The translations under genes were made by a program, and so were the position numbers. From the NCBI GenBank assembly GCA_034226945.1, contig CP120454.1, positions 1,116,001 through 1,180,000 of the forward strand: 64,000 bases of DNA, in the 5' to 3' direction. How positions within the stretch are numbered: the first letter of the stretch is position 1; every line of letters starts with the position of its first letter. The notes under the pieces were generated by a model that saw only the letters and a list, made by a program, of their open reading frames with translations, was not told where the DNA came from and searched no databases. The DNA is from Picochlorum sp. SENEW3. Lineage: Eukaryota. This document shows, piece after piece, positions 1 to 64,000 of the stretch.

Positions 1-192
1 AGAGATCGAAATCAAAAGCTCTTGCCTGATAATTATTTGCTACATTTTTCACCATCTACATTAGAAATGAAACAACCTTGAAAAGCAATTGCTCTTAGTA
101 CTCCGGATTCGGAATTGTTTCAGAGAGAAGACATGTTCAATGACATGCCCTGATTGACGCACCCAATCATTAAGTACACGAGCCATCTGCAT

Positions 193-1274
193 ATGAGAAT
201 CGCAGATATATATGAAAAAGGTCGCGTACTAGGTACGGGGACTTTCGGTGAGGTTCTTCTGGCGACGCATAAGCAGACTGGAGAGACTGTTGCGATCAAG
301 AAGATTCGCATAGATGATAAGAAACAGGTGCGATTTATCACTAATTCTGCGGATCCAACTGGTACTGACACTCGGCGAATGGGCAGGGTATCAACGTCAC
401 AGCTCTAAGAGAGGTCAAGTATTTGAGAGAACTTCACCATCCAAATATTGTCACACTCAAGGATGTCCTCTCCCTCAAAAGGGGCATTGCCCTTGTGTTT
501 GAATACATGGACACGGATCTAGAGAATTTGATCAAAGATAGATCTCTTGTTCTCTCTGCCGCGGATATAAAGGCGTACATGCTTGCGATGCTTCGTGCCC
601 TGAAACACTGCCATGAGAAATGGGTTGTTCATAGGGATATCAAGCCAAATAACTTTCTCATCGGTCGGGATGGCAGTGTCAAACTGACGGATTTCGGTTT
701 ATCTAGGATTTATGGATCCCCAGAAAGACGATATACGAATCAAGTATTTGCGAGGTGGTATCGACCTCCTGAATTGCTGTATGGGTCAACATGTTATGGG
801 CCTGGCGTAGATGTCTGGGCATTAGGCTGCGTGTTTGCAGAATTGCTTCTTAGAAAACCATGGTTTGTAGGGGAGTCTGATGTTGAGGTCTTGTCAAAGA
901 TTTTCAGTGCGCTTGGAACCCCGAAAGATAAGGATTGGGCAGGATTAAAGTGTTTGCCTGGATTTGTGGCCTTTCGAGAGCGGGATGCACCACCCCTGAA
1001 ATCCATATTTCCCGGGGTTGAAAACGAAGCGTTAGAGTTACTGGCAAGGATGGTATGTCTTGATCCACGTCGACGAATCACGGCAGCCGATGCGCTGTCA
1101 CATTCGTACTTCAAGGTCAAACCTGCACCAACAGAGCCAGAAAAGCTCCCCAAACCGCACATCCTTGAGGAACACGTGCAGGAAAGGAAACGCAGTATGG
1201 CCTCCGAGGAAGACTCGGAACCAAGCGCGAAAATGGCAAAACTAGATAAGGATCTTGTAAAATCATTATTCTAA
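193..1274 (+). CDS. CDKD: Cyclin-dependent kinase D (CDK7/CAK type), 2 exons
   Basis: GTGTFG loop in exon 1 (193-327). GT-AG intron 328-386 joins in frame to GINVTALRE (CDKD signature), then HRDIKPNN, DFG and YTNQVFARWYRPPE. Confidence 0.9.
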
Positions 1275-1315
1275 CAACACGTCACTATGACTGGGAAACA
1301 TTGTATAATCTACAT

Positions 1316-2172
1316 TTACTCGGATTTTGGCAGAACATCTCCTACTACAGCCTCCTTATTGTCGTCTGCATCAGCAAGCGCCTTCACACCATAGGCCAAC
1401 TTGTTTGGAACCTGCTTGACTGATACAGCAACCTTTGTTGGCAACTGGTTAAGAAGACGAGCAATTGTGGCCATGAGTTCTACCTTGGTTGGCATCTTCT
1501 CAAGGCGCTTGATATCAGCATCAGTGAGCGCTTTTCCAGACATGACTCCTCCAGACATCTTCAAAGCGGTAATACTATCGCGCTCTTCAGCAGGAACCTC
1601 CTCTTCGACCTCCTTCTGGAACTTCAAGTATGCCTTGATGGATTCAGAAATCTCCTCCTCCTGAACAAACAACCATGCATTATCTCCCTTGGCAGCTGGC
1701 TTCAACTCCTCCCATCCCTCGACTTGATCTGCCGCCAACTTGATCAGTGTATTCTTACAAACCAACAGAGTTGCTCCTTCAGCTGGAAGACTGCGCCTGA
1801 ACTGCTGCATCTGCTTCACAGTCAATCCTTGGTAGCGGAGGCCCACAACTACTGTACTCTCTTCTAAAAGTGGGACAAGCTTGCTGACAGTCTCTTCTTT
1901 AGCTTGTCTGTTCAACGCCTGGGCAACAACCTGCACACATATTCGATTGGAATGGTTCAGACACAGACTCTCTCTCTCTGCCCATCAAAACCTGCTGCTG
2001 CCACCACTGCTGCTTCTACCCCCACAAATCGCCGAGTGAACAATGCACGGCGATTGATCCCATGATTCTAAACAATCATGTAATAAAGAAAACTTTCACC
2101 TACCTGCAATCGTTGATGCTCGAGAGTCCTCGCCGACCACATCGGGCGACCCGCTGCAGACGTAGTAGTCAT
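1316..2172 (-). CDS. RPL10: Plastid 50S ribosomal protein L10 (nucleus-encoded; 5' exons uncertain)
   Basis: YQGLTVKQMQQFRRSL, LVCKNTL and LEKMPTK motifs of bacterial-type L10. Acceptor TGCAG before 1930 and donor near 2103 join a transit-peptide-like exon. The true start may lie further upstream. Confidence 0.85.
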
Positions 2173-2709
2173 CTGGCGCTGTGGAGCCACAGAGCTCAAG
2201 CCTCTGCATATAACAACGCACATTTTATTAATAACACTACCTTTAGTTGTATGATCGCAAGCATTATCGAATCAGTGGCACAGCAACCTCCGAAAGACCC
2301 TGTATGGCTGCCGTGGCTGCACGCGATATGCAATGCAACAGTGTCGCATTCAAAACTCAAACGCACCTCACTGCGGTATTCATTTTGAAACTTCTAAGTA
2401 GTTTGTCAATTAAGAGGCAGACATTGGCGTATCGCACTGGAAAAAGTACAACCTATACGCGAATGGATAGCAACGCTCTGGCTGGGTAATTATATTCCCA
2501 TCAAACATATATTTGATCGGACATGACTGGGAAAGAATGCCATCTCCCATCCAGTGGTACCCTCGATGGGATGGCGGCTGCGAAGGGTGTCTTACATGCG
2601 GGTATCTGAAAACACAAGGGGTCCAGTGCCAGGTCCGTCTGATACCATCTCATAGCATTCCCCGACAACCAGTACTATAATTTATCAATTATATATTCAT
2701 AGATACACA

Positions 2710-3513
2710 ATGGTACGTATATTTAATGGGTATAGAGGAGGAGAGGAAGGAAGAAGAGGGCGTCGAAGGGCGACTCTGGCTGCCGGCGGTCGTCGTGGTA
2801 CTTGTGCGGGTGTAGAGAGGAGTATGGATTTTCCATACCTTTTTTGCTGCGTATATATATCACATGTGTTTCAGATGGAGATGATCTGTCGGTCTTGCTG
2901 ATGGGGAAGGAAACGAATCGAGAACGCCGTCGGCTCGACTGTTGCAGCGTCTTTTCTGTTGCGCTGCTGTGGAATATCGCACGCCGTTGATGTCAACAGA
3001 ATATCGCAAAAAGCATCTAGAAATATACTTGCGACGCGATACCAATTGGGAACTCGGATGTTGTTGTCTTCTTCTTCTTCTTCTTCTTCTTCCATCCACA
3101 ACTTGTGGAATATGTCTTTCTCTGCCCCATATACGTTGTATATAATAGCAGGGAGAGAAGAATACATTTGTATTTGTTTGTCATAATGATTCGTGGTCAA
3201 TGTTATTTACATATATACCACCATGTTCTACCTGCAGTCGAAGCGCACAAAGAAGGTTGGAATCGTGGGAAAGTACGGAACCCGTTATGGTTCTAGTTTG
3301 AGGAAGCAGATCAAGAAGATCGAGGTTAGTCAGCACTCAAAGTACTTTTGCAGTTTCTGCGGAAAGTATGGAATGAAGAGAGTAGCTGTCGGAATCTGGA
3401 AATGCAAGGGATGCGGCAAGACCCAGGCTGGAGGAGCTTACACACTCAACACACCTTCCTCTGTGACTGTCCGCTCCACTGTGCGTCGTCTCAGAGAGCA
3501 GACTGAGAAGTAG
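2710..3513 (+). CDS. RPL37A: 60S ribosomal protein L37a (eL43); ATG-only first exon plus 525-nt intron
   Basis: ATG|GTACGT at 2710-2718 and CTGCAG acceptor ending 3237. Exon 2 reads [18 protein letters not shown] with a C2-C2 zinc finger. Confidence 0.95.
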
Positions 3514-3787
3514 ATTTATATATAATTAGGTATATGGAATTTTAAATCATCGTGTAAAGCGTCTGTACTCGTCGTATAACATTTGGAAGTAGCCATTTTG
3601 TTCTCTGTCCCAGGTTGGGTTGGCCCATCCTAGAATCCCAGATTCCTCACATCCTCTGTGTGGTTTCGTGGCGTATACACGAGTATTTGCTTTGTATAAA
3701 GCATTTGATACTTTTTTATATACCACTTCGATCTGTTCATACTACACAGTAGCACCAGGGAATAGAAAATAAACAGGAAAAAGCAAC

Positions 3788-4274
3788 ATGCATCGTTCTA
3801 CTACTATCCTTTTGCTTCTGGGCGTTGTATGCCTCGTTGGCTCTGCTGGTATGTTGTTGCTGCATTGTGTATTGATGAATGTGATGAACCAAATTCAGCA
3901 CGTAGATGCACGTCATGATTTCAGGTGCGCAGCCAGAAGGAGATGCAGCTTTTGAGTGTTTGCAGAATGGCCCTAGTATCTTGTCGATTTGCGAGAAAGA
4001 GCTTGCTCTGGCCCAGGGTAAAATAGCTTTGAATCAGACTGAGGAATCTTCTCCAGAAACTATTGCGTCTCTGGTCGACGAGTTGGGAGAGAATGAATTA
4101 CCGACAGAACCTTGCTGTACTATTGCAGCCTCCTTTTCAGATGGACAGTGCTTGTGTCAGCCAATCTTGCGGGGCATATTGCCAACTGTAGGTGTCCAGA
4201 TACCCGCAATTAATTCCATTTTGAAAATAATGGAACAGGCGTGCGGAAACTTTGAGATTGTAGAATGCGCATAG
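3788..4274 (+). CDS. Secreted small protein with eight-cysteine motif (nsLTP/prolamin-like)
   Basis: Signal-peptide exon MHRSTTILLLLGVVCLVGSA, intron ~3849-3924, then C-x10-C-x40-CC-x10-CLC-x28-C-x7-C. Confidence 0.65.
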
Positions 4275-4281
4275 TGTTTTA

Positions 4282-5007
4282 TTACAGTGATAGGGCTTCT
4301 TCTGAAGAGTTGTCCTCTGTAGCAGAGCAGTCAATCTTTGGATATATGTATCCTTTTCTGTGATTGTACGGCACTTTTTTCTGTAATCTACTTTTGGTTT
4401 TTGGAAGCTCATGGCCAAGATCAATCAACATCTGCATCGCCTCACGACGATCTGGGCAGTTGATATTGTCAAAGAGCAGTGCCCTGTCATCATCCCTTGA
4501 TTCCTCCACTCTGCCTAGTCTGTCACGAAGGTGCCTATTTTCCTCGATTGCATCATGCTCTGATCTTAAAAGCTGTTCATATTTTGCTTTCAATATGAGA
4601 ATTTCTCTCTTTAGAGAATCGTTTGATTTTTGAACATCTGTCAAATCAGAGGACAGGCTGAACAGTTCAGATTCCTTTTCAATCAATCTCGATCTCAGCT
4701 CCCTTTCCTTTACTTCCTGTTTCTCTAGCACATTCATATGAATATGAGAGTTTTTGCAATGCGATATCTCCTTTTCAAGACCGGCGAGGATCTGATCTCT
4801 CCTCTCCAGAGCTAGTTTGAGGTGTACAATCTCATTGTCTTTAAACCGTCTCTTATCACGCTCAAGTTTTGCTTCTGTCTCCAACTTTTGGCACTTTTTC
4901 TTTTGCTTTTGAAGCTGAAAGTTTAACGTGGCGACCTCTTTGACTCGTCTGTTCTCCTCACTGCGTATCCTACTCAACAACCCTCGGACTGTGTATGGGT
5001 CATCCAT
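4282..5007 (-). CDS. Coiled-coil protein of unknown function
   Basis: 241-aa ORF rich in E/K/L/R heptads. Confidence 0.65.
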   Translation of the reverse strand: MDDPYTVRGLLSRIRSEENRRVKEVATLNFQLQKQKKKCQKLETEAKLERDKRRFKDNEIVHLKLALERRDQILAGLEKEISHCKNSHIHMNVLEKQEVKERELRSRLIEKESELFSLSSDLTDVQKSNDSLKREILILKAKYEQLLRSEHDAIEENRHLRDRLGRVEESRDDDRALLFDNINCPDRREAMQMLIDLGHELPKTKSRLQKKVPYNHRKGYIYPKIDCSATEDNSSEEALSL

Positions 5008-5153
5008 GACACCTTTCCACTACACGGACAACCTGATACTCTGAATATGACTTGGTATACATATGTTCTACAACTTTATTACATAAATTATCTGCCCAAG
5101 GGCGATCCTTGTTCAACCAATGATTGTGTCATGCCTTGAGTTGACTGACACTA

Positions 5154-6540
5154 CTAGGCATATTTTTTGCCTGGTTTCCCCTTGACTACGCGGGCCATCT
5201 CCACCACGATCGTTTCCAGTTGATCACCAAATGCAGTCCTAGAAAAGTATTTTTCTGCCCGTGTTCGAGCAAGAGTACCCATACGCTGTGCAACCTGTGC
5301 ATCCATGCAGGCCTCCATGGCTTTTGCAAAAGCACTTGGATCTGAATCTTCCAAAAAGCCAGTCTTCCCTGCAACTATACTTTCCATCGGCCCCCCACTA
5401 TTACACGCAATCACTGGAGTATTTGATGCCATCGCTTCTACCGGTACTATCCCAAAATGTTCATTTGGTGGTGTATAGACCACAGCTCGGCAGGCACACA
5501 AGAGAGCCAGACGCTGCTCGTCTGAGAATGACGTCATAAATACAACACGGTCCTCTAAATGGAGTTCTTTTACTAATTCCTTGAGCTCTTCCAAATGCTC
5601 GACATTCTCCGCAAGCCTCACATCGTATCCCCCAGCTACAACAAGCCCTGATGAACTGCCTCCCACCAACCCTAATGCTCTGATTGCAAGACCGATATTC
5701 TTCTTCCTTTCAAACCTATTGATAGATAAAATTGTATCCGAAGAAGACTCAATCAACCGAACAACGTCCTTTGGCAGATGATTCATCCATGATGTCCCCA
5801 TCTGCTTCAAACTCAGAGAACTTGGAATACTCACAGCAGGATACAAAACATCCGGAACAATACCCCGACCATCCAACGATCTAAACGTTTCTTTAAATAT
5901 TGACTTGGTATACTCACTATTCACAAGCGTCCTATGAGCCAGACCAGTACTCCACTCCTCCAAGGCATTCAAAGGAGCCCTATACGCCCGATGCAGCGCT
6001 GATGCTGGTTTGGACAGCAATAGATCAGGGAAATGGCAATAAAATACAATCTTGGATGACATGAACATCCTCAAAACAATCACAGCAACAGAAACTTGGT
6101 CAACAATGACGACATCATACCCATGCCCTCCCACAAGACACCTCCAGCACAAGCAACATGCCATGAGAATACACCTAATATAGGCACACAACGCCATTGC
6201 TCTACCCAGTATAGCCCTCGGAAACCATCCTCCACGAACTAAAACTTGAAAATACCCCTGCTTGGTCTCCTCAAAGCACCGATCGGGGTCATAATATGCA
6301 GTATATACGTCGACAGTGTGGCCTCGTTGACCCAGTTCAGTTGCAGCGTCGACAATAAGTCGTTCAGCACCTATGTGATACAATCGTGACCCGTTTTATT
6401 TTTACTTAAATTCCATGTAAGAAAATCACCTCGGAAAAACTATGTCCTGGCGACTCAAGCGTACCTCCTAGACCCAAGTCTGGATGGCAGAAAGCGATCC
6501 GTAGACTATCACCTTGATCTCTTGCTTTTTTGCCACCCAT
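5154..6540 (-). CDS. ALG2: Alpha-1,3/1,6-mannosyltransferase ALG2 (GT4), 2 exons
   Basis: Exon 1 ends RIAFCHPDLGLG and splices to GAERLIVDAA. Also FYCHFPD, SINRFERKKN and EHFGIVPVEAM. Confidence 0.93.
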
Positions 6541-6803
6541 TACTTCCGCAACAATGTCTTATCAGTTCTAAACTATGTACATGTAACGATACGGAACGTA
6601 GGTGGCCATCTAGGAGAGACAGAAGGAATACACTATAATATGCCTGATAAGGAATTAGATATCAGTACCGCGTCTCCAATGTAGAAAAGACGTTCCCCCC
6701 ACACCTCGAGTCAAGGCTACAATATTCTGTTATATGTTTATATGAATTAATATTTCATCCAGTCGACACAGTTTTCGTCTTTTGTGCCGTCGTCAAGGCT
6801 ATT

Positions 6804-7318
6804 ATGAAGTGCGAATTTCTAGTCGACCTTCCTTCAAAGTACGTCTCTTTATTAGCCTGTGGGTATGCTTTCTGCAAAGGATCTCTCCAAACTATCTTAT
6901 TTTTTAAATAAATTACTGTAGAGGTCTTTTGAAGCATGTTCAAGCGGGTTCTGCGTTCACCTCTCCACCACCGCTGTACATTGCTGTGCATAGCACGAAT
7001 CCTCCCAAAGGGCAGGTCGTCAGCACGGATCAGTCCAGTCTGCTGATCCGATGTCTTCAGTCTAAGAAAAAGGCTAAAGGAGACCCAAGTGGGTCTCGAA
7101 AAGGGAAAAGGCAGGCAGATGAACAGGTGGATGCACGGTCGAGGAAGCGTGCTCAGGAGGAGTCACAGGCTGGTGGGTCGTCGGTTCGGACAATATATAG
7201 TGAGGATGCGCTCGATAGAATGACTGTGAAGGAACTTCAATCTATTTTATATGAAAAGAGACAGCCTGTGAGTGGTAGGAAGGCGGATTTGATAGAAAGA
7301 GTGTTGAACTGTCAGTAG
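6804..7318 (+). CDS. DDA1-like domain plus C-terminal SAP domain protein
   Basis: MKCEFLVDLPS exon, intron 6839-6921, then PPKGQVVSTDQSSLLIR (DDA1-like) and SAP motif MTVKELQSILYEKRQPVSGRKADLIERV. Confidence 0.65.
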
Positions 7319-7373
7319 ATAGTGTACTGTATCTTTTGCTGTGTATATATAACTGTTTTTAAAGGCATTATTA

Positions 7374-8937
7374 TCATTCGTCGTCATCCGTTGTTGGTAC
7401 AAACATCGTTTCATCATCATCATCATCATCTAATGATTGTTGCTTTTCTAATTGGGTTGCATAGGCACGCATCAGTGATGCCTGCCAAATGTCCATGATC
7501 ATGACATCAGACACGTTGCCCTCGTATATGCCAGCTTGAACAGCCGCTCCAAGTGCAACAGCTAGATCAGGATCAACATGTGCAGTTTTCGGAACCAGTC
7601 CAGTCATATTTTCAACAAAGGTGCTGACTGCAGGCATGCGTGTGGCTCCTCCCACAAGCAATATTTCGCTCACTGGTTGCCTCTTTTTAGGAGTTATTTG
7701 TACCCGCGCGTCTTTAACTGCCTTCTTGGAGCGGCGTTGCCCTCCATCTCTCTTTCGTAATGCATTCTGAGCAATCTCCCATTCCTTGATGGCAGTCCCA
7801 AGGTCAACACCAGCTTGCCAGCATGCATGATCCAATGGCAGCCGTGCCCTCCTGAAGAGATCTGCTGACAATGATTCAAATTTTTGACGATTCAATGATG
7901 CTTCGATACCTCCGCCAACTGGCATCCGAATCATTGCTACATCACTTTTTGACAATTGCATCTTTGCAGCTTCTGCCACAACTTTCAGGTTTGAAATCAT
8001 CTCAGGGGTGTTTGTATCGACACCAGCAGGGAGAAGGAATTCCTTTTCAAGCCATTCAATAATGACTTGATCCCAATCATCGCCTCCCAGATGAGCATCA
8101 CCTCCAGTGGATAGTACCTCAATCACACCACCACCCACCTCCAAAAGACTCACATCAAAGGTACCGCCACCGAGATCAAACACTAGAACAGTTTGATCTT
8201 TCTCTACATTTATCCCATACGCTAACGCAGCAGCTACCGGCTCTCGAAGCAATCGAACCTTTTCCAGCCCTGCCATCATGCCCGCAGCAACAGTTGCCTC
8301 CCTCTGTTGATCATTGAAATATGCAGGTACTGAAATAACAGCCTTTGTAACAGGCTCTCCTTTAAATTGAGCCGCATCTTCTAAAAGTTGGGCAAGGACC
8401 AGTGCTGAAATTTCTTCCGGGTAAATCCCCTTCTCCTCCCTGGGGGACTCGAGCATGACCAACCCATCATCATCCTGCATTGTCCTGTACGCCATTTCTT
8501 TCACATCATCACTCACATCCCTCATCTCCTGACCTATCAACCGTTTGACAGAGTAAAATGTATTCAAAGGATCCACAGCTGCCATTCTCTTGGCTTTGAC
8601 ACCCACATATACGTGTTCTTCTCCTATTGAGACAACGGAAGGAGTTGTCAAATGGCCGTATTCATTGGGCACGATAACCGGCCTATCACCTTCTAATACC
8701 TATATAGAGACGGATTCATGTTCATGCATGGCAATGTGCGGCTATGTAGTGTGATATGCAACGTACAGCAATAGCAGAATTGGTTGTGCCAAGGTCAATT
8801 CCAGCGATACATGCCCCTGTCTGTAAAGTAGCGCTTCTTTTACTACTAGGATATGCATTATAACGTATGCAAGGCCCATTTTCAAAATGCCCATGTATCA
8901 AACCATGTTGAGCTCCGAAAGGGGTCAAGACATGCAT
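7374..8937 (-). CDS. Hsp70-family protein, ATPase domain only, probable organellar transit peptide
   Basis: GIDLGTTNS (exon 1), intron ~8700-8767, TTPSVV, SVPAYFND, DLGGGTFDVS and LVGGATRMP. Ends shortly after DPDLAVALGAA. Confidence 0.85.
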
Positions 8938-9272
8938 CCTCCTCTACGCCTGTATCTTCTAGGGCTCATGCATGGATATCAAAATACGATTGGTATTCAA
9001 AATGCCTTCAATGGTTTGATGTATTGTGGCCTCCATGCCTGCACTGAAGATTGCTTTGCTTAATAAAACATTTGAAAACGATTTGAATGGCCAGATCTGG
9101 CCTAGAGTCTCTGCAGGTTCAAAGATCTGCCCATAGATTGTTCAGCATACAGACAAGTGAGTCTGTAATTAATTATTTCTGCAGTTTGTTCATCTGACTG
9201 ACGATAGCCATTCCTTGGTCACGGTCTTGTGTGATTTTAAATTTCAGCCACACACTCGTACAATTATTTCAC

Positions 9273-9800
9273 ATGGCTCCAAAGCGTAAAACAGCACAAG
9301 GAGAGAGCACTCCCGGATCTGCAAAGAAATCTAAATCTGCTACAAAATTGTCAGTTGGCGATGAGATCGATACAGTGGATGTGACGCTGATGATGGAGGA
9401 TGAAAAGGAGGTGACCCTCAAGGAGCTCACAGAGAAACATGGTATTGTGATTTTCATGTATCCGCGAGCAAATACCCCGGGGTGCACGAAACAGGCGTGT
9501 GGTTTCCGCGATGATTACGAAAAGTTTAAAAAGTGCGGGTTTGAGGTGTATGGAATGAGCTATGATAAGCCAAAATCTCAAAAGAACTGGAAGATCAAGT
9601 ATACGCTTCCATATCATTTGTTGACAGACGAGTCGGGCGCTGCTATTAAAGCATTTGGTGCCAACAAAGCTCCTAAAGGAGTCATTCGATCACATATTGT
9701 GATTGCCAAGGGCGGAAAGGTTCTCGATATTAGGAACAAGATTTCCCCAGGTGATTCCTTCACAAGTGCCCTGGAGACTGCAGAAGAGCACTCCAAGTAA
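9273..9800 (+). CDS. Peroxiredoxin Q/BCP family (DOT5-like, basic N-terminus)
   Basis: YPRANTPGCTKQACGFRD active-site motif; MAPKRK NLS-like start. Confidence 0.9.
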   Translation: MAPKRKTAQGESTPGSAKKSKSATKLSVGDEIDTVDVTLMMEDEKEVTLKELTEKHGIVIFMYPRANTPGCTKQACGFRDDYEKFKKCGFEVYGMSYDKPKSQKNWKIKYTLPYHLLTDESGAAIKAFGANKAPKGVIRSHIVIAKGGKVLDIRNKISPGDSFTSALETAEEHSK

Positions 9801-9883
9801 GTAGGTTGGTGTTACAGCATTATTTCTTTTTTGGCAATTTCATGTAAATGAGCAATTGAAGGGAAAGGGAGAGAGAGAATGTT

Positions 9884-12313
9884 CTACTTGAGTCGATGAA
9901 CCAATCTACGTTCTCTTCTGTATTCAAAGTCTCCATTTGCTTGGAGGAACAGCATTGCCTTTCGTACCAAGCTTTCACCAAAGCCAACGCGAACAAGTTC
10001 GTCAATCAGTTTTCTTTCAGACACAAAAGCACCGATGGCAATACGGCGGCGTATTTGCTCCTCAACTCTGTGGATCTCGGCCCTCTGTTCATCGGTAAAC
10101 ACTGCTACATCCATGAGTCCGCTTCTGACGGCATCCATTGTTGATGTGCGGAATAGTTCCAATGCCTGTCGCACATGTGCTTCTGTTGCGACAGTCTGGA
10201 GGCTCATCTTTGCTAAACTCTCTGAAAGTCGAACCATAGCCTCTAACTGACGCACTGTGATGGGAATGGCTGGAATATCAGATCCATCTTCAGATGCAGC
10301 AGAGGCAGCCCTCTTGGCCTCTGTCCGCAGATCTACGTACTCACTCGCGAGGAGACGGGATGCTGATTCGGAGAGTCTTGGGCTGCAGTTTGTGCGACAA
10401 TACTCAATATATCTCTTGAGGAATTCTTCTTCCCGTCTCTCCTCTGCCTCATCAACTTCTCCAGCTGCTCCAGCAGATCTATGAACTTCCAACACATGGC
10501 GGGCAATCATCTGATCTTTTGCGGCCGATCTTTCATCCTTGACAATGAAGATCAGATCAAATCGAGATAAAATAGTGCTCTGGAGATCAATGTTTTCACT
10601 GGCAGATTTCATGTCATCGTATCGACCTGATGGTGGATTGGCTGCAGCAAGGACACTGGTACGACTGCGCAACATTGTTGTGATACCGGCTTTCGCGATA
10701 GATATTGTTTGCTGCTCCATGGCTTCGTGGATAGCCACTCTATCTTCAGGTCGCATTTTATCGAACTCATCGATACAGACAACACCGCCATCCGCAAGGA
10801 CCATGGCACCACCTTCAAGGTAGAATTCCCTGGATGATGGGTCCCTGATGACAGAGGCCGTCAGACCCGCGGCCGAAGAGCCTTTTCCAGATGTATACAC
10901 AGCAATTGGTGCTGTTTTTGAAGTGAACTTGAGGAATTGAGATTTTGCCGTGGAAGGATCACCGAGAAGCAAGACATTGATATCACCACGTCTGTATGTA
11001 CCATCTGGCATGCGTTTCCTGGCTCCGCCAAACAGCAAACAAGCCACGGCCTTCTTGATATCATCGTGACCGAATATTTGTGGTGCAATACGAGAGAATA
11101 TTTGCTCATCTGCGCCAGGAGTACTGGCAAATTCCCTGAATGCAGCCTCTTCTTCGACACTGAATGTAGGCTTGCGAGCAGTATCGCCATTCAATACATC
11201 CTCTTGGAAACCAATGATTCTGAGATATGGCTGCCTGACAGCAACAGTAAATGATTTATCGCCCTTTTTGCTTCCACGATCATGTGACTGGAACACAGAC
11301 AAGATTCCCACAGCAGTCACACGCGTGCCTGGTGAGACTGCACTACACAACTTTCTGTCAACGAGACACATCATCGAGCGAGGCAGGTCACCTGTTGGGA
11401 CATCCTCTGGTCTTTCTTGCAACTTGATTACTTGCTGATCCAGACACATGGCTCTGTCAGCCAAAACCTCATATGGATCCAACCCGCACTGAGACCTGCC
11501 TCCTTGTCCTGCCAGTGACCCTTGGCATTCTCGTGGAATCGATGCACCCCCCAAACCAGGCTTGCAGTAAACTGTTTTGGTGTCCTTGCATGTACGGCAC
11601 TGGACTGTTACTTTCAGAGCCTTGTGCTTTGGCCTGGATGCCGATGTCACAATACCAGGCACAATCACCAGTCTAGAAACATACTGCTCAGGCTTGATTT
11701 CTCTCATGGAAAGGTTCTGCGCAAGCGCTCCATTTGCTCCACTCTTAAAAAGCATCACCTGTACATCAGGAACCTCGCTTGATATATCACCATCCATTCG
11801 ACTCTGAATCCTTTCCGACTCGGCCTTTGCAGCCTGTTCAAACAGTGGAAGATAATCAGTTGGATTATCAACCAAGGCATGTGCTAGATCAGGTGCCCCA
11901 TACTTTGGATGCAATAAATGCCCCAAATCTACTCGAAGAATATCTTTATTCCTCGCGAGCTGGTCCCTGCATATGTGTTGTGAAGGAGATTAACATGTGC
12001 CAACAACAATCTTCTTGACTCGAATCAAAACGTACGCATAGGGAAAGATATTCGTCGTGCGATCTTCCTGAAAGTTTCTAATAAACTCTCCAAACTTGAC
12101 AATAGTCTGTTGAGGTCCTGGGGCTGTCAAAGCGACATCATCGTCCCCGTTTGTTGCCACAAACTGCTGTTCAGTGAAATAGACTCCTCCCTCTGCGCAT
12201 GTCAAAGAAAACCATCAGTCACTCCTCTCAGTGGAATTCAACAATATTTTTGGTACTGAAAATACGGAATATTCATTAAAAACACCGCAGGACGCACCAT
12301 CAAAGTCAGCCAT
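9884..12313 (-). CDS. MCM5: DNA replication licensing factor MCM5
   Basis: MADFD/EGGVYF N-terminal exons, zinc finger, GDPSTAKSQ, IDEFDKM, SRFDLIF and ITVRQLE. Confidence 0.95.
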
Positions 12314-12361
12314 GGTGTTTAAAATTCAAAACACGCGCCGTGCTGTTTCAACCTTACACGA

Positions 12362-12370
12362 CCCGCCAAA
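12362..12370 (-). promoter_or_regulatory. Candidate E2F site upstream of MCM5
   Basis: TTTGGCGGG on the minus strand ~50 bp upstream of the MCM5 ATG. It matches TTTSSCGS, and MCM genes are classical E2F targets. Confidence 0.5.
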
Positions 12371-12567
12371 GTCCTTACAATGAGAACAGAGCGGATAGTT
12401 ATTAGAAAATATGAAGAAACAAGTTGATTGTGCCACAAATTCGTCAGTGATGGATGGTATCATCTCGCTCAGAAATTTGAAATATTGAGGCGCCTTTTTT
12501 AATCTATCGAATCACAGAATATTTAAATTGCTCAAGTAAGGAATGCTGTGCCTTTTGAAATTCACAC

Positions 12568-15500
12568 ATGGCATACAAGGCGATTCTATCAGTAGATGGA
12601 TTACCTTTTCTTCATATCAAAACAATGGTGGAATTAGAAGGAGAAGAGGGTGATTACCAGCGTGTCCAGCGAGGCTTGCAGGCAACTACCACCTCCTCGC
12701 CTCGAGCTGAGTTCGAACGGCTCACAGAACTGCTCTCAAAGACAGGGATATATCTGCCAAAAGACGAAGATTCTATCAGACAGGCCTTGTCCCATCAGGA
12801 TGACGGACGGGGTTTGTTGCGATGGGTTGTTGCCAGGCTTGAGTGTTTGCAACACCTCGAGTGTCTACAGAGCGTCCACGATTTAATTCAAGAACGTGAT
12901 GCACAGAGAGCAGATAAAGATAAGATGAAGATGTATGGATATATGAGGCGAAAGGGCGTTGTGGCTGTGGCAATGGAATGTGCCTGTTCTGGGAATTTGG
13001 AGACGGTTGGTCTCTTGCTGCAACAGTATCCATATACTGTCATGCCTAGGATTATGGATGTGTTGCAAGGAGCACCCGAAAGTATATCTGACAAAGAGAT
13101 GCTACGCGTGTTGACGAGTGTGATGGAGGCGAGGCGGTATTCTCCGAGTGGCCCACCATTGCGTCGGGAAGCAGATGTGGTCGAGTGTGAAGCAGTGTGT
13201 GGCTTTCTCAGGTCCTGGAGCAATGCTGATATCTTATATACTGAGCGGATGGCAAAGTTAAATTATGGATGGTGCTGTCCAACGAATCATGAGATCGAGT
13301 CATGGATTGTGTGCAGGGCACTGGAGGTGGACAGAGTTACAGGACTGTATCTGGATGCTCAGGGATTGCTTGATATGGGAATGGAACTCCTTGGTCACGG
13401 ACAAGAGATGAAAAAAACCTCTATGCTATACAAGAGTAATATACTATCAAAAGAGTACGAGCTGTACATGTTACTATGCGATCAGGTAGGAAGAAGGGAC
13501 ACTGGCGCTCTGCCCTGTACCATGGTTGACTTTGTGAATGCTTCTGTGGAGCAGCGACTGGAGTGCATCATTGGTCTGTGCTTGGAGGCTGATGGGGATA
13601 TTTTACGCTTACGTAGTGAGTATATACAGCCCTTGATGTCGCTTCAAATGCAGTTAGATGGTGTGGATGATGTGAGAGCATTGGATGCCCTGCAAGCAAT
13701 GCTGTTAGGGTACTCCTCTGTAGCTCTTCGCGGCGTCTTGGATTTTTTAATGGCCGAGACTTCTCAGTCTTCTTATATACTGGATTCATCCAGCATTGTG
13801 CGTATTTGTTGTGAGATTATCTTGTCAGACAGTGCTGCTCATGATTGCACAATGGATGTTTTGCATGTGGCAAAGGCAGCATTAGAGCAGAGTAATGACT
13901 CCTCTCTAATGCAGATGGTACATGATGTAGAAAATCATGTCAATGCTGCATCGCTGCTGGGGCAGATGGGGAAAACACGTAGCGCTGCAGAAGTCGCGAG
14001 GATGTCACCACAAGCTTGGTTTGATGTGCTGTGTGAAGTTATTGATAGCCAAGCGTCGCTTGGGGTGTCCAGCGGACAGTGGAGGGATTTATGGGATATT
14101 ATAGATAACGTCTTGCACATTGTTGCCTTGGGAAGTCAGTACGTGGACAAGCTTCGTGAAATGCACTGTCAGTATTCCTTGAAACTTGGATTTCTCAGCC
14201 AGGCTGAAGAATACCTTTCAACGGTGTCAGAAAGTACAAGGGAAACTTTGATTCTTAGTTATGCACAAGAGCTTCTATATGATGCGGATACTTCAGATGA
14301 TGCGATACATGTGGCGAAGAAAGTACTTGGTCTGCTCCCAGAGAGTCAGAAGGCAAGGCATGAGATTGAGTTTATTGAGAATATCACCAAACTGCGGGAG
14401 CTCGGGATTGAACTTTCTGCACAGCAACTGCAAAAGTCATCAAATACATCTCAAATGTTCTCCAGTGCAATGCATAATGTGCAATCTATGGAGGGCTTGC
14501 AAGATATTGAGAAAGTAATTCATCTGTCAACAAGTTTGAATACAGGGTTCTCGAGGCTGGAGATATTGATTCAGTTGGCAGAAACCGCATTTGGATTTCA
14601 AGATGCAGCACTTTGTGAGAAAATCTGCTTGCAATTGGTTGAGTCTGAGGCGAGGTAAGTTTGATGACTGTTTTGAATTGCAACACTGCAAAAACAACAA
14701 TGATGTTGAGCAATCTGATTCCAGGGATGCATTACCCATGATACTCAAGCTTGTGGAATCTGATCTAGAGATACAACAAGACACGAGGTCTCGTCTTGTC
14801 TCATTCGCGCTCATGGGAGCGGACCCTAAATCTCTACTTGCCTTGCTTGGAGAGCTTCGAAAAGCCCGTGAGAATGACATGGGAGGGATTTTGGTTGATA
14901 TCATGGAAGACAACAGGAGCAGGTTTATGCCAGATAGAATCTCTGTTGTTGATGAGAGGAGTAGTACAATTCAGATTATATCTGCTCTTTCTGCTTTGAC
15001 GTCGGATAGTATTTGTGATTGGATGGAAAGTTTCATTGCTAACGATGATGGCAACCTTGATAGAGCCCTTGCACGATCAGTGTACATTGGTGCCATTGCT
15101 GCCATATCTATCCATGCCATTGGCTTGGCTTTGTCAGAGGGCAAGAATTGTATTGCTAGTGATATAGAGTCGATGGACAAACTGGTCCATATTGACATTG
15201 CAGCTCTGTGCTTGTTAGGCAGCAAATGCATCACCACATTAGTAGCAACTGAGAATCAAGGGAACATCTTATCAAGGCTCGCATCAATAATGCGTCACGC
15301 AGGATCTTCATTGGTCGCTACATCAGACCAGAGTAGAGTGGCTCTGATGCATGACAAAGATGCACAGGACCTTTGGGCAACAGGTGATGTGCATGCTCAA
15401 AAGAGAGCCCTTCTTCAACTGACCGATAAAATAGCAGCATCTCAAGTTGGCAAGTATGGCATTATGAGTTCTCTCAAGGCTTTTTCAGTGGAGGCCGCGT

Positions 15501-17941
15501 CTGTGGAAATTGGGATACCAGAGCTCGCTGACATCTATCTGCTGGCAGACAGATGTGGAGCCAATGTAGAAGAGTTGGAAGATGTCTTTGTCAAAGGAGT
15601 TCTTTATCGACATGGGTCAACAGAAGCATTCAGCAACTCTTGGTCTATAATAACCACTCAACGGCCTTTGTTCGGGGCGAAACTAGCGGTATCATTTGGT
15701 GTGGAAGCAAGTGATATTTCAAACTTTGAGGCAGTCAGAGTGATGGAAATGATTACTCAATGCCTCCATTCACTGAGTTCCAGTGACGATGCTATCAGCG
15801 GAGTTGAGACAAATTTCAGCAATATTTACGATATTTGCGTCTCTCATGCCGGGGAGGACTGGATCAATATGCGCATTCTTCTCTTACCTGTATTTCAGGT
15901 TCTCGCTCATTTTCTCAATCAAGAGCCTTTTGATGGCCAAAGATCTGACATTGCCAAGTGGGTGATCTCAGCAGCATGTGAAAGTAACGCATCTGATATG
16001 TTTGGCATGATACATAAGTTGATTCTCGAGTATTGCGCAATCAGAGAGAAGCTGGAGTCTGTTGATTTGCCAGGGGATTATCCTGTGGATGCCAGCCTGA
16101 CAATATTTAGTGCTCTGTTGAAAATGGCCTCCAAGATTTGTGAAGATACTACTGATACTAAAAAGGCTTCAAGTTTACTAGGAATGCTCGATATGAGATC
16201 AGAAGTCAACTTCGGACTTTTCTTGGTGGATCCCATGCTGACCATGGAATGTATGCACCTGGAGTTCCAAGAATTTGCACAGTCTTTTGAAGAAGAGGCA
16301 TTGCATCGCCTGCTCAACATAGTTGTTGAATCTGTACGCCATAAAGATGCCCCAGATGAGACAACACAGAATTTGAAGCTGGAGCTTTTGTATAAGAATG
16401 CCCTGATGACATTGCAGAGTGAACTGGCACCACACCACATCTCTGATGATATTCTTAGCCAGATCGCATCGATTATTGTCTCAAACGCGAATGCTAATGA
16501 AGTTATATCACGAATCCAAGAAATATTGCGAACATTTGTGTACGTCGGAATGGCGTACAACAGCGAAATTGGTGAAATGGTGTCACGTATTGTCACCTTG
16601 TGTGATAACCCGAGTATAGAAGCTAATGCCTTAATGACTGGCATGTATCTTGACTCTTTAGATTTGTGCCTCAGTGCTTTAGAAAATGAAAGCAATGCCA
16701 GTGTGGAGATATCTACAGGGGAAGCGATCCAAAATATTTTCGGTGTAGTCAGGTCTCTTGACGGTACTCCTGCCACTGGAATGGACATTATGGATCCAAC
16801 AACATTGCGATCTGCTGTCTACGAACGCATCGGAAATTATTTAGTGAATTTCCGTGGACATAAAGATATCGTAAAATCTGAAATTCAAATTCAATTGGTG
16901 GAAATGATGGCTTCGTTGGGGAAGGACAAATGGATTGACTGGGAGCCTCCGTCAACAGGCTTTGACTGGTCTCTCCAGGGAGAATCCCTTTTGCATTCTA
17001 GACTATTCTCTCACTTTTCAACAGACTGGCCAGAGGCTTTGGAGATTTCATCAGTATCTCCTGAGAATTTGGCGACTGTCGAATCTGTCAATGAAGCGGT
17101 GGTAGCCATGTCAAAAAATGCTTCAACTGCACAACAAGCATTCTCTTTGTGGACAGCAATCTCTTCCATCCTCTTGCCTCACTTCCGCACCACCGACGAA
17201 ATAGACAAAAAACTGCAGGAGTCTTACAATGCCACATTAAAGCGAGTCATTGAATTGGGAGAATCTAATAACATGTTGTTTGCTCTTGATGAGTACGTTG
17301 GTAGATTTGGTCAACTCGGCCAAGAACTGCACAAATCTGCGATCAAGTCATCAGAGCCAAAAAATCAGCCGCTCATTCATATGATCGTTGGTATTCATAC
17401 CGATGACTATAGAAATGGTGCGAATGAGGAGATTCTGACAGGCATGCTGGATTTCATGAAGAGCAGCGATGTTCCAGACTCCCACAAACTTGCTGCCATT
17501 GTCCTGGCTATACAGAATAACACAATCTCTGCCATTCTGGATCAATCAGACTCTGTATTTTTACAGGATATATGTTACATGATAACTCGTGCGTCAGAAT
17601 TGCAACAGACACTGACGTGCACGACTGATGAGATTGGAGAATCATTTGAATGTCCAATCAGAGCCCTCATCTGTTCTGCCTTCATATCACATCTCCTCCA
17701 GAGAAGGCACAACAATGAAGCATCCTATGTAGCTTTTGAAACTGTTGGGCTTTGTCGAGCATTTCGAGTGAAAGACTCCGGTTTACCAGTCATACGCGCC
17801 TTTTTGTCTCGAATCAGAAGCATACATTGGGGGGCTGGGACCTATTCAGACCTTGCAAGTGTCCTGCACATTCCAGCGTGCTCTGCACTGGCTGCACTCA
17901 TACACGAAATACCTGATCGATGCGCCGATGCCTTGTCATAA
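12568..17941 (+). CDS. NBAS/Sec39 (MAG2-interacting protein 2-like) ER tethering factor; two ORFs joined by an intron near 14655
   Basis: AMECACSGNLETVGLLLQQYPY..MDVLQGAPES and WIVCRALEVDRVTG resemble the Sec39 domain. GTAAGT donor at ~14655; long helical protein. Confidence 0.7.
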
Positions 17942-18012
17942 ATTATCATCCTCTCTTAGAAAGAAGTCTCTAGTACTCATTACATGACTATGTAATAAAA
18001 TAATACATGATA

Positions 18013-19202
18013 TCACACACCAGGATGACTCCTCTTTGCAAATGTTTGTGATATCAGTAATGGAAACAAAATACTTGCATCTCCATGAACCTTGACCGGC
18101 GTTGCATCAGCTCGTATCTTACCCCACGACACTGCCTCATCCGGTCGAGCACCGCTATCACTCCCATCGTATTCTTGAGCTGTGTTGAGGTACACTGCAA
18201 AATCAGCCCCATTCTTCATCAAATTCGCATTACAAATATGATGCTTGGGGACACCTCCTCCTAAAATAATAACACCAGTCTTCCTCGGCTTTGCCTTTAA
18301 TGCCTCATCATTCATCAAACGAATATCTCGAACCAAGTCAATCACGAGACCATCAGACTTGTACGTGTGAAAATACAACATATCACCCAAAGACCCATCT
18401 GTCAATGCTGGACAATAGATAGGAATCCCGTTCTTCGCCGCCCAATAACAAATCGAATCTTTATGATCAATTTCTCTCCCTAATCGTTCAATCACTCGAG
18501 AAGGCGTCCACACGGCACCCTCCTCACACTGCTCACGCAGCATGGCATCCAATATAGGCATCACCCAATCCTCAAACTTGCAATAATTCGAATTCGGTAT
18601 CAACATATTCCCGGCCCTATTTATCCCTTTACTCCTTAAGTCGGACCCTTTCAACTGAAAATCGCCCACGTACGTCGGAGCAAGACATTTGATGATATCC
18701 TCTTCCACCCCACCAGCTGTCGTCACCAGCACATCCACCATACCATGCTCCACCAGGTACCTAATATTCTCTCGAACTCCAGCAGACACAAGATTCGAAG
18801 TATACCCTAGGAAAATCTTACACCGATCACGCCGCACCCCACCATCCTCCTCATCACACTCAGATTCAGGCACTCTCCAGTCAAGCATGGAATTCACTTC
18901 GTCCACTGCCCTCCCGAGCGCCGTCGCTTGGAGTCCCGTTCCCTTGAAAGACTCCATTATACCATCTATATCCCTTCCATGATTGAAATCATGCCCTCGA
19001 ATCGGAACAGAGTCTGCAGGAAGCTCCTCACTCGGCACGAGAACAGCCTACAAGCAACATAAGGCATCACACCCTTCTCTTGAAATCGATAATACCCAAC
19101 TATTAAAATGCAGTGACTATTGCACACCTGTGTCGCAAGATCTGGCCCTGAACTCGGGGATGCATGCTTTTTGCCTTGCTCCCCAGAATCACCACAACCC
19201 AT
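18013..19202 (-). CDS. DHS: Deoxyhypusine synthase
   Basis: [33 protein letters not shown] and [17 protein letters not shown]; short 5' exon spliced to AVLVPSEE. Confidence 0.95.
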
Positions 19203-19236
19203 CACGCTATCGTTGATATTCTAAACAATAAATTCT

Positions 19237-19871
19237 TTATGAACCTCTGAAATACGCCTTCAATCCTTGCGCAAAGAGCTCTGATCGCAGCCCTTTGAGC
19301 TGATTCTGGGCAGCTTTTGAACATTTGAAATACCCAACCAAATTCGCCCCTGACAGCAACACAGCAATCACCACCAGCAATAGATAGTCGACGTTCAGCT
19401 TTAGGAATGCAATGATTCCAAGCAGCACCCATACGACCGGTGTTGCGTACAATACCAACCAAAACATGCGTGAATCAAATGTGTTGACTCCCCGCTGGCC
19501 TTCTTGCAGACTCTCAAACTTCCATTCATTGCCCCCTCTCTCGGATACTTCATTCCACCATCTCAATCCAACCATCAGCCTTCCTGACACATTCTTTACC
19601 TACAGTAAAATGAATCAGATGTGATGTATGGGTTGAGATCCAGAGCAGATTGATTTGTCTTGTTGCAAACCAAATTCAGACAAGCACGTACAGTCCAAAA
19701 GTCACACATCAGCAGGAACACAACAATGCAAAAGTTGACTACAAAATTCAATGGCAGCCATCCGCATAAGATGTAGTATACCATGGCTAGAGATTTGAAT
19801 ACTAGAAGAAACACGAGCGCAGTTGGGTGTGGAGCTGCCTCTTGAGGCTGTTCAGTCGTCTGATCAGCCAT
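19237..19871 (-). CDS. TVP23: Golgi membrane protein TVP23/ECHIDNA family
   Basis: HP..LVFLLVFK, CDFWT / KNVSGRLMVGLRWWN, WKFES and ANLVGYFKC, split over short introns. Confidence 0.9.
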
Positions 19872-20063
19872 CGTGAATACAACAGTCTTTTTATTTTTAC
19901 TGAATTGGGTGTATGGGCACGAGTCATACCGCCAAGGCACGGTGGTATTTTCATCGTTCTAATTCTATCGAATTAGGAAAATCTTGTAGCATTTTGTGCA
20001 TACCACGCCTTCTCCAAGGCAGTGTTTCTTTATTTGAAAGTACTAGTTCGATTAGGGTGGGTG

Positions 20064-21806
20064 ATGCGTGGGATACTGTGCCCCAACAGGGCTACATGTA
20101 GTGTAAAAAAGAACAGAAGCGGTTTTTTGCCAAGGCAATTACGAGTCGATCGGGGATTATGGATACCGTTTTCTACTCAATATGAACGATCTGGAACTAT
20201 AGATGAACAAATGACAAGGGGGAAAGAGGGTGCGCAGAGCAACATGGAGAAAGGAAAACGAATATGCATTGTTGGAGCAGGTGCAGCAGGTCTTGCACTT
20301 GCTGGGAGGCTTGCCTCCAAGGATTGCGTGGAGCGAGTTGTTGTGCTGGAGAAGAATTCTTGTGTGGGTGGTCGATTGCAATCGGAAGAGATGGATGGGT
20401 TCAGGTTTGATACCGGGCCTTCGTTGCTTTTGTTTCCAAGAGTCTACAAGGAGACGTTTGAGGCCTTGGATGTTGATACGAGTGCGTTGGACCTGCGGCT
20501 TGTTTCCCCTGCAGCGTATAGAGTGATATTTCCAGATGTAGATACGATAGATTTGCTTGGTGATGAGGATGCCATGGTGGAGGCGATGGAGCAGCGTGAA
20601 AAGGGTGCTGGTGATGGGTATCGTCGGTTTTTAAGGATTGCAAGAAACAATTTGGAGCTGGGTATGCCGTATTTCATCGAACAGGATTTTACTCATTTGT
20701 CTGATGCAAAGGGTTTGTTAGATTTATTGCCAAAAGCGACGTCGTTGAATCCGTGGCATCTCTTGGGTCCGTATGATTTGGTGCTGAGGGAGTTTTTCAA
20801 GGATGCCAGGTTGCGGGCTGCAGTGACATTTCAAACTCTGTATGTGGGGTTGACTCCGTATAATGCGCCGGGCGTGTTTAGTCTTCTTGTCGGTACTGAA
20901 ATGAATGATGGCGTGTATTATCCAATGGGAGGTTTTCAGACTATTCGAGATGCGATAGAAAAGGCGGTTGTTGATTCTGGAGTGGAAATTTGTACAGACC
21001 ACGAGGTTGCTCGAATTCTTGTTCGAGATGACATGTCTGTTTGTGGCGTTGAGCTTGCAGATTCGGGGAGACGGATTGAGGCTGATATCGTGGTGTGTAA
21101 TAGAGATCTTCCAGCAGCGTATAGTCTCCTTGATGATGCACAGGCGGACGTGTCGTCAAACGCAAAAAGGTATGGGGAGCGGAAAACAGCCCAACTGTCA
21201 TCATTAGAGTATTCGAGTGGCATCATCGCATTCAATTGGTGCATTGATAGAAAGCTCGATGATTCACTACTTCATCATAATATATTCTTATCTGATCAGC
21301 CGAGAAAGGCGTGGAAATTAGCGAAAAGTGCAGACGAGTTGCAGGAATTTCCAAATTTTTATTGCCACATGCCAAGCAAGACAGACCCCAGTGCTGCACC
21401 AGCTGGCTGTGAAAGCGTCATGGTGCTTCTCCCAGTAGCGAATATGCAAAAGCTTCGAGATACAAATGGATATGACGCGCTTATTCGGAAAGGAAGGGAG
21501 GCTGTCGTGCGATATATGGCCAAGGTGACTGGCATTTCGGATTTTGAACAACACATTGTTGGGGAACGGGTGATTGACCCTATTGCATGGGAGCAGCTCT
21601 ACGGTCTCAAATTTGGCAGCGCCTTTGGCTTGGCTCATGGCTTGGATCAACTTAGTTTATTTAGACCAGCGAATAAAGACCCTACTGTATCAGGGTTGTA
21701 CTTTACTGGAGCATCAACTCGGCCAGGGAATGGAGTTCCCTTGTGCTTCATTTCAGCAAAACTGTGTGCAGAGCGAATCATGCACGACTTGCATGCATCA
21801 CCATAA
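20064..21806 (+). CDS. CrtI-family phytoene/carotenoid desaturase (bacterial/fungal type) with N-terminal extension
   Basis: VGAGAAGL FAD site, EKN..VGGR, FRFDTGPSLL, YPMGG, GSAFGLAH and GLYFTGASTRPGNGVP. Confidence 0.85.
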   Translation: MRGILCPNRATCSVKKNRSGFLPRQLRVDRGLWIPFSTQYERSGTIDEQMTRGKEGAQSNMEKGKRICIVGAGAAGLALAGRLASKDCVERVVVLEKNSCVGGRLQSEEMDGFRFDTGPSLLLFPRVYKETFEALDVDTSALDLRLVSPAAYRVIFPDVDTIDLLGDEDAMVEAMEQREKGAGDGYRRFLRIARNNLELGMPYFIEQDFTHLSDAKGLLDLLPKATSLNPWHLLGPYDLVLREFFKDARLRAAVTFQTLYVGLTPYNAPGVFSLLVGTEMNDGVYYPMGGFQTIRDAIEKAVVDSGVEICTDHEVARILVRDDMSVCGVELADSGRRIEADIVVCNRDLPAAYSLLDDAQADVSSNAKRYGERKTAQLSSLEYSSGIIAFNWCIDRKLDDSLLHHNIFLSDQPRKAWKLAKSADELQEFPNFYCHMPSKTDPSAAPAGCESVMVLLPVANMQKLRDTNGYDALIRKGREAVVRYMAKVTGISDFEQHIVGERVIDPIAWEQLYGLKFGSAFGLAHGLDQLSLFRPANKDPTVSGLYFTGASTRPGNGVPLCFISAKLCAERIMHDLHASP

Positions 21807-21840
21807 TTCATATGCATTGTATTGATTATGTATTATTACA

Positions 21841-22893
21841 TCAACTTTTTTTCATTCTCTTTGCTACAGGCTGTTTAAACTGCTTCGCAGAAGCCTTGGT
21901 CCTCGGATCTGTGGGCCCACCCGCAGTGCCTCCTCCTTGCTCTTGCTTCTTTATGGGCACAGGTTCTTTCTTGACTCGCACAACCCCGTCTTCTCTTTTC
22001 CGAAACACAAAAGTTGTAAACAAGGAACTGGCTATCTCTAAACTTGGATCACTCTCTGGAAAGGACGGCGCAAAATGCTTCAACACTCGACCAGCATCTT
22101 CTGGTCTCAGGCATGCCTCCAACGCAGGATCGTTGTACTCAACTACAGGTTCCAACCCAAACTCTTTTGCTACTGCAACCAGGACATTCTGATACACTAA
22201 ATACTCCAACGATCCCTCTGTACCCTGTTCTCCACCCGTCACAGTATCCCCAATCGCGCATATATATGGACTCCCAAATGTCGATGGCATCCCCTTCCAT
22301 CGAGCCTCAATCATCAACATGGGACTGGTAAATTTCGTGCTCTTCATCACACACTGATTAATCGACTTACCATCGGGCACAGTACCAAAGAAATACCCCC
22401 CTGGTTTCAAATTAATAGCAACATTATGTAAAAACTGCTTCAACGCCTTTTCTGACACAAAAAAGTAGTGCAATGCAAACATGCACGTCACAGCATCATA
22501 CAACTTTCCATCCCTGTACTCTTCAACTCCCAGCAACGGGGAATCCATAAATTCGCAAAATGTCCCAATCGATCCTTTTTGCTCTACAGCTGCACTATAT
22601 CTCCCTCTAGCCTCTTCAATTTCCCCGGGAGACAGATCAATGCCCTTGACATACGTTATATTGGCATCAATCCATTTCCACAAATCCCCCCCTCGTCCGC
22701 AAGCCAAGTCCAACAGCTTTTCAGCCCCATATGCAAATCTGTTTATCAAAGCACGCTTTATTGAGTTATGAAAACGCTTCAAGGGCGCACTTGGACCCTG
22801 CGCTCTGGCTTTCAAAGCTGACTGTTGGTCGACATGGGTCCCAGCGTGACGATTATAGTGATCCCTCGTGTACTTTAACGCATCCAGGTCCAT
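21841..22893 (-). CDS. mRNA cap guanine-N7 methyltransferase
   Basis: LKRFHNSIK, LDLACGRGGDLWKW, CMFALHY, GYFFGTVPD and EYLV. Confidence 0.9.
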   Translation of the reverse strand: MDLDALKYTRDHYNRHAGTHVDQQSALKARAQGPSAPLKRFHNSIKRALINRFAYGAEKLLDLACGRGGDLWKWIDANITYVKGIDLSPGEIEEARGRYSAAVEQKGSIGTFCEFMDSPLLGVEEYRDGKLYDAVTCMFALHYFFVSEKALKQFLHNVAINLKPGGYFFGTVPDGKSINQCVMKSTKFTSPMLMIEARWKGMPSTFGSPYICAIGDTVTGGEQGTEGSLEYLVYQNVLVAVAKEFGLEPVVEYNDPALEACLRPEDAGRVLKHFAPSFPESDPSLEIASSLFTTFVFRKREDGVVRVKKEPVPIKKQEQGGGTAGGPTDPRTKASAKQFKQPVAKRMKKS

Positions 22894-23203
22894 GGTATAC
22901 CACTTAGAAATACATAGATACGAACATACAGGCGCCATGCACAAAATACATCCCAGAGTTGTTCTTAATATTTTTATTACGACGACAATGCATCTACTGC
23001 GCCGTATTTGTCGCCATTGCCCTCTTTCGAAATGGGTATTGTCAATTCAAGGATATTTGTTACTAGGTGACTCGATCGCAGGGTCATCGCTGCAGCATAG
23101 AAGGGTACTCCTCTGGCAACGAGTAGCATCCACTTCATCTTTCCTTCTATTGCATCTCTATTCAAGGATCGCGTGGAAATCTATCATTTATATATATAAT
23201 CAA

Positions 23204-24592
23204 ATGCATTCGATATCATTCGGGTCTGTTCAAGGCAGATCGGGACTACTGCCGCATGTCGGAAGAAGACTGAGACATGGAAAGCAGCGCAAGTCTGCAG
23301 TATATACAGTTGCGATGAGCAGTTCTTCCGATGCAAGTGTTTTGGTCATTGGATCAGGGGGCAGAGAGCATGCTCTTGCGTGGAAATTCGGGGCATCCCC
23401 TTCCTGTTCCCAGGTGTATGTTGCTCCAGGGAATGCTGGAACTGCTCAGGAGTCACAATTGACCAATGTGGCTCTGGATCCTTCGGATCACAAGAAAGTT
23501 ATTGATTTCTGTAAAGAAAAAAAGGTCAGTTTTGTTGTGGTGGGTCCAGAGCAGCCGTTGGTGGATGGTCTTGTTGATTCCCTGACGAGTGCGGGGGTGA
23601 CTGCCTTTGGGCCAACAGCAAATGCAGCACAGCTTGAAGGGAGTAAGGCCTTTATGAAGAATCTTTGCAAGAAGTACAATATTCCAACAGCAGATTATAA
23701 TGTGTTTGATTCTCCGGAAGAAGCGAAATCGTATATTAGAGCGCATGGTGCACCGATTGTTGTCAAGACGAGTGGCTTGGCTGCTGGAAAGGGTGTCATT
23801 GTGGCAATGACAAACGAAGAGGCGTTCAAGGCGGTGGATGATATGATGATCCATTCAACGTTTGGATCTGCAGGGACAAAGGTTGTAGTAGAAGAGTTTC
23901 TGACGGGAGAAGAAGCTTCATTTTTTGCATTGATTGACGGTGCCACATGCATCCCACTGGTTGGTGCCCAGGACCACAAGGCAGTTGGAGAAGGCGACAC
24001 TGGCCCGAATACAGGTGGCATGGGCAGTTACTCGCCTGCTCCTGTGCTAACACAAGATATTGTTGATCAAGTGATGAAGGATATTATCGTTCCTACGGCT
24101 GAAGGCATGATTTCCGAAGGATGCCCATTTAGAGGAGTCTTGTTTGCAGGCCTGATGATTAAAGATGGCAAGGCCAAATTGCTCGAACATAATGTGCGAT
24201 TTGGTGACCCAGAATGCCAATCACTCATGGTGAGAATGAAATCAGATTTATTTGAAACATTAGATGCAGCGCTGAAGGGGGTATCTGATATAGATCTGGA
24301 GTGGGATCCAAATCCAAGTTTGACCGTGGTGATTGCTGCCAAGGGCTATCCTGGATCATACGCCAAGGGTTCCGTCATCGAAGGACTCGACGCTGTCACA
24401 GGCGCCAAAGTCTTCCACGCAGGAACCGCTTTAAAAGATGGAAAGGTTGTCTCGGCTGGTGGTCGAGTGTTAGGAGTGACCGCCACCGGAAGCACTGTGG
24501 CTGAGGCACAGCACAAGGCCTATGCAGCTGTCGATCAAATACACTACGAGGACGGATTCTGTAGACGCGATATAGGATGGAGAGCAGTGTAA
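23204..24592 (+). CDS. purD: Phosphoribosylamine-glycine ligase (GAR synthetase), plastid-targeted
   Basis: VIGSGGREHAL, GPEQPL, LEGSKAF, GLAAGKGV, GPNTGGMG, RFGDPE and GGRVL. Confidence 0.95.
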   Translation: MHSISFGSVQGRSGLLPHVGRRLRHGKQRKSAVYTVAMSSSSDASVLVIGSGGREHALAWKFGASPSCSQVYVAPGNAGTAQESQLTNVALDPSDHKKVIDFCKEKKVSFVVVGPEQPLVDGLVDSLTSAGVTAFGPTANAAQLEGSKAFMKNLCKKYNIPTADYNVFDSPEEAKSYIRAHGAPIVVKTSGLAAGKGVIVAMTNEEAFKAVDDMMIHSTFGSAGTKVVVEEFLTGEEASFFALIDGATCIPLVGAQDHKAVGEGDTGPNTGGMGSYSPAPVLTQDIVDQVMKDIIVPTAEGMISEGCPFRGVLFAGLMIKDGKAKLLEHNVRFGDPECQSLMVRMKSDLFETLDAALKGVSDIDLEWDPNPSLTVVIAAKGYPGSYAKGSVIEGLDAVTGAKVFHAGTALKDGKVVSAGGRVLGVTATGSTVAEAQHKAYAAVDQIHYEDGFCRRDIGWRAV

Positions 24593-24627
24593 TGAAACAC
24601 TATCTGTAGTAATAGTATTACAACGAA

Positions 24628-25272
24628 TTAATTCTGTGTCGAAATTGTAAATGAAGATGTACAAATTGACGATACTGGCAGACAGCCCTCATCAGCATCC
24701 CTCATGCATGCCCCAAGTGTTACTTGATTAAACGAATCCATCTCCTCTGATCCCGGTAATTCCTGAACATCGATTCTAACATTGACATATTTCCCATCAA
24801 CGAGACGCTGCATACGATCATCGCTCTCCTCTGACTCGGGACCACTCACAAGCAATTCCCTCAATGCCACTGGCTCTGTCGAGTTCTCTGCATACTCGAC
24901 CATAATCTGCACATTTCCCACCAGATCCCCCACATCTACCAACGATGATTCATTCACTCGTATCTTTATATCTATTTCACTGCCGTTGATGGGAATGCTA
25001 CCCATAATCGATGCAATGCTCAATGCCCCATACTGCTCCAAGCCAATACAATATTCTTGGACCACTTGGTCATCACCATTTTTATATGCAACTGCTCCAT
25101 TCTTTTCTGTGTATCCAAAACTCCAATCCATCCATTCAGAATCGATGACACCATCCGTGTACACATCTATTACCGCAGCTCTGCCCACATGGACAAATAC
25201 AGCAAGAAGCAGCAGCAGTAACCACCATGTGCCACTCCTCCTACAATCTTCATGACAAGGCCCTCCCTTCAT
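24628..25272 (-). CDS. Secreted acidic protein of unknown function (possible carbohydrate-binding beta-sandwich)
   Basis: Hydrophobic signal WWLLLLLLAVFVHV followed by VYTDG..WMDWSF. Confidence 0.55.
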   Translation of the reverse strand: MKGGPCHEDCRRSGTWWLLLLLLAVFVHVGRAAVIDVYTDGVIDSEWMDWSFGYTEKNGAVAYKNGDDQVVQEYCIGLEQYGALSIASIMGSIPINGSEIDIKIRVNESSLVDVGDLVGNVQIMVEYAENSTEPVALRELLVSGPESEESDDRMQRLVDGKYVNVRIDVQELPGSEEMDSFNQVTLGACMRDADEGCLPVSSICTSSFTISTQN

Positions 25273-25733
25273 GTATACGAGTCAACAAACATATGTACCA
25301 TTCAAATCACCCAGACAGATGAAAGATGGTATATATATACATGTATCTACACTACCGACATGTACTCAATCATGGGATGTCATGGGCCAGTCCCAAGAGA
25401 TTGACTCATCCAAGAATCTCCCTGGGAGGAGGATTACAAGGATTGGTCTCTTAGCCTCCAATGGTCAATGGGCATACCCTTCCTTCGATCCAACAGATGC
25501 ATATGAACGTATGATATTCCTTCTCCTCCTGATAGCAGTACTACTATATCGATTCCCTCCATCAATAGATCATCTAGCAGATGATGATGACTGTTCAAAA
25601 AATTACAAAATAGCCAGAATGATGATAATCTGTTGTGATGAGGCTTTCTTATAAAAAACTATCAGACACCCTCGCGGCTGTAATTTTATTTTATATTCCA
25701 TGTATGTAATACTATACAGTATTAATAGCTGAC

Positions 25734-27221
25734 ATGAGGAGCAGTCCTGAAGAGGTTCTCGAAATCTCCAGAGCAGCACGCGGGAGAAGAGAAAAATCGT
25801 GTCAGTTCAGAGTATTTGATGGTTTTCTATGCCCTAATACACTTGAAAGTTCACATATTGTGGATATAAAGCATTCTAAAGGTCTATTGTCGAAGAATTC
25901 TAGTGTCGAGACACCTGTCCGACAGGTTGGCCCTCACGCGTCTCACAGGAACAAGACACAGCGTCGACAGCGTTGCATGTGTACGACACAAAGCGATACA
26001 TCGACTCATTCGGCATTACTGTTGGCATCAATTTCATCCAGTGGGCCTGAGACGAAGTCTCGTGCTTCTGCTGGTGTCGGAAGGGAACAGGCCAGCGTGT
26101 CCAGGCGGCATGCTGGGATGGATTCGACGCGATCGTCGAAAATAAAATATGACGCTGTGGTGGATAATGTGCTCACGTCGCATGCGCTGAATAGGGCTGA
26201 GATTCACAGGGCTGGGGCGGAGTTGCAAAAGGTGGTTGCGTTTGTGGGTGGCATGCTGCTTGCAGGGGTTTCCAAGGCACAGCATCATGTGGAGCGATCG
26301 AAGCGTCATCTGGTCAGTTCATCATTCTCGGATAGTTTCTCATTTCCTTGGAAACCTCATCGTGTTGAGAAGGAGACGAAGAAAGGGAGTGCAGAGTTGG
26401 CATCAAATCTTGCGTCACGAGGGCTGGAATATGAGCAGGCTCTGGATGTGAGAGCTGCTGTGCAGTGTTTCGAAGAGGCTGTCAAGCTGAATCCGAACGA
26501 TTTATTTTGTTTGTGCTTGGCTGCAAAGCAGTGGAGTGATTTGACGTTCTATCATGATGTCATGACGGACAGGGAGCGGCAGGTGGTGAATATGAAAGCC
26601 CTGGAATATGCAGAGAGGGCTATTGTGGAGCATCCCAACAGCCCAGGTGGCTATTTGGCGATGTGCATCTCCAAAGGTAGGTTGGGATTGTTTATGGATA
26701 ATAAAACAAAGGTGAAGCTCGCCAAGGAAGCGCAGGAAGCGGCGACGACAGCGATACGCTTGGGTCCTGATAATGATGTGGCCCACCATCTCATGGGACG
26801 GTGGCATTACGAGATGTCCAAGTTGAATGTGGTGGTGCGAACGATTGTCCGTGTCATGTATGGTACGTCTTTAGCTCCAGGGACGAAGGAAGAAGCGCTT
26901 GAGTCGTACAAAAAGGCTGTAGAATTGGCTCCAAAAAGATTGATTCATCAGGTGGAGACTGGCAGGGTTCTTCTGGAGCTTGGTCAGAAGGACGAGGCGA
27001 AAAGGTATTTACAGGAAGCGTTAGAGCAGGATATTGAAGATATTAATGCGTGGCAGACAAGGTTTGATGCAGAGGAGATGCTGGCGCAGATTGATAAGAA
27101 ACCTTGGACAAAGCCATCGCTGGTGCCACCTGGATCCAAAGGGTACTCGACTCCAGCGGCCCTGTCAACAGCTGCGCTGTTGGGTGTCCCAGAGCATACA
27201 TTGCACGGCAAAGACAAATAA
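25734..27221 (+). CDS. TPR protein, RMD1/FAM82-like (start uncertain)
   Basis: TPR helices; AIRLGPDNDVAHHLMGRWHY and EEALESYKKAVELAP. Confidence 0.7.
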   Translation: MRSSPEEVLEISRAARGRREKSCQFRVFDGFLCPNTLESSHIVDIKHSKGLLSKNSSVETPVRQVGPHASHRNKTQRRQRCMCTTQSDTSTHSALLLASISSSGPETKSRASAGVGREQASVSRRHAGMDSTRSSKIKYDAVVDNVLTSHALNRAEIHRAGAELQKVVAFVGGMLLAGVSKAQHHVERSKRHLVSSSFSDSFSFPWKPHRVEKETKKGSAELASNLASRGLEYEQALDVRAAVQCFEEAVKLNPNDLFCLCLAAKQWSDLTFYHDVMTDRERQVVNMKALEYAERAIVEHPNSPGGYLAMCISKGRLGLFMDNKTKVKLAKEAQEAATTAIRLGPDNDVAHHLMGRWHYEMSKLNVVVRTIVRVMYGTSLAPGTKEEALESYKKAVELAPKRLIHQVETGRVLLELGQKDEAKRYLQEALEQDIEDINAWQTRFDAEEMLAQIDKKPWTKPSLVPPGSKGYSTPAALSTAALLGVPEHTLHGKDK

Positions 27222-27310
27222 TTAGGATAATGACACTCTATATATAGTACTTGATCTTGATATTCTATTGATACATGTATCAACATACATGCTGCAAAAT
27301 ATTATTATTA

Positions 27311-28336
27311 TTATTTGTGCTCGTGGGGATACCTGCGTCCACAGATATCACATGGCGGTCCATCATCATCATCGTCGTCATCTGATGATGATGATCCGAT
27401 ATTTTGAAGTTTTGGCACACATTCATGACATTGTATGGATGTGAGAATACTGTCTTCAATCTCTGCTTCTCCCCATGCATCATCATCAAGGACTGTAATG
27501 GACCCAACAACCACACTGTTGCATACTAGTAGAATCACTGCACGTATGGTATACGTGAGCACCATACATGGGAATTCAGATCATCTAGTACTCATGAAAC
27601 ATACCTGTATCTGTCTGTTGCTTTGCACCAAGGGCGGTTGGAAGCTGGCTTCTGGGCTCTTGGATACAACATGTGATGAACCGATACTCTCTATTCCTGG
27701 ATGCTATTGCTTCAATGTATTCCTTTAAATCATCAGCTCTAGAAAATTGTGGGTGAATGAGGCAGCATATAGTCTCCGTAATGACATCTTCTTCCTGTAT
27801 GATGCGCTGCATATGACACCATGTCAGACTACAGTCCACACACTACTGCAACAAGATGGCAAGAAAAAAAAAACGCACCATGATATCGTCTTCCTTCACC
27901 TCTTTGACAGAGCCATATCCACTATGTTGTATATGCTGCTTTTTAGATATGGATGCATGCATCTCTTCCAGCCTCTTCTGACGAAGTGCCTCTGCAGAGC
28001 AAGCACACACATGGAGTATGCCACATGACAGTCTGTTGTACAACAGTAGCACTGCAACAACGTACCTAAAATTGCATCCTCCTCGTCGTCCTCATCCTCA
28101 ATTGCAGATGCTATTCTTTCCTCGTCTCGGACCACGGCATGCCGTGCAATCGTAGACCTGACTGCTGTTGGGTCTCGTTGCAACAGAGTCCTCTTGTATC
28201 CCTCAATTTTTCGTTGCTCTTCTAGGTCGCGCTCGCAGCAGGACTGTAGCGTCAGGTCCCCAAAAACACATTCCAACTCTTCTTCAGGGTGCGTGGAATG
28301 GGCATGCCCGCACGCCTTGTGCTCTTGTGAGCACAT
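27311..28336 (-). CDS. Phosducin/thioredoxin-like protein, multi-exon
   Basis: SCCERDL, EALRQKRLEEM..GYGSVKEV followed by thioredoxin-like segments, ending CDICGRRYPHEH; several GT-AG introns. Confidence 0.6.
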
Positions 28337-28439
28337 TTGAGTGGAAATTCGCAACTTTTTACTCGACAGAATTTTAGTCTACGGGCATCATATTACATTT
28401 TACTAGCATCTATGTCAGACATGATATTTAAAATTAATT

Positions 28440-30704
28440 TTATGCTCTAGATCTGACCAATTTATGACTGGTTTCAAAGGTTTGGAGAAATCCCCACAAG
28501 ACAACTCCTGAAAGACCCAGACTAAAGATGAAGATGAACTTTGACGCAACCCCGTTGTTACCCTTGGCTGGCTCATCCTTTAGTTTTGAATCTACTACAG
28601 CGTGTTTTGCATTTCCATCAGTACCATCCACCTGTTCAAGCCCTTCAAGAGAGGTGTGGGAAGCCACTATACCTTGCTTTGGTCTGTTTCCATCACCATG
28701 AGCAGCAGCATTGTCTTTCGTTAATGACGGGTCTGTTCCTTGTTTTCTAGAGGTATGGAACACAAATACTGCTGCAGTGCTACTTTTGGATCGAGTTTCT
28801 GAAACCAAGATTGATATATTTCGCTCAATGACATCTGTACTGCTGATTGGGCTAGGAAGGAATATAAAATCATGTGGTGACTCGACGCCATCGAGTTTCC
28901 ATGATCGATACGCTAATGAATTTTTCAAGGGCTTTTTATCTAATTCAACAAGATGCGTGCTCGTCCTCATATCCCAGGTCAATGCATATGGAATACCATC
29001 CATGCCCATTCCTACTGCATATGGATATCCAAACCCAGACACATCCCAGTGTGGCGCTTTAAACATCCCACTTTGCATATCAAGCGCAATTATTTTCTTT
29101 GCTTGACGAAGAGCGATATACGCAACCGATCTGCACTCGTCATACGCGATACTGTGAGGGAGAGAATTCTTCACAGGAATCTGATAGTCACGGACAAATG
29201 TTCCCCTTGCTGCCTCCATCTCCACAATCCTATTATTACAGTACCCGTCGGCAATCAATAGGCGTCCGTCACGTGTCTCAAGAGCTTCTGTTGGCTTGCA
29301 AAAGCGAGACTGAGACACACCTGGCACATTAAATGTCCCCAACGTCATCACAACCTTGTTTGCCACAACCTTGATCACCTGGTGCGATCCAGCATCAGTC
29401 ACCCAAACACCCCCATCAGGGGCTTCCGTTATCATATGTGGCATTAAAAATATATTCGACCCAAAGGACTCTTCCACCCGACCAGAATCAATATGCACTC
29501 GAGAGATTGTGTTGTCATCAATTTGCGTCACATTGTCATCAACAAACACATTCGTTTTCACATCAAATGATGATTCATGCCATATCCGTTTACCACGATG
29601 AAATACCCATAGATACTCTGGATCCTTCATGCTATAAAATACGCCACTCAACTGCCCGAGACCATTGGTTCTGAACAACCGTCTTGCCATGATCAGCTCT
29701 GATCCAGAAGGGACGCCATGCCCTTGTTTCACCATTTTGTTCCCATTAACACACATGGAAAACATAGGTACGAGGCTATGCGACATCAGATACAGATTAC
29801 ACATTTCATCCTTTGATGACATTCCAGCAGACACTGGCTCCGTCTGAGATTTACTGTTAAAGTCACAGGTCACATGCAAGACATCACCAGGCAGCAGCGT
29901 CACATCCTTTTTTGTGGGGTAAAACCCTTGTGGCTTCAACGGATCCAAATCAACGACATTCCTAGCCTTTTTCCCCTGAGGTGAATTTACATACAGCGTG
30001 ACTCTCCTCCCCAACTCGTGCGTATGAACCCGTGACGCAAACGTGTGTGCAGGAAATATGCCTTCATAACAGCATGAATTCTTCACAGGATACCTTGCTT
30101 CACCAGGAGGAATGGTAAACATCGAGGCAAACGCCTGCATCCCCGCCACCCGCTGGATAGGAACCCGAGAAAGGTGTATTCGAATACCAGAAGCATCCTT
30201 CTCAGTGCGAAGCTCCAAATAATGCACCTGCAACACCAATGCTCTCATTGAGCTCTTCTTCCCAATCGTAAACCCAACCCCATCTGGCAACGTCACCATG
30301 GGCGCATTCCTCCCCCAACCATATAACACACTGTCCATCCCTGTACATGCCGGTGACATATGACACGACCACACATCCGCCTCCCTCTCTGACGCATACT
30401 CCTCACACCCAAACAACAACATGTGATGCACCTGCTTCTTATCAGCCAATGGCTCCACTTGCACAACATTAAACGTCTCATCCGATGGAATCTCCACCCT
30501 CGTACACAAATATGAATCCCTTTGCGTAGTCGGATGCCTCGGCATCACCGCCTCTATCGTCACGCGACCATCATCATCATCATCATGATGCAGTCCCTCA
30601 CAAGCAATGCCATTGACCAACAGCAACACAATCAGAGCATAGAAAGCTCGCATGTACCAACTAGGCGCATGACAGGTGGTTCTTTGAATCACATGGTCAG
30701 TCAT
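28440..30704 (-). CDS. PAM: Peptidylglycine alpha-amidating monooxygenase (PHM + PAL + TM)
   Basis: Signal peptide; CuH ligands VHHMLL and LQVHY; CuM ligands VHTH and EMCNLY. NHL-repeat PAL domain with FCKPT and ADGYCNNRI; C-terminal TM helix. Confidence 0.9.
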   Translation of the reverse strand: MTDHVIQRTTCHAPSWYMRAFYALIVLLLVNGIACEGLHHDDDDDGRVTIEAVMPRHPTTQRDSYLCTRVEIPSDETFNVVQVEPLADKKQVHHMLLFGCEEYASEREADVWSCHMSPACTGMDSVLYGWGRNAPMVTLPDGVGFTIGKKSSMRALVLQVHYLELRTEKDASGIRIHLSRVPIQRVAGMQAFASMFTIPPGEARYPVKNSCCYEGIFPAHTFASRVHTHELGRRVTLYVNSPQGKKARNVVDLDPLKPQGFYPTKKDVTLLPGDVLHVTCDFNSKSQTEPVSAGMSSKDEMCNLYLMSHSLVPMFSMCVNGNKMVKQGHGVPSGSELIMARRLFRTNGLGQLSGVFYSMKDPEYLWVFHRGKRIWHESSFDVKTNVFVDDNVTQIDDNTISRVHIDSGRVEESFGSNIFLMPHMITEAPDGGVWVTDAGSHQVIKVVANKVVMTLGTFNVPGVSQSRFCKPTEALETRDGRLLIADGYCNNRIVEMEAARGTFVRDYQIPVKNSLPHSIAYDECRSVAYIALRQAKKIIALDMQSGMFKAPHWDVSGFGYPYAVGMGMDGIPYALTWDMRTSTHLVELDKKPLKNSLAYRSWKLDGVESPHDFIFLPSPISSTDVIERNISILVSETRSKSSTAAVFVFHTSRKQGTDPSLTKDNAAAHGDGNRPKQGIVASHTSLEGLEQVDGTDGNAKHAVVDSKLKDEPAKGNNGVASKFIFIFSLGLSGVVLWGFLQTFETSHKLVRSRA

Positions 30705-31248
30705 AATGCTATATATACGAATCAGAGGTCTATGTCAGGCCTACACCTCATTATTGTTCGAGTCTGAATTCTCATTCTCGTTCCACCGTTTACCAAGTGC
30801 ACCATGAGTTCGTATGCACTGACCCTACATACTATATAAATATTCTCTACAAAACCGAATAACAGAAAGGAGTACGACCACAAGGCAAGAAGGAAGGTAT
30901 CGACATCCTCCTCCTCACTAATAAAGATATAAAAAAGTTATACTTCCCGCCCTCCGCCCCGCCCTCTCCCGGCAGAAGAAATTAAAACTAATTTTAATTA
31001 TTCTCCCCATGTATGCATAATACGCAGTTCTATTTGTAATAAAACCACCTAGACGTGCGTTGTACGCGGGACTTGAGCGACTGCCAGTCGTGTGGCGTTG
31101 CTGTCCACATTTCCGTGGCCATTGGCTGCTCCTCTTTTGCTTGAAAGAGACGCTCTTGGTTTTGGAGTTTTGGGTAGCACAGTAGATTATACTATTTTTT
31201 TACTATAGTATTCGACTGTATTTGACGTGCTAGAAGAAGCAGTGGACC

Positions 31249-31752
31249 ATGACAAGGGTTATTTCGACTGCTGATGGGATTCGCGTTGGGGTTGTTGGTG
31301 ATGTGTCAAGGTGTGAAAACATTGCCATAAATACTTGCAAAGGATCTCATTTGTTGGATAACGGGAGTGCTGGGAGGAATGGGAAACGGGCGTTGGAATG
31401 TGTTCACGAGGATCACAGCGACAAGCACGAGCTGAAAAGGATTCGTGTAAAGCGTAATGTCAAATGGGCATCCACTTTGGAGGAGTTTTGGGATGGTTTG
31501 GAAAAGAAGAGACCGGTGTGTGGGGCGAAAAAGGCTGTCAGACCTATTCTGAAGAAGAGTGTGGTCAGGCGCCCGTCACCTGTGCTGCGTGAGCAGGGCA
31601 GCATGTCACCAGTCTCTGATGCATCTGATACGAGCTGTCAGTTGATTGAAGATGACGCAGTGAAGAGGCCGCGACGCCTCAAATTTACGTTGCGGTGTGG
31701 CCGAAAGGACTCATCTGCAACATCGACATATGTGACCCTGTCATCCATGTAG
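31249..31752 (+). CDS. Hypothetical basic protein with RVxF/W-like motif
   Basis: 167-aa ORF containing KRNVKW and RPILKK. Confidence 0.45.
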   Translation: MTRVISTADGIRVGVVGDVSRCENIAINTCKGSHLLDNGSAGRNGKRALECVHEDHSDKHELKRIRVKRNVKWASTLEEFWDGLEKKRPVCGAKKAVRPILKKSVVRRPSPVLREQGSMSPVSDASDTSCQLIEDDAVKRPRRLKFTLRCGRKDSSATSTYVTLSSM

Positions 31753-32102
31753 CAGGAGTCGATTGCCAGTGCTTGGTGTGGCAACACAAGAGCCCTATAG
31801 TAGGATGACGACTTTTTTTTTGTTTTTTTTCGCTTTTTAACAAACAATAAGAAAAAAACGTAAAATAACCTAGTTGCATCGTTGCTGCTCTATAAGAAAA
31901 AAATAACAGTCATGTACCATGAGTTATTATTGTACTACTGAGGGCAATCGATATCATATAGTCATATTGTATGTATGGTCGTATCGCATATGCCATGAAT
32001 AATAAGACGAATGGATCTTCCATGGTGTCAATGTCACAGTCATTTCGCACTCGACATGTAGGAATGTACGTTGTTAGAATGTAGGGACGCATGTGAATAT
32101 CA

Positions 32103-33452
32103 CTAATTCCACAGCGTGCCTTGAGTTTTTTGGCCTGTTGGCGATGATCGGGAAGGGCCCTGTTGTTGCTGCGGCTGCGGCTGGCCCCGTGGCTGTCCTG
32201 GTGTTTGAGAGAGCTGTTCCAACGCTTCGCTCACAGATGCCAATGAAATAGTTTGCTGCACTTCTGGCATGCTTGGTACATTCAGCTGCTGCCCATCTGC
32301 AACAGGAAAGGATGGAGTTGGCTCTGTGGCAACCGCCATGTGCGGTTGGCCAGCCAATGTGCTGTATGGATCCCTTCCCATCCCTGGAGGTGTTGCTGTT
32401 TGAGGCAGACCATGGCTCATCATGGGTGACTGTGGAATTCCATGTGCTGCCATGGAGGCCGTGTGTCGATCATGCATGTATCCACTTGGGTCTCCTGGGG
32501 ACATCACATTTGCTGGTATTCCTGTCACGACGCCCATGTGCTCTCCTGGCATTGGGCTGTGTGGCCCCTCCATACCCCTCATGGGATGAACATTCATCAT
32601 GGGAGCACCCATGGCATACTCATGCCGCATATGACCAGGTGTGCCTGCTGCACCAGGAGTTCTAAAGCCATGGTGTCGCTCATATGGCGATCTATATAGT
32701 GTTTTAGGAGAAGGAATCGGTCCTGAATCCCTTGGAATGGCCCTCTTTATTTCAATCTGTTTGTCATGAAGCACATGAATTGTCCCTTTTGCAAAGACAG
32801 CATCCACAGCTTCTTCCTCCGCAAACGTGATGAAACCAAAACCACGAGGTCTACGATTCTGCTGATCATACATGACAACAGCATCCTCGACTTTACCAAA
32901 ACCTCCAAAGTACTCGGTAAAGACCTCTTCATCAACCGTCCCTGCCAAGCCTCCTACAAAAATCTTCTTTGTTCTCTGCCCGCTAGCGGCAGCCTGCATA
33001 TCTTTACTCACGGGAGACTCTTCCTTTGGCAACGCCTTTTTAGCCTCAACCTCCCGTCGATCAATCGTATGTTGTTGTGTGACTACTTTATCCACAACCT
33101 GCGGGTCTGAAAACACCACAAACCCAAACCCTCTAGGCCTACCTGTGTGCCGATCATATGACACGTAGGACTCTTGAACAGCGCCATAATTTTCAAAATA
33201 CTGTCGTAATTTCGCATCCGTCGTCTCCCAACTCAAGCCCCCCACAAACACCTTGCCCTCCTGGGCCTTTTGTGCAGCAGATAGAGTAGACGATCCAGAT
33301 GCTGGAGTCACATCTACCCTCAAAGACTCGCCTGCTTTACTTCCACTAGGCAATGGTGTGGAAGTCCCGTGCTCGCTACTTGCTCCAGGCGTCTTTTGAA
33401 TCATGGGACTACTACTGCTCTGTCCATCCTGACTGCCCACCTGATCACCCAT
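32103..33452 (-). CDS. hnRNP A1/Musashi-like RNA-binding protein (2 RRM)
   Basis: KVFVGGL and RGFGFVVF; KIFVGGL and RGFGFITF; P/G/Q/M-rich tail. Confidence 0.92.
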   Translation of the reverse strand: MGDQVGSQDGQSSSSPMIQKTPGASSEHGTSTPLPSGSKAGESLRVDVTPASGSSTLSAAQKAQEGKVFVGGLSWETTDAKLRQYFENYGAVQESYVSYDRHTGRPRGFGFVVFSDPQVVDKVVTQQHTIDRREVEAKKALPKEESPVSKDMQAAASGQRTKKIFVGGLAGTVDEEVFTEYFGGFGKVEDAVVMYDQQNRRPRGFGFITFAEEEAVDAVFAKGTIHVLHDKQIEIKRAIPRDSGPIPSPKTLYRSPYERHHGFRTPGAAGTPGHMRHEYAMGAPMMNVHPMRGMEGPHSPMPGEHMGVVTGIPANVMSPGDPSGYMHDRHTASMAAHGIPQSPMMSHGLPQTATPPGMGRDPYSTLAGQPHMAVATEPTPSFPVADGQQLNVPSMPEVQQTISLASVSEALEQLSQTPGQPRGQPQPQQQQGPSRSSPTGQKTQGTLWN

Positions 33453-34067
33453 ACTGAACCTGTTATACTACTGGTAATGAAATCCTCTGGCTATGATGAT
33501 ACTATGCTCTACAACATGCAATGTCGTTAAGTATGTATGTCTGGCTTCTATTCCGCACTCCCGACAAACAGCATCCTGCATAACACACAAGGGGTGAGTC
33601 ACCAGACGGGAGACGACGTCGCCCAGCGGTGAGTGAAACAACAACGAGGCCATCCATTCCTTAAAAAGGCATGTCCGACCTTGTGTGTCCCAAACCGCCC
33701 ATGCAAAAAATTTATTAAATACATATATTGACAACTCTACCTCCACGAGACTGTATGCTGACGTTTCACAGGTAGATGAGCGTGTTAGATTTCGAAATCT
33801 GGACATGGAGAGCTCTATTACGTACCTGACTTGGTTTTCTGTCCTAGGCGGAATGTAAAATAATACCTAGGTGTTTTACAACAAAGAAAATATTTTCTAC
33901 TGCATGGTGCAGTGACTCGGTGTCCTAAACAGGCTGTAGTGCCGAGGGAATGGCAACACGGAGCATGACATGGTGGCCGGAAAGACATACTCTTCCCATC
34001 AGACAGTACGTTTGATAGGACATTGTGCTTTGGTGGGACATTCCCTTTCCAAGGATGCCTCGTGTCA

Positions 34068-36098
34068 TCACGTTTTTACATTCTTACGAGAAGCAAATGC
34101 TTTTTTACTCACAGTTTTTGCCTTGCTATTGCGGTACTTGTGGGGGTCTTTGACGCTCAGAAAGCGCTTGTTTCTTTGCCCTGTGCCACCCTCCCAGAAC
34201 CGAGTGTTTTTTCCTTCTGGCCTGGACGATGACGTTGTCAATCGCTTTTGACATGACATGCATCGGTTCCCCAAGCTCTGTTCGAGGCTGCAGAAGCCGC
34301 AGACCATCCTGGTGGCCCATTTCATCTCATGTCCATCTGTAGCCTCTTCATGACATAAATCGCAAGGAAATCGCTTGCCACAACATGGAAATCGCAGCCA
34401 TCGATGCGAATGGCGATAATGAGAGCATGTTCCAGTGTCTGGAAGTGGTTGGCCGTGCGTTAGGTGTGCATCAGGCTTGCATAGCCCCGGTTCATGGGAT
34501 GCCTTGCCCATGCGTCCACCCTGTTGCTTTTGGGGGGCTGGGACAACTTTCTGAAATGAGATGCGCTCGAAATGAAATGCATTTCGGGTGTGACAAAACC
34601 GACACGTTTTATCATTCCACCGTCCCTGGTAGAAGGACGATACAAGGCCAACACGACTGCAATGTTGGCATTGGCTTTCCAGTGCGCATGTGGGCAAGAT
34701 GTCCAGAGGCGTGCACCCTTGGCAACAAAACAGAGCAATCGTGTTGCAAGACTCGTGTATAATTCGAGCATGCGCGGATATTGAGATTCGCGCGTGACAG
34801 TGACCGCATTCCTGGTCCACGTCATTCCACTTTGCTGCAAAGGAGGCCAACTCCATGATGAATCTACTTTGACAACGGCTACAGAGTACTTCAATCGCCA
34901 TGCTATTTGGACTCATGGCGTCAATACCATCCATTTGAAGATTCTCAAGGGTACACATGTACTTGGGTGCGCTGTGCGAAATAGTGGAGCTCTCCTTTTC
35001 CTCCTTCTGCTGTTTGCACTCCCTCCACAGGTGCAATGCCTGCTCAAGGCTCTGATCCGCATAATTAGAACAATACTGAAATATATCCTTTAAGCGAATG
35101 TTGTTTCCCTCTATACTCTCGTATGCTTGTACCACGCATACTTTCTCAAAGACAGTCAGCAAATCTGTGTACGATGGCTCCATCATTGCCTCATCGGCAA
35201 ACCGCAGTCTGCACAGTATTGAACTCTTGGATGGGTAGTTCTTCCCGATAAAGAATGTCAGATTCAGCGATGTGTCTTCTACAGAACATGGTATTATATC
35301 TTTCCAGTCCTTGGATGTTGGACAGAATGCAAGCGACACTTTCTGTATTGACTGGAGAGACGATGAGGAGAGATCTCTGCCAATTCCATGCTGAGAAAAA
35401 AACTTGGCGATTGTCATCTCCTCTTCTCTCTTGTGTATGCTATCATATGTATCTTTTCCTTGAAAAGACGCGAAAGAGCCTTTGATGGCCTTTTTCGAGA
35501 GATATGCCACATCCTTTTCAAGACGCTGAAGCAAGTCCTGGCCTTGACCTTCCTCCCTTGGAGACTGCCGGCAAACGGTGGGCAACTGCTCTACTTGGGC
35601 GTGAATACCCTTATCTACAAATGCAATTCTTCTAACAGAACTACCATCCTGATTTACTGATTCATACGGCTCCAAAACCTCATGAACAAGGTTGATGAGG
35701 GTTCCAAAACAAGAGTCCCTGACATGATGACACAGCTGTACGATGTCCGGGGATGCGCTCCCACCACACTCAGTCTCTAGATACTTGAAGAGGTACTCTG
35801 ATATCTTCTGTTTCAGTATAGAAGGCAAATGGTGATTCAAGACGGAGATGTCGTACGCAAAAGACGCTAGCTCTGCCTCGGAAATTTCAACCTGAAATGT
35901 GAGGGCGTCTAGGTCATATTGGCTATACTTCTCGGGTGTTTCAATGCTAATAGTCACATATATTGGAAATGGAGCTGTCAGACCCGCTTTTGTTCGACGC
36001 AATCTGACGCCAGTGCCAAATTCTGATTTTAACGAAAGCACATTTTCTTGCAATTTGAACTTGTGCGAAGACGTATCATGAATTTCTCCCGTTTTCAT
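34068..36098 (-). CDS. CHY zinc-finger protein
   Basis: GTCSHYRHSHRWLRFPCCGKRFPCDLCH, MVCGFCSLEQ and FWEGG.GQR, with upstream CxxC pairs. Confidence 0.85.
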   Translation of the reverse strand: MKTGEIHDTSSHKFKLQENVLSLKSEFGTGVRLRRTKAGLTAPFPIYVTISIETPEKYSQYDLDALTFQVEISEAELASFAYDISVLNHHLPSILKQKISEYLFKYLETECGGSASPDIVQLCHHVRDSCFGTLINLVHEVLEPYESVNQDGSSVRRIAFVDKGIHAQVEQLPTVCRQSPREEGQGQDLLQRLEKDVAYLSKKAIKGSFASFQGKDTYDSIHKREEEMTIAKFFSQHGIGRDLSSSSLQSIQKVSLAFCPTSKDWKDIIPCSVEDTSLNLTFFIGKNYPSKSSILCRLRFADEAMMEPSYTDLLTVFEKVCVVQAYESIEGNNIRLKDIFQYCSNYADQSLEQALHLWRECKQQKEEKESSTISHSAPKYMCTLENLQMDGIDAMSPNSMAIEVLCSRCQSRFIMELASFAAKWNDVDQECGHCHARISISAHARIIHESCNTIALFCCQGCTPLDILPTCALESQCQHCSRVGLVSSFYQGRWNDKTCRFCHTRNAFHFERISFQKVVPAPQKQQGGRMGKASHEPGLCKPDAHLTHGQPLPDTGTCSHYRHSHRWLRFPCCGKRFPCDLCHEEATDGHEMKWATRMVCGFCSLEQSLGNRCMSCQKRLTTSSSRPEGKNTRFWEGGTGQRNKRFLSVKDPHKYRNSKAKTVSKKAFASRKNVKT

Positions 36099-36244
36099 AG
36101 AGTTTTATGGTAGTAGTAAAATTGCAACATTATTGTAAGAATGAAATGAACAAAGATGAGCGCTGCTGTGAGCAATGAAAATCTAGTTTCGACAAGACAC
36201 CCATGCCATGCCATGGGATGATCTGGGTGTCAGGATGGGACGAA

Positions 36245-38347
36245 TCATCCATTCCGTGTCTTCATATCGTTTGCAAGTTTTTCTGATAGGGAACCATTCT
36301 TTTGGAAATGACGCATGTGCAGTATTGGAATGCAGCCTGCTTGAGCCATGGTTTTTCCCTGTATCAGTTCTGAATATGGTCTGGGTTTCCAAGGTGCCAA
36401 CCCATCCTCAGAGTCGGTTCCGACTTTTTGGCACACATTCATCAGGGCAGATAAGCTATTCATTTTCATGTACGGACATGATGCACAGCCACCCTCTTGT
36501 GAACACCCTTCTCCCCCAGCAGGTCCCGGCACAATTGGAATGCCACCTGGTAGGCTGGAAGACCCTTCTCCCAATACGGTGATGGCGTCCGGAGACACAG
36601 GGAATATAATCTCTACTTCTACATCGCCCCTATCAGCATTCACCAGCATGGATTGTACTTTTCGGACAATGGATGTTACCATTCCTGTCTCTGTCCCTAA
36701 GACTACTTGGATCCTTTCTGGGAATGGTCTCTCAAGGGCTTCTTCTAACTTTGCTGAAATAAAGTCCAGAATATTTTGAGTCGATCCCACGACACCCATG
36801 CCTCGTTCCCTTGCCTCCATAGCCAACGTGAACATCTCACCTGGCACTTCAAAATGTGCTGCAATATACGCATCCCTGTACACTTTCTCAGCAATCCTAC
36901 AGACTTCCCCACCAAATAAATGGTGAACAATACATGTACCTTCCTGGAAATGATGAAGCCTTGGCAAAAGTGATGCAATGGTCTCTGGAGTGTGTTCTGG
37001 GTGCAATGCAGCCACTTCTTCAGGCGTTGCTGTGGCCAGCGATTCAAACAATTGAACCAAGTTGCGCCCCATATATGTATCAGGTCCATACCATACATGT
37101 GCATCGGGGACCTGGGCAAATGCCTGCAGCACTGTCTGGACGACATTTGACGACGTACAAGTAATTGTAGGGACAATAGCATCAGCAGTAGCCTTTGTCC
37201 TCAGGCTCGTATTAATGTACACCACGTGTACCGAATTAGGAACCTTGCTTGCTTCTTTCAAATATGACTCATATGCGATACTTTCAGCGGCCTCTGCGAG
37301 AGAGCATCCAATATCATCTGCTGCCATTCTATAGACTGCCACATCAGAATATCCAGCCTCATCCAAAATAGCCCTCACATTTTCAGACATGAAATCAACT
37401 CCTAGCACAGCAACAGTTGTGCATCCAGCTTCAGCCATAGCAACTGCTCCATCTGCCATCACAAGTGAATCGGAAATCTTAATGTGAGGCCACTCGGCAG
37501 CGGCAGCACTGAGAACCCCTTGCACCTCTGGATCCATGTAAAAGTGTGCAACAATTCCAATCTTTTTCTCTTTTAATAAATTAACCAAGCTTGTAACTTG
37601 CTCTTTGTTCGGCTCCAGGAATTTCTGCTGCGATTCTGCAAATGCTCCCTGTGGAACAGTCCCATCACGGGACACCACCAAGGAGGGAAAAGTAGGTGGA
37701 CTTCCAAGCAACACATTCGTTTGCTTCTTTGCAGATTCCAACATGTTTAAAAATCCGTTTGTTCTTGATCGAGTAAGAGTATCAACCCCCAAACCAAGAG
37801 ACAGTAAACTATCAGGACTCACTGCAAGCAGCTCTTCTGGACTCAGACCGGTCAACAGGTCGGTCAACAAAGCACACAGCCCACGCGTCACGAGGGCGTC
37901 TGAATCAGCATATACAACCGCTGCATTGTCTTGGAATACCACTCTCAGCCACACCTGAGAGGTGCAGCCCATAACTCTATTCTCAGGAACTCGTACATTC
38001 GTCACATCGTCAACAGCATGCTCCCTCCCGAGAGAAATCAGCGCTTTCATCCTATCTTCATCATTCTTTCCCACAAGAACAGTATCTCTAATACTCTGAA
38101 TTCGTGATTCGACAGAAGAGATCGAGGCCGCCCCAGTTTGAGCAGTTGAAGCTCGAAACTGCTTGCCATCCCGCCCAGGATCAGAATATCGAGCATTCTG
38201 TGGCCCTGCGAAACATTGGCATGCCTTCCTATCGTTCAGAAATTTTTGCTGATGAACACGCGAGTATCGGCGAATGCCTAATGATGCAGCAGCAGGCCTG
38301 GCAGGGACGGTGCAATCAATTGCACAAGCGACTTGACCCACAACCAT
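36245..38347 (-). CDS. QS: Quinolinate synthase, plastid SufE-NadA fusion
   Basis: SufE motifs NRVMGCTSQVW and SRTNGF. NadA motifs VAHFYMDPEVQ, GCSLAE, YINTS, CIVHH, AHFE and SCPYMKMN. Confidence 0.95.
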   Translation of the reverse strand: MVVGQVACAIDCTVPARPAAASLGIRRYSRVHQQKFLNDRKACQCFAGPQNARYSDPGRDGKQFRASTAQTGAASISSVESRIQSIRDTVLVGKNDEDRMKALISLGREHAVDDVTNVRVPENRVMGCTSQVWLRVVFQDNAAVVYADSDALVTRGLCALLTDLLTGLSPEELLAVSPDSLLSLGLGVDTLTRSRTNGFLNMLESAKKQTNVLLGSPPTFPSLVVSRDGTVPQGAFAESQQKFLEPNKEQVTSLVNLLKEKKIGIVAHFYMDPEVQGVLSAAAAEWPHIKISDSLVMADGAVAMAEAGCTTVAVLGVDFMSENVRAILDEAGYSDVAVYRMAADDIGCSLAEAAESIAYESYLKEASKVPNSVHVVYINTSLRTKATADAIVPTITCTSSNVVQTVLQAFAQVPDAHVWYGPDTYMGRNLVQLFESLATATPEEVAALHPEHTPETIASLLPRLHHFQEGTCIVHHLFGGEVCRIAEKVYRDAYIAAHFEVPGEMFTLAMEARERGMGVVGSTQNILDFISAKLEEALERPFPERIQVVLGTETGMVTSIVRKVQSMLVNADRGDVEVEIIFPVSPDAITVLGEGSSSLPGGIPIVPGPAGGEGCSQEGGCASCPYMKMNSLSALMNVCQKVGTDSEDGLAPWKPRPYSELIQGKTMAQAGCIPILHMRHFQKNGSLSEKLANDMKTRNG

Positions 38348-39047
38348 GTTTTTCCCTATCTATCAACAAATATATCTAAAAAGAAATCAATTTAGTTAAA
38401 TTTAAGGACGTCTTAATTCCTGACATGTGGTATCTAGAGACTTCTTGTGGTCTGAACTATATATGTAGTGTCTTCCTATCAACTACACCCAACGACCGGA
38501 CATCTACTCCGCAGACGCACGTTTTTGGCAAAACGGAGAGAATCGCAGTCATCAGCGCCTCCAACATCGCCCACAGATACGTATTCTCCCAATGAAAACT
38601 ACAATTGTATTCTATAATTGTATGACAAGAATTTGGTATGTTTCAATGAGTTCCACGGTGTGTGTAATGATTATTTCGAACCAATCAGTTCCCGAGAAAA
38701 TGTCCTGTTTCTCGCGCCCTGGCCGTCCCCGTGAATGGCATAATTTGAGCATGCCAGGGTGATACCAGTATGCCATGTGAATAGTAATTGGCCATGGTGG
38801 GGTGGAAGGGAGGTTGGCGCCATGTTTGGGGGGTGGTTGGACAAGGGTCGGTTTCTGACATGAGCGCTCGGTTGTTGATCTTTTTGCACGGGGGATTTTG
38901 GCTTTGATGGCATGATAGTATGACGTCAAGATAGTAAAATGATATGTATCATGGGTTACGATGGTTGTAGGTATGGGAATTTTGTGGCAGCAGTAGAAGT
39001 AGTTGTTGAACGAATTTCAAGGTAGGAGTTGGCTGTGTTTCGTCATC

Positions 39048-41888
39048 ATGGTGGCGAGCAGGCGAGGCGGAAAGGGAACGACGAGGAGAAATGGCGTAGA
39101 GCAGAAGAGGCAGCGTGATTCTGGGGCTTTGTCGGAGCAATCCAAGCGAGCCAGAGTGGATGCATCTCATCACAAGGAGAATGGCACACGTGCTACACAG
39201 CATGTGGGGGCACAGACACGGCGGACTAGGATGCAGATGAAGGTGTCTGGTGGGCAGAAGGATGAGGTAGAAGCCTCTGAGAATAAATTTGATTTAGTAT
39301 CGTTGATTGAAAAGGCGGGCGCATGTATGAATTTGCCTGCTATTGAGCGTGTTTTGGAGGACACGTGGCCTTCTAGTAGAGGCAACAATCAAAATGTGCA
39401 GCATTTGAAGGAAGCGTATCGAGCTCTTGATTTAGGATATTATTCGACGAGAAAGTTGGCGGTGCCCAAAATGGCAATGATGCTTTGGCTCCTGTCTGGT
39501 AAAGTGAGTGAGGATGCAACATATGATTCAGCGTGTGCAGTGAGGAATGCGCAGCTTCCTTCGCAGTTGGACGACTTGATAAATAGACGAGGAAAGAAGA
39601 CTATTGATGGGAAAGCAGTGTTGGACAAGTATTTGTTGCAACCAGTTCATGTGAAGCCACAGCCAAAACAACTGCCCCCAGAGGATGTTGCAGACAAAGC
39701 CAAGAAGGATTTGCTGAAGAAATATTCTGACGAATTCATCCAATTAGCATCTATTGGTAGATTGGTAATGGGCCTGAAGCCTGGAGAAAAGATCACGTTT
39801 GCAAAGTTGTTCAGCACACAATTTTTGGTCAATCAAGAGTTGATGTTCAAAGCAGGAAGTAATGATTCAGTCAAGGAGGCTATAGTTGATGATCTTGGTT
39901 CTGGTATTATCTGCAGATGCAAGGGTTGTAGTAAAGCTCCTAATTCGAGACCCATGAAGCCAAAGGACTTTTTGTCTCATCTGAATACAAATGCAACACA
40001 GGCCATGGTGTATCTCAAACTCAAGAAATTCGACCAGACGTTGAATCAGTTGTCAAAATTGTTGTCCAGCGAGAAATTACGTGATCTTATGGTCGATGTA
40101 TATCCAGACCATTGCCACAAGTGCAAAGTTGGGGGCGAGTTGCTCTGCTGTGATGGTTGTACCACTGCCTGGCATGTCAAGTGCACAGAGCTGAAGGACA
40201 TGCCGGGGGACGATGTTCCTTTCCTGTGTTCTCTGTGTGAAAAGTCAGCTAAAAATTTGAAGAGCGGGTCGGTGAAAGATAGGCGTCAGCTGCAGCGGAT
40301 ACGGAACAAAACAAGCCAAAGCCAATCAAAGAAGAAGGGCAGGAAGTCACAAGGTGGATATAGACAAAGCACCGGAGGCAGGTTGCGTATGATGGCGCCA
40401 GAGAGACATGGTAGGCCCACTCGTAATCTCAATAGGAATAAAAGGCTGTTCCAAGGAGAGCAGGGTGGTTTGAGAAGTGGCATGAGGGTGTTTTACAGAG
40501 CCCGAGGAGTTGAGATATTGGGTGGTTACATCGTGATCAATCCTTCCGGTTTATCTGGAATTCGCTGCGATCATTGTGATAAGATTATTTCTTGCTCGCA
40601 ATTCGAATCGCATGCCGGTCATGCTCAGAGAAGGCAGCCATACGAGCACATTCATGTTGTTGAGGAAGGTGTGAATTTGAAAAAAATTGCTGCCCGTCTA
40701 CCAGACATCTCAGAGGGGAAAGGTGGAGAAGAGGTACACGATATTTATTCAGATTTGGATGCTCTGACTGGAGGGTGCACTTTTTGTCGCGAACCAGATT
40801 TTCAAAAGGGAGATTTTGGTTCACGGACCATCATGATTTGTGACCAATGCGAAAGAGAGTATCACGTAGGTTGCTTGGAAGAACATGGATTGGGAAAGCT
40901 AGACTCGCTTCCTGAAGGAGATTGGTTTTGTGATGATAAATGTGGACGGATTCATGGGCATTTTAAGAGTCTCGTGGACAGAGGAGAGATGAACGCTGAT
41001 ATATTGTTGGACGGACTTGAAACATCTAACGTTGACATAAATGTACCAGAGCAAATAGTCAAGGAGGAAGATCAGATGAATGGGAAGAGGCGTAGCTCGA
41101 GAACCTGCGTGATTGCGCCAAAGCCTACAGTGAGGGATAGTCCCTACAAGCTTGATATTGAGGGCTACACTTGGTGTGTGTTGAATGGTTCTGATGGAAG
41201 TGACGAAACAACCATAGCAATAACTGAGGCGAAAAAAATTCTGGAAGAGTCGTTTGATCCAATTATGGACTTGTCTACCAATACAGACTTGTTACCCCTC
41301 ATGATCCATGCAGAGCAACACGGAGAGTGGGATTACAGAGGCGTCCACACACTCTTGCTCAAATACATGGATACACCGGTTGTCGCCGCTATTGTTCGCG
41401 TCTTTGGTCCACAAATGGCGGAATTGCCCTTAATCGCAACATTAAAGTCACAAAGGAGGAAAGGGCATGCCAAGGTGCTTGTGGATCTGTTCCAAAAGCA
41501 TCTGAGTTTTGCAGGCATACACAAACTTGTGTTACCCGCTGCACACGAGACCGTTGGTGCGTGGAAAGGTGGATTCCAATTTGAAGATATGCCTCACGAA
41601 GATGTACGTTTGGCAAAGCATCAATTGAAGGTCCTCGTATTCCCTGGCACAGAGATGCTCTGGAAAACAATTGATTCCACCAGCCCTGCCACAGGTCACC
41701 ATGTCCTCAAACCCATCCTCACAGAGCAAGAGGAGAACGAGCTCATCCATGTAGCACGATCAATGGTGAATCAAATCGAGAAGGAGTTTGATCTGATTGC
41801 AAAGACAAAGGTCAGGCTGACATTGAAAATATGTCCTGCCAGCAACATGATCAAGGTGGAGTTTAGAATTGAACAGCCCGAGTCATGA
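39048..41888 (+). CDS. PHD-finger/GNAT histone acetyltransferase (IDM1/ROS4-like family)
   Basis: PHD CHKCKVGGELLCCDGC, Tify-like IRCDHC..SQFESHAG, second PHD ICDQCEREYHVGC, and GNAT AELPLIAT..RRKGH. Confidence 0.88.
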   Translation: MVASRRGGKGTTRRNGVEQKRQRDSGALSEQSKRARVDASHHKENGTRATQHVGAQTRRTRMQMKVSGGQKDEVEASENKFDLVSLIEKAGACMNLPAIERVLEDTWPSSRGNNQNVQHLKEAYRALDLGYYSTRKLAVPKMAMMLWLLSGKVSEDATYDSACAVRNAQLPSQLDDLINRRGKKTIDGKAVLDKYLLQPVHVKPQPKQLPPEDVADKAKKDLLKKYSDEFIQLASIGRLVMGLKPGEKITFAKLFSTQFLVNQELMFKAGSNDSVKEAIVDDLGSGIICRCKGCSKAPNSRPMKPKDFLSHLNTNATQAMVYLKLKKFDQTLNQLSKLLSSEKLRDLMVDVYPDHCHKCKVGGELLCCDGCTTAWHVKCTELKDMPGDDVPFLCSLCEKSAKNLKSGSVKDRRQLQRIRNKTSQSQSKKKGRKSQGGYRQSTGGRLRMMAPERHGRPTRNLNRNKRLFQGEQGGLRSGMRVFYRARGVEILGGYIVINPSGLSGIRCDHCDKIISCSQFESHAGHAQRRQPYEHIHVVEEGVNLKKIAARLPDISEGKGGEEVHDIYSDLDALTGGCTFCREPDFQKGDFGSRTIMICDQCEREYHVGCLEEHGLGKLDSLPEGDWFCDDKCGRIHGHFKSLVDRGEMNADILLDGLETSNVDINVPEQIVKEEDQMNGKRRSSRTCVIAPKPTVRDSPYKLDIEGYTWCVLNGSDGSDETTIAITEAKKILEESFDPIMDLSTNTDLLPLMIHAEQHGEWDYRGVHTLLLKYMDTPVVAAIVRVFGPQMAELPLIATLKSQRRKGHAKVLVDLFQKHLSFAGIHKLVLPAAHETVGAWKGGFQFEDMPHEDVRLAKHQLKVLVFPGTEMLWKTIDSTSPATGHHVLKPILTEQEENELIHVARSMVNQIEKEFDLIAKTKVRLTLKICPASNMIKVEFRIEQPES

Positions 41889-41994
41889 TATATATATATA
41901 TGAAGTGTCTATTAATATGCACAGTAGTGCAATTTAACATAACATGTATTCAGAAAGACGTGTGTGTGTGAGAGAGAGAGCGTGCGTGCGATTC

Positions 41995-42649
41995 TCATGG
42001 AACACCAGGGATACCACTGAATGGAACTTGTTTCTTCCATGCAAGCCACTCCTCTCCAAAGAATTTATAAAGCAGTGCATCTTCCACCCGTATCCTCAGC
42101 GCCATAAACCTCCATGTTATAATCATAAATGCAACGGTGCAACATACATTGCCCAACCAAATCTGACTACCCACGGAAAAGAGGACAAATCCCAAGTAGG
42201 CTGGATGCCTAACCACGCTGTAGACGCCTGCAGTACAGAGTCGATGTTCAGGTTTCCTTTTTGTGGCTATTTTATGCGTAAAATTATGTCCAGCAGTCAG
42301 AATAGCACTTTTTCTGATTATTTCGCCACCGAGCATCATGACACATCCGAGCCAGGCCAATGAAACTGCAAAATATTGAGGCATCTGCTGCCAGACAAAT
42401 GGCGAGAAGTTGTACTCCAAAACGCCACAGACCATTGCCGTCACATACGGTGCACTCAATAGCCACGCTACGTATGAAGGAAACCATGCATCTATGAGTC
42501 CAGACCATCACAGAGATGCATCAATATCAGTGCAAGTAAATAAACGTACAGGACTTGTCAACTTCTCCCGGGTGAAATCGCCGTGCCAAAAGATACTCCG
42601 ATACATGAAACCATATCAACAACAGAATGAAGATTAAGAGGCGTGTCAT
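41995..42649 (-). CDS. ICMT: Isoprenylcysteine carboxyl methyltransferase (STE14), 2 exons
   Basis: Exon 1 MTRLLIF..FHVSEYLLA, intron ~42468-42549, then AGHNFTH, GVYSVVRHPAY, RIRVED and SGIP. Confidence 0.9.
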
Positions 42650-43214
42650 GATGGAACATAACGGACGAATACGCTTATGGGTCCTTTTGAACAATGCCAA
42701 CGCAGTTTGACTTTCTGCACCCCATGTGGATTACACCATGGCCAACAATCTATGCGGTGCACGATTTTGATAGAAACAATAAAGCATTAATTGCGCTGCC
42801 ATGCACCCTGCGATCCAGTGAAGAGATGACTTATAACGTTCTAAACGTTTGAATTCCAACACGGTGTTGAACGGTCGGTCAATTGATTTTGCAATGGGTC
42901 TGGTCGATCGATGGGAATGGCCCATCAGCAGGATTCGATAGGTCTCGGAGACGACCAGCCCATACACTTGGGAGCCATACAGAGAAGTGGCCTAGAATAA
43001 GGCCCTCTGCTCGTGGGGTGCCAAAACAAGACCCGGAAGAGAAACACGTGTTTATTTAATTTATTTTGCTCAATATTATCTTTATTTAAACTTGAAATGA
43101 TGTATTATCACGACCTAACAACCACGCGTTGGTGTTGGCGCACGTGTGGCGGTAGTAGAGTTCACACCTGGGTTGATCTTCCACTGCAGACCAAGACCTG
43201 TGGACCCTTGAAGC

Positions 43215-44483
43215 ATGATGAGCGAAACCGATCAAGATGGAAATACACACAGGATTGTCCAGCGTGATTACCACCGTCCGAAACCTGTCACCAAGACTTT
43301 GAAGCACCTGAGACGAGTTGCCAAATCTGCTGAGCACACGTTGGGAAGGAAGATGTCCACACTTGAAGGTGGGCAGTATGTGCTGTTGGTCAAAGCTCTC
43401 AGGCAGAACAGGAGCGGTCAAGTGCATGGTACGTGCATTTTTTCGTTACTTTGAGGTTCGTTCATGTTAGTTCATGAAAGAGTTCTCTTTGCTGCAGAGG
43501 TTGTGGAGATTGTGGGCTCCCCAGGTTTGAAGGAGTCTTTTGAAGCACACCAAAGTGATGTGTTGAATGGCATTCCAGCAAACAAGGACGATACCGATGC
43601 ACCAATCGGCGAGGCCTGTGATCCGTTCCACAAAGGCGCTATGGTCGCTGAAATACTGTCTGATGTAGAAGATCGAGATCCAGGCAGGGACACCAACACT
43701 TCCAGTCCAGATGCGCCAGTACTAAAAGGAGGTCCAAGCATGACAAGGCTGCCACGGCCAGATGCAGTCGTACCGCCAGAGGACTCACAAGATTCCATTC
43801 TCGATATTGGGGGTTTTGGGGATGACGTAGATGAGGTCACTCTGATGGACTGGACTGCCCAGCAGGGTGGGAATGTGCCTCCAGTATCCCAAGCAGCTTG
43901 TGATTCTGCCCTCAAACAACCACGCGTTGCCTGCGAGGGCGTTGCTCAGAAAGATACACCTGGCAACGAAGATTCGTGGAGATCACTGGTGCATTCCGAC
44001 GACCCATTCCTGTCGCTGATCCCATGCAAAATACCACCTCTGGCTTCAGCGCTACAACAATGTCAGCACAACCACCTGAAAGCATACAAGCGCCTAGGTC
44101 TCCCTGTCTCTGGTACGAGTGACTTGACTGTCGGTTTGTTTCTTCTGTAAAGCTGTGAGGGTGTCAATGTCGACATGAGTAAATATACTGTGTGTATGTA
44201 TTGTGCAGATGACTTGAAAGGATGGTTTGAAACTGGGGTTGGCCATACCGTATGGAGCACCGTGCATGCACATTATCCTCAGGTGCTTGATCCCACTTTG
44301 GTTGCACGAGAAAGAGTGCGTAATGCAAAAGGTGCATCAACAGAGAGAAGTGAACTGGAATGGCATTCCAAGAGAGGAGTGAATTCTCCAAGTCTCCCCA
44401 GAGTGCACATCAAAGCATCCAAAGCGAGACAGAGACAGGCATCTTTGACCAAGTCTTTGAGAGATTCCGTGCTATATGTGTAG
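43215..44483 (+). CDS. Orphan 3-exon gene (~367 aa) associated with the element
   Basis: GT-AG introns 43429-43497 and 44113-44208, both phase 1, join three ORF-track pieces into one frame. Confidence 0.65.
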
Positions 44484-44798
44484 TATGGCTTATCCTCAGT
44501 ACCAGTAATCAGATGGAAGCGAAAGATAAACCAGTCTGGTGCAGGCTCCTTCTCGTTAAGCCTTGGCTGTTCTTTTACATATAACTTGTGGAATGCAGAA
44601 TTGATGTGCGTGTTTTTTCATCGGATGTATTCATGCAGAATGCAATCATCGATCTTAGTATATGCAATTTTTTTTTTCTTTTTCACTCTATTTGGAGCTA
44701 TTACTCTAACCAAGCACCAGAACGTGGTTGGTCTCTTTCTGATTGTCCCAGAAATCAGTGCTCTTTTGACAGTCCATCCACCTCATGTGTACAATCTT

Positions 44799-47294
44799 TT
44801 ACAAAAAGTCATCATTTGTTGATTGTCGGAGCTTGATTCCCACCCAAACTCGACACTTAATCCCATTGACACGTCTGGACGCAGTCTTAACACATCTTCC
44901 TCGTGCAGGATCATGGAATTGCCTGAGTTTGGATCGCATCTTCGTGAGAGAGAACTGTAGTCCCAGTGTCTTCCAAGCTGACTCAACGTCGGCAGATGTC
45001 GAAATGTCAGACTCGTCGCCAGTAATTTGAAAGATGCTGTCAATAACAGAGTCGATGTCCTGGCCATCTTCCTGAATCATCAAATCAGCTTCATTCTGGA
45101 TGCTTTCCGGAAGGTCAGGAAGCTCCCTGGAATAGTAACGAAGCAAAAGATGCCACACGATGTTTCCCATTTCTTCCGTCTCCAAGCTTTGCTTCAAAGA
45201 GGGATCTCCTTCTCTCCAAAATGATGGCCGTTCTTCCTCTGCCATTGAGGTGAAAGTTCTCTTGTCCACATATTTGGCCTTGCAATGGAACACCACACAA
45301 GTCTCCAAGGCATCCTTGGCTGAAACTTCCGACATTTCATTGGCATTGTTCACCAGGGTACATTGAGGTATGATACTGAATGGCATGCCATGGGGAACCC
45401 TGAGACGAATAGGGTCACCTCCTGACACAACTTGCTTGATCAGGTTTGCATCCAGCTTGTGCCCTTTCCCGATGCTTTCATTCGAAAACGCAAGACGACT
45501 CCACCGCAGCCCATACACCCATTTCAGTTCATATTCTGCATCACTTGCATGGGGAGTATCTCTGAATGCTTTGATATTGTACGTGCTGACCTACTCGGGA
45601 CCCAAGGCAACTCGGAGCGCTTTTTCAATCACTCCTTTGCCAGAGTTCCGGTCACCCAAGATGACGAACCATCTCTTATCTTCTGTGTGTCCAGCAACCG
45701 CTCTTGCAAGAATCTTTAATAGCGCTCTACCCTGCTCTTCGCCCAGCGTATCGAAAAACAGAGTCTTTTCAACATGGTCCAGCTTGTCTTCTGGTGGGGC
45801 TTGCTCAGGATACTCTCGTGGAACAGATACGGTGGTCATATCTTGGGGACCCACCTCACGAAAAGTCCCCATTCCGAAATCATATACGCCATTCTTCCAA
45901 AAGACTTTCTGTCGGCAGCCCTGGCCTAGACGGGCCGGGAAATTTGGATCGTCCTGGGCTTCATAGACGCTGATGATGTTTCTCATCCCATGTGCATTAT
46001 GGGAGTATTTCTTGCCGTCCAGTCTCAGGTCGATTCTGCGGCAATACTGCTGAATATTGTATGCGAAATTGTCTTTTCCTGTTTGCCACTTGCCTGTTGT
46101 GGGAGATTTTGAGTATAACTGTCCTTCAGCTCTGTAAGCAATTTCCTCCCCTGCAACCTCTTTGATGACCTGACAAGCATGCACATCGGATTCAATCGAG
46201 CGCAGCACGCATGTTACCTGCAGATCAGAAAGGTTGACTTGTCTGTCCATTTCCTTGAGAGCGAACGCCACCTTCCACGTCGTTTTCTCCTGGACCCAAG
46301 AGGACAATGCCTCCAGCCATGGTTGTTCGATATCCGTGATCTGTTGTTGTGGAACCATCAGCCCGTCAAAGCAGAGAACCACTTCATCTGCTGAAATTCC
46401 CTGTTCAATCAAAAAGGAGACGCAACAGTGGAGGATCTGATTCTCCATTTCCTGCAAGACACAGATTACAAGCCTGAATTTCACCCTATGGCTCACATTG
46501 TCCTCATTCATATCTCCTGCTCCATGTTCTGTGCTATAGATGACGTTCAGCAAGTGTTTAAACTCATCGCGACCCGATGTTATATCAGCCGCATTCTTGA
46601 ACTCCTTCTGAAGATCTCGAAGCCAGGGTAACTGTTCCCAAGCAACATCCGGAATCTTGCTTGATCCACCATACATCAGTTGTATGATGAACAACTTCAC
46701 ATCATCCCGTTCAAATCCGTGCTGTTTCCCTTCGTTGAATAAGTCACCTCGAGAATGTACGACTCGATACAACGTTTGAAAATCGTGCCCACGGCCCCAC
46801 CTTTCCAACAGCTGCAGCAAGAGGGTGGGGTGAGCGTTGACAACGTCAATGTCATGATACAGATCATGGCACAGGGTATGTCGAACCCACTTTGGGGTGG
46901 TCTGGAGACTGACACCATTCTTAGCATACAGCCTTCCACCGGGAATATTATTCTGAGATCGAAGGCGGCTTTCGCCATATTTCACGGGATAGAGGCAGGT
47001 GCCATCCTGTTGTTCCTCACAGCCAAGCATCATTGCTTCCAGCAGATGAGGAATGCTGTAATCCTGCCAATTATTATCCGCGTTTTCCAGATTTTGACAC
47101 CTGGTGTCCGATTTTTTCTTGTACATACTTTCCAAATGATCATAGTTTGCATATATTTTCCGCAGACGGTCCAGGTGAACCCGCTCCCTGAATGTCTTTT
47201 GGGCCATGCTTCCATGTAGAGGCATCGGACCCACATGGCCATTAACCGGTCGGATGCAACGTTTCTTTCCTGGGCGCGCGCTCTGTGTCATCAT
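44799..47294 (-). pseudogene. TV-Pol (PolA-like primase/polymerase) fused to D5-like SF3 helicase, with one in-frame TAG at 45591-45593
   Basis: Polymerase: GRLY, motif A DIDVVNAHPTLL, motif B RDDVKLFIIQLMYGG, motif C LCFDGLMV. Helicase: FWKNGVYDF, Walker A GDRNSGKG, Walker B LAFSNE, motif C NNANE, and a winged-helix-like end RVWVGIKL. The two ORF-track pieces are in the same frame. Confidence 0.85.
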
Positions 47295-47727
47295 ATGATG
47301 TAGTATGCATACTCTCCTCCATTGGTGATCATCATGGAGATTTGTACACCCTTAAATGACCTTAGATTCGGACAGCAGTGTCTGCTCATGGTGGGAAACG
47401 GGTACGGGACCGTTGTGCTGGTCTGCAACTTAGAGGTCTCACTGTCGAGATGAACCGGGGCAACTATCAATAGTTTCACCATATATGACTATTATGTATA
47501 TATATGAACTGGTTATTATCCTTTACCTCGTTGAATAGCAACATCTAGCGGTAACACGCGACGCCGCCGACTTCTCTGTCACATCTTTCGCCTTCGCACA
47601 CCACTATGTTTTATGCTTTCCCTATATGGGGAACGGATATGAGTTAGTTTAAAAGATTTTTCACATAGACTGCGAGAATATTTGGCGAAGGGTTCCTGTC
47701 ACCGGGCGGGGTGGTTGGCAACTACCG

Positions 47728-47992
47728 GTGGAACAGTGGAACACTGGAACACCTCTCAAACTTTTTTTTCTGGGAGATTGCATCTTTCAGTAACATCTCC
47801 TGGCCATAGATGAAAACATGCAAAAACTACTGTTCCACTGTTCCACTGTACCCAAATTTGTACTATTCTTTCCATTTTACCCTATAAATGCCTCACTTAC
47901 ACGTCAAAACCGAAATTTGTAGACCAAGGGGGAAATATACTACTGTTCCACTAGTGTTCCACTAGTGTTCCACTAGTGTTCCGGTGTTCCAT
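47728..47992. repeat. Iteron-like TGTTCCAC repeats in inverted and direct orientation
   Basis: GTGGAACA-GTGGAACA-CTGGAACA at 47728-47751; TGTTCCAC x2 plus TGTACCCA at 47831-47854; TGTTCCACTAG x3 plus TGTTCCGG and TGTTCCAT at 47944-47992. Confidence 0.9.
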
Positions 47993-48226
47993 AGTATCTC
48001 CCAGAATCATTCGACGCCGATTCCCCATATCTCTTTCACCCAATAACTTGTACTCAATAGGTTGCAGCAATTGAGGGAAAAAAAAGCAAGGTTAACTTGT
48101 AACGGTGGTTGCCTCTCTGATCTCTACCATATCCCCACAACTGACGTGAGACCGCGGTAGTCACTCAATGATCCCAAGAGCGGCACATGCGTAAAATTTC
48201 CAAAACTTTTTTCTGAGCCTCTAGGT

Positions 48227-49429
48227 ATGAGAAAAACACAAGTATACGTAGAAGATCCATGGGATGTCGACTCCTATGCTACCAAGCTCAAGACACTCTA
48301 CAGAGCCATGCATGGCCTCAAGAGGACCTCCCCTGTGGACAATGCCAAGGTACGACAATATTCGGAATGGTTGGTCCGCAAGGTCGATGAACTATATTCG
48401 TATCTGAGAGAAAAGTACACAAACTTGTCTGTGCTGTCGTCCATGATGCTCCCGGTAGCATCAGCACTCAGGCAGGAACTCGGGGAGGATCATGCCATCA
48501 CTACCAAATGGAGAAATGAGGCCACGGAACTGCGATACCGTGCTGACGAGGAAGCCTCCCATAACGTCCAAGATGAAGACTTTAAAACGTACCAAGAGAT
48601 ATGCAATCGCCGAGACTCGATCAGGGAACAGCTGGACAAGGAGCCATCACATACCATCCAGTACTGGCAGTGGTTTGCCCTGTGCTTGTACACCATGCAG
48701 CCACCGCTCCGAGCAGATTGGGCGACGCTGTCCATCGTTGATAGCGTTGACAAGGCATCTACGGGTCAGAACCATCTTGTGCTCACATCGGACAAGGCTG
48801 TCATTCCGATCCAGCAGGACAAGGTGTCACACAGGAAGGGTGGGGCCCACATTCCTGTTACTGATGAGCTCCACTCTGTGCTGTTGGGCTCCATACGCCA
48901 ATTCCCGCGATCCGTAGTCGTCCCATATACGTCTAAGTCCTCTCAAAATCCACTCCATCGATCCTATAGCCCAGACAAGCACATATCCAAGGTGAACTTG
49001 TCCAAACTGCTGAGTCAAGCCATGGCATCACCACAGGACAACACACCATGGCCACGTCCAATCCAAGGTCTCCGTAAAGCTCACTCTACCCTTGTCATGT
49101 CATCAAACGCATCCTATCATACCATAAAGCAAGTAGCAGACGCCCAACGACATTCAGTGTCGACTATGCTGTGTCACTACAACGCTGTATCACCTTGTTG
49201 TTCTGTTGAGGACGATACCAAGGCCAGCACTCCTGAGAAGAGGATTGCATCAGCCATGCAGCAAACTGGTCTCTGTCATTCTAACGTTATTATTATGACA
49301 CATTACGGCGAATCTCATAGGAATGGATCTCCTGCATGGACTCTCTACTGCAGTAATCCAGACCTGCAAGAACCTGCAGAACAGGGCCTGGCCATCATTC
49401 AGGAGGCATGCTCATCAAGAGGCCAATGA
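48227..49429 (+). CDS. Tyrosine recombinase/integrase (PLV/virophage-like)
   Basis: LYTMQPPLRADW (catalytic R), QDKV (K), QGLRKAH (R) and AQRHS..MLCHY (H, Y); open reading frame intact. Confidence 0.85.
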   Translation: MRKTQVYVEDPWDVDSYATKLKTLYRAMHGLKRTSPVDNAKVRQYSEWLVRKVDELYSYLREKYTNLSVLSSMMLPVASALRQELGEDHAITTKWRNEATELRYRADEEASHNVQDEDFKTYQEICNRRDSIREQLDKEPSHTIQYWQWFALCLYTMQPPLRADWATLSIVDSVDKASTGQNHLVLTSDKAVIPIQQDKVSHRKGGAHIPVTDELHSVLLGSIRQFPRSVVVPYTSKSSQNPLHRSYSPDKHISKVNLSKLLSQAMASPQDNTPWPRPIQGLRKAHSTLVMSSNASYHTIKQVADAQRHSVSTMLCHYNAVSPCCSVEDDTKASTPEKRIASAMQQTGLCHSNVIIMTHYGESHRNGSPAWTLYCSNPDLQEPAEQGLAIIQEACSSRGQ

Positions 49430-50018
49430 ATGTACTGTCCTCCAAGAAGAAATCAGCGCTATTATATATTTTCTAAACAGTAGTACTATGAATCGATATC
49501 AAGTCTTGCTCTGATTGACACTTGTCCTGAGCACAACAGAGAAGAGAGGAAACATGGGGTACATTATCGAGCTTTGACGCTACTCATATTTACATTCCAG
49601 GTATAAACATCGAGTAAAGTAATGAGAGATCACTCATAGTTGGCAACCATACCGTAGCGGTCAAACAGGAGACCACTATAGATGCAACAACATGCATGTG
49701 CCAATGCATGTGCAACGCCATAGAACGATGATGTACGCCACACGAGCGTCTCTTTATTTAGAATTCTTCTTTCTTGAATGCAACGCTACGCTTCATAATC
49801 ACGAGAAAAATCCATGCTAACAACAATGCATGCTCAACACCTCAGCTGATACATCACCCAGAGCAGAAAAGTCAACCATGCTGGCTCACACTCATCTCCA
49901 CAGACCTGTCCATCAGCCTCTGCTCTGATGCCCTCCCTGCCATTTTTTCGATAAAATTTATATATAAATTTTACTTGGTCCATTCAGTAGCCGAGAGGCA
50001 GCATGACTCCATCTCAAC

Positions 50019-51974
50019 TCACAGGGGTGCACCAGCAGTGGTTACCCTCCTCACACTTGACGGAATCAAGATTGCGGACTCGGGTTTTTCTCCTGAAACA
50101 ATTCCGACAATATAGCAGTAATACTCTGTGTTTGGTACTAGCTTGCTAACTGTCTCTGTTAAACTTGTAGTTTCTCCACCGAAGTCACCATAAGGGACAA
50201 ACGCATCATCAAATAAGCACGAATAAAAGTACCCGTCATATCCGGCATCCCCGGTCCACGAAATGGTGATAGAGTTAGATGACTCTATAACCGTTGTCAC
50301 AAGAGGCTGGGGAAGAGGAAGGTCGAGAATGACACCGGAAACGCTAACAACTGGATTTCCTGGAAGATCTGATTTCACCGCAGTCTGTGTCTCATCAGAT
50401 CCCTCCAGAAGGGTTGTTTGGAGCTCTACAGCAGACGAATCACTGGCATATATGATTGTACCTGTCACCAGTGCTCCGCGGCTCGGTACCAGCAAAGCAC
50501 GGCGGCGACTGGGGTATAAAAAGTAAACGCTGTATTCAATGGTACACTGTCCTCCAGGCACTAGACCATTGAGATTTGTGCAAAGCTGATTCTTATCAGC
50601 CTCGGTGAATGGATCAAGGGGATAAATCAGCATTGTGAATGTCACAGGATATGACTTACTTGGAGCAGCAGGAGCACTGTACGAGACAGACAGCCCATTC
50701 GACCTCTCTGTTGTCTCGCCATTGTTGCACTTACCGAACGCATAGATTGAATTGTATCCAGGCCCCCTCAATGGCACAGAAACACCTACAGTACTCAAAC
50801 CTTGCCTAGAAGCAGACACCTCAACAGTGGCTGGAACAGAACCGATACTTGCTCCTGTGGATGTGATCACAATTGATGCCACCGAGCAACGATTGCTGCC
50901 ACCCGTCGATTTTACCACAACATCAACATATCCCGTAGAACTCGAGCTTGGAGCAGATATCACAGGACCTGGAATGGCAGCAGGTGGTGGTGGAGATGCT
51001 GGAGGGGGTGGTGATGGCGAAGGAGGTGGTGGTGGAGACGCTGGAGGAGGTGGTGATGGTGGTGGTGGTGGGGATACCAGCGGCACCAGATCATAGCGTC
51101 TGATAAGCTTCCATGTCGTGTATGTGGACGAATCCTCGAGAAAAGTGGATGTTGCCCCGACCAATACTGCTGAAGAGCCACAATCCTGCAAGCCCAGGTA
51201 CCTCAGGCACGCTGAAGGCTTGTTGGAAGCCACCAACTGAAAGACGCCAGCATCGCTCTTAACCACCGTCCATATTTGTGATGATATCTCAGCATCATTC
51301 GACGTGGAATTCAGGAACAGTCCATTGCCATAGGGTGGAATAACGCAGGTACCCTTGTACTCTGGGTTGCCATAGAAACTGCTCACATAGCCAAGACACC
51401 TTGCGTCGTTCTCCACATCGGGGTGAACAAATGCCTGGAGAGATACAGTCACATCTTCTTGTTCAGAAGAAGAAGAAGTATTTGATACAACTCGGACCAT
51501 CCATTCCCGCCACATCATTGATTTGCTTGGGCCTCGTGCCACTGGACCAGAGGTCAGCTTGGAAGACAGTGATGGCGAACAGGTGCGATTGTAGAATCCC
51601 AGATATTCTGCAGCAGTATTTTAGACGCGTTGATTTCCACTGTTCCGAGGTTCTAGATACCAAGATGTTGCCATATGTTTGGAAAGCAAAACACTTGGAT
51701 TGGAGGGTCTCGTCCAGACAAACACATAGTTGCCCATCAAGCACACACCTTGCCCGGAAGATACGCAGCTGGATCGCGTTGTTGCCAACTCCAGGGAATA
51801 GACGCCGTCACTCAGGTCTGCAAGGCTCTGCACCACCTGATTGTCTGCTGGGATCAGCTTCGATGTATTTTCATCAAAGTATACATCTTTGACGTTTTCC
51901 GACCTTGCATAGACGTCTTCCACAATGGTACAAACTAATACCGCAAGAAGCGTGGCAAAAGTTGTCACTTTCAT
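50019..51974 (-). pseudogene. Secreted Ser/Pro-rich cell-surface protein with C-terminal FN3-like domain; in-frame TAA at 51621-51623
   Basis: The signal-peptide ORF (51621-51974) is in frame with the 507-aa ORF. Contains SPPPP repeats, RRRALL, and ITISW..Y..LVPNTEY (FN3-like). Confidence 0.7.
50984..51075 (-). repeat. Extensin-like SPn low-complexity coding repeat
   Basis: GGT/GGA-rich on the plus strand, encoding SPPPPPSPPPPASPPPP. Confidence 0.8.
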
Positions 51975-53016
51975 TTTGTTCCTTGATTCGTGTGTTATTT
52001 TACCGAAAAAGAATTCACCGAATAGAACTTCAGGAAGTATTTTTTATTCAATAGTGACTGTAGCATGTCAGGGTTTCAATGTTGTTTTGGGCTGACTAAT
52101 GCGGATGATGATATCATCGGTGTTAATGTTAATCCCCTAGGGGAACAGGCCTGTATTGCACTACTCCAATGGGAGAGTCGTGTACCTTTTCAAAGAATGC
52201 GCATCTCTGAGAGTTCTCTCCCTAAGTAGAAGCACATGAGTCTCACGAATACAAACAAGTTGCTATCAAGTCTTTTTTCCTTTCATTCCAAGACTCCTGA
52301 GCCATCTGAAACGAACCACACATCTGGTTGGAGCTACAAGATAGCCTCTCCATTGCTCTTCTTTTTCACCTGTTTGACCGTTGCCCTGCTACTGATATCA
52401 ATTCATTACTGAACGTCTTCAGCAAAAGAGCAGATCAGTCGAGTCGAATGTACAGATTGAATTTCACATGCCCCCAGCCCTCAGAGTGCAGAGTGAGAAC
52501 TCCCCAGTTTCCCTTCCTCTCGAGCAGGCATTCTCCACAGGATTTTCTCCAGTGGATACTATCCAGGTGATTGCTGAATCATCGGCCTCTTCGTTGTGTG
52601 AATGAGAGACAATAGCCTACAGGCAGAACTTGTTTTTTCCATACAGAGTTGTATCCATGCTGAGGGTATCCCATGTGTTCGCATGCGTACACAGAGGAGA
52701 GAGATTCAATCCTGGAGCAGATTTTAACCAGTCTGGAAAATATAGTTGAAAATTGTTTTACAAAAGGACGTGATACGAAGTGTTTCAAGGTGCGATTCGA
52801 CGGGGCCTAGTTTAAGGCCTCTTCCATACCTCCATTTGTGCAAAGATCAATTCTTTTCGAATATCTTGATGACATTGTGTACGTGAGTACATTCATGCAT
52901 CGATTTCTTCTCTTTTGAATAAGGGGTTTTAGCCGTGCCAAAGAAGACGGAAAGGAAGGAGCCTTTGCCAGCATCCCATGCGTTATATCGTGTAGGGGGA
53001 GCAGCAATATAACCCT

Positions 53017-53967
53017 ATGATGTGTTTTACAAGAATTCAGATAGGATTGGTGCTGTTCTTCCTTGGACTGCATCAGGTGGTCGTGCAAGCCCAGCAGGCA
53101 GGTGTTGTGGTCGACTCTCAGGATGATGCCAATGCGATTCTCGACGCGCATAATGCCTACCGAAGAGATCATGGTGCTCCATCATTAACATGGTCTAGAC
53201 GTCTTGCGAAAGATGCCGCTGCATGGGGAGAGGAATGCCGTTGGGAACACGATGGATCGAATAAAGACCAGGGCGAGAACTTGTATGCCTCTTTTGGGTA
53301 TCCAGAAAACTCTCTATATCAGAACGCTGCCAAGTCCTGGTACGATGAAGTTGCGTTGTACGATTTTGACAACCCAGAGAAGTCAAATTTCAAGGACGTT
53401 GGTCACTTTACTCAGATGGTGTGGAAAAAATCTCGTGAGATTGGCTGTGCCAGAGTAAGATGTCGTGATGGACAAAATGGTCCGTTCAGTATTGATGGGG
53501 AGTGGCTGTATGTCGTGTGCCGATACAGCCCACCCGGAAATATGATGTCATCGGGTAATGATGCGTATAAATATTTCAAAGAGAATGTTCTCAAAGCAGG
53601 CGAAGAGCCAGAGCCGGAGCCAGAGCCACAAGCACAATGCAATGGCAGAACAAAAACAGTCAAGCTCAAGATTCATGGCACGGGAAAGTCTTGTGACAAC
53701 GGGGCGGGACAGGCAGGAGCCCAGGCTGTGTCGGATATCATCAATGATAAATTTTCAATTTGCAAGTTGTCGTTGTCATGTATCCAAAAGCCCAAGGATG
53801 TATCATATGTCATTGTCCGTACAACAGTTTCAAGAGGAACCGAGAAGGAGGTCATGGCATTATTGAACAACGCAGTGAAAGATAAGACATTCTATGATAA
53901 GTGGGGTCTGAAAAGAGTCAAAGGAAAGAAATACAAGGTATGTCTCAATAAAAGAAAGGGGTGCTGA
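53017..53967 (+). CDS. Secreted CAP/SCP/PR-1 domain protein
   Basis: Signal peptide, HNAYRRDH, GENL, GHFTQMVW and VVCRYSPPGN. Confidence 0.92.
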   Translation: MMCFTRIQIGLVLFFLGLHQVVVQAQQAGVVVDSQDDANAILDAHNAYRRDHGAPSLTWSRRLAKDAAAWGEECRWEHDGSNKDQGENLYASFGYPENSLYQNAAKSWYDEVALYDFDNPEKSNFKDVGHFTQMVWKKSREIGCARVRCRDGQNGPFSIDGEWLYVVCRYSPPGNMMSSGNDAYKYFKENVLKAGEEPEPEPEPQAQCNGRTKTVKLKIHGTGKSCDNGAGQAGAQAVSDIINDKFSICKLSLSCIQKPKDVSYVIVRTTVSRGTEKEVMALLNNAVKDKTFYDKWGLKRVKGKKYKVCLNKRKGC

Positions 53968-54153
53968 CGTGCCATTATTGAGTCTCCTCGGTGATGCAAA
54001 CCTTGTATGGAGGAACCATTTTGTATTGCCCTTATTGGGGAATATTGTGGATACGAACTGACAGATAAGCAGTCGCTTATACGAATGTGTCGATGACTCG
54101 TGGAGCAAAACAAATAAATGATTATACTTGTATGAGATGAAACGTCGTCCAGC

Positions 54154-54789
54154 ATGACGAAGGTCTCAGTATGCAACGTATTTGTGCTTGTGCTTGCTCA
54201 CATGGCAATGTACCAAGGTGCTTGGGGCCAGTCAACCTTGATTTATGATTCGACTGAGGATATCAACACGATTCTTCAATTACACAATGACTATCGAGCA
54301 ATTCACCAATCCCCACCAATGGTGTAGTCTTCCTCTCTCGCCAGCAGAGCAGCTCAATGGGCTTCTTAGTGTCGGTGGGAACATTCCAATGCTGGCGGCG
54401 AAAACCTATTTGCAGCCGGTGGATATCCAGTAGATACCCTCTACACATACGCTGGGGAAGCTTGGTACAGTGAGGTCTCTGCGTATGATTTCAACAACCC
54501 TCAGAATTCCGATTTTTGGGATATTGGGCATTTTACTCAAATGGTCTGGGCATCCACCTCTGAACTTGGTTGCGCAAGAGCCATGTGCCCAGGTGGCCAA
54601 AATAGTCCATTCGGTACAAGCGGGGATTGGCTGTTTGTGGTCTGCAGATACAGTCCGCCTGGCAATATGTTCGCTGCTAATGGTGACGAGTACCTGTACT
54701 TTAGGCAAAACGTCAAAAGCCCGGCCAAGGCAGCACCCATCCACAAACACATCCATCCTCGCAAAATATGGACTGAGACTGTTTATTGA
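54154..54789 (+). pseudogene. Tandem CAP/PR-1 paralogue with two in-frame TAG stops (54325-54327, 54367-54369)
   Basis: One frame from ATG 54154: signal peptide, HNDYRAIH..MV*SS..QWAS*CRWEH, GENL, GHFTQMVW and VVCRYSPPGN. Confidence 0.88.
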
Positions 54790-54853
54790 ATTACACATAC
54801 ATATAGTTGACGAACCACGGCAAAAGTGATTGCTGAGATGCAAGATATATCCA

Positions 54854-56221
54854 TCATTTTGATTTTGATTTCATGTGCGATTGTGAATATGATTGTGTTT
54901 GTAACACTTTCCCTGATGTAATGCAATCATAAAGCCACACTGAAGGCATGATGCATGCACAACCTAGTTTTCGCAGTTTTTTTTCTGAAGGATCATTATT
55001 AGAGCACACAACACCAATTGCATGTTTGACAGACGCAGTAAAATCATCACCCAGCGTAACTGCTGTCCCATCTGCTAGATGAATCAAATGCGTGAGCTCT
55101 TGCCTCTTTTTTGAGCGAGACTTTACAGAACCTTCCTTCTCTTCTTCACCCCGCACGCTCCCTACTACAAACATCATACCATGAAATATGCCCTTCTTTC
55201 CTGCGAGATGTCGAAGCCTGGATTTTTCAGGAATATTCCACGCATCTGCTTGTACCAATCGATCCACTTGTGTCGTGTTTTTCAATGCATACCCCTTGAC
55301 TTGATAGTTCCGCTCATCGACAATTTCTCCAGCCTGAATCGAAGCATCTATCCATGCATGTGACACAATCCAACACCCCAGAGCACAACCTTCAATATAC
55401 TTTCGGGTCCGCCTCATTGCCAAAAGACTGGCATTTGTCTCCACCACAATATGCGTCGTCTCCTTTGTGACATGCGAATCAATCTGCACATCCCCCTGAA
55501 ACTTGGCCGCAAAATCTTCACACAAGAGAGGATCTATAGTCTTGAGAGCATCCACCACCATCCGTATCTGCCCCTCTCGCTTCCTCGGCTTGAGCCGTCT
55601 CTCCCACAATTTCCGTATTCCCACACTAGGCCGCATTGCAACATTTCTATCCTTCAGTGCACTACCAAAGTCACCCCGACGACGCTTCTGCGACTCTTCC
55701 TGAGAGTCTGGCACGACAATAGGCGACTCCAACACCGGTATTGTATGACACAGCTGCAACACGGATTCAATCAATGCTACATCCTCCTGGAGCGTTGCAA
55801 TTGTTGATTGCCTCCTACAATACTGTGCCCCTACCTCTTTCATCAAGGATTTGACATGCTGCACTGCATTCATAACTTGATGATTCGTATGCAAATCCTT
55901 TTTCCACCCTGGTTGCTGGCATTCTGGACACACTGAGGACGAAATTCCAACCCCCTCCAGTCTAGACAGAACACATGGTCGACAAAATGTATGCCCACAT
56001 GTCGAAAATGTGTTTGGCTGCTCCATTAATTTATGGCATAATGAGCAACACAATGTCTCGATAAAACTCGACAGAGCCTCCTGGCACACGCGAACTGAAG
56101 CACGCTCCTCCCTTGTACCAGGTTGTTGTTGTTGTTGTTGCTGCTGGTGAGCTCTGGCATTCATCCAGTCGTCATGAGACGAGAGTGCCTTTCCCTGACT
56201 ATTCCGCATGTAAAATCTCAA
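54854..56221 (-). CDS. BRCA1/BARD1-like RING + tandem BRCT protein
   Basis: C3HC4 RING CSLC..CGHTFC..C..CPEC; BRCT motifs TTHIVV..RTRKY..WIVSHAWI and WLYDCI. Confidence 0.85.
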   Translation of the reverse strand: MRFYMRNSQGKALSSHDDWMNARAHQQQQQQQQPGTREERASVRVCQEALSSFIETLCCSLCHKLMEQPNTFSTCGHTFCRPCVLSRLEGVGISSSVCPECQQPGWKKDLHTNHQVMNAVQHVKSLMKEVGAQYCRRQSTIATLQEDVALIESVLQLCHTIPVLESPIVVPDSQEESQKRRRGDFGSALKDRNVAMRPSVGIRKLWERRLKPRKREGQIRMVVDALKTIDPLLCEDFAAKFQGDVQIDSHVTKETTHIVVETNASLLAMRRTRKYIEGCALGCWIVSHAWIDASIQAGEIVDERNYQVKGYALKNTTQVDRLVQADAWNIPEKSRLRHLAGKKGIFHGMMFVVGSVRGEEEKEGSVKSRSKKRQELTHLIHLADGTAVTLGDDFTASVKHAIGVVCSNNDPSEKKLRKLGCACIMPSVWLYDCITSGKVLQTQSYSQSHMKSKSK

Positions 56222-56826
56222 GTATATTTATGTACGAGTTATCTGAGGTCCCTGATGGAAAATCGTATCAAACACTTGTAAACAACAAGTGTTATTCAGT
56301 TGCAAATTCCGTTGGAAGCAAACGATTCGCTATGCCTCAATTGCTACTCATATGGTTTCATTTGTATTATGTATTATTTTTTAAAGTGTAATCTCCATAA
56401 GAATGCCATCTATACTGAGATGAAGATTTGAATTTTTGTACAAAAACTATTCAAATAAAGAGTACGGAGGGCAGGTTGAACAGGAGCTTGCATATCCACT
56501 CAGTATGCATAGCATTCTTATTTATTTTAATACGATCAGTCACCTTCTGCGTCCATTATACTGAGTGGTTATGCGGTTGAAAGAATGGTTGACATGAAAA
56601 AAATAAACATTCGACTCATCCTTCTAGTCCCTAGTAGAATTATCCCCTGAGAAGACGGGATTAGGTCGATTTATGCCTTATTTTTAATATCGGAACAATT
56701 ACTTGGTGGAATATCTGCTGATAGATAGATTAGCACAGACAGAAAAGGGAACGCAGTTCTAGTAGCATACTCACTAAAGATATACATACATACCACTGGC
56801 TGGCTGTACATGTACATCATAATACT

Positions 56827-58143
56827 ATGAAGGGTACACGGGGTCTCTTCCTGGAAATATGCCAGGGATCGCAGGGATATATGCCTGGAGATGCTGTGAG
56901 TGCTCTGTTGTACGTGGACCCGTCTGCAGTTGCGGAGAATTCGTACATGCTGGATCAAGTGTTGGTTCATGTTGAGGGTATTGAGCGTGTTGATACATCG
57001 TGGGTGTCGAAAGAATACAGAGTAGGTGATGTGAAATTGAATACTGATTCTAGAAGAATACAGAGACCAGTGGTGAGGGGTGATCTCCGTGCTGCTGCAC
57101 GGGGTGGTTTTGGGGAAGGTGCTCGTCGGGTATTTTTGTTGAGGTTTACATTGCCAGAGTGGCTTCCGCCGACGTTCAGAGGGATTGTCGCGCGATATTC
57201 GTACATGATGAATATTGAGGTGACGTATAGATGCTGTGGTAGTGGAGAAGATGTACGTACGTCTGGTTTGCAGAGTGCACATGTGCGGCAAGCTGTGCAT
57301 GTGTGGCCACGTCTGTCCAACATGCTGTATGATCCAGCTGAAGACTGTGACGATTCCCTCAAGATTATGTGTTGGGAAGTAGATGTTGGGACGACACTCG
57401 AAGATGCGGTGCAACAAGTTGACTCTCTCATGTCAGAATCTCAGAATTCAACACCATATAGTCCTGCATATCAGGGTGATCGTTTGTCCAGGACAGCGTC
57501 TTTAGATACTGGAGGTGACCTTCCTCCAGCTGAATTGTTGAAGAAGCGTTTAATGATGACACCTCAAGCGAATGTGGGGAGGTTCGTGTCCGTGATCCCA
57601 GAGTCTGAGATATCAGAGATTTTGGATTCTGAAACAAAGAGCCCAATAGAATCAACCAGCAGTAGGATATTCGATGGGCAGGGCGGTGTTTCGAGCTTTA
57701 GATTGAAAATGGAAGATGTTCCGTTGGCAAATATACATTTACATGGGTCAGGTCATGTTGATTGCGCTCTTGGTCCGGGTAAGACTGTGGCTGGTACAAT
57801 TGAATTTCCAGAGCACCCATCTCGTGTGCAATGTCATAAATTTGTTGTTGCGTTGGAAATGGAAGAGAGGGTCGCTGAGAAGTGGCAAGCTCGAGGTAGA
57901 AGCATGGCGATGAATGGGTGTTTGAATCAAACAATTGACGAGTGTATTCAGTTGAGTGCTGACATGTTGACGTCGTACTTTATGTTTTCGTTGCCTGCAG
58001 ACGCAGCACCGAATTTCAAGACAAGGCTGATAACTCTTGAGTGGGGCTTGCGTTTCCATTTCTATGCGCGATTGAAAGGAGAAGAGGAAATCAAGAGATT
58101 AGAATGGAAAATTCCATTAAAAGTACGATTGCACGGTGAATAA
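56827..58143 (+). CDS. RGP1: RGP1 family protein (Rab6 GEF subunit, arrestin fold)
   Basis: YMPGD, LPEWLPPTFRG...RYSY, GKTVAGTIEF and PNFKTRLITLEWGLRFHF. Confidence 0.75.
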   Translation: MKGTRGLFLEICQGSQGYMPGDAVSALLYVDPSAVAENSYMLDQVLVHVEGIERVDTSWVSKEYRVGDVKLNTDSRRIQRPVVRGDLRAAARGGFGEGARRVFLLRFTLPEWLPPTFRGIVARYSYMMNIEVTYRCCGSGEDVRTSGLQSAHVRQAVHVWPRLSNMLYDPAEDCDDSLKIMCWEVDVGTTLEDAVQQVDSLMSESQNSTPYSPAYQGDRLSRTASLDTGGDLPPAELLKKRLMMTPQANVGRFVSVIPESEISEILDSETKSPIESTSSRIFDGQGGVSSFRLKMEDVPLANIHLHGSGHVDCALGPGKTVAGTIEFPEHPSRVQCHKFVVALEMEERVAEKWQARGRSMAMNGCLNQTIDECIQLSADMLTSYFMFSLPADAAPNFKTRLITLEWGLRFHFYARLKGEEEIKRLEWKIPLKVRLHGE

Positions 58144-58151
58144 TTGTAAGA

Positions 58152-60104
58152 TTATGCCTTGACCTCTTCTGGAAGTTGTTTTTCCAACGTCTTTGCTCTC
58201 CACTGTCGGATCCATTCCCGGGCTCCTTCTTTTCCCTCATAATTTGATGTAGTTCGAGATGCATCCTCCATGGTTGTCAACGTTGTTGCATTTTCCTCGT
58301 CAGCATCTCGCACTCTGCCACCCGCACCTCGTTCTGTTGCAGCTTTCACTCGGGGATCTGCCAAAATTTCCTCCTTCCTTTCTTCAGAGACTGGTGCAGG
58401 TGGATCCACTGGTGCTGGGAAAGGTAATAATCCTTGGCGCGTTCGTACAGTATCCTTGGACATTGAAAGGTACAGTTTTTGGACTTGTGTATCGGCCATG
58501 GACTTTCCTTGAGCATCTGATGCTTCACTACGGCGAACCTCGACCGTCTTACCAGTCGCATCAAAAAAGCCCAGAGTAGCATCAACAATTTGTGCTACGT
58601 CACTCCGAGCGATTTTACCCGTGATTCTGTCACCCTGGGACATCTCCAACAACGAAGGAGCTGCCTGATCTGCATCATCACTCATTCCTGTAGGTCGAAG
58701 GACTGCGTATGGGAGGCCACAAGACCGGACAGCTATTTCACCACTGTACTTGTGATTTAATATTCCTCCAGGATTCAGTTGAACGATAGGAATTTCCTGT
58801 TTGCGCTTTTCTTCATCATTATTCACAAGTGCATTGCGCTCAACACCAGCTGAAGAAATCAAAAGGATCTGAGGCTTGACCTTTTTCACAGCTTTGATAC
58901 CACCATCAAATTCAATGGAGAATTCCCCTGGTTTGAAAGCAGCGTTTGGGAATCCATTGAATGAGAATCTACTGTAGACAAGCCCAAATTGTTGAATTGC
59001 TCCGGGGTTCAAAGGTGGACCATCCGCAACAGATCGTGCCCTCTTGACAGGAACAAATTCATGCCATGGAATAAACACATCCCCCCATTCCCCATCTGGA
59101 ACATCAAAAGTTGCTTGATAGGTATCTTCTGGCTCATTGAGATCATCAGTCTTTATATTCAGCTTTAATGTCTCACCAGACCCTTTGACACGCAGACTGA
59201 CACCATCATAGCCTGACAAATCCACCGTGTCTGGATACGAACGGGCACCACAAAATCCCCCTCCCTCCAGAACCAATTTCCCTGACCATGTAAATCCAGT
59301 AGATCTTTCATTCAATGCCAATACACTGTCACTATTTCCTCCCATGATGACATCATCGAGCTTTTGCCATCGCTCCAAGTCTTTCTCAGATGCCATTGGA
59401 ATGACCATGACATCTTCCTGCTTCTGCTTTGGTACAAACTTTGCCGCCGCAGCGGCAATTGCTTCCACACCCTTTGCATCAACTTTTTCTGGAGTCATTC
59501 CATCGATATACCCCATATTACCATTTGAATCTCTACCAAACACTGCTCCAGTTGCAACGACCACTTGTGTCACCCCCTTGAACAGGTCCCCACTCAACAT
59601 CTCTGGTTTCGTCACATCAACAGCGTCCTCAACAAATAAGATACCACCATTCTTCTGGACACCTTCCGAAATACCATACTCCTTGAACGCGCTCATGGCC
59701 TTTGCAGAATCCCGTACAGCTGCAACAACAGTTCTGCCTCTCTTCAATAACTTTGCCACAATTTCTTTGCCGCATCGACCAGATGCACCAAACACAAGAA
59801 CTGCATTCTCACGTGGTAATGGAGCTGGCTCATCAGTCCATTCGCTAGCATTGGCAACCTGATTGCCCTCCAAATCCTTCCCAGCCTTGAGAGCTTCGTT
59901 CACCAAAAACGCAATGCTTCCCACAACAAGAACCCCGCCACCGACAATGAATTCAACAGGAGCATTCTCAAATCCAATTGCCTGTGATGGCTGCAGTGGT
60001 TGACGAGGAACGGCAACACAGTGTTTGTGTGGTACCAAGGATCGTCTGTGGACAGACCTGCCACTTTGGACGACACCGTGTGATACTCGCAATGCGGCAA
60101 CCAT
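58152..60104 (-). CDS. NAD(P)-binding Rossmann protein with inserted CIA30 domain, plastid-targeted
   Basis: VFGASGRCG, W..LDDVIMGG.S, GGGFCG.R, SSAGVER, K..GE..VR and GKIARSDVA. Confidence 0.85.
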   Translation of the reverse strand: MVAALRVSHGVVQSGRSVHRRSLVPHKHCVAVPRQPLQPSQAIGFENAPVEFIVGGGVLVVGSIAFLVNEALKAGKDLEGNQVANASEWTDEPAPLPRENAVLVFGASGRCGKEIVAKLLKRGRTVVAAVRDSAKAMSAFKEYGISEGVQKNGGILFVEDAVDVTKPEMLSGDLFKGVTQVVVATGAVFGRDSNGNMGYIDGMTPEKVDAKGVEAIAAAAAKFVPKQKQEDVMVIPMASEKDLERWQKLDDVIMGGNSDSVLALNERSTGFTWSGKLVLEGGGFCGARSYPDTVDLSGYDGVSLRVKGSGETLKLNIKTDDLNEPEDTYQATFDVPDGEWGDVFIPWHEFVPVKRARSVADGPPLNPGAIQQFGLVYSRFSFNGFPNAAFKPGEFSIEFDGGIKAVKKVKPQILLISSAGVERNALVNNDEEKRKQEIPIVQLNPGGILNHKYSGEIAVRSCGLPYAVLRPTGMSDDADQAAPSLLEMSQGDRITGKIARSDVAQIVDATLGFFDATGKTVEVRRSEASDAQGKSMADTQVQKLYLSMSKDTVRTRQGLLPFPAPVDPPAPVSEERKEEILADPRVKAATERGAGGRVRDADEENATTLTTMEDASRTTSNYEGKEGAREWIRQWRAKTLEKQLPEEVKA

Positions 60105-60287
60105 TGTGATCACTGTATTCTTAAAATTGTTACAATACAGTTTTAAATGAAATGGAAAAATATGGGATCCGTTTGGAGAGCGCTCATGATTTATTTTCCA
60201 GTCTTACATGTCCGGGGGTGATGCATAGTGAAAGATGAGCAGAATCCTCAAATTCGGATTGAGGGGCTATGATATATCTTCTTGTGA

Positions 60288-62426
60288 TTAGAACACTCCT
60301 GCTCGGATCATGATGCTTCCAGCAGCGGCGACAGCAGCAGATATAGCTGTGATGGCAGCTTGCTGTGATTCCACAGAACGAACTCCTGCAGTGCAGATGG
60401 TCACCTTTAGGCTCTGAGTCATGGAGTTGCCTTTGATGTTCTTATCCTTCATCTCCTGTAACAAGGCTATGGCCTTTTCATATTTGTGAAATCTATCGCA
60501 ACATGCGATCAAAGCGTTGTACAAGTGGACTGTTGGCCTCAAGCCTGCTTGCTGTGCTCTGTGGTACACATGCAATGCCTTGTGGAACTTTCCTTGAATT
60601 GAATAGCCAGCGACCAAGCCACAATACGCATAATCATTTGGAAACATCCCTTCTGTCTCTAAAAGACTGAAAAAATATTCAGCTTTTTGTGTATTTCCTG
60701 CTACACCATACCCGGCAATCATAGTTTCATACGTCACTTGGTCTGGGCATTTGATATCAGCATACACGTCCTCTGCTGTAGTCATCTGGCCATTCTTGGC
60801 GAGGGCTGACAAGGCTGTGTTGTAGATGATGGTATCATTGTCAGCAACCGACGTATCTCTCGATGATCTATACAGAGATAATAATTCCAATGCTTGTTTC
60901 CAGCATCCAGATCGCTCATATGCATACATCATAGACCCATAGATGACATTGTTCAAAAGTATACGAGGAGCTGACTTTTTCTTTCTGTCCACGTCCATTG
61001 CATCACGCTGAATAGAATAGAATATGGCTTCTGCATCCTTCCACAGGCCCTTTTCCGCTAGTTGGCGTAATAAAATTGAGACGGTATATTCGTTTGGTAC
61101 ATTACCTTTGCCAAGGGCACCAGAGTACATCTGATCAAACAAGTCTACGGCCTTATCAATGCTGCCATATTTTGCATATGTCGACACTAAAGCAGTATAT
61201 GTTCGCACATTTGGATTGATTTTCTTTGCTTGCATCCAACGAAGTATCCTCTCAGCTTTATTCCAACATCCATTTGTGCCCAAGGCATCAATCAGTGCTG
61301 TGCATGTCACCACATCAGGTGAAACACCATGCTGTATCATGTCATTGAATTTTCTCACAGCACTCTTCCAATCACCTGCTTTTCCATGCGCTTTGATGAT
61401 GGCCGAATACGCATGGGCCGATGGCCTCATGCCCTGCATCTTCAAATCATCCCAGAGTCTATATGCCTCTTCATAGCGCGACCCATGGGTTGCTGCTGTC
61501 ATGGCAGCAGTGTATGCGTACATTACACTGCTCTTATCCATGCACTTTTCCCGTGTCGCGTAGAATGTGTCTATTGCTCTATCAAAATCTCCCTTGCCAT
61601 CAAGTGCTTCAATCAAGACTGTGTAAATCTGGGAATCCATTTCCCCAGGTATTGCCGCCTTGGCATGGTTCCATATTCCCACCGCATAATCATATTGCTT
61701 ATCCATTATCGCCGCCTTCATTGCTGTAGTATATGTAAATACAGAGCACGAAAGGCCAGCTCCTCCACAGTCTTTACTCTGCCGCATCCACTCATAAATG
61801 TCCAGGGCTCTGCCATGTTGCCCTCTCCTACTGCAGATACGCATCATCGATGCGCAGAGACGCTCATCAAACTCGTGATTATTCTCAACAAGCCAATCGA
61901 ACAATGCAAGCGCTCTCTTTCTCGTGGCAGCATGCCTTGCCAAGCTACACAATACCTTGTCCAGAGAAACGTTGTGAGCAGAGTCCAACAACCCTGCACA
62001 GGTATATTCTGCCAATCGTGGTTCCTTTGATGGATCCATAAGATCTAAAATGAATTCTGGCAGCGCATTGTTTGTTTGTTGGGCCTGTATGAAGAAGAAT
62101 TCATGTCAGGGCATTATCGTATCCAGACGACCAGGCTCCTCGAAGAAGACCACAATGCTTCAGATAGGCCATTAGATACGTACCTTGACTTCATCTATAG
62201 AGTTTACAGTATCCTTGCCCCGTGCAATCCCAGTTTTCCAGGTTTTCTGGTCTGCAGCAAGAGTCGCTGCCTGAACCTCTTGGAATGTCGAGCCACACAG
62301 GCTTGGCGATCTCCGATTCCTTCCCGCATTCAATAAAACTACTTCATTTACTTGCAGAATTCTATGCATGTGCGTTGAAGAGGTTCCTTCCCCTCCCAGG
62401 TGAAAAAAACTCCGTTGTCCAAGCAT
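60288..62426 (-). CDS. Pentatricopeptide-repeat protein (5' exon approximate)
   Basis: Repeated 35-aa PPR units (PDVVTCTALIDA, PNVRTYTALVSTY, PTVHLYNALIAC); intron ~62085-62183. Confidence 0.88.
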
Positions 62427-62632
62427 GGTTGTCCAACGGACGAGCAGCGTTGTCTCTTTCGAATGAATTACTTACTACGGAATCCTCATTGGTATTATTA
62501 AATAATGATATCATGTAAAATTGATTTTGGAGCATGCTCTTTCAATAGTAATAGAAGATGGTGGTCTCTCTCCCAAGACAGAGAGAGATTCCATCATCTA
62601 TTGAAGAAGCGAGCCTGATCTAATAATGCCGA

Positions 62633-64000
62633 TCAATACCGTGCATTCGTATGTGTCGACGATGATTTTGATGTTCCTGCTTTCGACGATCCGCCGAGTG
62701 ATCGCACCGATACGAAGGAGTTTAATGCAGCTGCTCGCGGATGAGGAATTCTGCCATCCTTTCGCTTCATCATCAGGTCATCCAGGTATCTATCCGCAAG
62801 TCTGTTATAGAATTTGCATAGATCAATCATGCTACCAAGTCTTTTTGTCAACTGGACGACAAATATTGAGGGAAGCACTTCAAAGTACCTCACAGTCACA
62901 GCCATGCCCCGTCTGCCACCAATTGGGGCGACTAGATCCATATGATCAGCATCAATATCAAAATGGTCGACAAATCCTCCCAGTTCAAGTGTCCCTTCTT
63001 TTATTCGCATCAAAACATCTTTAATATTTGCCTTGGTGCTGAACTGCACGTGCCCCATGGAGCTCTCTTCTACGGTTTCAAACAGGGCCCCCAGGCTGAG
63101 GTTCCTTCCTATCAATTCAAAAGCATTCATTTTCGACACCACGTGCATCTTGCATGATTTAGGATCTGGAGTCTGATAAATATTTCTTGACAAGGCTGTC
63201 ATCAGATCCGAATACCACTTGTAAAATTCTGCCGTGTTCCCCGTCACTTTTTGCACATCAACAATCTTGTTCCCGCTTTGCAATTGCTTCACATGAATTG
63301 CCACCTTCACGATGCCCTTCATTGTCTTGACATATAATCTTAGTACATTTCTCGTGCGTTTTTCAACCTTACCGCTCCCAAGAGCGACAACAACTTGTTC
63401 AATCTCATCAAACACATCTGGCAAGCTGGCCTCTGTTGTAAATTGCGTATGTCGTTTTATCAAGTCATCTTTCGCCTCAAACATCCCTGAAAGATCAATG
63501 AAATCGTTGATCAGGTCAAATGCAGTCAAATTCGTATCATCTGCCCGGCCAAGACTCTTCAAACTTCTATACCGTGTTGGTTGGAGTTGCGCAGTATCAA
63601 CGGCTTCAAACACCTCAACGTCATCGGTCGTGCTTATTTCAGAAACAGTTGCATATGAATCCGTCTTCTGAAAATCTCTCGATATCCAGGGAAACTTCCA
63701 CACATCTTCCGCAGTAGGCCTAGCATCCGGATTCACCTGAATCATGCTCCGCAACAAATCAGCCGCCTCAGGAGACGTCCACGCTGGAATATTGAACTCG
63801 GCCTTTGAAATCTTCTCAAACAAGGTCACCATGTTATCTTCATCAAAAGGTAAACATCCTGCCAATATCACATACAGCACTGCTCCCAACGACCAAATAT
63901 CTGCTGCATACCCACTATATGGCTTTCTGCTCACGACTTCTGGTGCTGCATAATTCGGGGTACCACACACGGTATTCATCAAATCCAACTGCTCGTTCAA
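62633..64000 (-). CDS. CIPK: CBL-interacting (SnRK3/CIPK-type) Ser/Thr kinase, 5' part outside the window
   Basis: TVCGTPNYAAPEV, ADIWSLG and AGCLPFDE; NAF-type motifs LTAFDLI..DLSGMFE and MNAFELI..LSLGALFE. Confidence 0.85.
   Translation of the reverse strand: MNEQLDLMNTVCGTPNYAAPEVVSRKPYSGYAADIWSLGAVLYVILAGCLPFDEDNMVTLFEKISKAEFNIPAWTSPEAADLLRSMIQVNPDARPTAEDVWKFPWISRDFQKTDSYATVSEISTTDDVEVFEAVDTAQLQPTRYRSLKSLGRADDTNLTAFDLINDFIDLSGMFEAKDDLIKRHTQFTTEASLPDVFDEIEQVVVALGSGKVEKRTRNVLRLYVKTMKGIVKVAIHVKQLQSGNKIVDVQKVTGNTAEFYKWYSDLMTALSRNIYQTPDPKSCKMHVVSKMNAFELIGRNLSLGALFETVEESSMGHVQFSTKANIKDVLMRIKEGTLELGGFVDHFDIDADHMDLVAPIGGRRGMAVTVRYFEVLPSIFVVQLTKRLGSMIDLCKFYNRLADRYLDDLMMKRKDGRIPHPRAAALNSFVSVRSLGGSSKAGTSKSSSTHTNARY

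Follow-up and report, generated by a model that had tools for sequence, protein, structure and literature searches.

What kind of DNA carries a recombinase and a virophage-type replicase in an algal chromosome with no coat gene beside them? The question is raised by a locus in a 64,000-nucleotide stretch of contig CP120454.1 of Picochlorum sp. SENEW3, the whole of which was analysed and is called the window below. We found a multi-copy insert of ~7 kb, reaching from ~42975/43005 to 49941/49974 between unique host genes, that contains a recombinase, a virophage-type replicase, a repeat-rich origin-like region and one spliced gene, and in which no coat gene was recognised. With a probability of about 0.68, we take it to be one copy of a family of ~7-kb capsid-less integrative replicons of Picochlorum-type green algae, which would derive from the replication-integration half of virophages or Polinton-like viruses (PLVs).

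A bounded insert between host genes

A preliminary description of this DNA had placed a block of ~6.7 kb at 43079..49760 among host genes. The host-gene setting was confirmed, and the edges proved to lie further out. In a sequencing run of the same strain, unique contigs end at 43004 and restart at 49942; the one ending at 43004 shows 0 differences to the window, and variant letters appear from 43079 on. A contig of another run diverges after 49974, and a 22-bp palindrome (49952-49973) closes the right terminal region. The neighbouring genes on both flanks are ordinary host genes, and the GC content of the insert is unremarkable relative to its surroundings. The features, in window positions, are as follows.

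42975..43214, no strand: left terminal non-coding region, AT-rich; the left edge lies between 42975 and 43005
43215..43428, plus strand: ORF-X exon 1, with its ATG at 43215 (RNA contig joint 43427->43497, depth 38)
43498..44112, plus strand: ORF-X exon 2, acidic, no known domain; the frames join in phase
44209..44483, plus strand: ORF-X exon 3 with the stop, completing a protein of 367 aa (RNA contig, translation)
44799..47294, minus strand: replicase gene of 831 codons with one internal stop, combining TV-Pol, D5_N, SF3 helicase and winged-helix parts (Pfam, PHROG, homologues, fold)
45591..45593, minus strand: in-frame TAG at codon 568, directly after the Walker A loop GDRNSGKG (reads gag tag gtc)
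46245..47243, minus strand: family-A-polymerase-like (TV-Pol) domain, ~residues 18-350 (VIA-align fold matches)
47295..48226, no strand: divergent intergenic region, putative origin and both promoters (sequence, repeats)
47728..47992, 3 minus and 7 plus: ten TGTTCC-core repeats, degenerate copies included (repeat families D1, I3, I6 and I9)
48227..49429, plus strand: Cre-like tyrosine recombinase, 400 aa, intact (AlphaFold model, Foldseek, homologue alignment, hhalign)
49430..49974, no strand: right terminal region, non-coding and more repeated than any other part; the right edge lies between 49941 and 49974

Neither a blastn self-comparison nor a local alignment of the ends yielded significant terminal inverted or direct repeats. 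The 9-bp sequence CCTCTGCTC, present in direct orientation at 43004 and 49917, was rejected as a terminal repeat because it is at chance level (56 of 200 shuffles equal it), as was an inverted match between the ends, equalled in 72 of 200 shuffles. No target duplication or empty site was observed, and no contig in four runs joins 43004 to 49942 or the two ends of the element to each other, such contig data being uninformative either way.

A virophage-type replicase, cut short in the window copy

The gene on the minus strand had been proposed to encode a TV-Pol/SF3 helicase. For the fold comparison we used the model of an intact homologue, 89% identical (pLDDT 85.6), in place of the window copy. 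Residues 18-350 gave Z scores of 13.8 to Klenow (291 aligned) and 13.4 to Pol theta in VIA-align, followed by Aquifex Pol I (11.8), T7 DNA polymerase (11.6) and T7 RNAP (8.9), and D147, D149, E283, D309, G310 and K346 are invariant among 47 sequences. On this modelled fold, the N-terminal part forms family-A-polymerase-like palm and fingers. By sequence, the TV-Pol profile matched in the PDB only Pumilio proteins at chance level (E 0.3). In the ESM Atlas, the matches were viral clusters without a name, plus a weak lead to DNA_pol_A (0.77).

Residues 365-741 superposed on the vaccinia D5 helicase with a Z score of 28.5 and on the SaPI5 primase-helicase with one of 24.2 over 330 residues. Matches to Pfam D5_N (8e-5), weakly to DUF5906, and to PHROG DNA primase families (6e-8) were obtained from the sequence, in which GDRNSGKG, an SNE motif and NNAN can be read. 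The C-terminal part is thus a D5-type SF3 helicase with Walker A, Walker B and motif C, cut in the window copy after Walker A. Given the fold matches to Klenow/Pol theta and to D5/SaPI5, the proposed label, which is that of the Sputnik V13 type of replicase, is right, with the correction that the gene is not one open frame, being interrupted by the TAG at codon 568. That position is Tyr in eight of eight replicase homologues, and in the run of another alga contigs are interrupted precisely at 45591, the behaviour expected of a two-allele site. The predicted sequences of eight relatives (46-96% identity) are free of stops, and six of these reach roughly full length (811-831 aa). The window copy is defective, its recombinase and ORF-X intact and its replicase cut short; as the TAG falls right after the helicase P-loop, movement or replication of this copy would depend on an intact one.

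A metagenome scan returned a single replicase locus (L050), which is 5'-truncated, 65% identical and adjoins peptidase-like genes, and a scan of prokaryote genomes returned no replicase relative.

A Cre-like tyrosine recombinase

The divergent gene on the plus strand was correctly described as a tyrosine recombinase. Its AlphaFold model (pLDDT 77.8) found Cre as the best Foldseek match (E 2.8e-6, prob 1.00, 344 columns), followed by TelA, XerH and IntI and then XerA, and the predicted fold has two domains, with a C-terminal catalytic domain like that of Cre/Xer/Int. R162, K199, R283, H309 and Y318, assigned by motif order, are invariant or nearly so in 16 homologues; at the position of the first His, which some relatives keep, the window copy reads Gln. 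Sequence models were silent: no Pfam match was found even at E<=10, the Phage_integrase model included, none in PHROGs, and none in the PDB by sequence profile. We attribute the Pfam and PDB misses to a family too divergent for such models. Scanning viral contigs with the recombinase alignment gave no tblastn relative, while its profile matched recombinase-like ORFs in 5 of 49 viral loci (hhalign probability 96.5%, E 7e-10). It is the modelled fold, together with these hhalign matches to viral recombinases, that carries the assignment.

The scan of prokaryote genomes gave one recombinase, whose 1.8-kb contig is catalogued as part of a Myxococcales MAG. At a further locus (L051) with a 69%-identical recombinase, the upstream DNA does not align with the window; a by-eye impression that an ORF there encodes a retroviral protease was dropped, as Pfam gives it no support.

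A repeat array in the divergent intergenic region

Between the two genes, where an iteron-like array had been noted, ten TGTTCC cores indeed lie at 47728-47992. They are laid out as three inverted copies, two direct copies at 8-bp spacing and five direct copies mostly at 11-bp spacing, and an AT-rich stretch at ~47480-47520 lies in the same region. Exact TGTTCCAC octamers occur nine times in the window, seven of the nine within 47728-47973; by chance, 2.9 would be expected over the whole window, and nine was reached in 1 of 100 shuffles. Other copies of the intergenic region show one 8-bp unit missing (47728, 8 left out) and a 191-nt skip.

A spliced third gene

The preliminary description listed one orphan gene. 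A third gene is present, and it turned out to bear introns, its three exons being connected by two joints with GT..AG ends that were observed directly in RNA contigs. The first, 43427->43497, reads GT..AG when the cut is shifted one base to the right, and gene model P0047 of Picochlorum sp. BPE23 likewise joins exon 1 to exon 2. The second is contained in a 596-nt RNA contig in which 43886-44111 is joined to 44208-44576, skipping 96 nt. Metatranscriptome contigs cover all three genes of the element, in addition to the spliced ORF-X contig. A search among 1.84 billion representatives returned 17 ORF-X homologues, all close and fragmentary. The exons had no match in Pfam (exon 2 at E<=1), no homologue was found in the 49 viral loci, and the ESM Atlas gave nothing usable.

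No recognisable coat genes and a probable viral ancestry

As the preliminary description had reported, we recognised no capsid, penton, packaging ATPase or protease, either in the insert or in the 64-kb window, by sequence models: no morphogenesis family of Pfam matched any of 82 six-frame ORFs in 42400-50100, and the capsid/ATPase HMMs built from the element's relatives matched 0 of 855 window ORFs (best E 0.19). As a positive control, the same Pfam models and HMMs match the coat genes of viral loci. Judged by this gene set (double-jelly-roll capsid, penton, A32 ATPase, protease), the element would not qualify as a virus. ORF-X might still encode a very divergent coat protein, and a coat-free state of the whole family is a prediction from this copy.

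The ancestry of its core genes nevertheless points to viruses. The replicase has 49 distant relatives on IMG/VR contigs (22-29% identity), and 33 of these 49 loci, which are partial, carry a capsid or A32 ATPase marker. In a FastTree phylogeny with long branches, rooted for drawing only, the algal replicases form a monophyletic clade (support 100) beside a contig with a Sputnik-type capsid gene. Sequence comparison thus supports virophage/PLV-type viral contigs as the nearest detectable relatives of both recombinase and replicase, in line with the link to virophages and PLVs that had been drawn from the TV-Pol-SF3 and YR genes.

Copies, deletion forms and signs of spread

The element is multi-copy. 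Summed depth in the same-strain run was 169 for bin 42736-43202 and 543 for bin 49274-49740, against 57 for the flank, these figures being sums over contigs of >=85% likeness and not true copy numbers; the element ends stand at ~5-9x flank depth and the interior at 1-2x. One copy in this run lacks 45956-47301, so that both copies seen there, the TAG copy and the deletion copy, are defective. A second alga's run (X10) is a large mixed assembly of 357 Mb, with 3-5x depth; its element contigs match the window at 98-99% identity, with differences at 10 of 1202 and at 2 of 345 letters, versus 87-93% for the host right flank. Family members occur on contigs of 6.8-7.8 kb, and relatives are dispersed over many short metagenome contigs. 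Our literature search found no description of such an element in Picochlorum.

That the locus might instead consist of domesticated host genes or an assembly artefact is very improbable: ordinary flanking genes and an unremarkable GC content would suit it, but the multi-copy state with variants, a deletion form and a premature stop, a conservation far above that of the host flank in another alga, and the dispersal of relatives over many short metagenome contigs all argue against it.

Linkage of the two core genes was observed in Picochlorum genomes, where replicase and recombinase bear adjacent gene numbers in SENEW3 (868, 869) and in P. renovo (P006298, P006299); both also lie on a 48,036-bp ENA contig, taken as one contig from equal length alone. 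At the same time, SENEW3 holds at least six recombinase gene models (684, 836, 855, 869, 873, 280) versus one replicase fragment found, and recombinase copies exceed replicase copies in depth as well in the same-strain run. Hence, the recombinase may also travel alone.

One element or two, replicon or remnant

This excess bears on an unlikely alternative, namely that two neighbouring elements lie here, a Crypton-like recombinase-only transposon (~48.0-50.0 kb) sitting beside, or targeting, an element made of the TV-Pol-helicase and ORF-X. Besides the six SENEW3 recombinase genes, it would account for a depth of 6-9x over the recombinase 3' half and downstream DNA with 1x over the TV-Pol part, and for the unalignable DNA upstream of the recombinase at L051. 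However, non-coding DNA of that locus would not align anyway at 74% coding identity, and the left end of the insert is over-represented too, as expected of derivatives that keep both ends. The adjacency of the genes in SENEW3 and P. renovo and their co-occurrence on the 48,036-bp contig likewise favour a single unit, as does the association of tyrosine recombinases with PolA/AEP replicases across the virus group, which is reported in a preprint (10.64898/2026.10.13.758929).

We hold it to be quite unlikely, too, that the element is a decayed provirus, in which a complete PLV or virophage lost its coat-gene half by deletion and the remnant was then passively copied. The capsid-bearing viral relatives of both core genes and the damage in both the TAG copy and the deletion copy fit such decay, and so does the co-variation of PLVs and a virophage with Picochlorum blooms described in PMC11633385. 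Against it, the same short gene set recurs in the named genomes SENEW3 and P. renovo, family members lie on 6.8-7.8 kb contigs with no coat-gene trace in the 64 kb, and relatives of 46-96% identity retain an uninterrupted replicase frame, mostly of ~830 aa. Moreover, repetition is higher at both ends than in between, a pattern known from transposon families that include deletion derivatives, and ORF-X has spliceosomal introns and lacks a homologue in the 49 viral loci. The preliminary description had entertained a PLV deletion remnant; the element is a recurring, multi-copy, transcribed unit and not a one-off remnant.

For the capsid-less integrative replicon that we favour, we envisage that the Cre-like tyrosine recombinase would excise the element as a circle and then reinsert it. 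The TV-Pol-SF3 helicase would bind the TGTTCC repeats beside the AT-rich stretch, open the DNA, prime and copy it, with repeat recognition possibly running through the C-terminal winged helix of the replicase, while the spliced ORF-X product of 367 aa would act as an accessory protein.

Relation to known systems

With Sputnik-type virophages and TVpol-S3H/YREC PLVs, the element shares a replicase of PolA-like TV-Pol and SF3 helicase and a Cre-like recombinase, the same pairing that is described for cryptophyte PLVs in part of PMC12220804. Unlike them, it lacks major and minor capsid, A32 ATPase and protease, measures ~7 kb versus 14-40 kb, and has an intron-bearing gene, and its replicase is ~25% identical or less to the viral ones. 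Independent replication-integration modules were put forward earlier for this virus group (PMC3671162 and preprint 10.64898/2026.10.13.758929). The preliminary description had passed over these proposals in print, as well as the premature stop of the replicase, the introns of the third gene and the surplus of recombinase over replicase copies.

Such proposed autonomous replicase modules and the transpovirons, which are linear plasmids of mimiviruses that have long terminal inverted repeats and travel with giant-virus particles, resemble the element in their ~7 kb, few genes, missing coat and membership of the same wider gene network. In transpovirons, an inactivated polymerase is reportedly fused to the helicase, which is of superfamily 1. 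In contrast to transpovirons, the element sits within an algal chromosome, encodes a tyrosine recombinase and is without terminal inverted repeats.

The bacterial satellites P4 and PICI (SaPI) likewise combine an integrase, a primase-helicase and a repeat-type origin without a capsid; the P4 alpha protein binds octamer repeats at the P4 origin, and the helicase of the element superposes on the SaPI5 primase-helicase. The likeness, drawn from architecture and from the similarity in helicase fold to SaPI5 Pri-Rep, would be one of analogy. The element differs in its eukaryotic host, in a priming domain that is PolA-like and not of the P4/SaPI kind, and in having no recognisable helper-exploitation genes (capsid-size redirection, small terminase, derepression).

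Cryptons resemble the element in having a Cre-like recombinase and in showing neither terminal inverted repeats nor an evident target duplication, and recombinase-only copies may be in excess in the element family; Cryptons are not known to carry a replicase or origin. The yeast 2-micron plasmid, likened here by features alone, is a nuclear, capsid-less DNA element with the tyrosine recombinase Flp and cis-acting repeats, and it is not known to integrate and is replicated wholly by host enzymes.

Significance

Small coat-less relatives of virophages and PLVs have been predicted, but few have been delimited as distinct units within host genomes. The element is a small, delimited case that holds only three genes and a candidate origin. 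Its host, Picochlorum, grows fast and can be cultured; deletion derivatives occur naturally, and there are signs that the element has recently spread from one species to another. The element explains the 'D5 primase-helicase' signals that virus-marker screens gave in Picochlorum genomes (PMC11633385).

A bolder scenario, which we regard as unlikely, is that of a eukaryotic satellite-plasmid that sits integrated, excises as a circle, is amplified from the TGTTCC origin upon infection by a Picochlorum giant virus or a virophage/PLV, and spreads from one algal species to another in borrowed virions. If true, it would account for the 98-99% identity of the element in hosts that differ by ~10% in their own genes, and the element would be a genuine eukaryotic counterpart of P4/PICI and would define a new class of self-replicating DNA elements with a tyrosine recombinase. 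Overall, the Picochlorum element provides a direct way to ask whether the replication-integration half of such viruses lives alone, or rides in the particles of others.

Gene content of the element

The element, a multi-copy insert of about 7 kb between host genes (about 42975/43005 to 49941/49974), carries the following features.

Features of the element (window position, strand, description)
43215-43428, 43498-44112, 44209-44483, +, exons of the third gene, ORF-X, cut set on GT..AG; in phase; 367 aa
45591-47294, -, replicase ORF part 1, 567 aa; following ORF in same frame
45591-45593, -, in-frame stop TAG, sole break between the two replicase ORFs
47728-47751, TGTTCC cores, inverted, three copies
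47831-47846, TGTTCC cores, direct, two copies
47944-47992, TGTTCC cores, direct, five copies, the first four at 11-bp spacing
48227-49429, +, recombinase ORF, 400 aa; window copy full length

Using a replicase model built on an 89%-identical intact homologue (47 aligned sequences, pLDDT 85.6) and compared with 48,161 solved chains, we found that residues 18-350 matched family A polymerases (Klenow, Z 13.8 over 291 residues; Pol theta, 13.4; Aquifex Pol I, 11.8; T7 DNA polymerase, 11.6) and RNA polymerases (mitochondrial, Z 9.8; T7, Z 8.9). Residues 365-741 matched the vaccinia D5 helicase (Z 28.5), SaPI5 primase-helicase (Z 24.2), ASFV PrimPol (Z 21.9), and NrS-1 (Z 17.0), and a winged helix match at residues 740-824 (Z 8.4) lay close to the score that the tool deems common. 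The polymerase and D5 matches bear out the TV-Pol/SF3 helicase call of the preliminary description, and the architecture predicted from the model is TV-Pol-S3H. Pfam yielded D5_N (8e-5) and a weak DUF5906 match and nothing else, while the PHROGs label was DNA primase. A conserved R-x3-K-x7-YG stretch resembles the O-helix motif found in family A polymerases and may correspond to it.

Read through the TAG as X, the replicase spans 831 codons. A database search returned 20 relatives, eight of them at 46-96% identity, most about 830 aa. As the predicted sequences of these eight contain no stop and all (8/8) have Tyr at the TAG position, the window copy is a recent nonsense mutant, cut directly past the Walker A loop. 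In a run from another alga (X9), one contig stops at 45590 and the next starts at 45592, flanking the single base 45591, the third TAG letter; a two-allele site gives this pattern, and stop and sense alleles may both be present in that alga. In a same-strain run (X1), one unbroken contig crosses the site. Elsewhere, a 65%-identical replicase copy without its first ~146 codons (L050:1-3543) lies on a metagenome contig of higher GC content. Its neighbours there, a peptidase S28-like gene and a gene for a proline-rich protein of secreted type, suggest that this copy is a remnant in another host.

Despite null searches of Pfam, PHROG, and PDB sequences, the predicted recombinase model (16 sequences, pLDDT 77.8) best matched Cre recombinase (344 columns, E 2.8e-6, probability 1.00), followed by TelA, XerH, IntI, and XerA, in support of the plus-strand tyrosine recombinase described initially. 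R162, K199, R283, H309, and Y318 are conserved, and a database search found 24 relatives, self not counted. Roughly 40 bases directly 5' of the start codon (GCGTAAAATTTCCA..., window 48185-48226 and L051:449-486) are kept between copies that share just 65-74% protein identity; the stretch reads in frame as CVKFP... in several gene calls, and may be a promoter/leader element or a piece of an unrecognised upstream exon. The 1.8-kb contig L051 (1-1788), assigned to a Myxococcales bacterial MAG, carries a 69%-identical copy of the algal recombinase; the contig is probably eukaryotic and mis-binned.

The ORF-X exons follow two metatranscriptome contigs, one splicing 43886-44111 to 44208-44576 (96 nt skipped) and the other 43427 to 43497 (69 nt skipped), both with GT..AG ends; a BPE23 gene model also links exon 1 to exon 2, with its acceptor 27 nt further on. 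The protein is acidic and without a Pfam match, and its relatives among 1.84 billion representatives number only 17, close and fragmentary.

The 932-bp divergent intergenic region holds seven of the window's nine exact TGTTCCAC octamers, inside 250 bp. Window-wide, 2.9 were expected, and nine were reached in 1/100 shuffles. Including degenerate copies, the TGTTCC cores total ten, with an AT-rich stretch ~230 bp from the array. Together, octamer clustering and cores substantiate the iteron-like array noted between the two genes, and the layout fits a putative replication origin. In this region, other runs contain copies that diverge by a single 8-bp unit or a 191-nt skip.

Host setting, copies and mobility

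The window is compact eukaryotic DNA with few introns and ~46% GC, and its gene content is of plant/alga type (IDM1-like PHD protein, SufE-NadA fusion, ICMT methyltransferase, CAP and BRCT/RING proteins). Two host neighbours, a SufE-quinolinate synthase fusion (36245-38347) and an IDM1-like PHD/acetyltransferase-type protein (39048-41888), are typical of the plant lineage.

Comparing X1 contigs over 39000-53000, we observed a 55-kb contig with 0 differences that stops at 43004 and another that restarts at 49942, with short variant-bearing contigs between. Depth, which is summed and does not give exact copy numbers, was 57 in the flank, ~169-217 at 42736-43669, ~90-109 at 43670-46004, 59-60 at 46005-47405, and 360-543 at 48807-49740. 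Both ends are therefore several-fold more repeated than the interior, as in transposon families that include deletion derivatives. In one X1 contig, 45955 is linked to 47302 through 13 unrelated letters, a copy without most of the TV-Pol domain. In X10, a run whose organism label is different, contigs of the element differed from the window at 10/1202, 2/345, and 15/798 letters, whereas host right-flank contigs differed at 38/301, 71/1024, and 75/761 and the left flank was nearly absent; in this 357-Mb mixed assembly of low depth, the divergence points to possible recent spread.

Element-gene homologues are named in Picochlorum sp. SENEW3, Picochlorum sp. BPE23, P. renovo, and P. soloecismus. 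Together with the plant/alga-type gene content and a same-strain run that comes to 13.3 Mb when assembled, these names indicate a Picochlorum-type trebouxiophyte as host. Replicase and recombinase carry consecutive gene numbers in SENEW3 (00000868, a replicase fragment, and 00000869) and P. renovo (P006298, P006299). A replicase (87%) and a recombinase each lie on an ENA contig of 48,036 bp, and ORF-X fragments and a recombinase on 26,933-bp contigs; in both cases equal size alone suggests a shared contig. In agreement with the depth profile, recombinase genes outnumber replicase genes, with six or more recombinase gene models in SENEW3, so that the recombinase may also travel alone or with other cargo. 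Among the SENEW3 recombinase models numbered 684, 836, 855, 869, and 873, several fall within about 40 gene numbers of each other on one 1.13-Mb chromosome, which hints at clustered or site-preferring insertion.

No terminal repeats or target duplication were found at the element ends. Neither an empty site nor a circle junction was seen in the run contigs, which are uninformative on this point. A perfect 22-bp AT-only palindrome (49952-49973) lies at the repeated region's right edge, ~45 bp from the stop of the neighbouring minus-strand host gene.

Absence of coat genes and viral kinship

Pfam detected no capsid, penton, packaging ATPase, protease, or pPolB in 82 six-frame ORFs (≥50 aa) across 42400-50100, while its capsid and ATPase models do find matches in viral loci. 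Custom HMMs for the virophage-type capsid, PLV-type capsid, and A32 ATPase, each made from genes of the viral relatives themselves, matched 33/49 viral loci and none of the 855 window ORFs (≥40 aa; best E 0.19). The lack of coat genes reported earlier thus held, by Pfam within 42400-50100 and by the custom capsid/A32 models window-wide.

Replicases 22-29% identical are encoded at 49 IMG/VR loci, and many of the contigs concerned are ~24 kb long. L001 scores best and has a capsid gene of Sputnik type (4e-42), and others carry a Capsid_N gene (L024) or an A32 ATPase (L042). In a 47-row FastTree, a single clade with support 100 unites seven of the eight close relatives. It adjoins L001 and one unplaced protein, in a tree half that includes 4/5 rows with virophage-type capsids, although long branches and the midpoint root limit this placement. 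The recombinase profile matched ORFs in 5/49 viral loci (7e-9 to 1e-5), with 96.5% hhalign probability across the catalytic domain; no ORF-X homologue was found in the 49. L042 also has a gene at 7161-8558 that combines a glycosyltransferase with a Tet/JBP-type dioxygenase domain (weak Pfam matches) and may serve in DNA base modification.

Interpretation

Our literature search found no description of the element; Table S6 of PMC11633385 may include the locus. That study detects markers for D5 primase-helicase in the genomes of Picochlorum, as well as PLVs and a virophage that track its blooms. According to PMC12220804, one cluster of PLVs, 14-40 kb in size, usually pairs TVpol-S3H with a Cre-like recombinase. 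A preprint (10.64898/2026.10.13.758929) associates PolA/AEP replicases with tyrosine recombinases and proposes that replicative modules may behave as autonomous mobile elements.

Overall, the initial observation of an integrase, a primase-helicase, and a repeat block among host genes with no capsid was confirmed; the P4/PICI-like satellite then proposed from it seems to us improbable. We favour, with a probability of roughly two in three (0.68), the reading that the element is a defective member of a family of capsid-less integrative replicons, which stems from the replication-integration module of a virophage/PLV.

What the first reader, a model, noticed from the sequence alone, without database searches (positions are those of the whole stretch)
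47728..47992. Oppositely oriented TGTTCCAC iteron arrays forming a candidate replication origin
Seen: about 11 copies of a TGTTCC(AC) core in 265 bp. Three are reverse-oriented (47728-47751), three forward at 8-bp period (47831-47854) and five forward (47944-47992), the first three of these at 11-bp period (about one helical turn). A/T-rich tracts lie between the clusters. Established (from memory, to be verified): the phage P4 alpha primase-helicase binds direct and inverted TGTTCACC octamers at its origin through a C-terminal winged helix. The adjacent protein here has a comparable D5-helicase plus wHTH-like end. Inference: this is the element's origin. The alternatives are recombinase arm sites or an operator for the divergent promoters.
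Basis: partly seen in the sequence, partly recalled or inferred. Interest (0 to 1): 0.8.

Follow-up and report, generated by a model that had tools for sequence, protein, structure and literature searches.

The report
Virus-like replication origin in algal transposon
These short repeats most likely mark where a small jumping DNA element in a green alga starts copying itself, using a design known from bacterial satellite viruses, and similar repeats point to the still unmapped start sites of virophages.

Summary
The array is real: 10 exact TGTTCC (3 reverse, 7 forward) plus one degenerate unit in 265 bp, far beyond chance. It lies inside a 7.0-kb green-algal mobile element without a detected capsid gene, between a TV-Pol primase–SF3 helicase gene with an RFX-like winged helix (one in-frame stop) and a divergent tyrosine recombinase (YR). 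Tandem units occur almost only in element copies (18 of 21 matches). Two helicase-less copies keep the array as a conserved island (60 of 60 hexamer bases in one) and stack two further opposed arrays. One of these, AGTTACTT, sits beside an unrelated primase-helicase in a relative with a 72%-identical YR, so the motif follows the replicase rather than the YR. Viral contigs with TV-Pol genes, several with virophage capsids, often carry their strongest opposed-repeat cluster beside that gene (16 of 23 strong cases); the same statistic finds phage P4's crr and ori. Best reading: a P4/SaPI-type iteron origin read by the winged helix (0.7). Binding and replication are not shown; A/T richness is modest; some close relatives lack an array. 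I found no description of it in the papers searched.

The parts
47728..47751 (-). Iteron cluster 1: three TGTTCC(AC/AG) units, 8-bp period, pointing toward the helicase gene
   Evidence: 92% identical in two diverged helicase-less copies
47831..47854 (+). Iteron cluster 2: two TGTTCCAC plus one degenerate TGTACC, 8-bp period
47944..47992 (+). Iteron cluster 3: five units, periods 11,11,11,8
   Evidence: same position and 11-bp period with core TGTTAC in locus L138
47709..47991 (.). Conserved island (candidate origin): clusters plus 79- and 89-bp spacers of 62-65% A+T
   Evidence: 79-80% identity to copies on C3 and C6; flanks at 53-56%, the random baseline being 51-55%
44799..47294 (-). TV-Pol (Pol A fold) primase + D5/SF3 helicase + winged helix, 831 codons, interrupted by one in-frame stop at 45591-45593; ATG 435 bp from the array
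   Evidence: model of natural homologue P0026 (89% identical): Pol A fold residues 20-350 Z 13.5, vaccinia D5 Z 28.2, SaPI5 PriRep Z 24.0
44820..45077 (-). C-terminal RFX-like winged-helix domain (predicted iteron reader)
   Evidence: P0026 residues 739-824 align to RFX5 (8zjr_M), Z 8.0, rmsd 3.1, 79 of 82 residues; ESM Atlas first hits Pox_D5 / RFX clusters at 0.94-0.95; window coordinates converted from the homologue's numbering
48227..49429 (+). Tyrosine recombinase, 400 aa, open; R162, K199, R283, H309, Y318 (Q at the first His position, H in some homologues)
   Evidence: Foldseek: Cre E 6.9e-6; best viral matches are giant-virus proteins and integrases
48188..48212 (.). TGCGTAAAATTTCCAAAA(C/T)TTT motif just before the YR start; candidate YR operator or promoter element, distinct from the iterons
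   Evidence: homology of most YR copies begins here; pattern found 5 times in the genome, all at YR copies, control 0
49952..49973 (.). Right end: perfect 22-bp palindrome TAAAATTT-ATATAT-AAATTTTA (8-6-8); candidate YR core site
   Evidence: in L141 and L142 the arms are kept and the spacer is ATGCAT
42975..43005 (.). Left end: CCATACAGAGAAGT then GGCCT-N6-AGGCC with a spacer that varies between copies
   Evidence: sharp homology boundary in 4 other genomic places
43215..44483 (+). Probably spliced gene of unknown function, also present in the helicase-less copies
   Evidence: ORFs; no Pfam, PHROG or Atlas match for the pieces tested; splicing inferred from GT/AG signals only
42975..49973 (.). 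Whole element, about 7.0 kb, no terminal inverted repeats, no capsid gene detected

Best explanation
The array is the element's cis-acting replication origin, of the P4/SaPI self-loading type. Shown by sequence and models: opposed clusters of a hexamer 85-105 bp apart beside a primase-helicase that ends in an RFX-like winged helix, kept under selection in copies that lost the helicase. Inferred from P4 and SaPI: winged helices of the hexameric protein bind the TGTTCC units, the 8- and 11-bp repeats give several docking points, the DNA between opposed clusters is opened, the SF3 ring loads itself and the TV-Pol domain primes. Inferred further: the YR acts on its own sites (the right-end 8-6-8 palindrome) to excise or integrate, so the element amplifies as a self-priming replicon. 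Replicase and origin travel as one exchangeable cassette next to the YR. Helicase-less copies keep this origin, and two others, to be copied in trans. The copy in this window cannot make the full protein unless the stop is read through, so its array can only work in trans.
For: Tandem motif 21 v 2 control, 18 of 21 in four element copies. C3 copy: hexamer positions 60 of 60 identical, non-hexamer positions 32 mismatches in 187 aligned; island more conserved (76-92% by segment) than the start of the YR gene (70%). Copies C3:555-560k and C6:748-753k lack the helicase (only 3 helicase matches in the genome, at C2 and C6:739-740k) but keep the array. L140: YR 72% identical, divergent gene is the N-terminus of an unrelated 820-aa AEP-type primase-helicase (no similarity to P0026), and the array there is AGTTACTT, three forward and three reverse, 9-bp period, 89 bp apart. 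Winged helix confirmed. SaPI origins are described as 6-12 penta/hexamer iterons, opposed on either side of an AT-rich centre, bound by the C-terminal winged helix (PMC9371898, passages). 60 non-redundant viral TV-Pol loci: strongest two-strand cluster within 750 bp outside the gene in 29 of 60 (20.2 expected if non-coding DNA is hit at random, p 0.01) and in 16 of 23 with score >=9 (7.5 expected, p 2e-4; other ORFs 3 of 82); shuffled maximum 7.9 in 30 loci; this array scores 12.8-13.7. Positive control: P4 crr and ori are the top two clusters of P4 (12.3, 10.1). Virophage locus L064, second of 60 in helicase similarity, has nine TGTTCC 438 bp upstream of its gene. Motif similarity tracks helicase similarity, Mantel rho 0.27, 11 of 5000 permutations, 19 elements.
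Against: No binding, melting or replication data. Spacers only modestly A+T-rich. In 31 of 60 viral loci the top cluster is not beside the gene. The closest helicase relative L058, and L060, sister of L064, show no comparable array, so the shared hexamer with L064 may be chance or convergence; L064's clusters point toward each other whereas these point apart; L064 also encodes a related YR (E 3.9e-5). The Mantel test cannot separate binding from joint inheritance of neighbours, and two of its 19 elements (L062, L120) were added by hand. The replicase swap rests on one locus (L140), which also has one isolated GGAACA...TGTTCC pair. No right-end-to-left-end joint among the 15 of 18 joints shown for four contig sets. 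For the related ASFV protein the authors call DNA binding by the winged helix unclear (PMC10516667, passage). No open helicase gene was found in this genome.
Confidence: 0.7

Rival explanations
1. The units are operator or enhancer sites for the two divergent promoters, bound by the helicase's winged helix (autoregulation) or by a host transcription factor, with no role in initiation.
For: The array lies between two divergent starts, 435 bp and 236 bp away. Eukaryotic enhancers often hold clustered sites in both orientations (general knowledge). L064's array is also upstream of its gene.
Against: In 8 of the 16 strong gene-adjacent viral cases the cluster is just downstream of the helicase stop, where SaPI origins lie, not at its promoter. 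Helicase-less copies keep it and add two other arrays. The motif is not enriched at host genes.
Confidence: 0.13
2. The units are accessory (arm-type) or core sites of the tyrosine recombinase.
For: Adjacent to the YR gene, in direct and inverted repeats, as P4 attP arm repeats are. The two helicase-less copies that keep the array also keep a full-length YR. A paper proposes that PLV inverted repeats serve both YR and primase-helicase (PMC11296320, section 8).
Against: The array is 4.7 kb and 2.0 kb from the element ends. A 72%-identical YR goes with a different array (L140) and a 68-69%-identical YR with no TGTTCC array (L141, L142). The YR has separate candidate sites that follow it everywhere. 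The YR model matches Cre-type folds; I saw no sign of a separate arm-binding domain but did not test for one.
Confidence: 0.1
3. The opposed clusters work as structure, not as duplex binding sites: clusters 1 and 2 pair into a hairpin or cruciform that the primase recognises on single-stranded DNA.
For: The strand folds better than all 100 shuffles (z -3.3), with cluster 1 paired to cluster 2.
Against: Any inverted repeats give such a score. The five-unit cluster has no partner, unit numbers vary between copies without compensation, and the 11-bp period fits helical phasing on duplex DNA.
Confidence: 0.04
4. A neutral minisatellite carried along by the element.
For: Unit numbers vary between copies by slippage; one unrelated run of three units exists at C3:607853.
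Against: Both orientations, fixed cluster spacing, zero hexamer substitutions against about 17% in spacers, and survival as an island between unrelated flanks.
Confidence: 0.03

Closest known systems
SaPI origin with Rep/PriRep self-loading helicase (PMC9371898, passages seen)
   Same: 6-12 short iterons, at least two on each side pointing in opposite directions, next to a primase-SF3 helicase with a C-terminal winged helix; our model aligns to SaPI5 PriRep at Z 24.0.
   Different: Eukaryotic nuclear host; TV-Pol primase; array upstream of the gene, not directly downstream; centre only modestly A+T-rich; no known helper phage; binding untested.
Phage P4 alpha protein with ori1/crr type 1 repeats (GenBank X51522 annotation)
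   Same: Octamers in both orientations at 10-11 bp spacing; TGTTCACC matches TGTTCCAC at 6 of 8 positions; primase-SF3-winged helix order (PMC2777425, passages).
   Different: P4 has a DnaG-type primase and two separate cis regions; here one region and a Pol A-like primase. The sequence likeness may be chance.
Polinton-like virus / virophage replication-integration 'end module' (PMC11296320 section 8; PMC4642659 and PMC9356565 passages)
   Same: TVpol-S3H fusion plus YR; replicase genes that are swapped between relatives.
   Different: No capsid, packaging ATPase or terminal inverted repeats detected; 7 kb rather than about 18-28 kb; the paper proposes long inverted repeats as origin, while here the candidate is an internal iteron array.
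Bacterial TV-Pol replicative transposons (PMC2579912, passages)
   Same: TV-Pol with an integrase in a small element proposed to prime its own replication.
   Different: Described from bacteria, a plastid and viruses; no origin described in the passages seen; here a nuclear element with non-autonomous derivatives.
Crypton transposons (PMC3212892, passages)
   Same: Eukaryotic YR DNA element without TIRs; the left end CCATA is the complement of the TATGG terminus of CryptonS.
   Different: The word helicase does not occur in that paper; no 4-6 bp terminal direct repeats seen here; the YR's closest structural matches are giant-virus proteins.

Membership tests
P4/SaPI-type iteron origin (works like) | 6-12 short iterons, at least two in each orientation | tested here: met
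   10 exact units, 3 and 7
P4/SaPI-type iteron origin (works like) | AT-rich region between opposed iterons | tested here: inconclusive
   62% and 65% A+T against 57% host non-coding; 20% of host windows reach 62%
P4/SaPI-type iteron origin (works like) | Adjacent SF3 helicase with C-terminal winged helix | tested here: met
   on the model of homologue P0026; the window's gene has an in-frame stop
P4/SaPI-type iteron origin (works like) | Iteron sequence specific to the cognate replicase | tested here: inconclusive
   L140 swap and Mantel rho 0.27 in favour; L058 and L060 without arrays; joint inheritance not excluded
P4/SaPI-type iteron origin (works like) | Winged helix binds the iterons; region supports replication | not testable with these tools
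   needs bench work
TV-Pol family | Pol A-type palm with two aspartates, hairpin arginine and RxxxK, fused to a D5-like helicase | tested here: met
   R120, D149, R195/K199, D309 in P0026; Pol A fold Z 10-13.5; features as listed in PMC2579912
Tyrosine recombinase | Fold and R-K-H-R-H-Y residues | tested here: met
   Cre-like fold; R162, K199, R283, H309, Y318; first His is Gln in this copy
Polinton-like virus / virophage | [quoted passage not shown] | tested here: inconclusive
   No such match for the ORFs tested; under 2 kb is left for other genes, so a capsid set does not fit, but no capsid profile was searched genome-wide
Polinton-like virus / virophage | Terminal inverted repeats | tested here: not met
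   no inverted repeat of 20 nt or more between the ends; ends unlike each other
Crypton | 4-6 bp direct repeats at both termini | tested here: inconclusive
   none seen by eye in the two copies with both ends; exact right breakpoint uncertain
Crypton | YR within a Crypton clade | not tested
   no tree with Crypton YRs was built; structure search points to giant-virus and virophage-type YRs

The most novel reading that the evidence does not exclude
An undescribed family of capsid-less, self-priming YR transposons in green algae whose replicase-plus-origin cassette is interchangeable (TV-Pol with TGTTCC, AEP with AGTTACTT, a third with TACCAC), whose non-autonomous members stack all three origins to ride on whichever helper is present, and whose origin design is shared by many virophages, so that virophage origins can be read from sequence.
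Probability: 0.4. Interest if true: 0.82.

Novelty: new variant of a known kind. Interest (0 to 1): 0.66.

Why it matters
How TV-Pol elements, virophages and Polinton-like viruses start replication is, in the papers I could search, only a hypothesis. This locus gives a short, precise candidate and a matched set of natural controls (three motifs, two unrelated replicases, one YR family), so a binding test is simple. If right, a bacterial-satellite origin design works in a eukaryotic nucleus, origin stacking would be a new trick for non-autonomous elements, and origins could be predicted for dozens of virophage contigs.

Tried and rejected
Octamer count genome-wide: not enriched; only the tandem form is informative. 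Pattern scan of viral contigs for the 11-bp tandem: 25 loci, none with a tblastn match to the helicase or YR queries. YR alignment in viral contigs and P0046 in viral contigs: nothing. AEP-type replicase not found in the own genome with two queries, so no helper for the AGTTACTT array is known there. Circle junction: not seen in contigs of 4 runs; contigs cannot show absence. Six further YR places in the genome lack the array, but three start at or near the YR 5' end with unrelated DNA upstream and three are cut inside the YR, so they do not test the YR hypothesis. AAACTTTT beside arrays: 2 of 16 against 0.6 expected, dropped. TAG read-through code: 3 of 22 host ORFs end in TAG, no support. 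Rfam: no match. Bacterial promoter scan: at chance level and not suited to this host. tRNA: none. Pfam did not recognise the YR or the winged helix; PDB sequence search reached only the helicase core. The tree is the quick version only, with weak deep support, and shows no special sisterhood of L064 and the algal proteins. The idea that the core resembles the RFX X-box half-site is recalled and was not confirmed by the paper search. P4's octamer was not found in the listed papers and was checked in the GenBank record instead. Not-in-print claim rests on searches of an open-access library; subscription papers, Repbase entries and supplements were not seen and may describe this family.

Full report
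Observation. The repeats are there. TGTTCC occurs exactly 10 times in 47728-47992, three on the minus strand and seven on the plus strand, with one degenerate unit at 47847. Start-to-start spacings are 8, 8, 85, 8, 105, 11, 11, 11, 8. It is the strongest two-strand hexamer cluster in the window: 10 copies against 5 for the next, and 4-6 in 20 shuffles. The spacers are only modestly A+T-rich, 62% and 65% against 57%.

Setting. The window is compact eukaryotic DNA; close YR homologues are named from Picochlorum species, green algae. Copies elsewhere in the genome define an element from 42975 to about 49973. It has no terminal inverted repeats. To the left of the array, on the minus strand, is an 831-codon gene with one in-frame stop; homologues from other samples are uninterrupted. 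A model of one of them (P0026, 89% identical, mean pLDDT 83) shows a Pol A fold at residues 20-350, a D5/SF3 helicase, and at 739-824 a winged helix matching RFX5 (Z 8.0, 79 of 82 residues). Z 8 alone is middling, but the language-model search agrees (Pox_D5/RFX clusters). The TV-Pol motifs listed in PMC2579912 (passages) are present. To the right is an open 400-aa protein with a Cre-like fold and YR catalytic residues, nearest to giant-virus proteins, with 912 relatives at E <= 0.001 among cluster representatives.

The array belongs to the element and is under selection. The octamer is not enriched genome-wide (700 v 767), but two units in tandem occur 21 times against 2 for the control, 18 of them in four element copies. 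Two of these copies (C3:555-560k, C6:748-753k) lack the helicase gene yet keep the array as an island of 79-80% identity between flanks at the random baseline. In the C3 copy all 60 hexamer bases match while 32 of 187 aligned other bases differ; in the C6:748-753k copy 56 match, none mismatch, 4 are gapped. Locus L138 keeps position and 11-bp period with the core changed to TGTTAC in four units.

Which protein does it follow? Of 7 metagenome loci with this YR, L140 is the informative one. Its YR is 72% identical, but the divergent gene is the start of an 820-aa AEP-type primase-helicase (DxD and zinc motifs read from the alignment) unrelated to P0026, and its intergenic array is AGTTACTT: three forward, 89 bp, three reverse. 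L141 and L142 have no TGTTCC array; L139, L143 and L144 hold no usable upstream DNA. The helicase-less genomic copies carry three opposed arrays in a row, TACCAC-type, AGTTACTT and TGTTCC; tandem patterns for the first two occur only in these two copies (3 of 3, control 0; 7 of 7, control 5). The YR has other candidate sites that accompany it: a motif at 48188 and a 22-bp 8-6-8 palindrome at the right end whose spacer varies, in line with YR sites of two inverted arms around 6-8 bp (PMC3212892, passage).

Wider test. The viral collection gave 167 relatives of the TV-Pol protein, of which the tool kept 80, forming 60 groups at 70% identity. Seven of 12 loci whose ORFs I scanned have Sputnik-type capsid domains. 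The top two-strand cluster of each locus lies within 750 bp outside the TV-Pol gene in 29 of 60 (7.1 expected uniformly, 20.2 if only non-coding DNA counts, p 0.01), and in 16 of 23 with score 9 or more (7.5 expected, p 2e-4; 3 of 82 for other non-adjacent ORFs). Shuffled loci reach at most 7.9 (n 30); this array scores 12.8-13.7. The same statistic ranks P4's crr and ori first and second in P4, and the annotated type 1 repeat is TGTTCACC. Each element has its own motif; motif likeness tracks helicase likeness weakly (rho 0.27, 11 of 5000, 19 elements, two added by hand). L064 has nine TGTTCC 438 bp upstream of its gene and ranks second of 60 in helicase similarity; only 2 of 60 loci have four or more such units in a flank.

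Against. Half of the viral loci show no adjacent top cluster. L058, the closest relative, and L060 have none. L064's clusters converge whereas these diverge, and L064 also has a related YR. Neighbours are inherited together, so covariation is not binding. No joined ends were seen in four contig sets. No open helicase gene was found in this genome: the second copy lacks its 5' half and is broken elsewhere. The AEP-type helper was not found either, so the arrays may be relics here.

Mechanism and comparison. The anatomy fits the SaPI origin as described in PMC9371898 (passages): 6-12 short iterons, opposed, read by the C-terminal winged helix of a self-loading helicase. P4 alpha has the same domain order with another primase (PMC2777425, passages). 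I therefore read the array as the origin (0.7); operator (0.13), YR site (0.10), hairpin signal (0.04) and neutral repeat (0.03) are the rivals. The element works like a free-standing PLV 'end module' (PMC11296320, section 8 and passages) and shows the replicase swapping reported for algal PLVs (PMC9356565, passages; PMC4642659, passages), but it lacks TIRs and room for a capsid set, so I do not file it as a PLV; nor as a Crypton, which is untested at the YR level.

Novelty. The origin type is known from bacteria. Its use by a eukaryotic capsid-less element, the stacking of three arrays, and gene-adjacent arrays in virophages were not found in searches of an open-access library; Repbase, subscription papers and supplements were not seen. 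Verdict: new variant of a known kind, interest 0.66.

Noticed in passing
L025 6800-5150 (G000:C3:557.1-558.8k) and L023 6900-5190 (G000:C6:750.2-751.9k): Helicase-less copies stack three different opposed short-repeat arrays (TACCAC-type, AGTTACTT, TGTTCC). No replicase for the TACCAC-type was found in the alga; a CTACCA array lies beside the TV-Pol gene of virophage locus L114.
   Followed up: partly
L061, L062, L064, L074, L086, L093, L097, L100, L102, L106, L107, L109, L114, L120, L129, L131: Viral TV-Pol loci with element-specific opposed repeat clusters beside the gene, often about 85-115 bp apart around an A/T tract: candidate virophage origins.
   Followed up: partly
L140 2-943 (-); proteins P0046-P0049: A second, unrelated AEP-zinc-SF3 primase-helicase family (about 820 aa) pairs with the same YR family; not found in this genome.
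   Followed up: partly
window 49952-49973; L023, L031 right ends: The right-end palindrome is followed by extra ATATATAAATTT units in two copies, as if the site had been duplicated by repeated recombination.
   Followed up: no
L056 4853-4877 (G000:C3:607853-607874): Three tandem TGTTCCAC units between two imperfect direct repeats, upstream of a 319-aa unknown ORF and near broken ORFs that look transposase-like by eye; not part of this element family by BLAST.
   Followed up: partly
window 43215-44483: Probably spliced gene of unknown function inside the element; its first part (about 43300-43570) and the YR half have much higher summed contig depth than the helicase in four runs, consistent with many helicase-less copies.
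   Followed up: partly
window 47768-47777 and 47997-48006: A perfect 10-bp inverted pair (TTCTGGGAGA / TCTCCCAGAA) brackets the forward clusters; the right half is missing in the two diverged copies.
   Followed up: no
G000:C6 (about 210k, 231k, 587k, 618k, 663k, 737-753k): Most element copies sit on one contig among other nested repeats, suggesting an insertion hot spot.
   Followed up: no
L141 700-1100: A retrotransposon-like aspartic protease frame (DSGA motif, read by eye) lies upstream of the YR in this metagenome locus.
   Followed up: no
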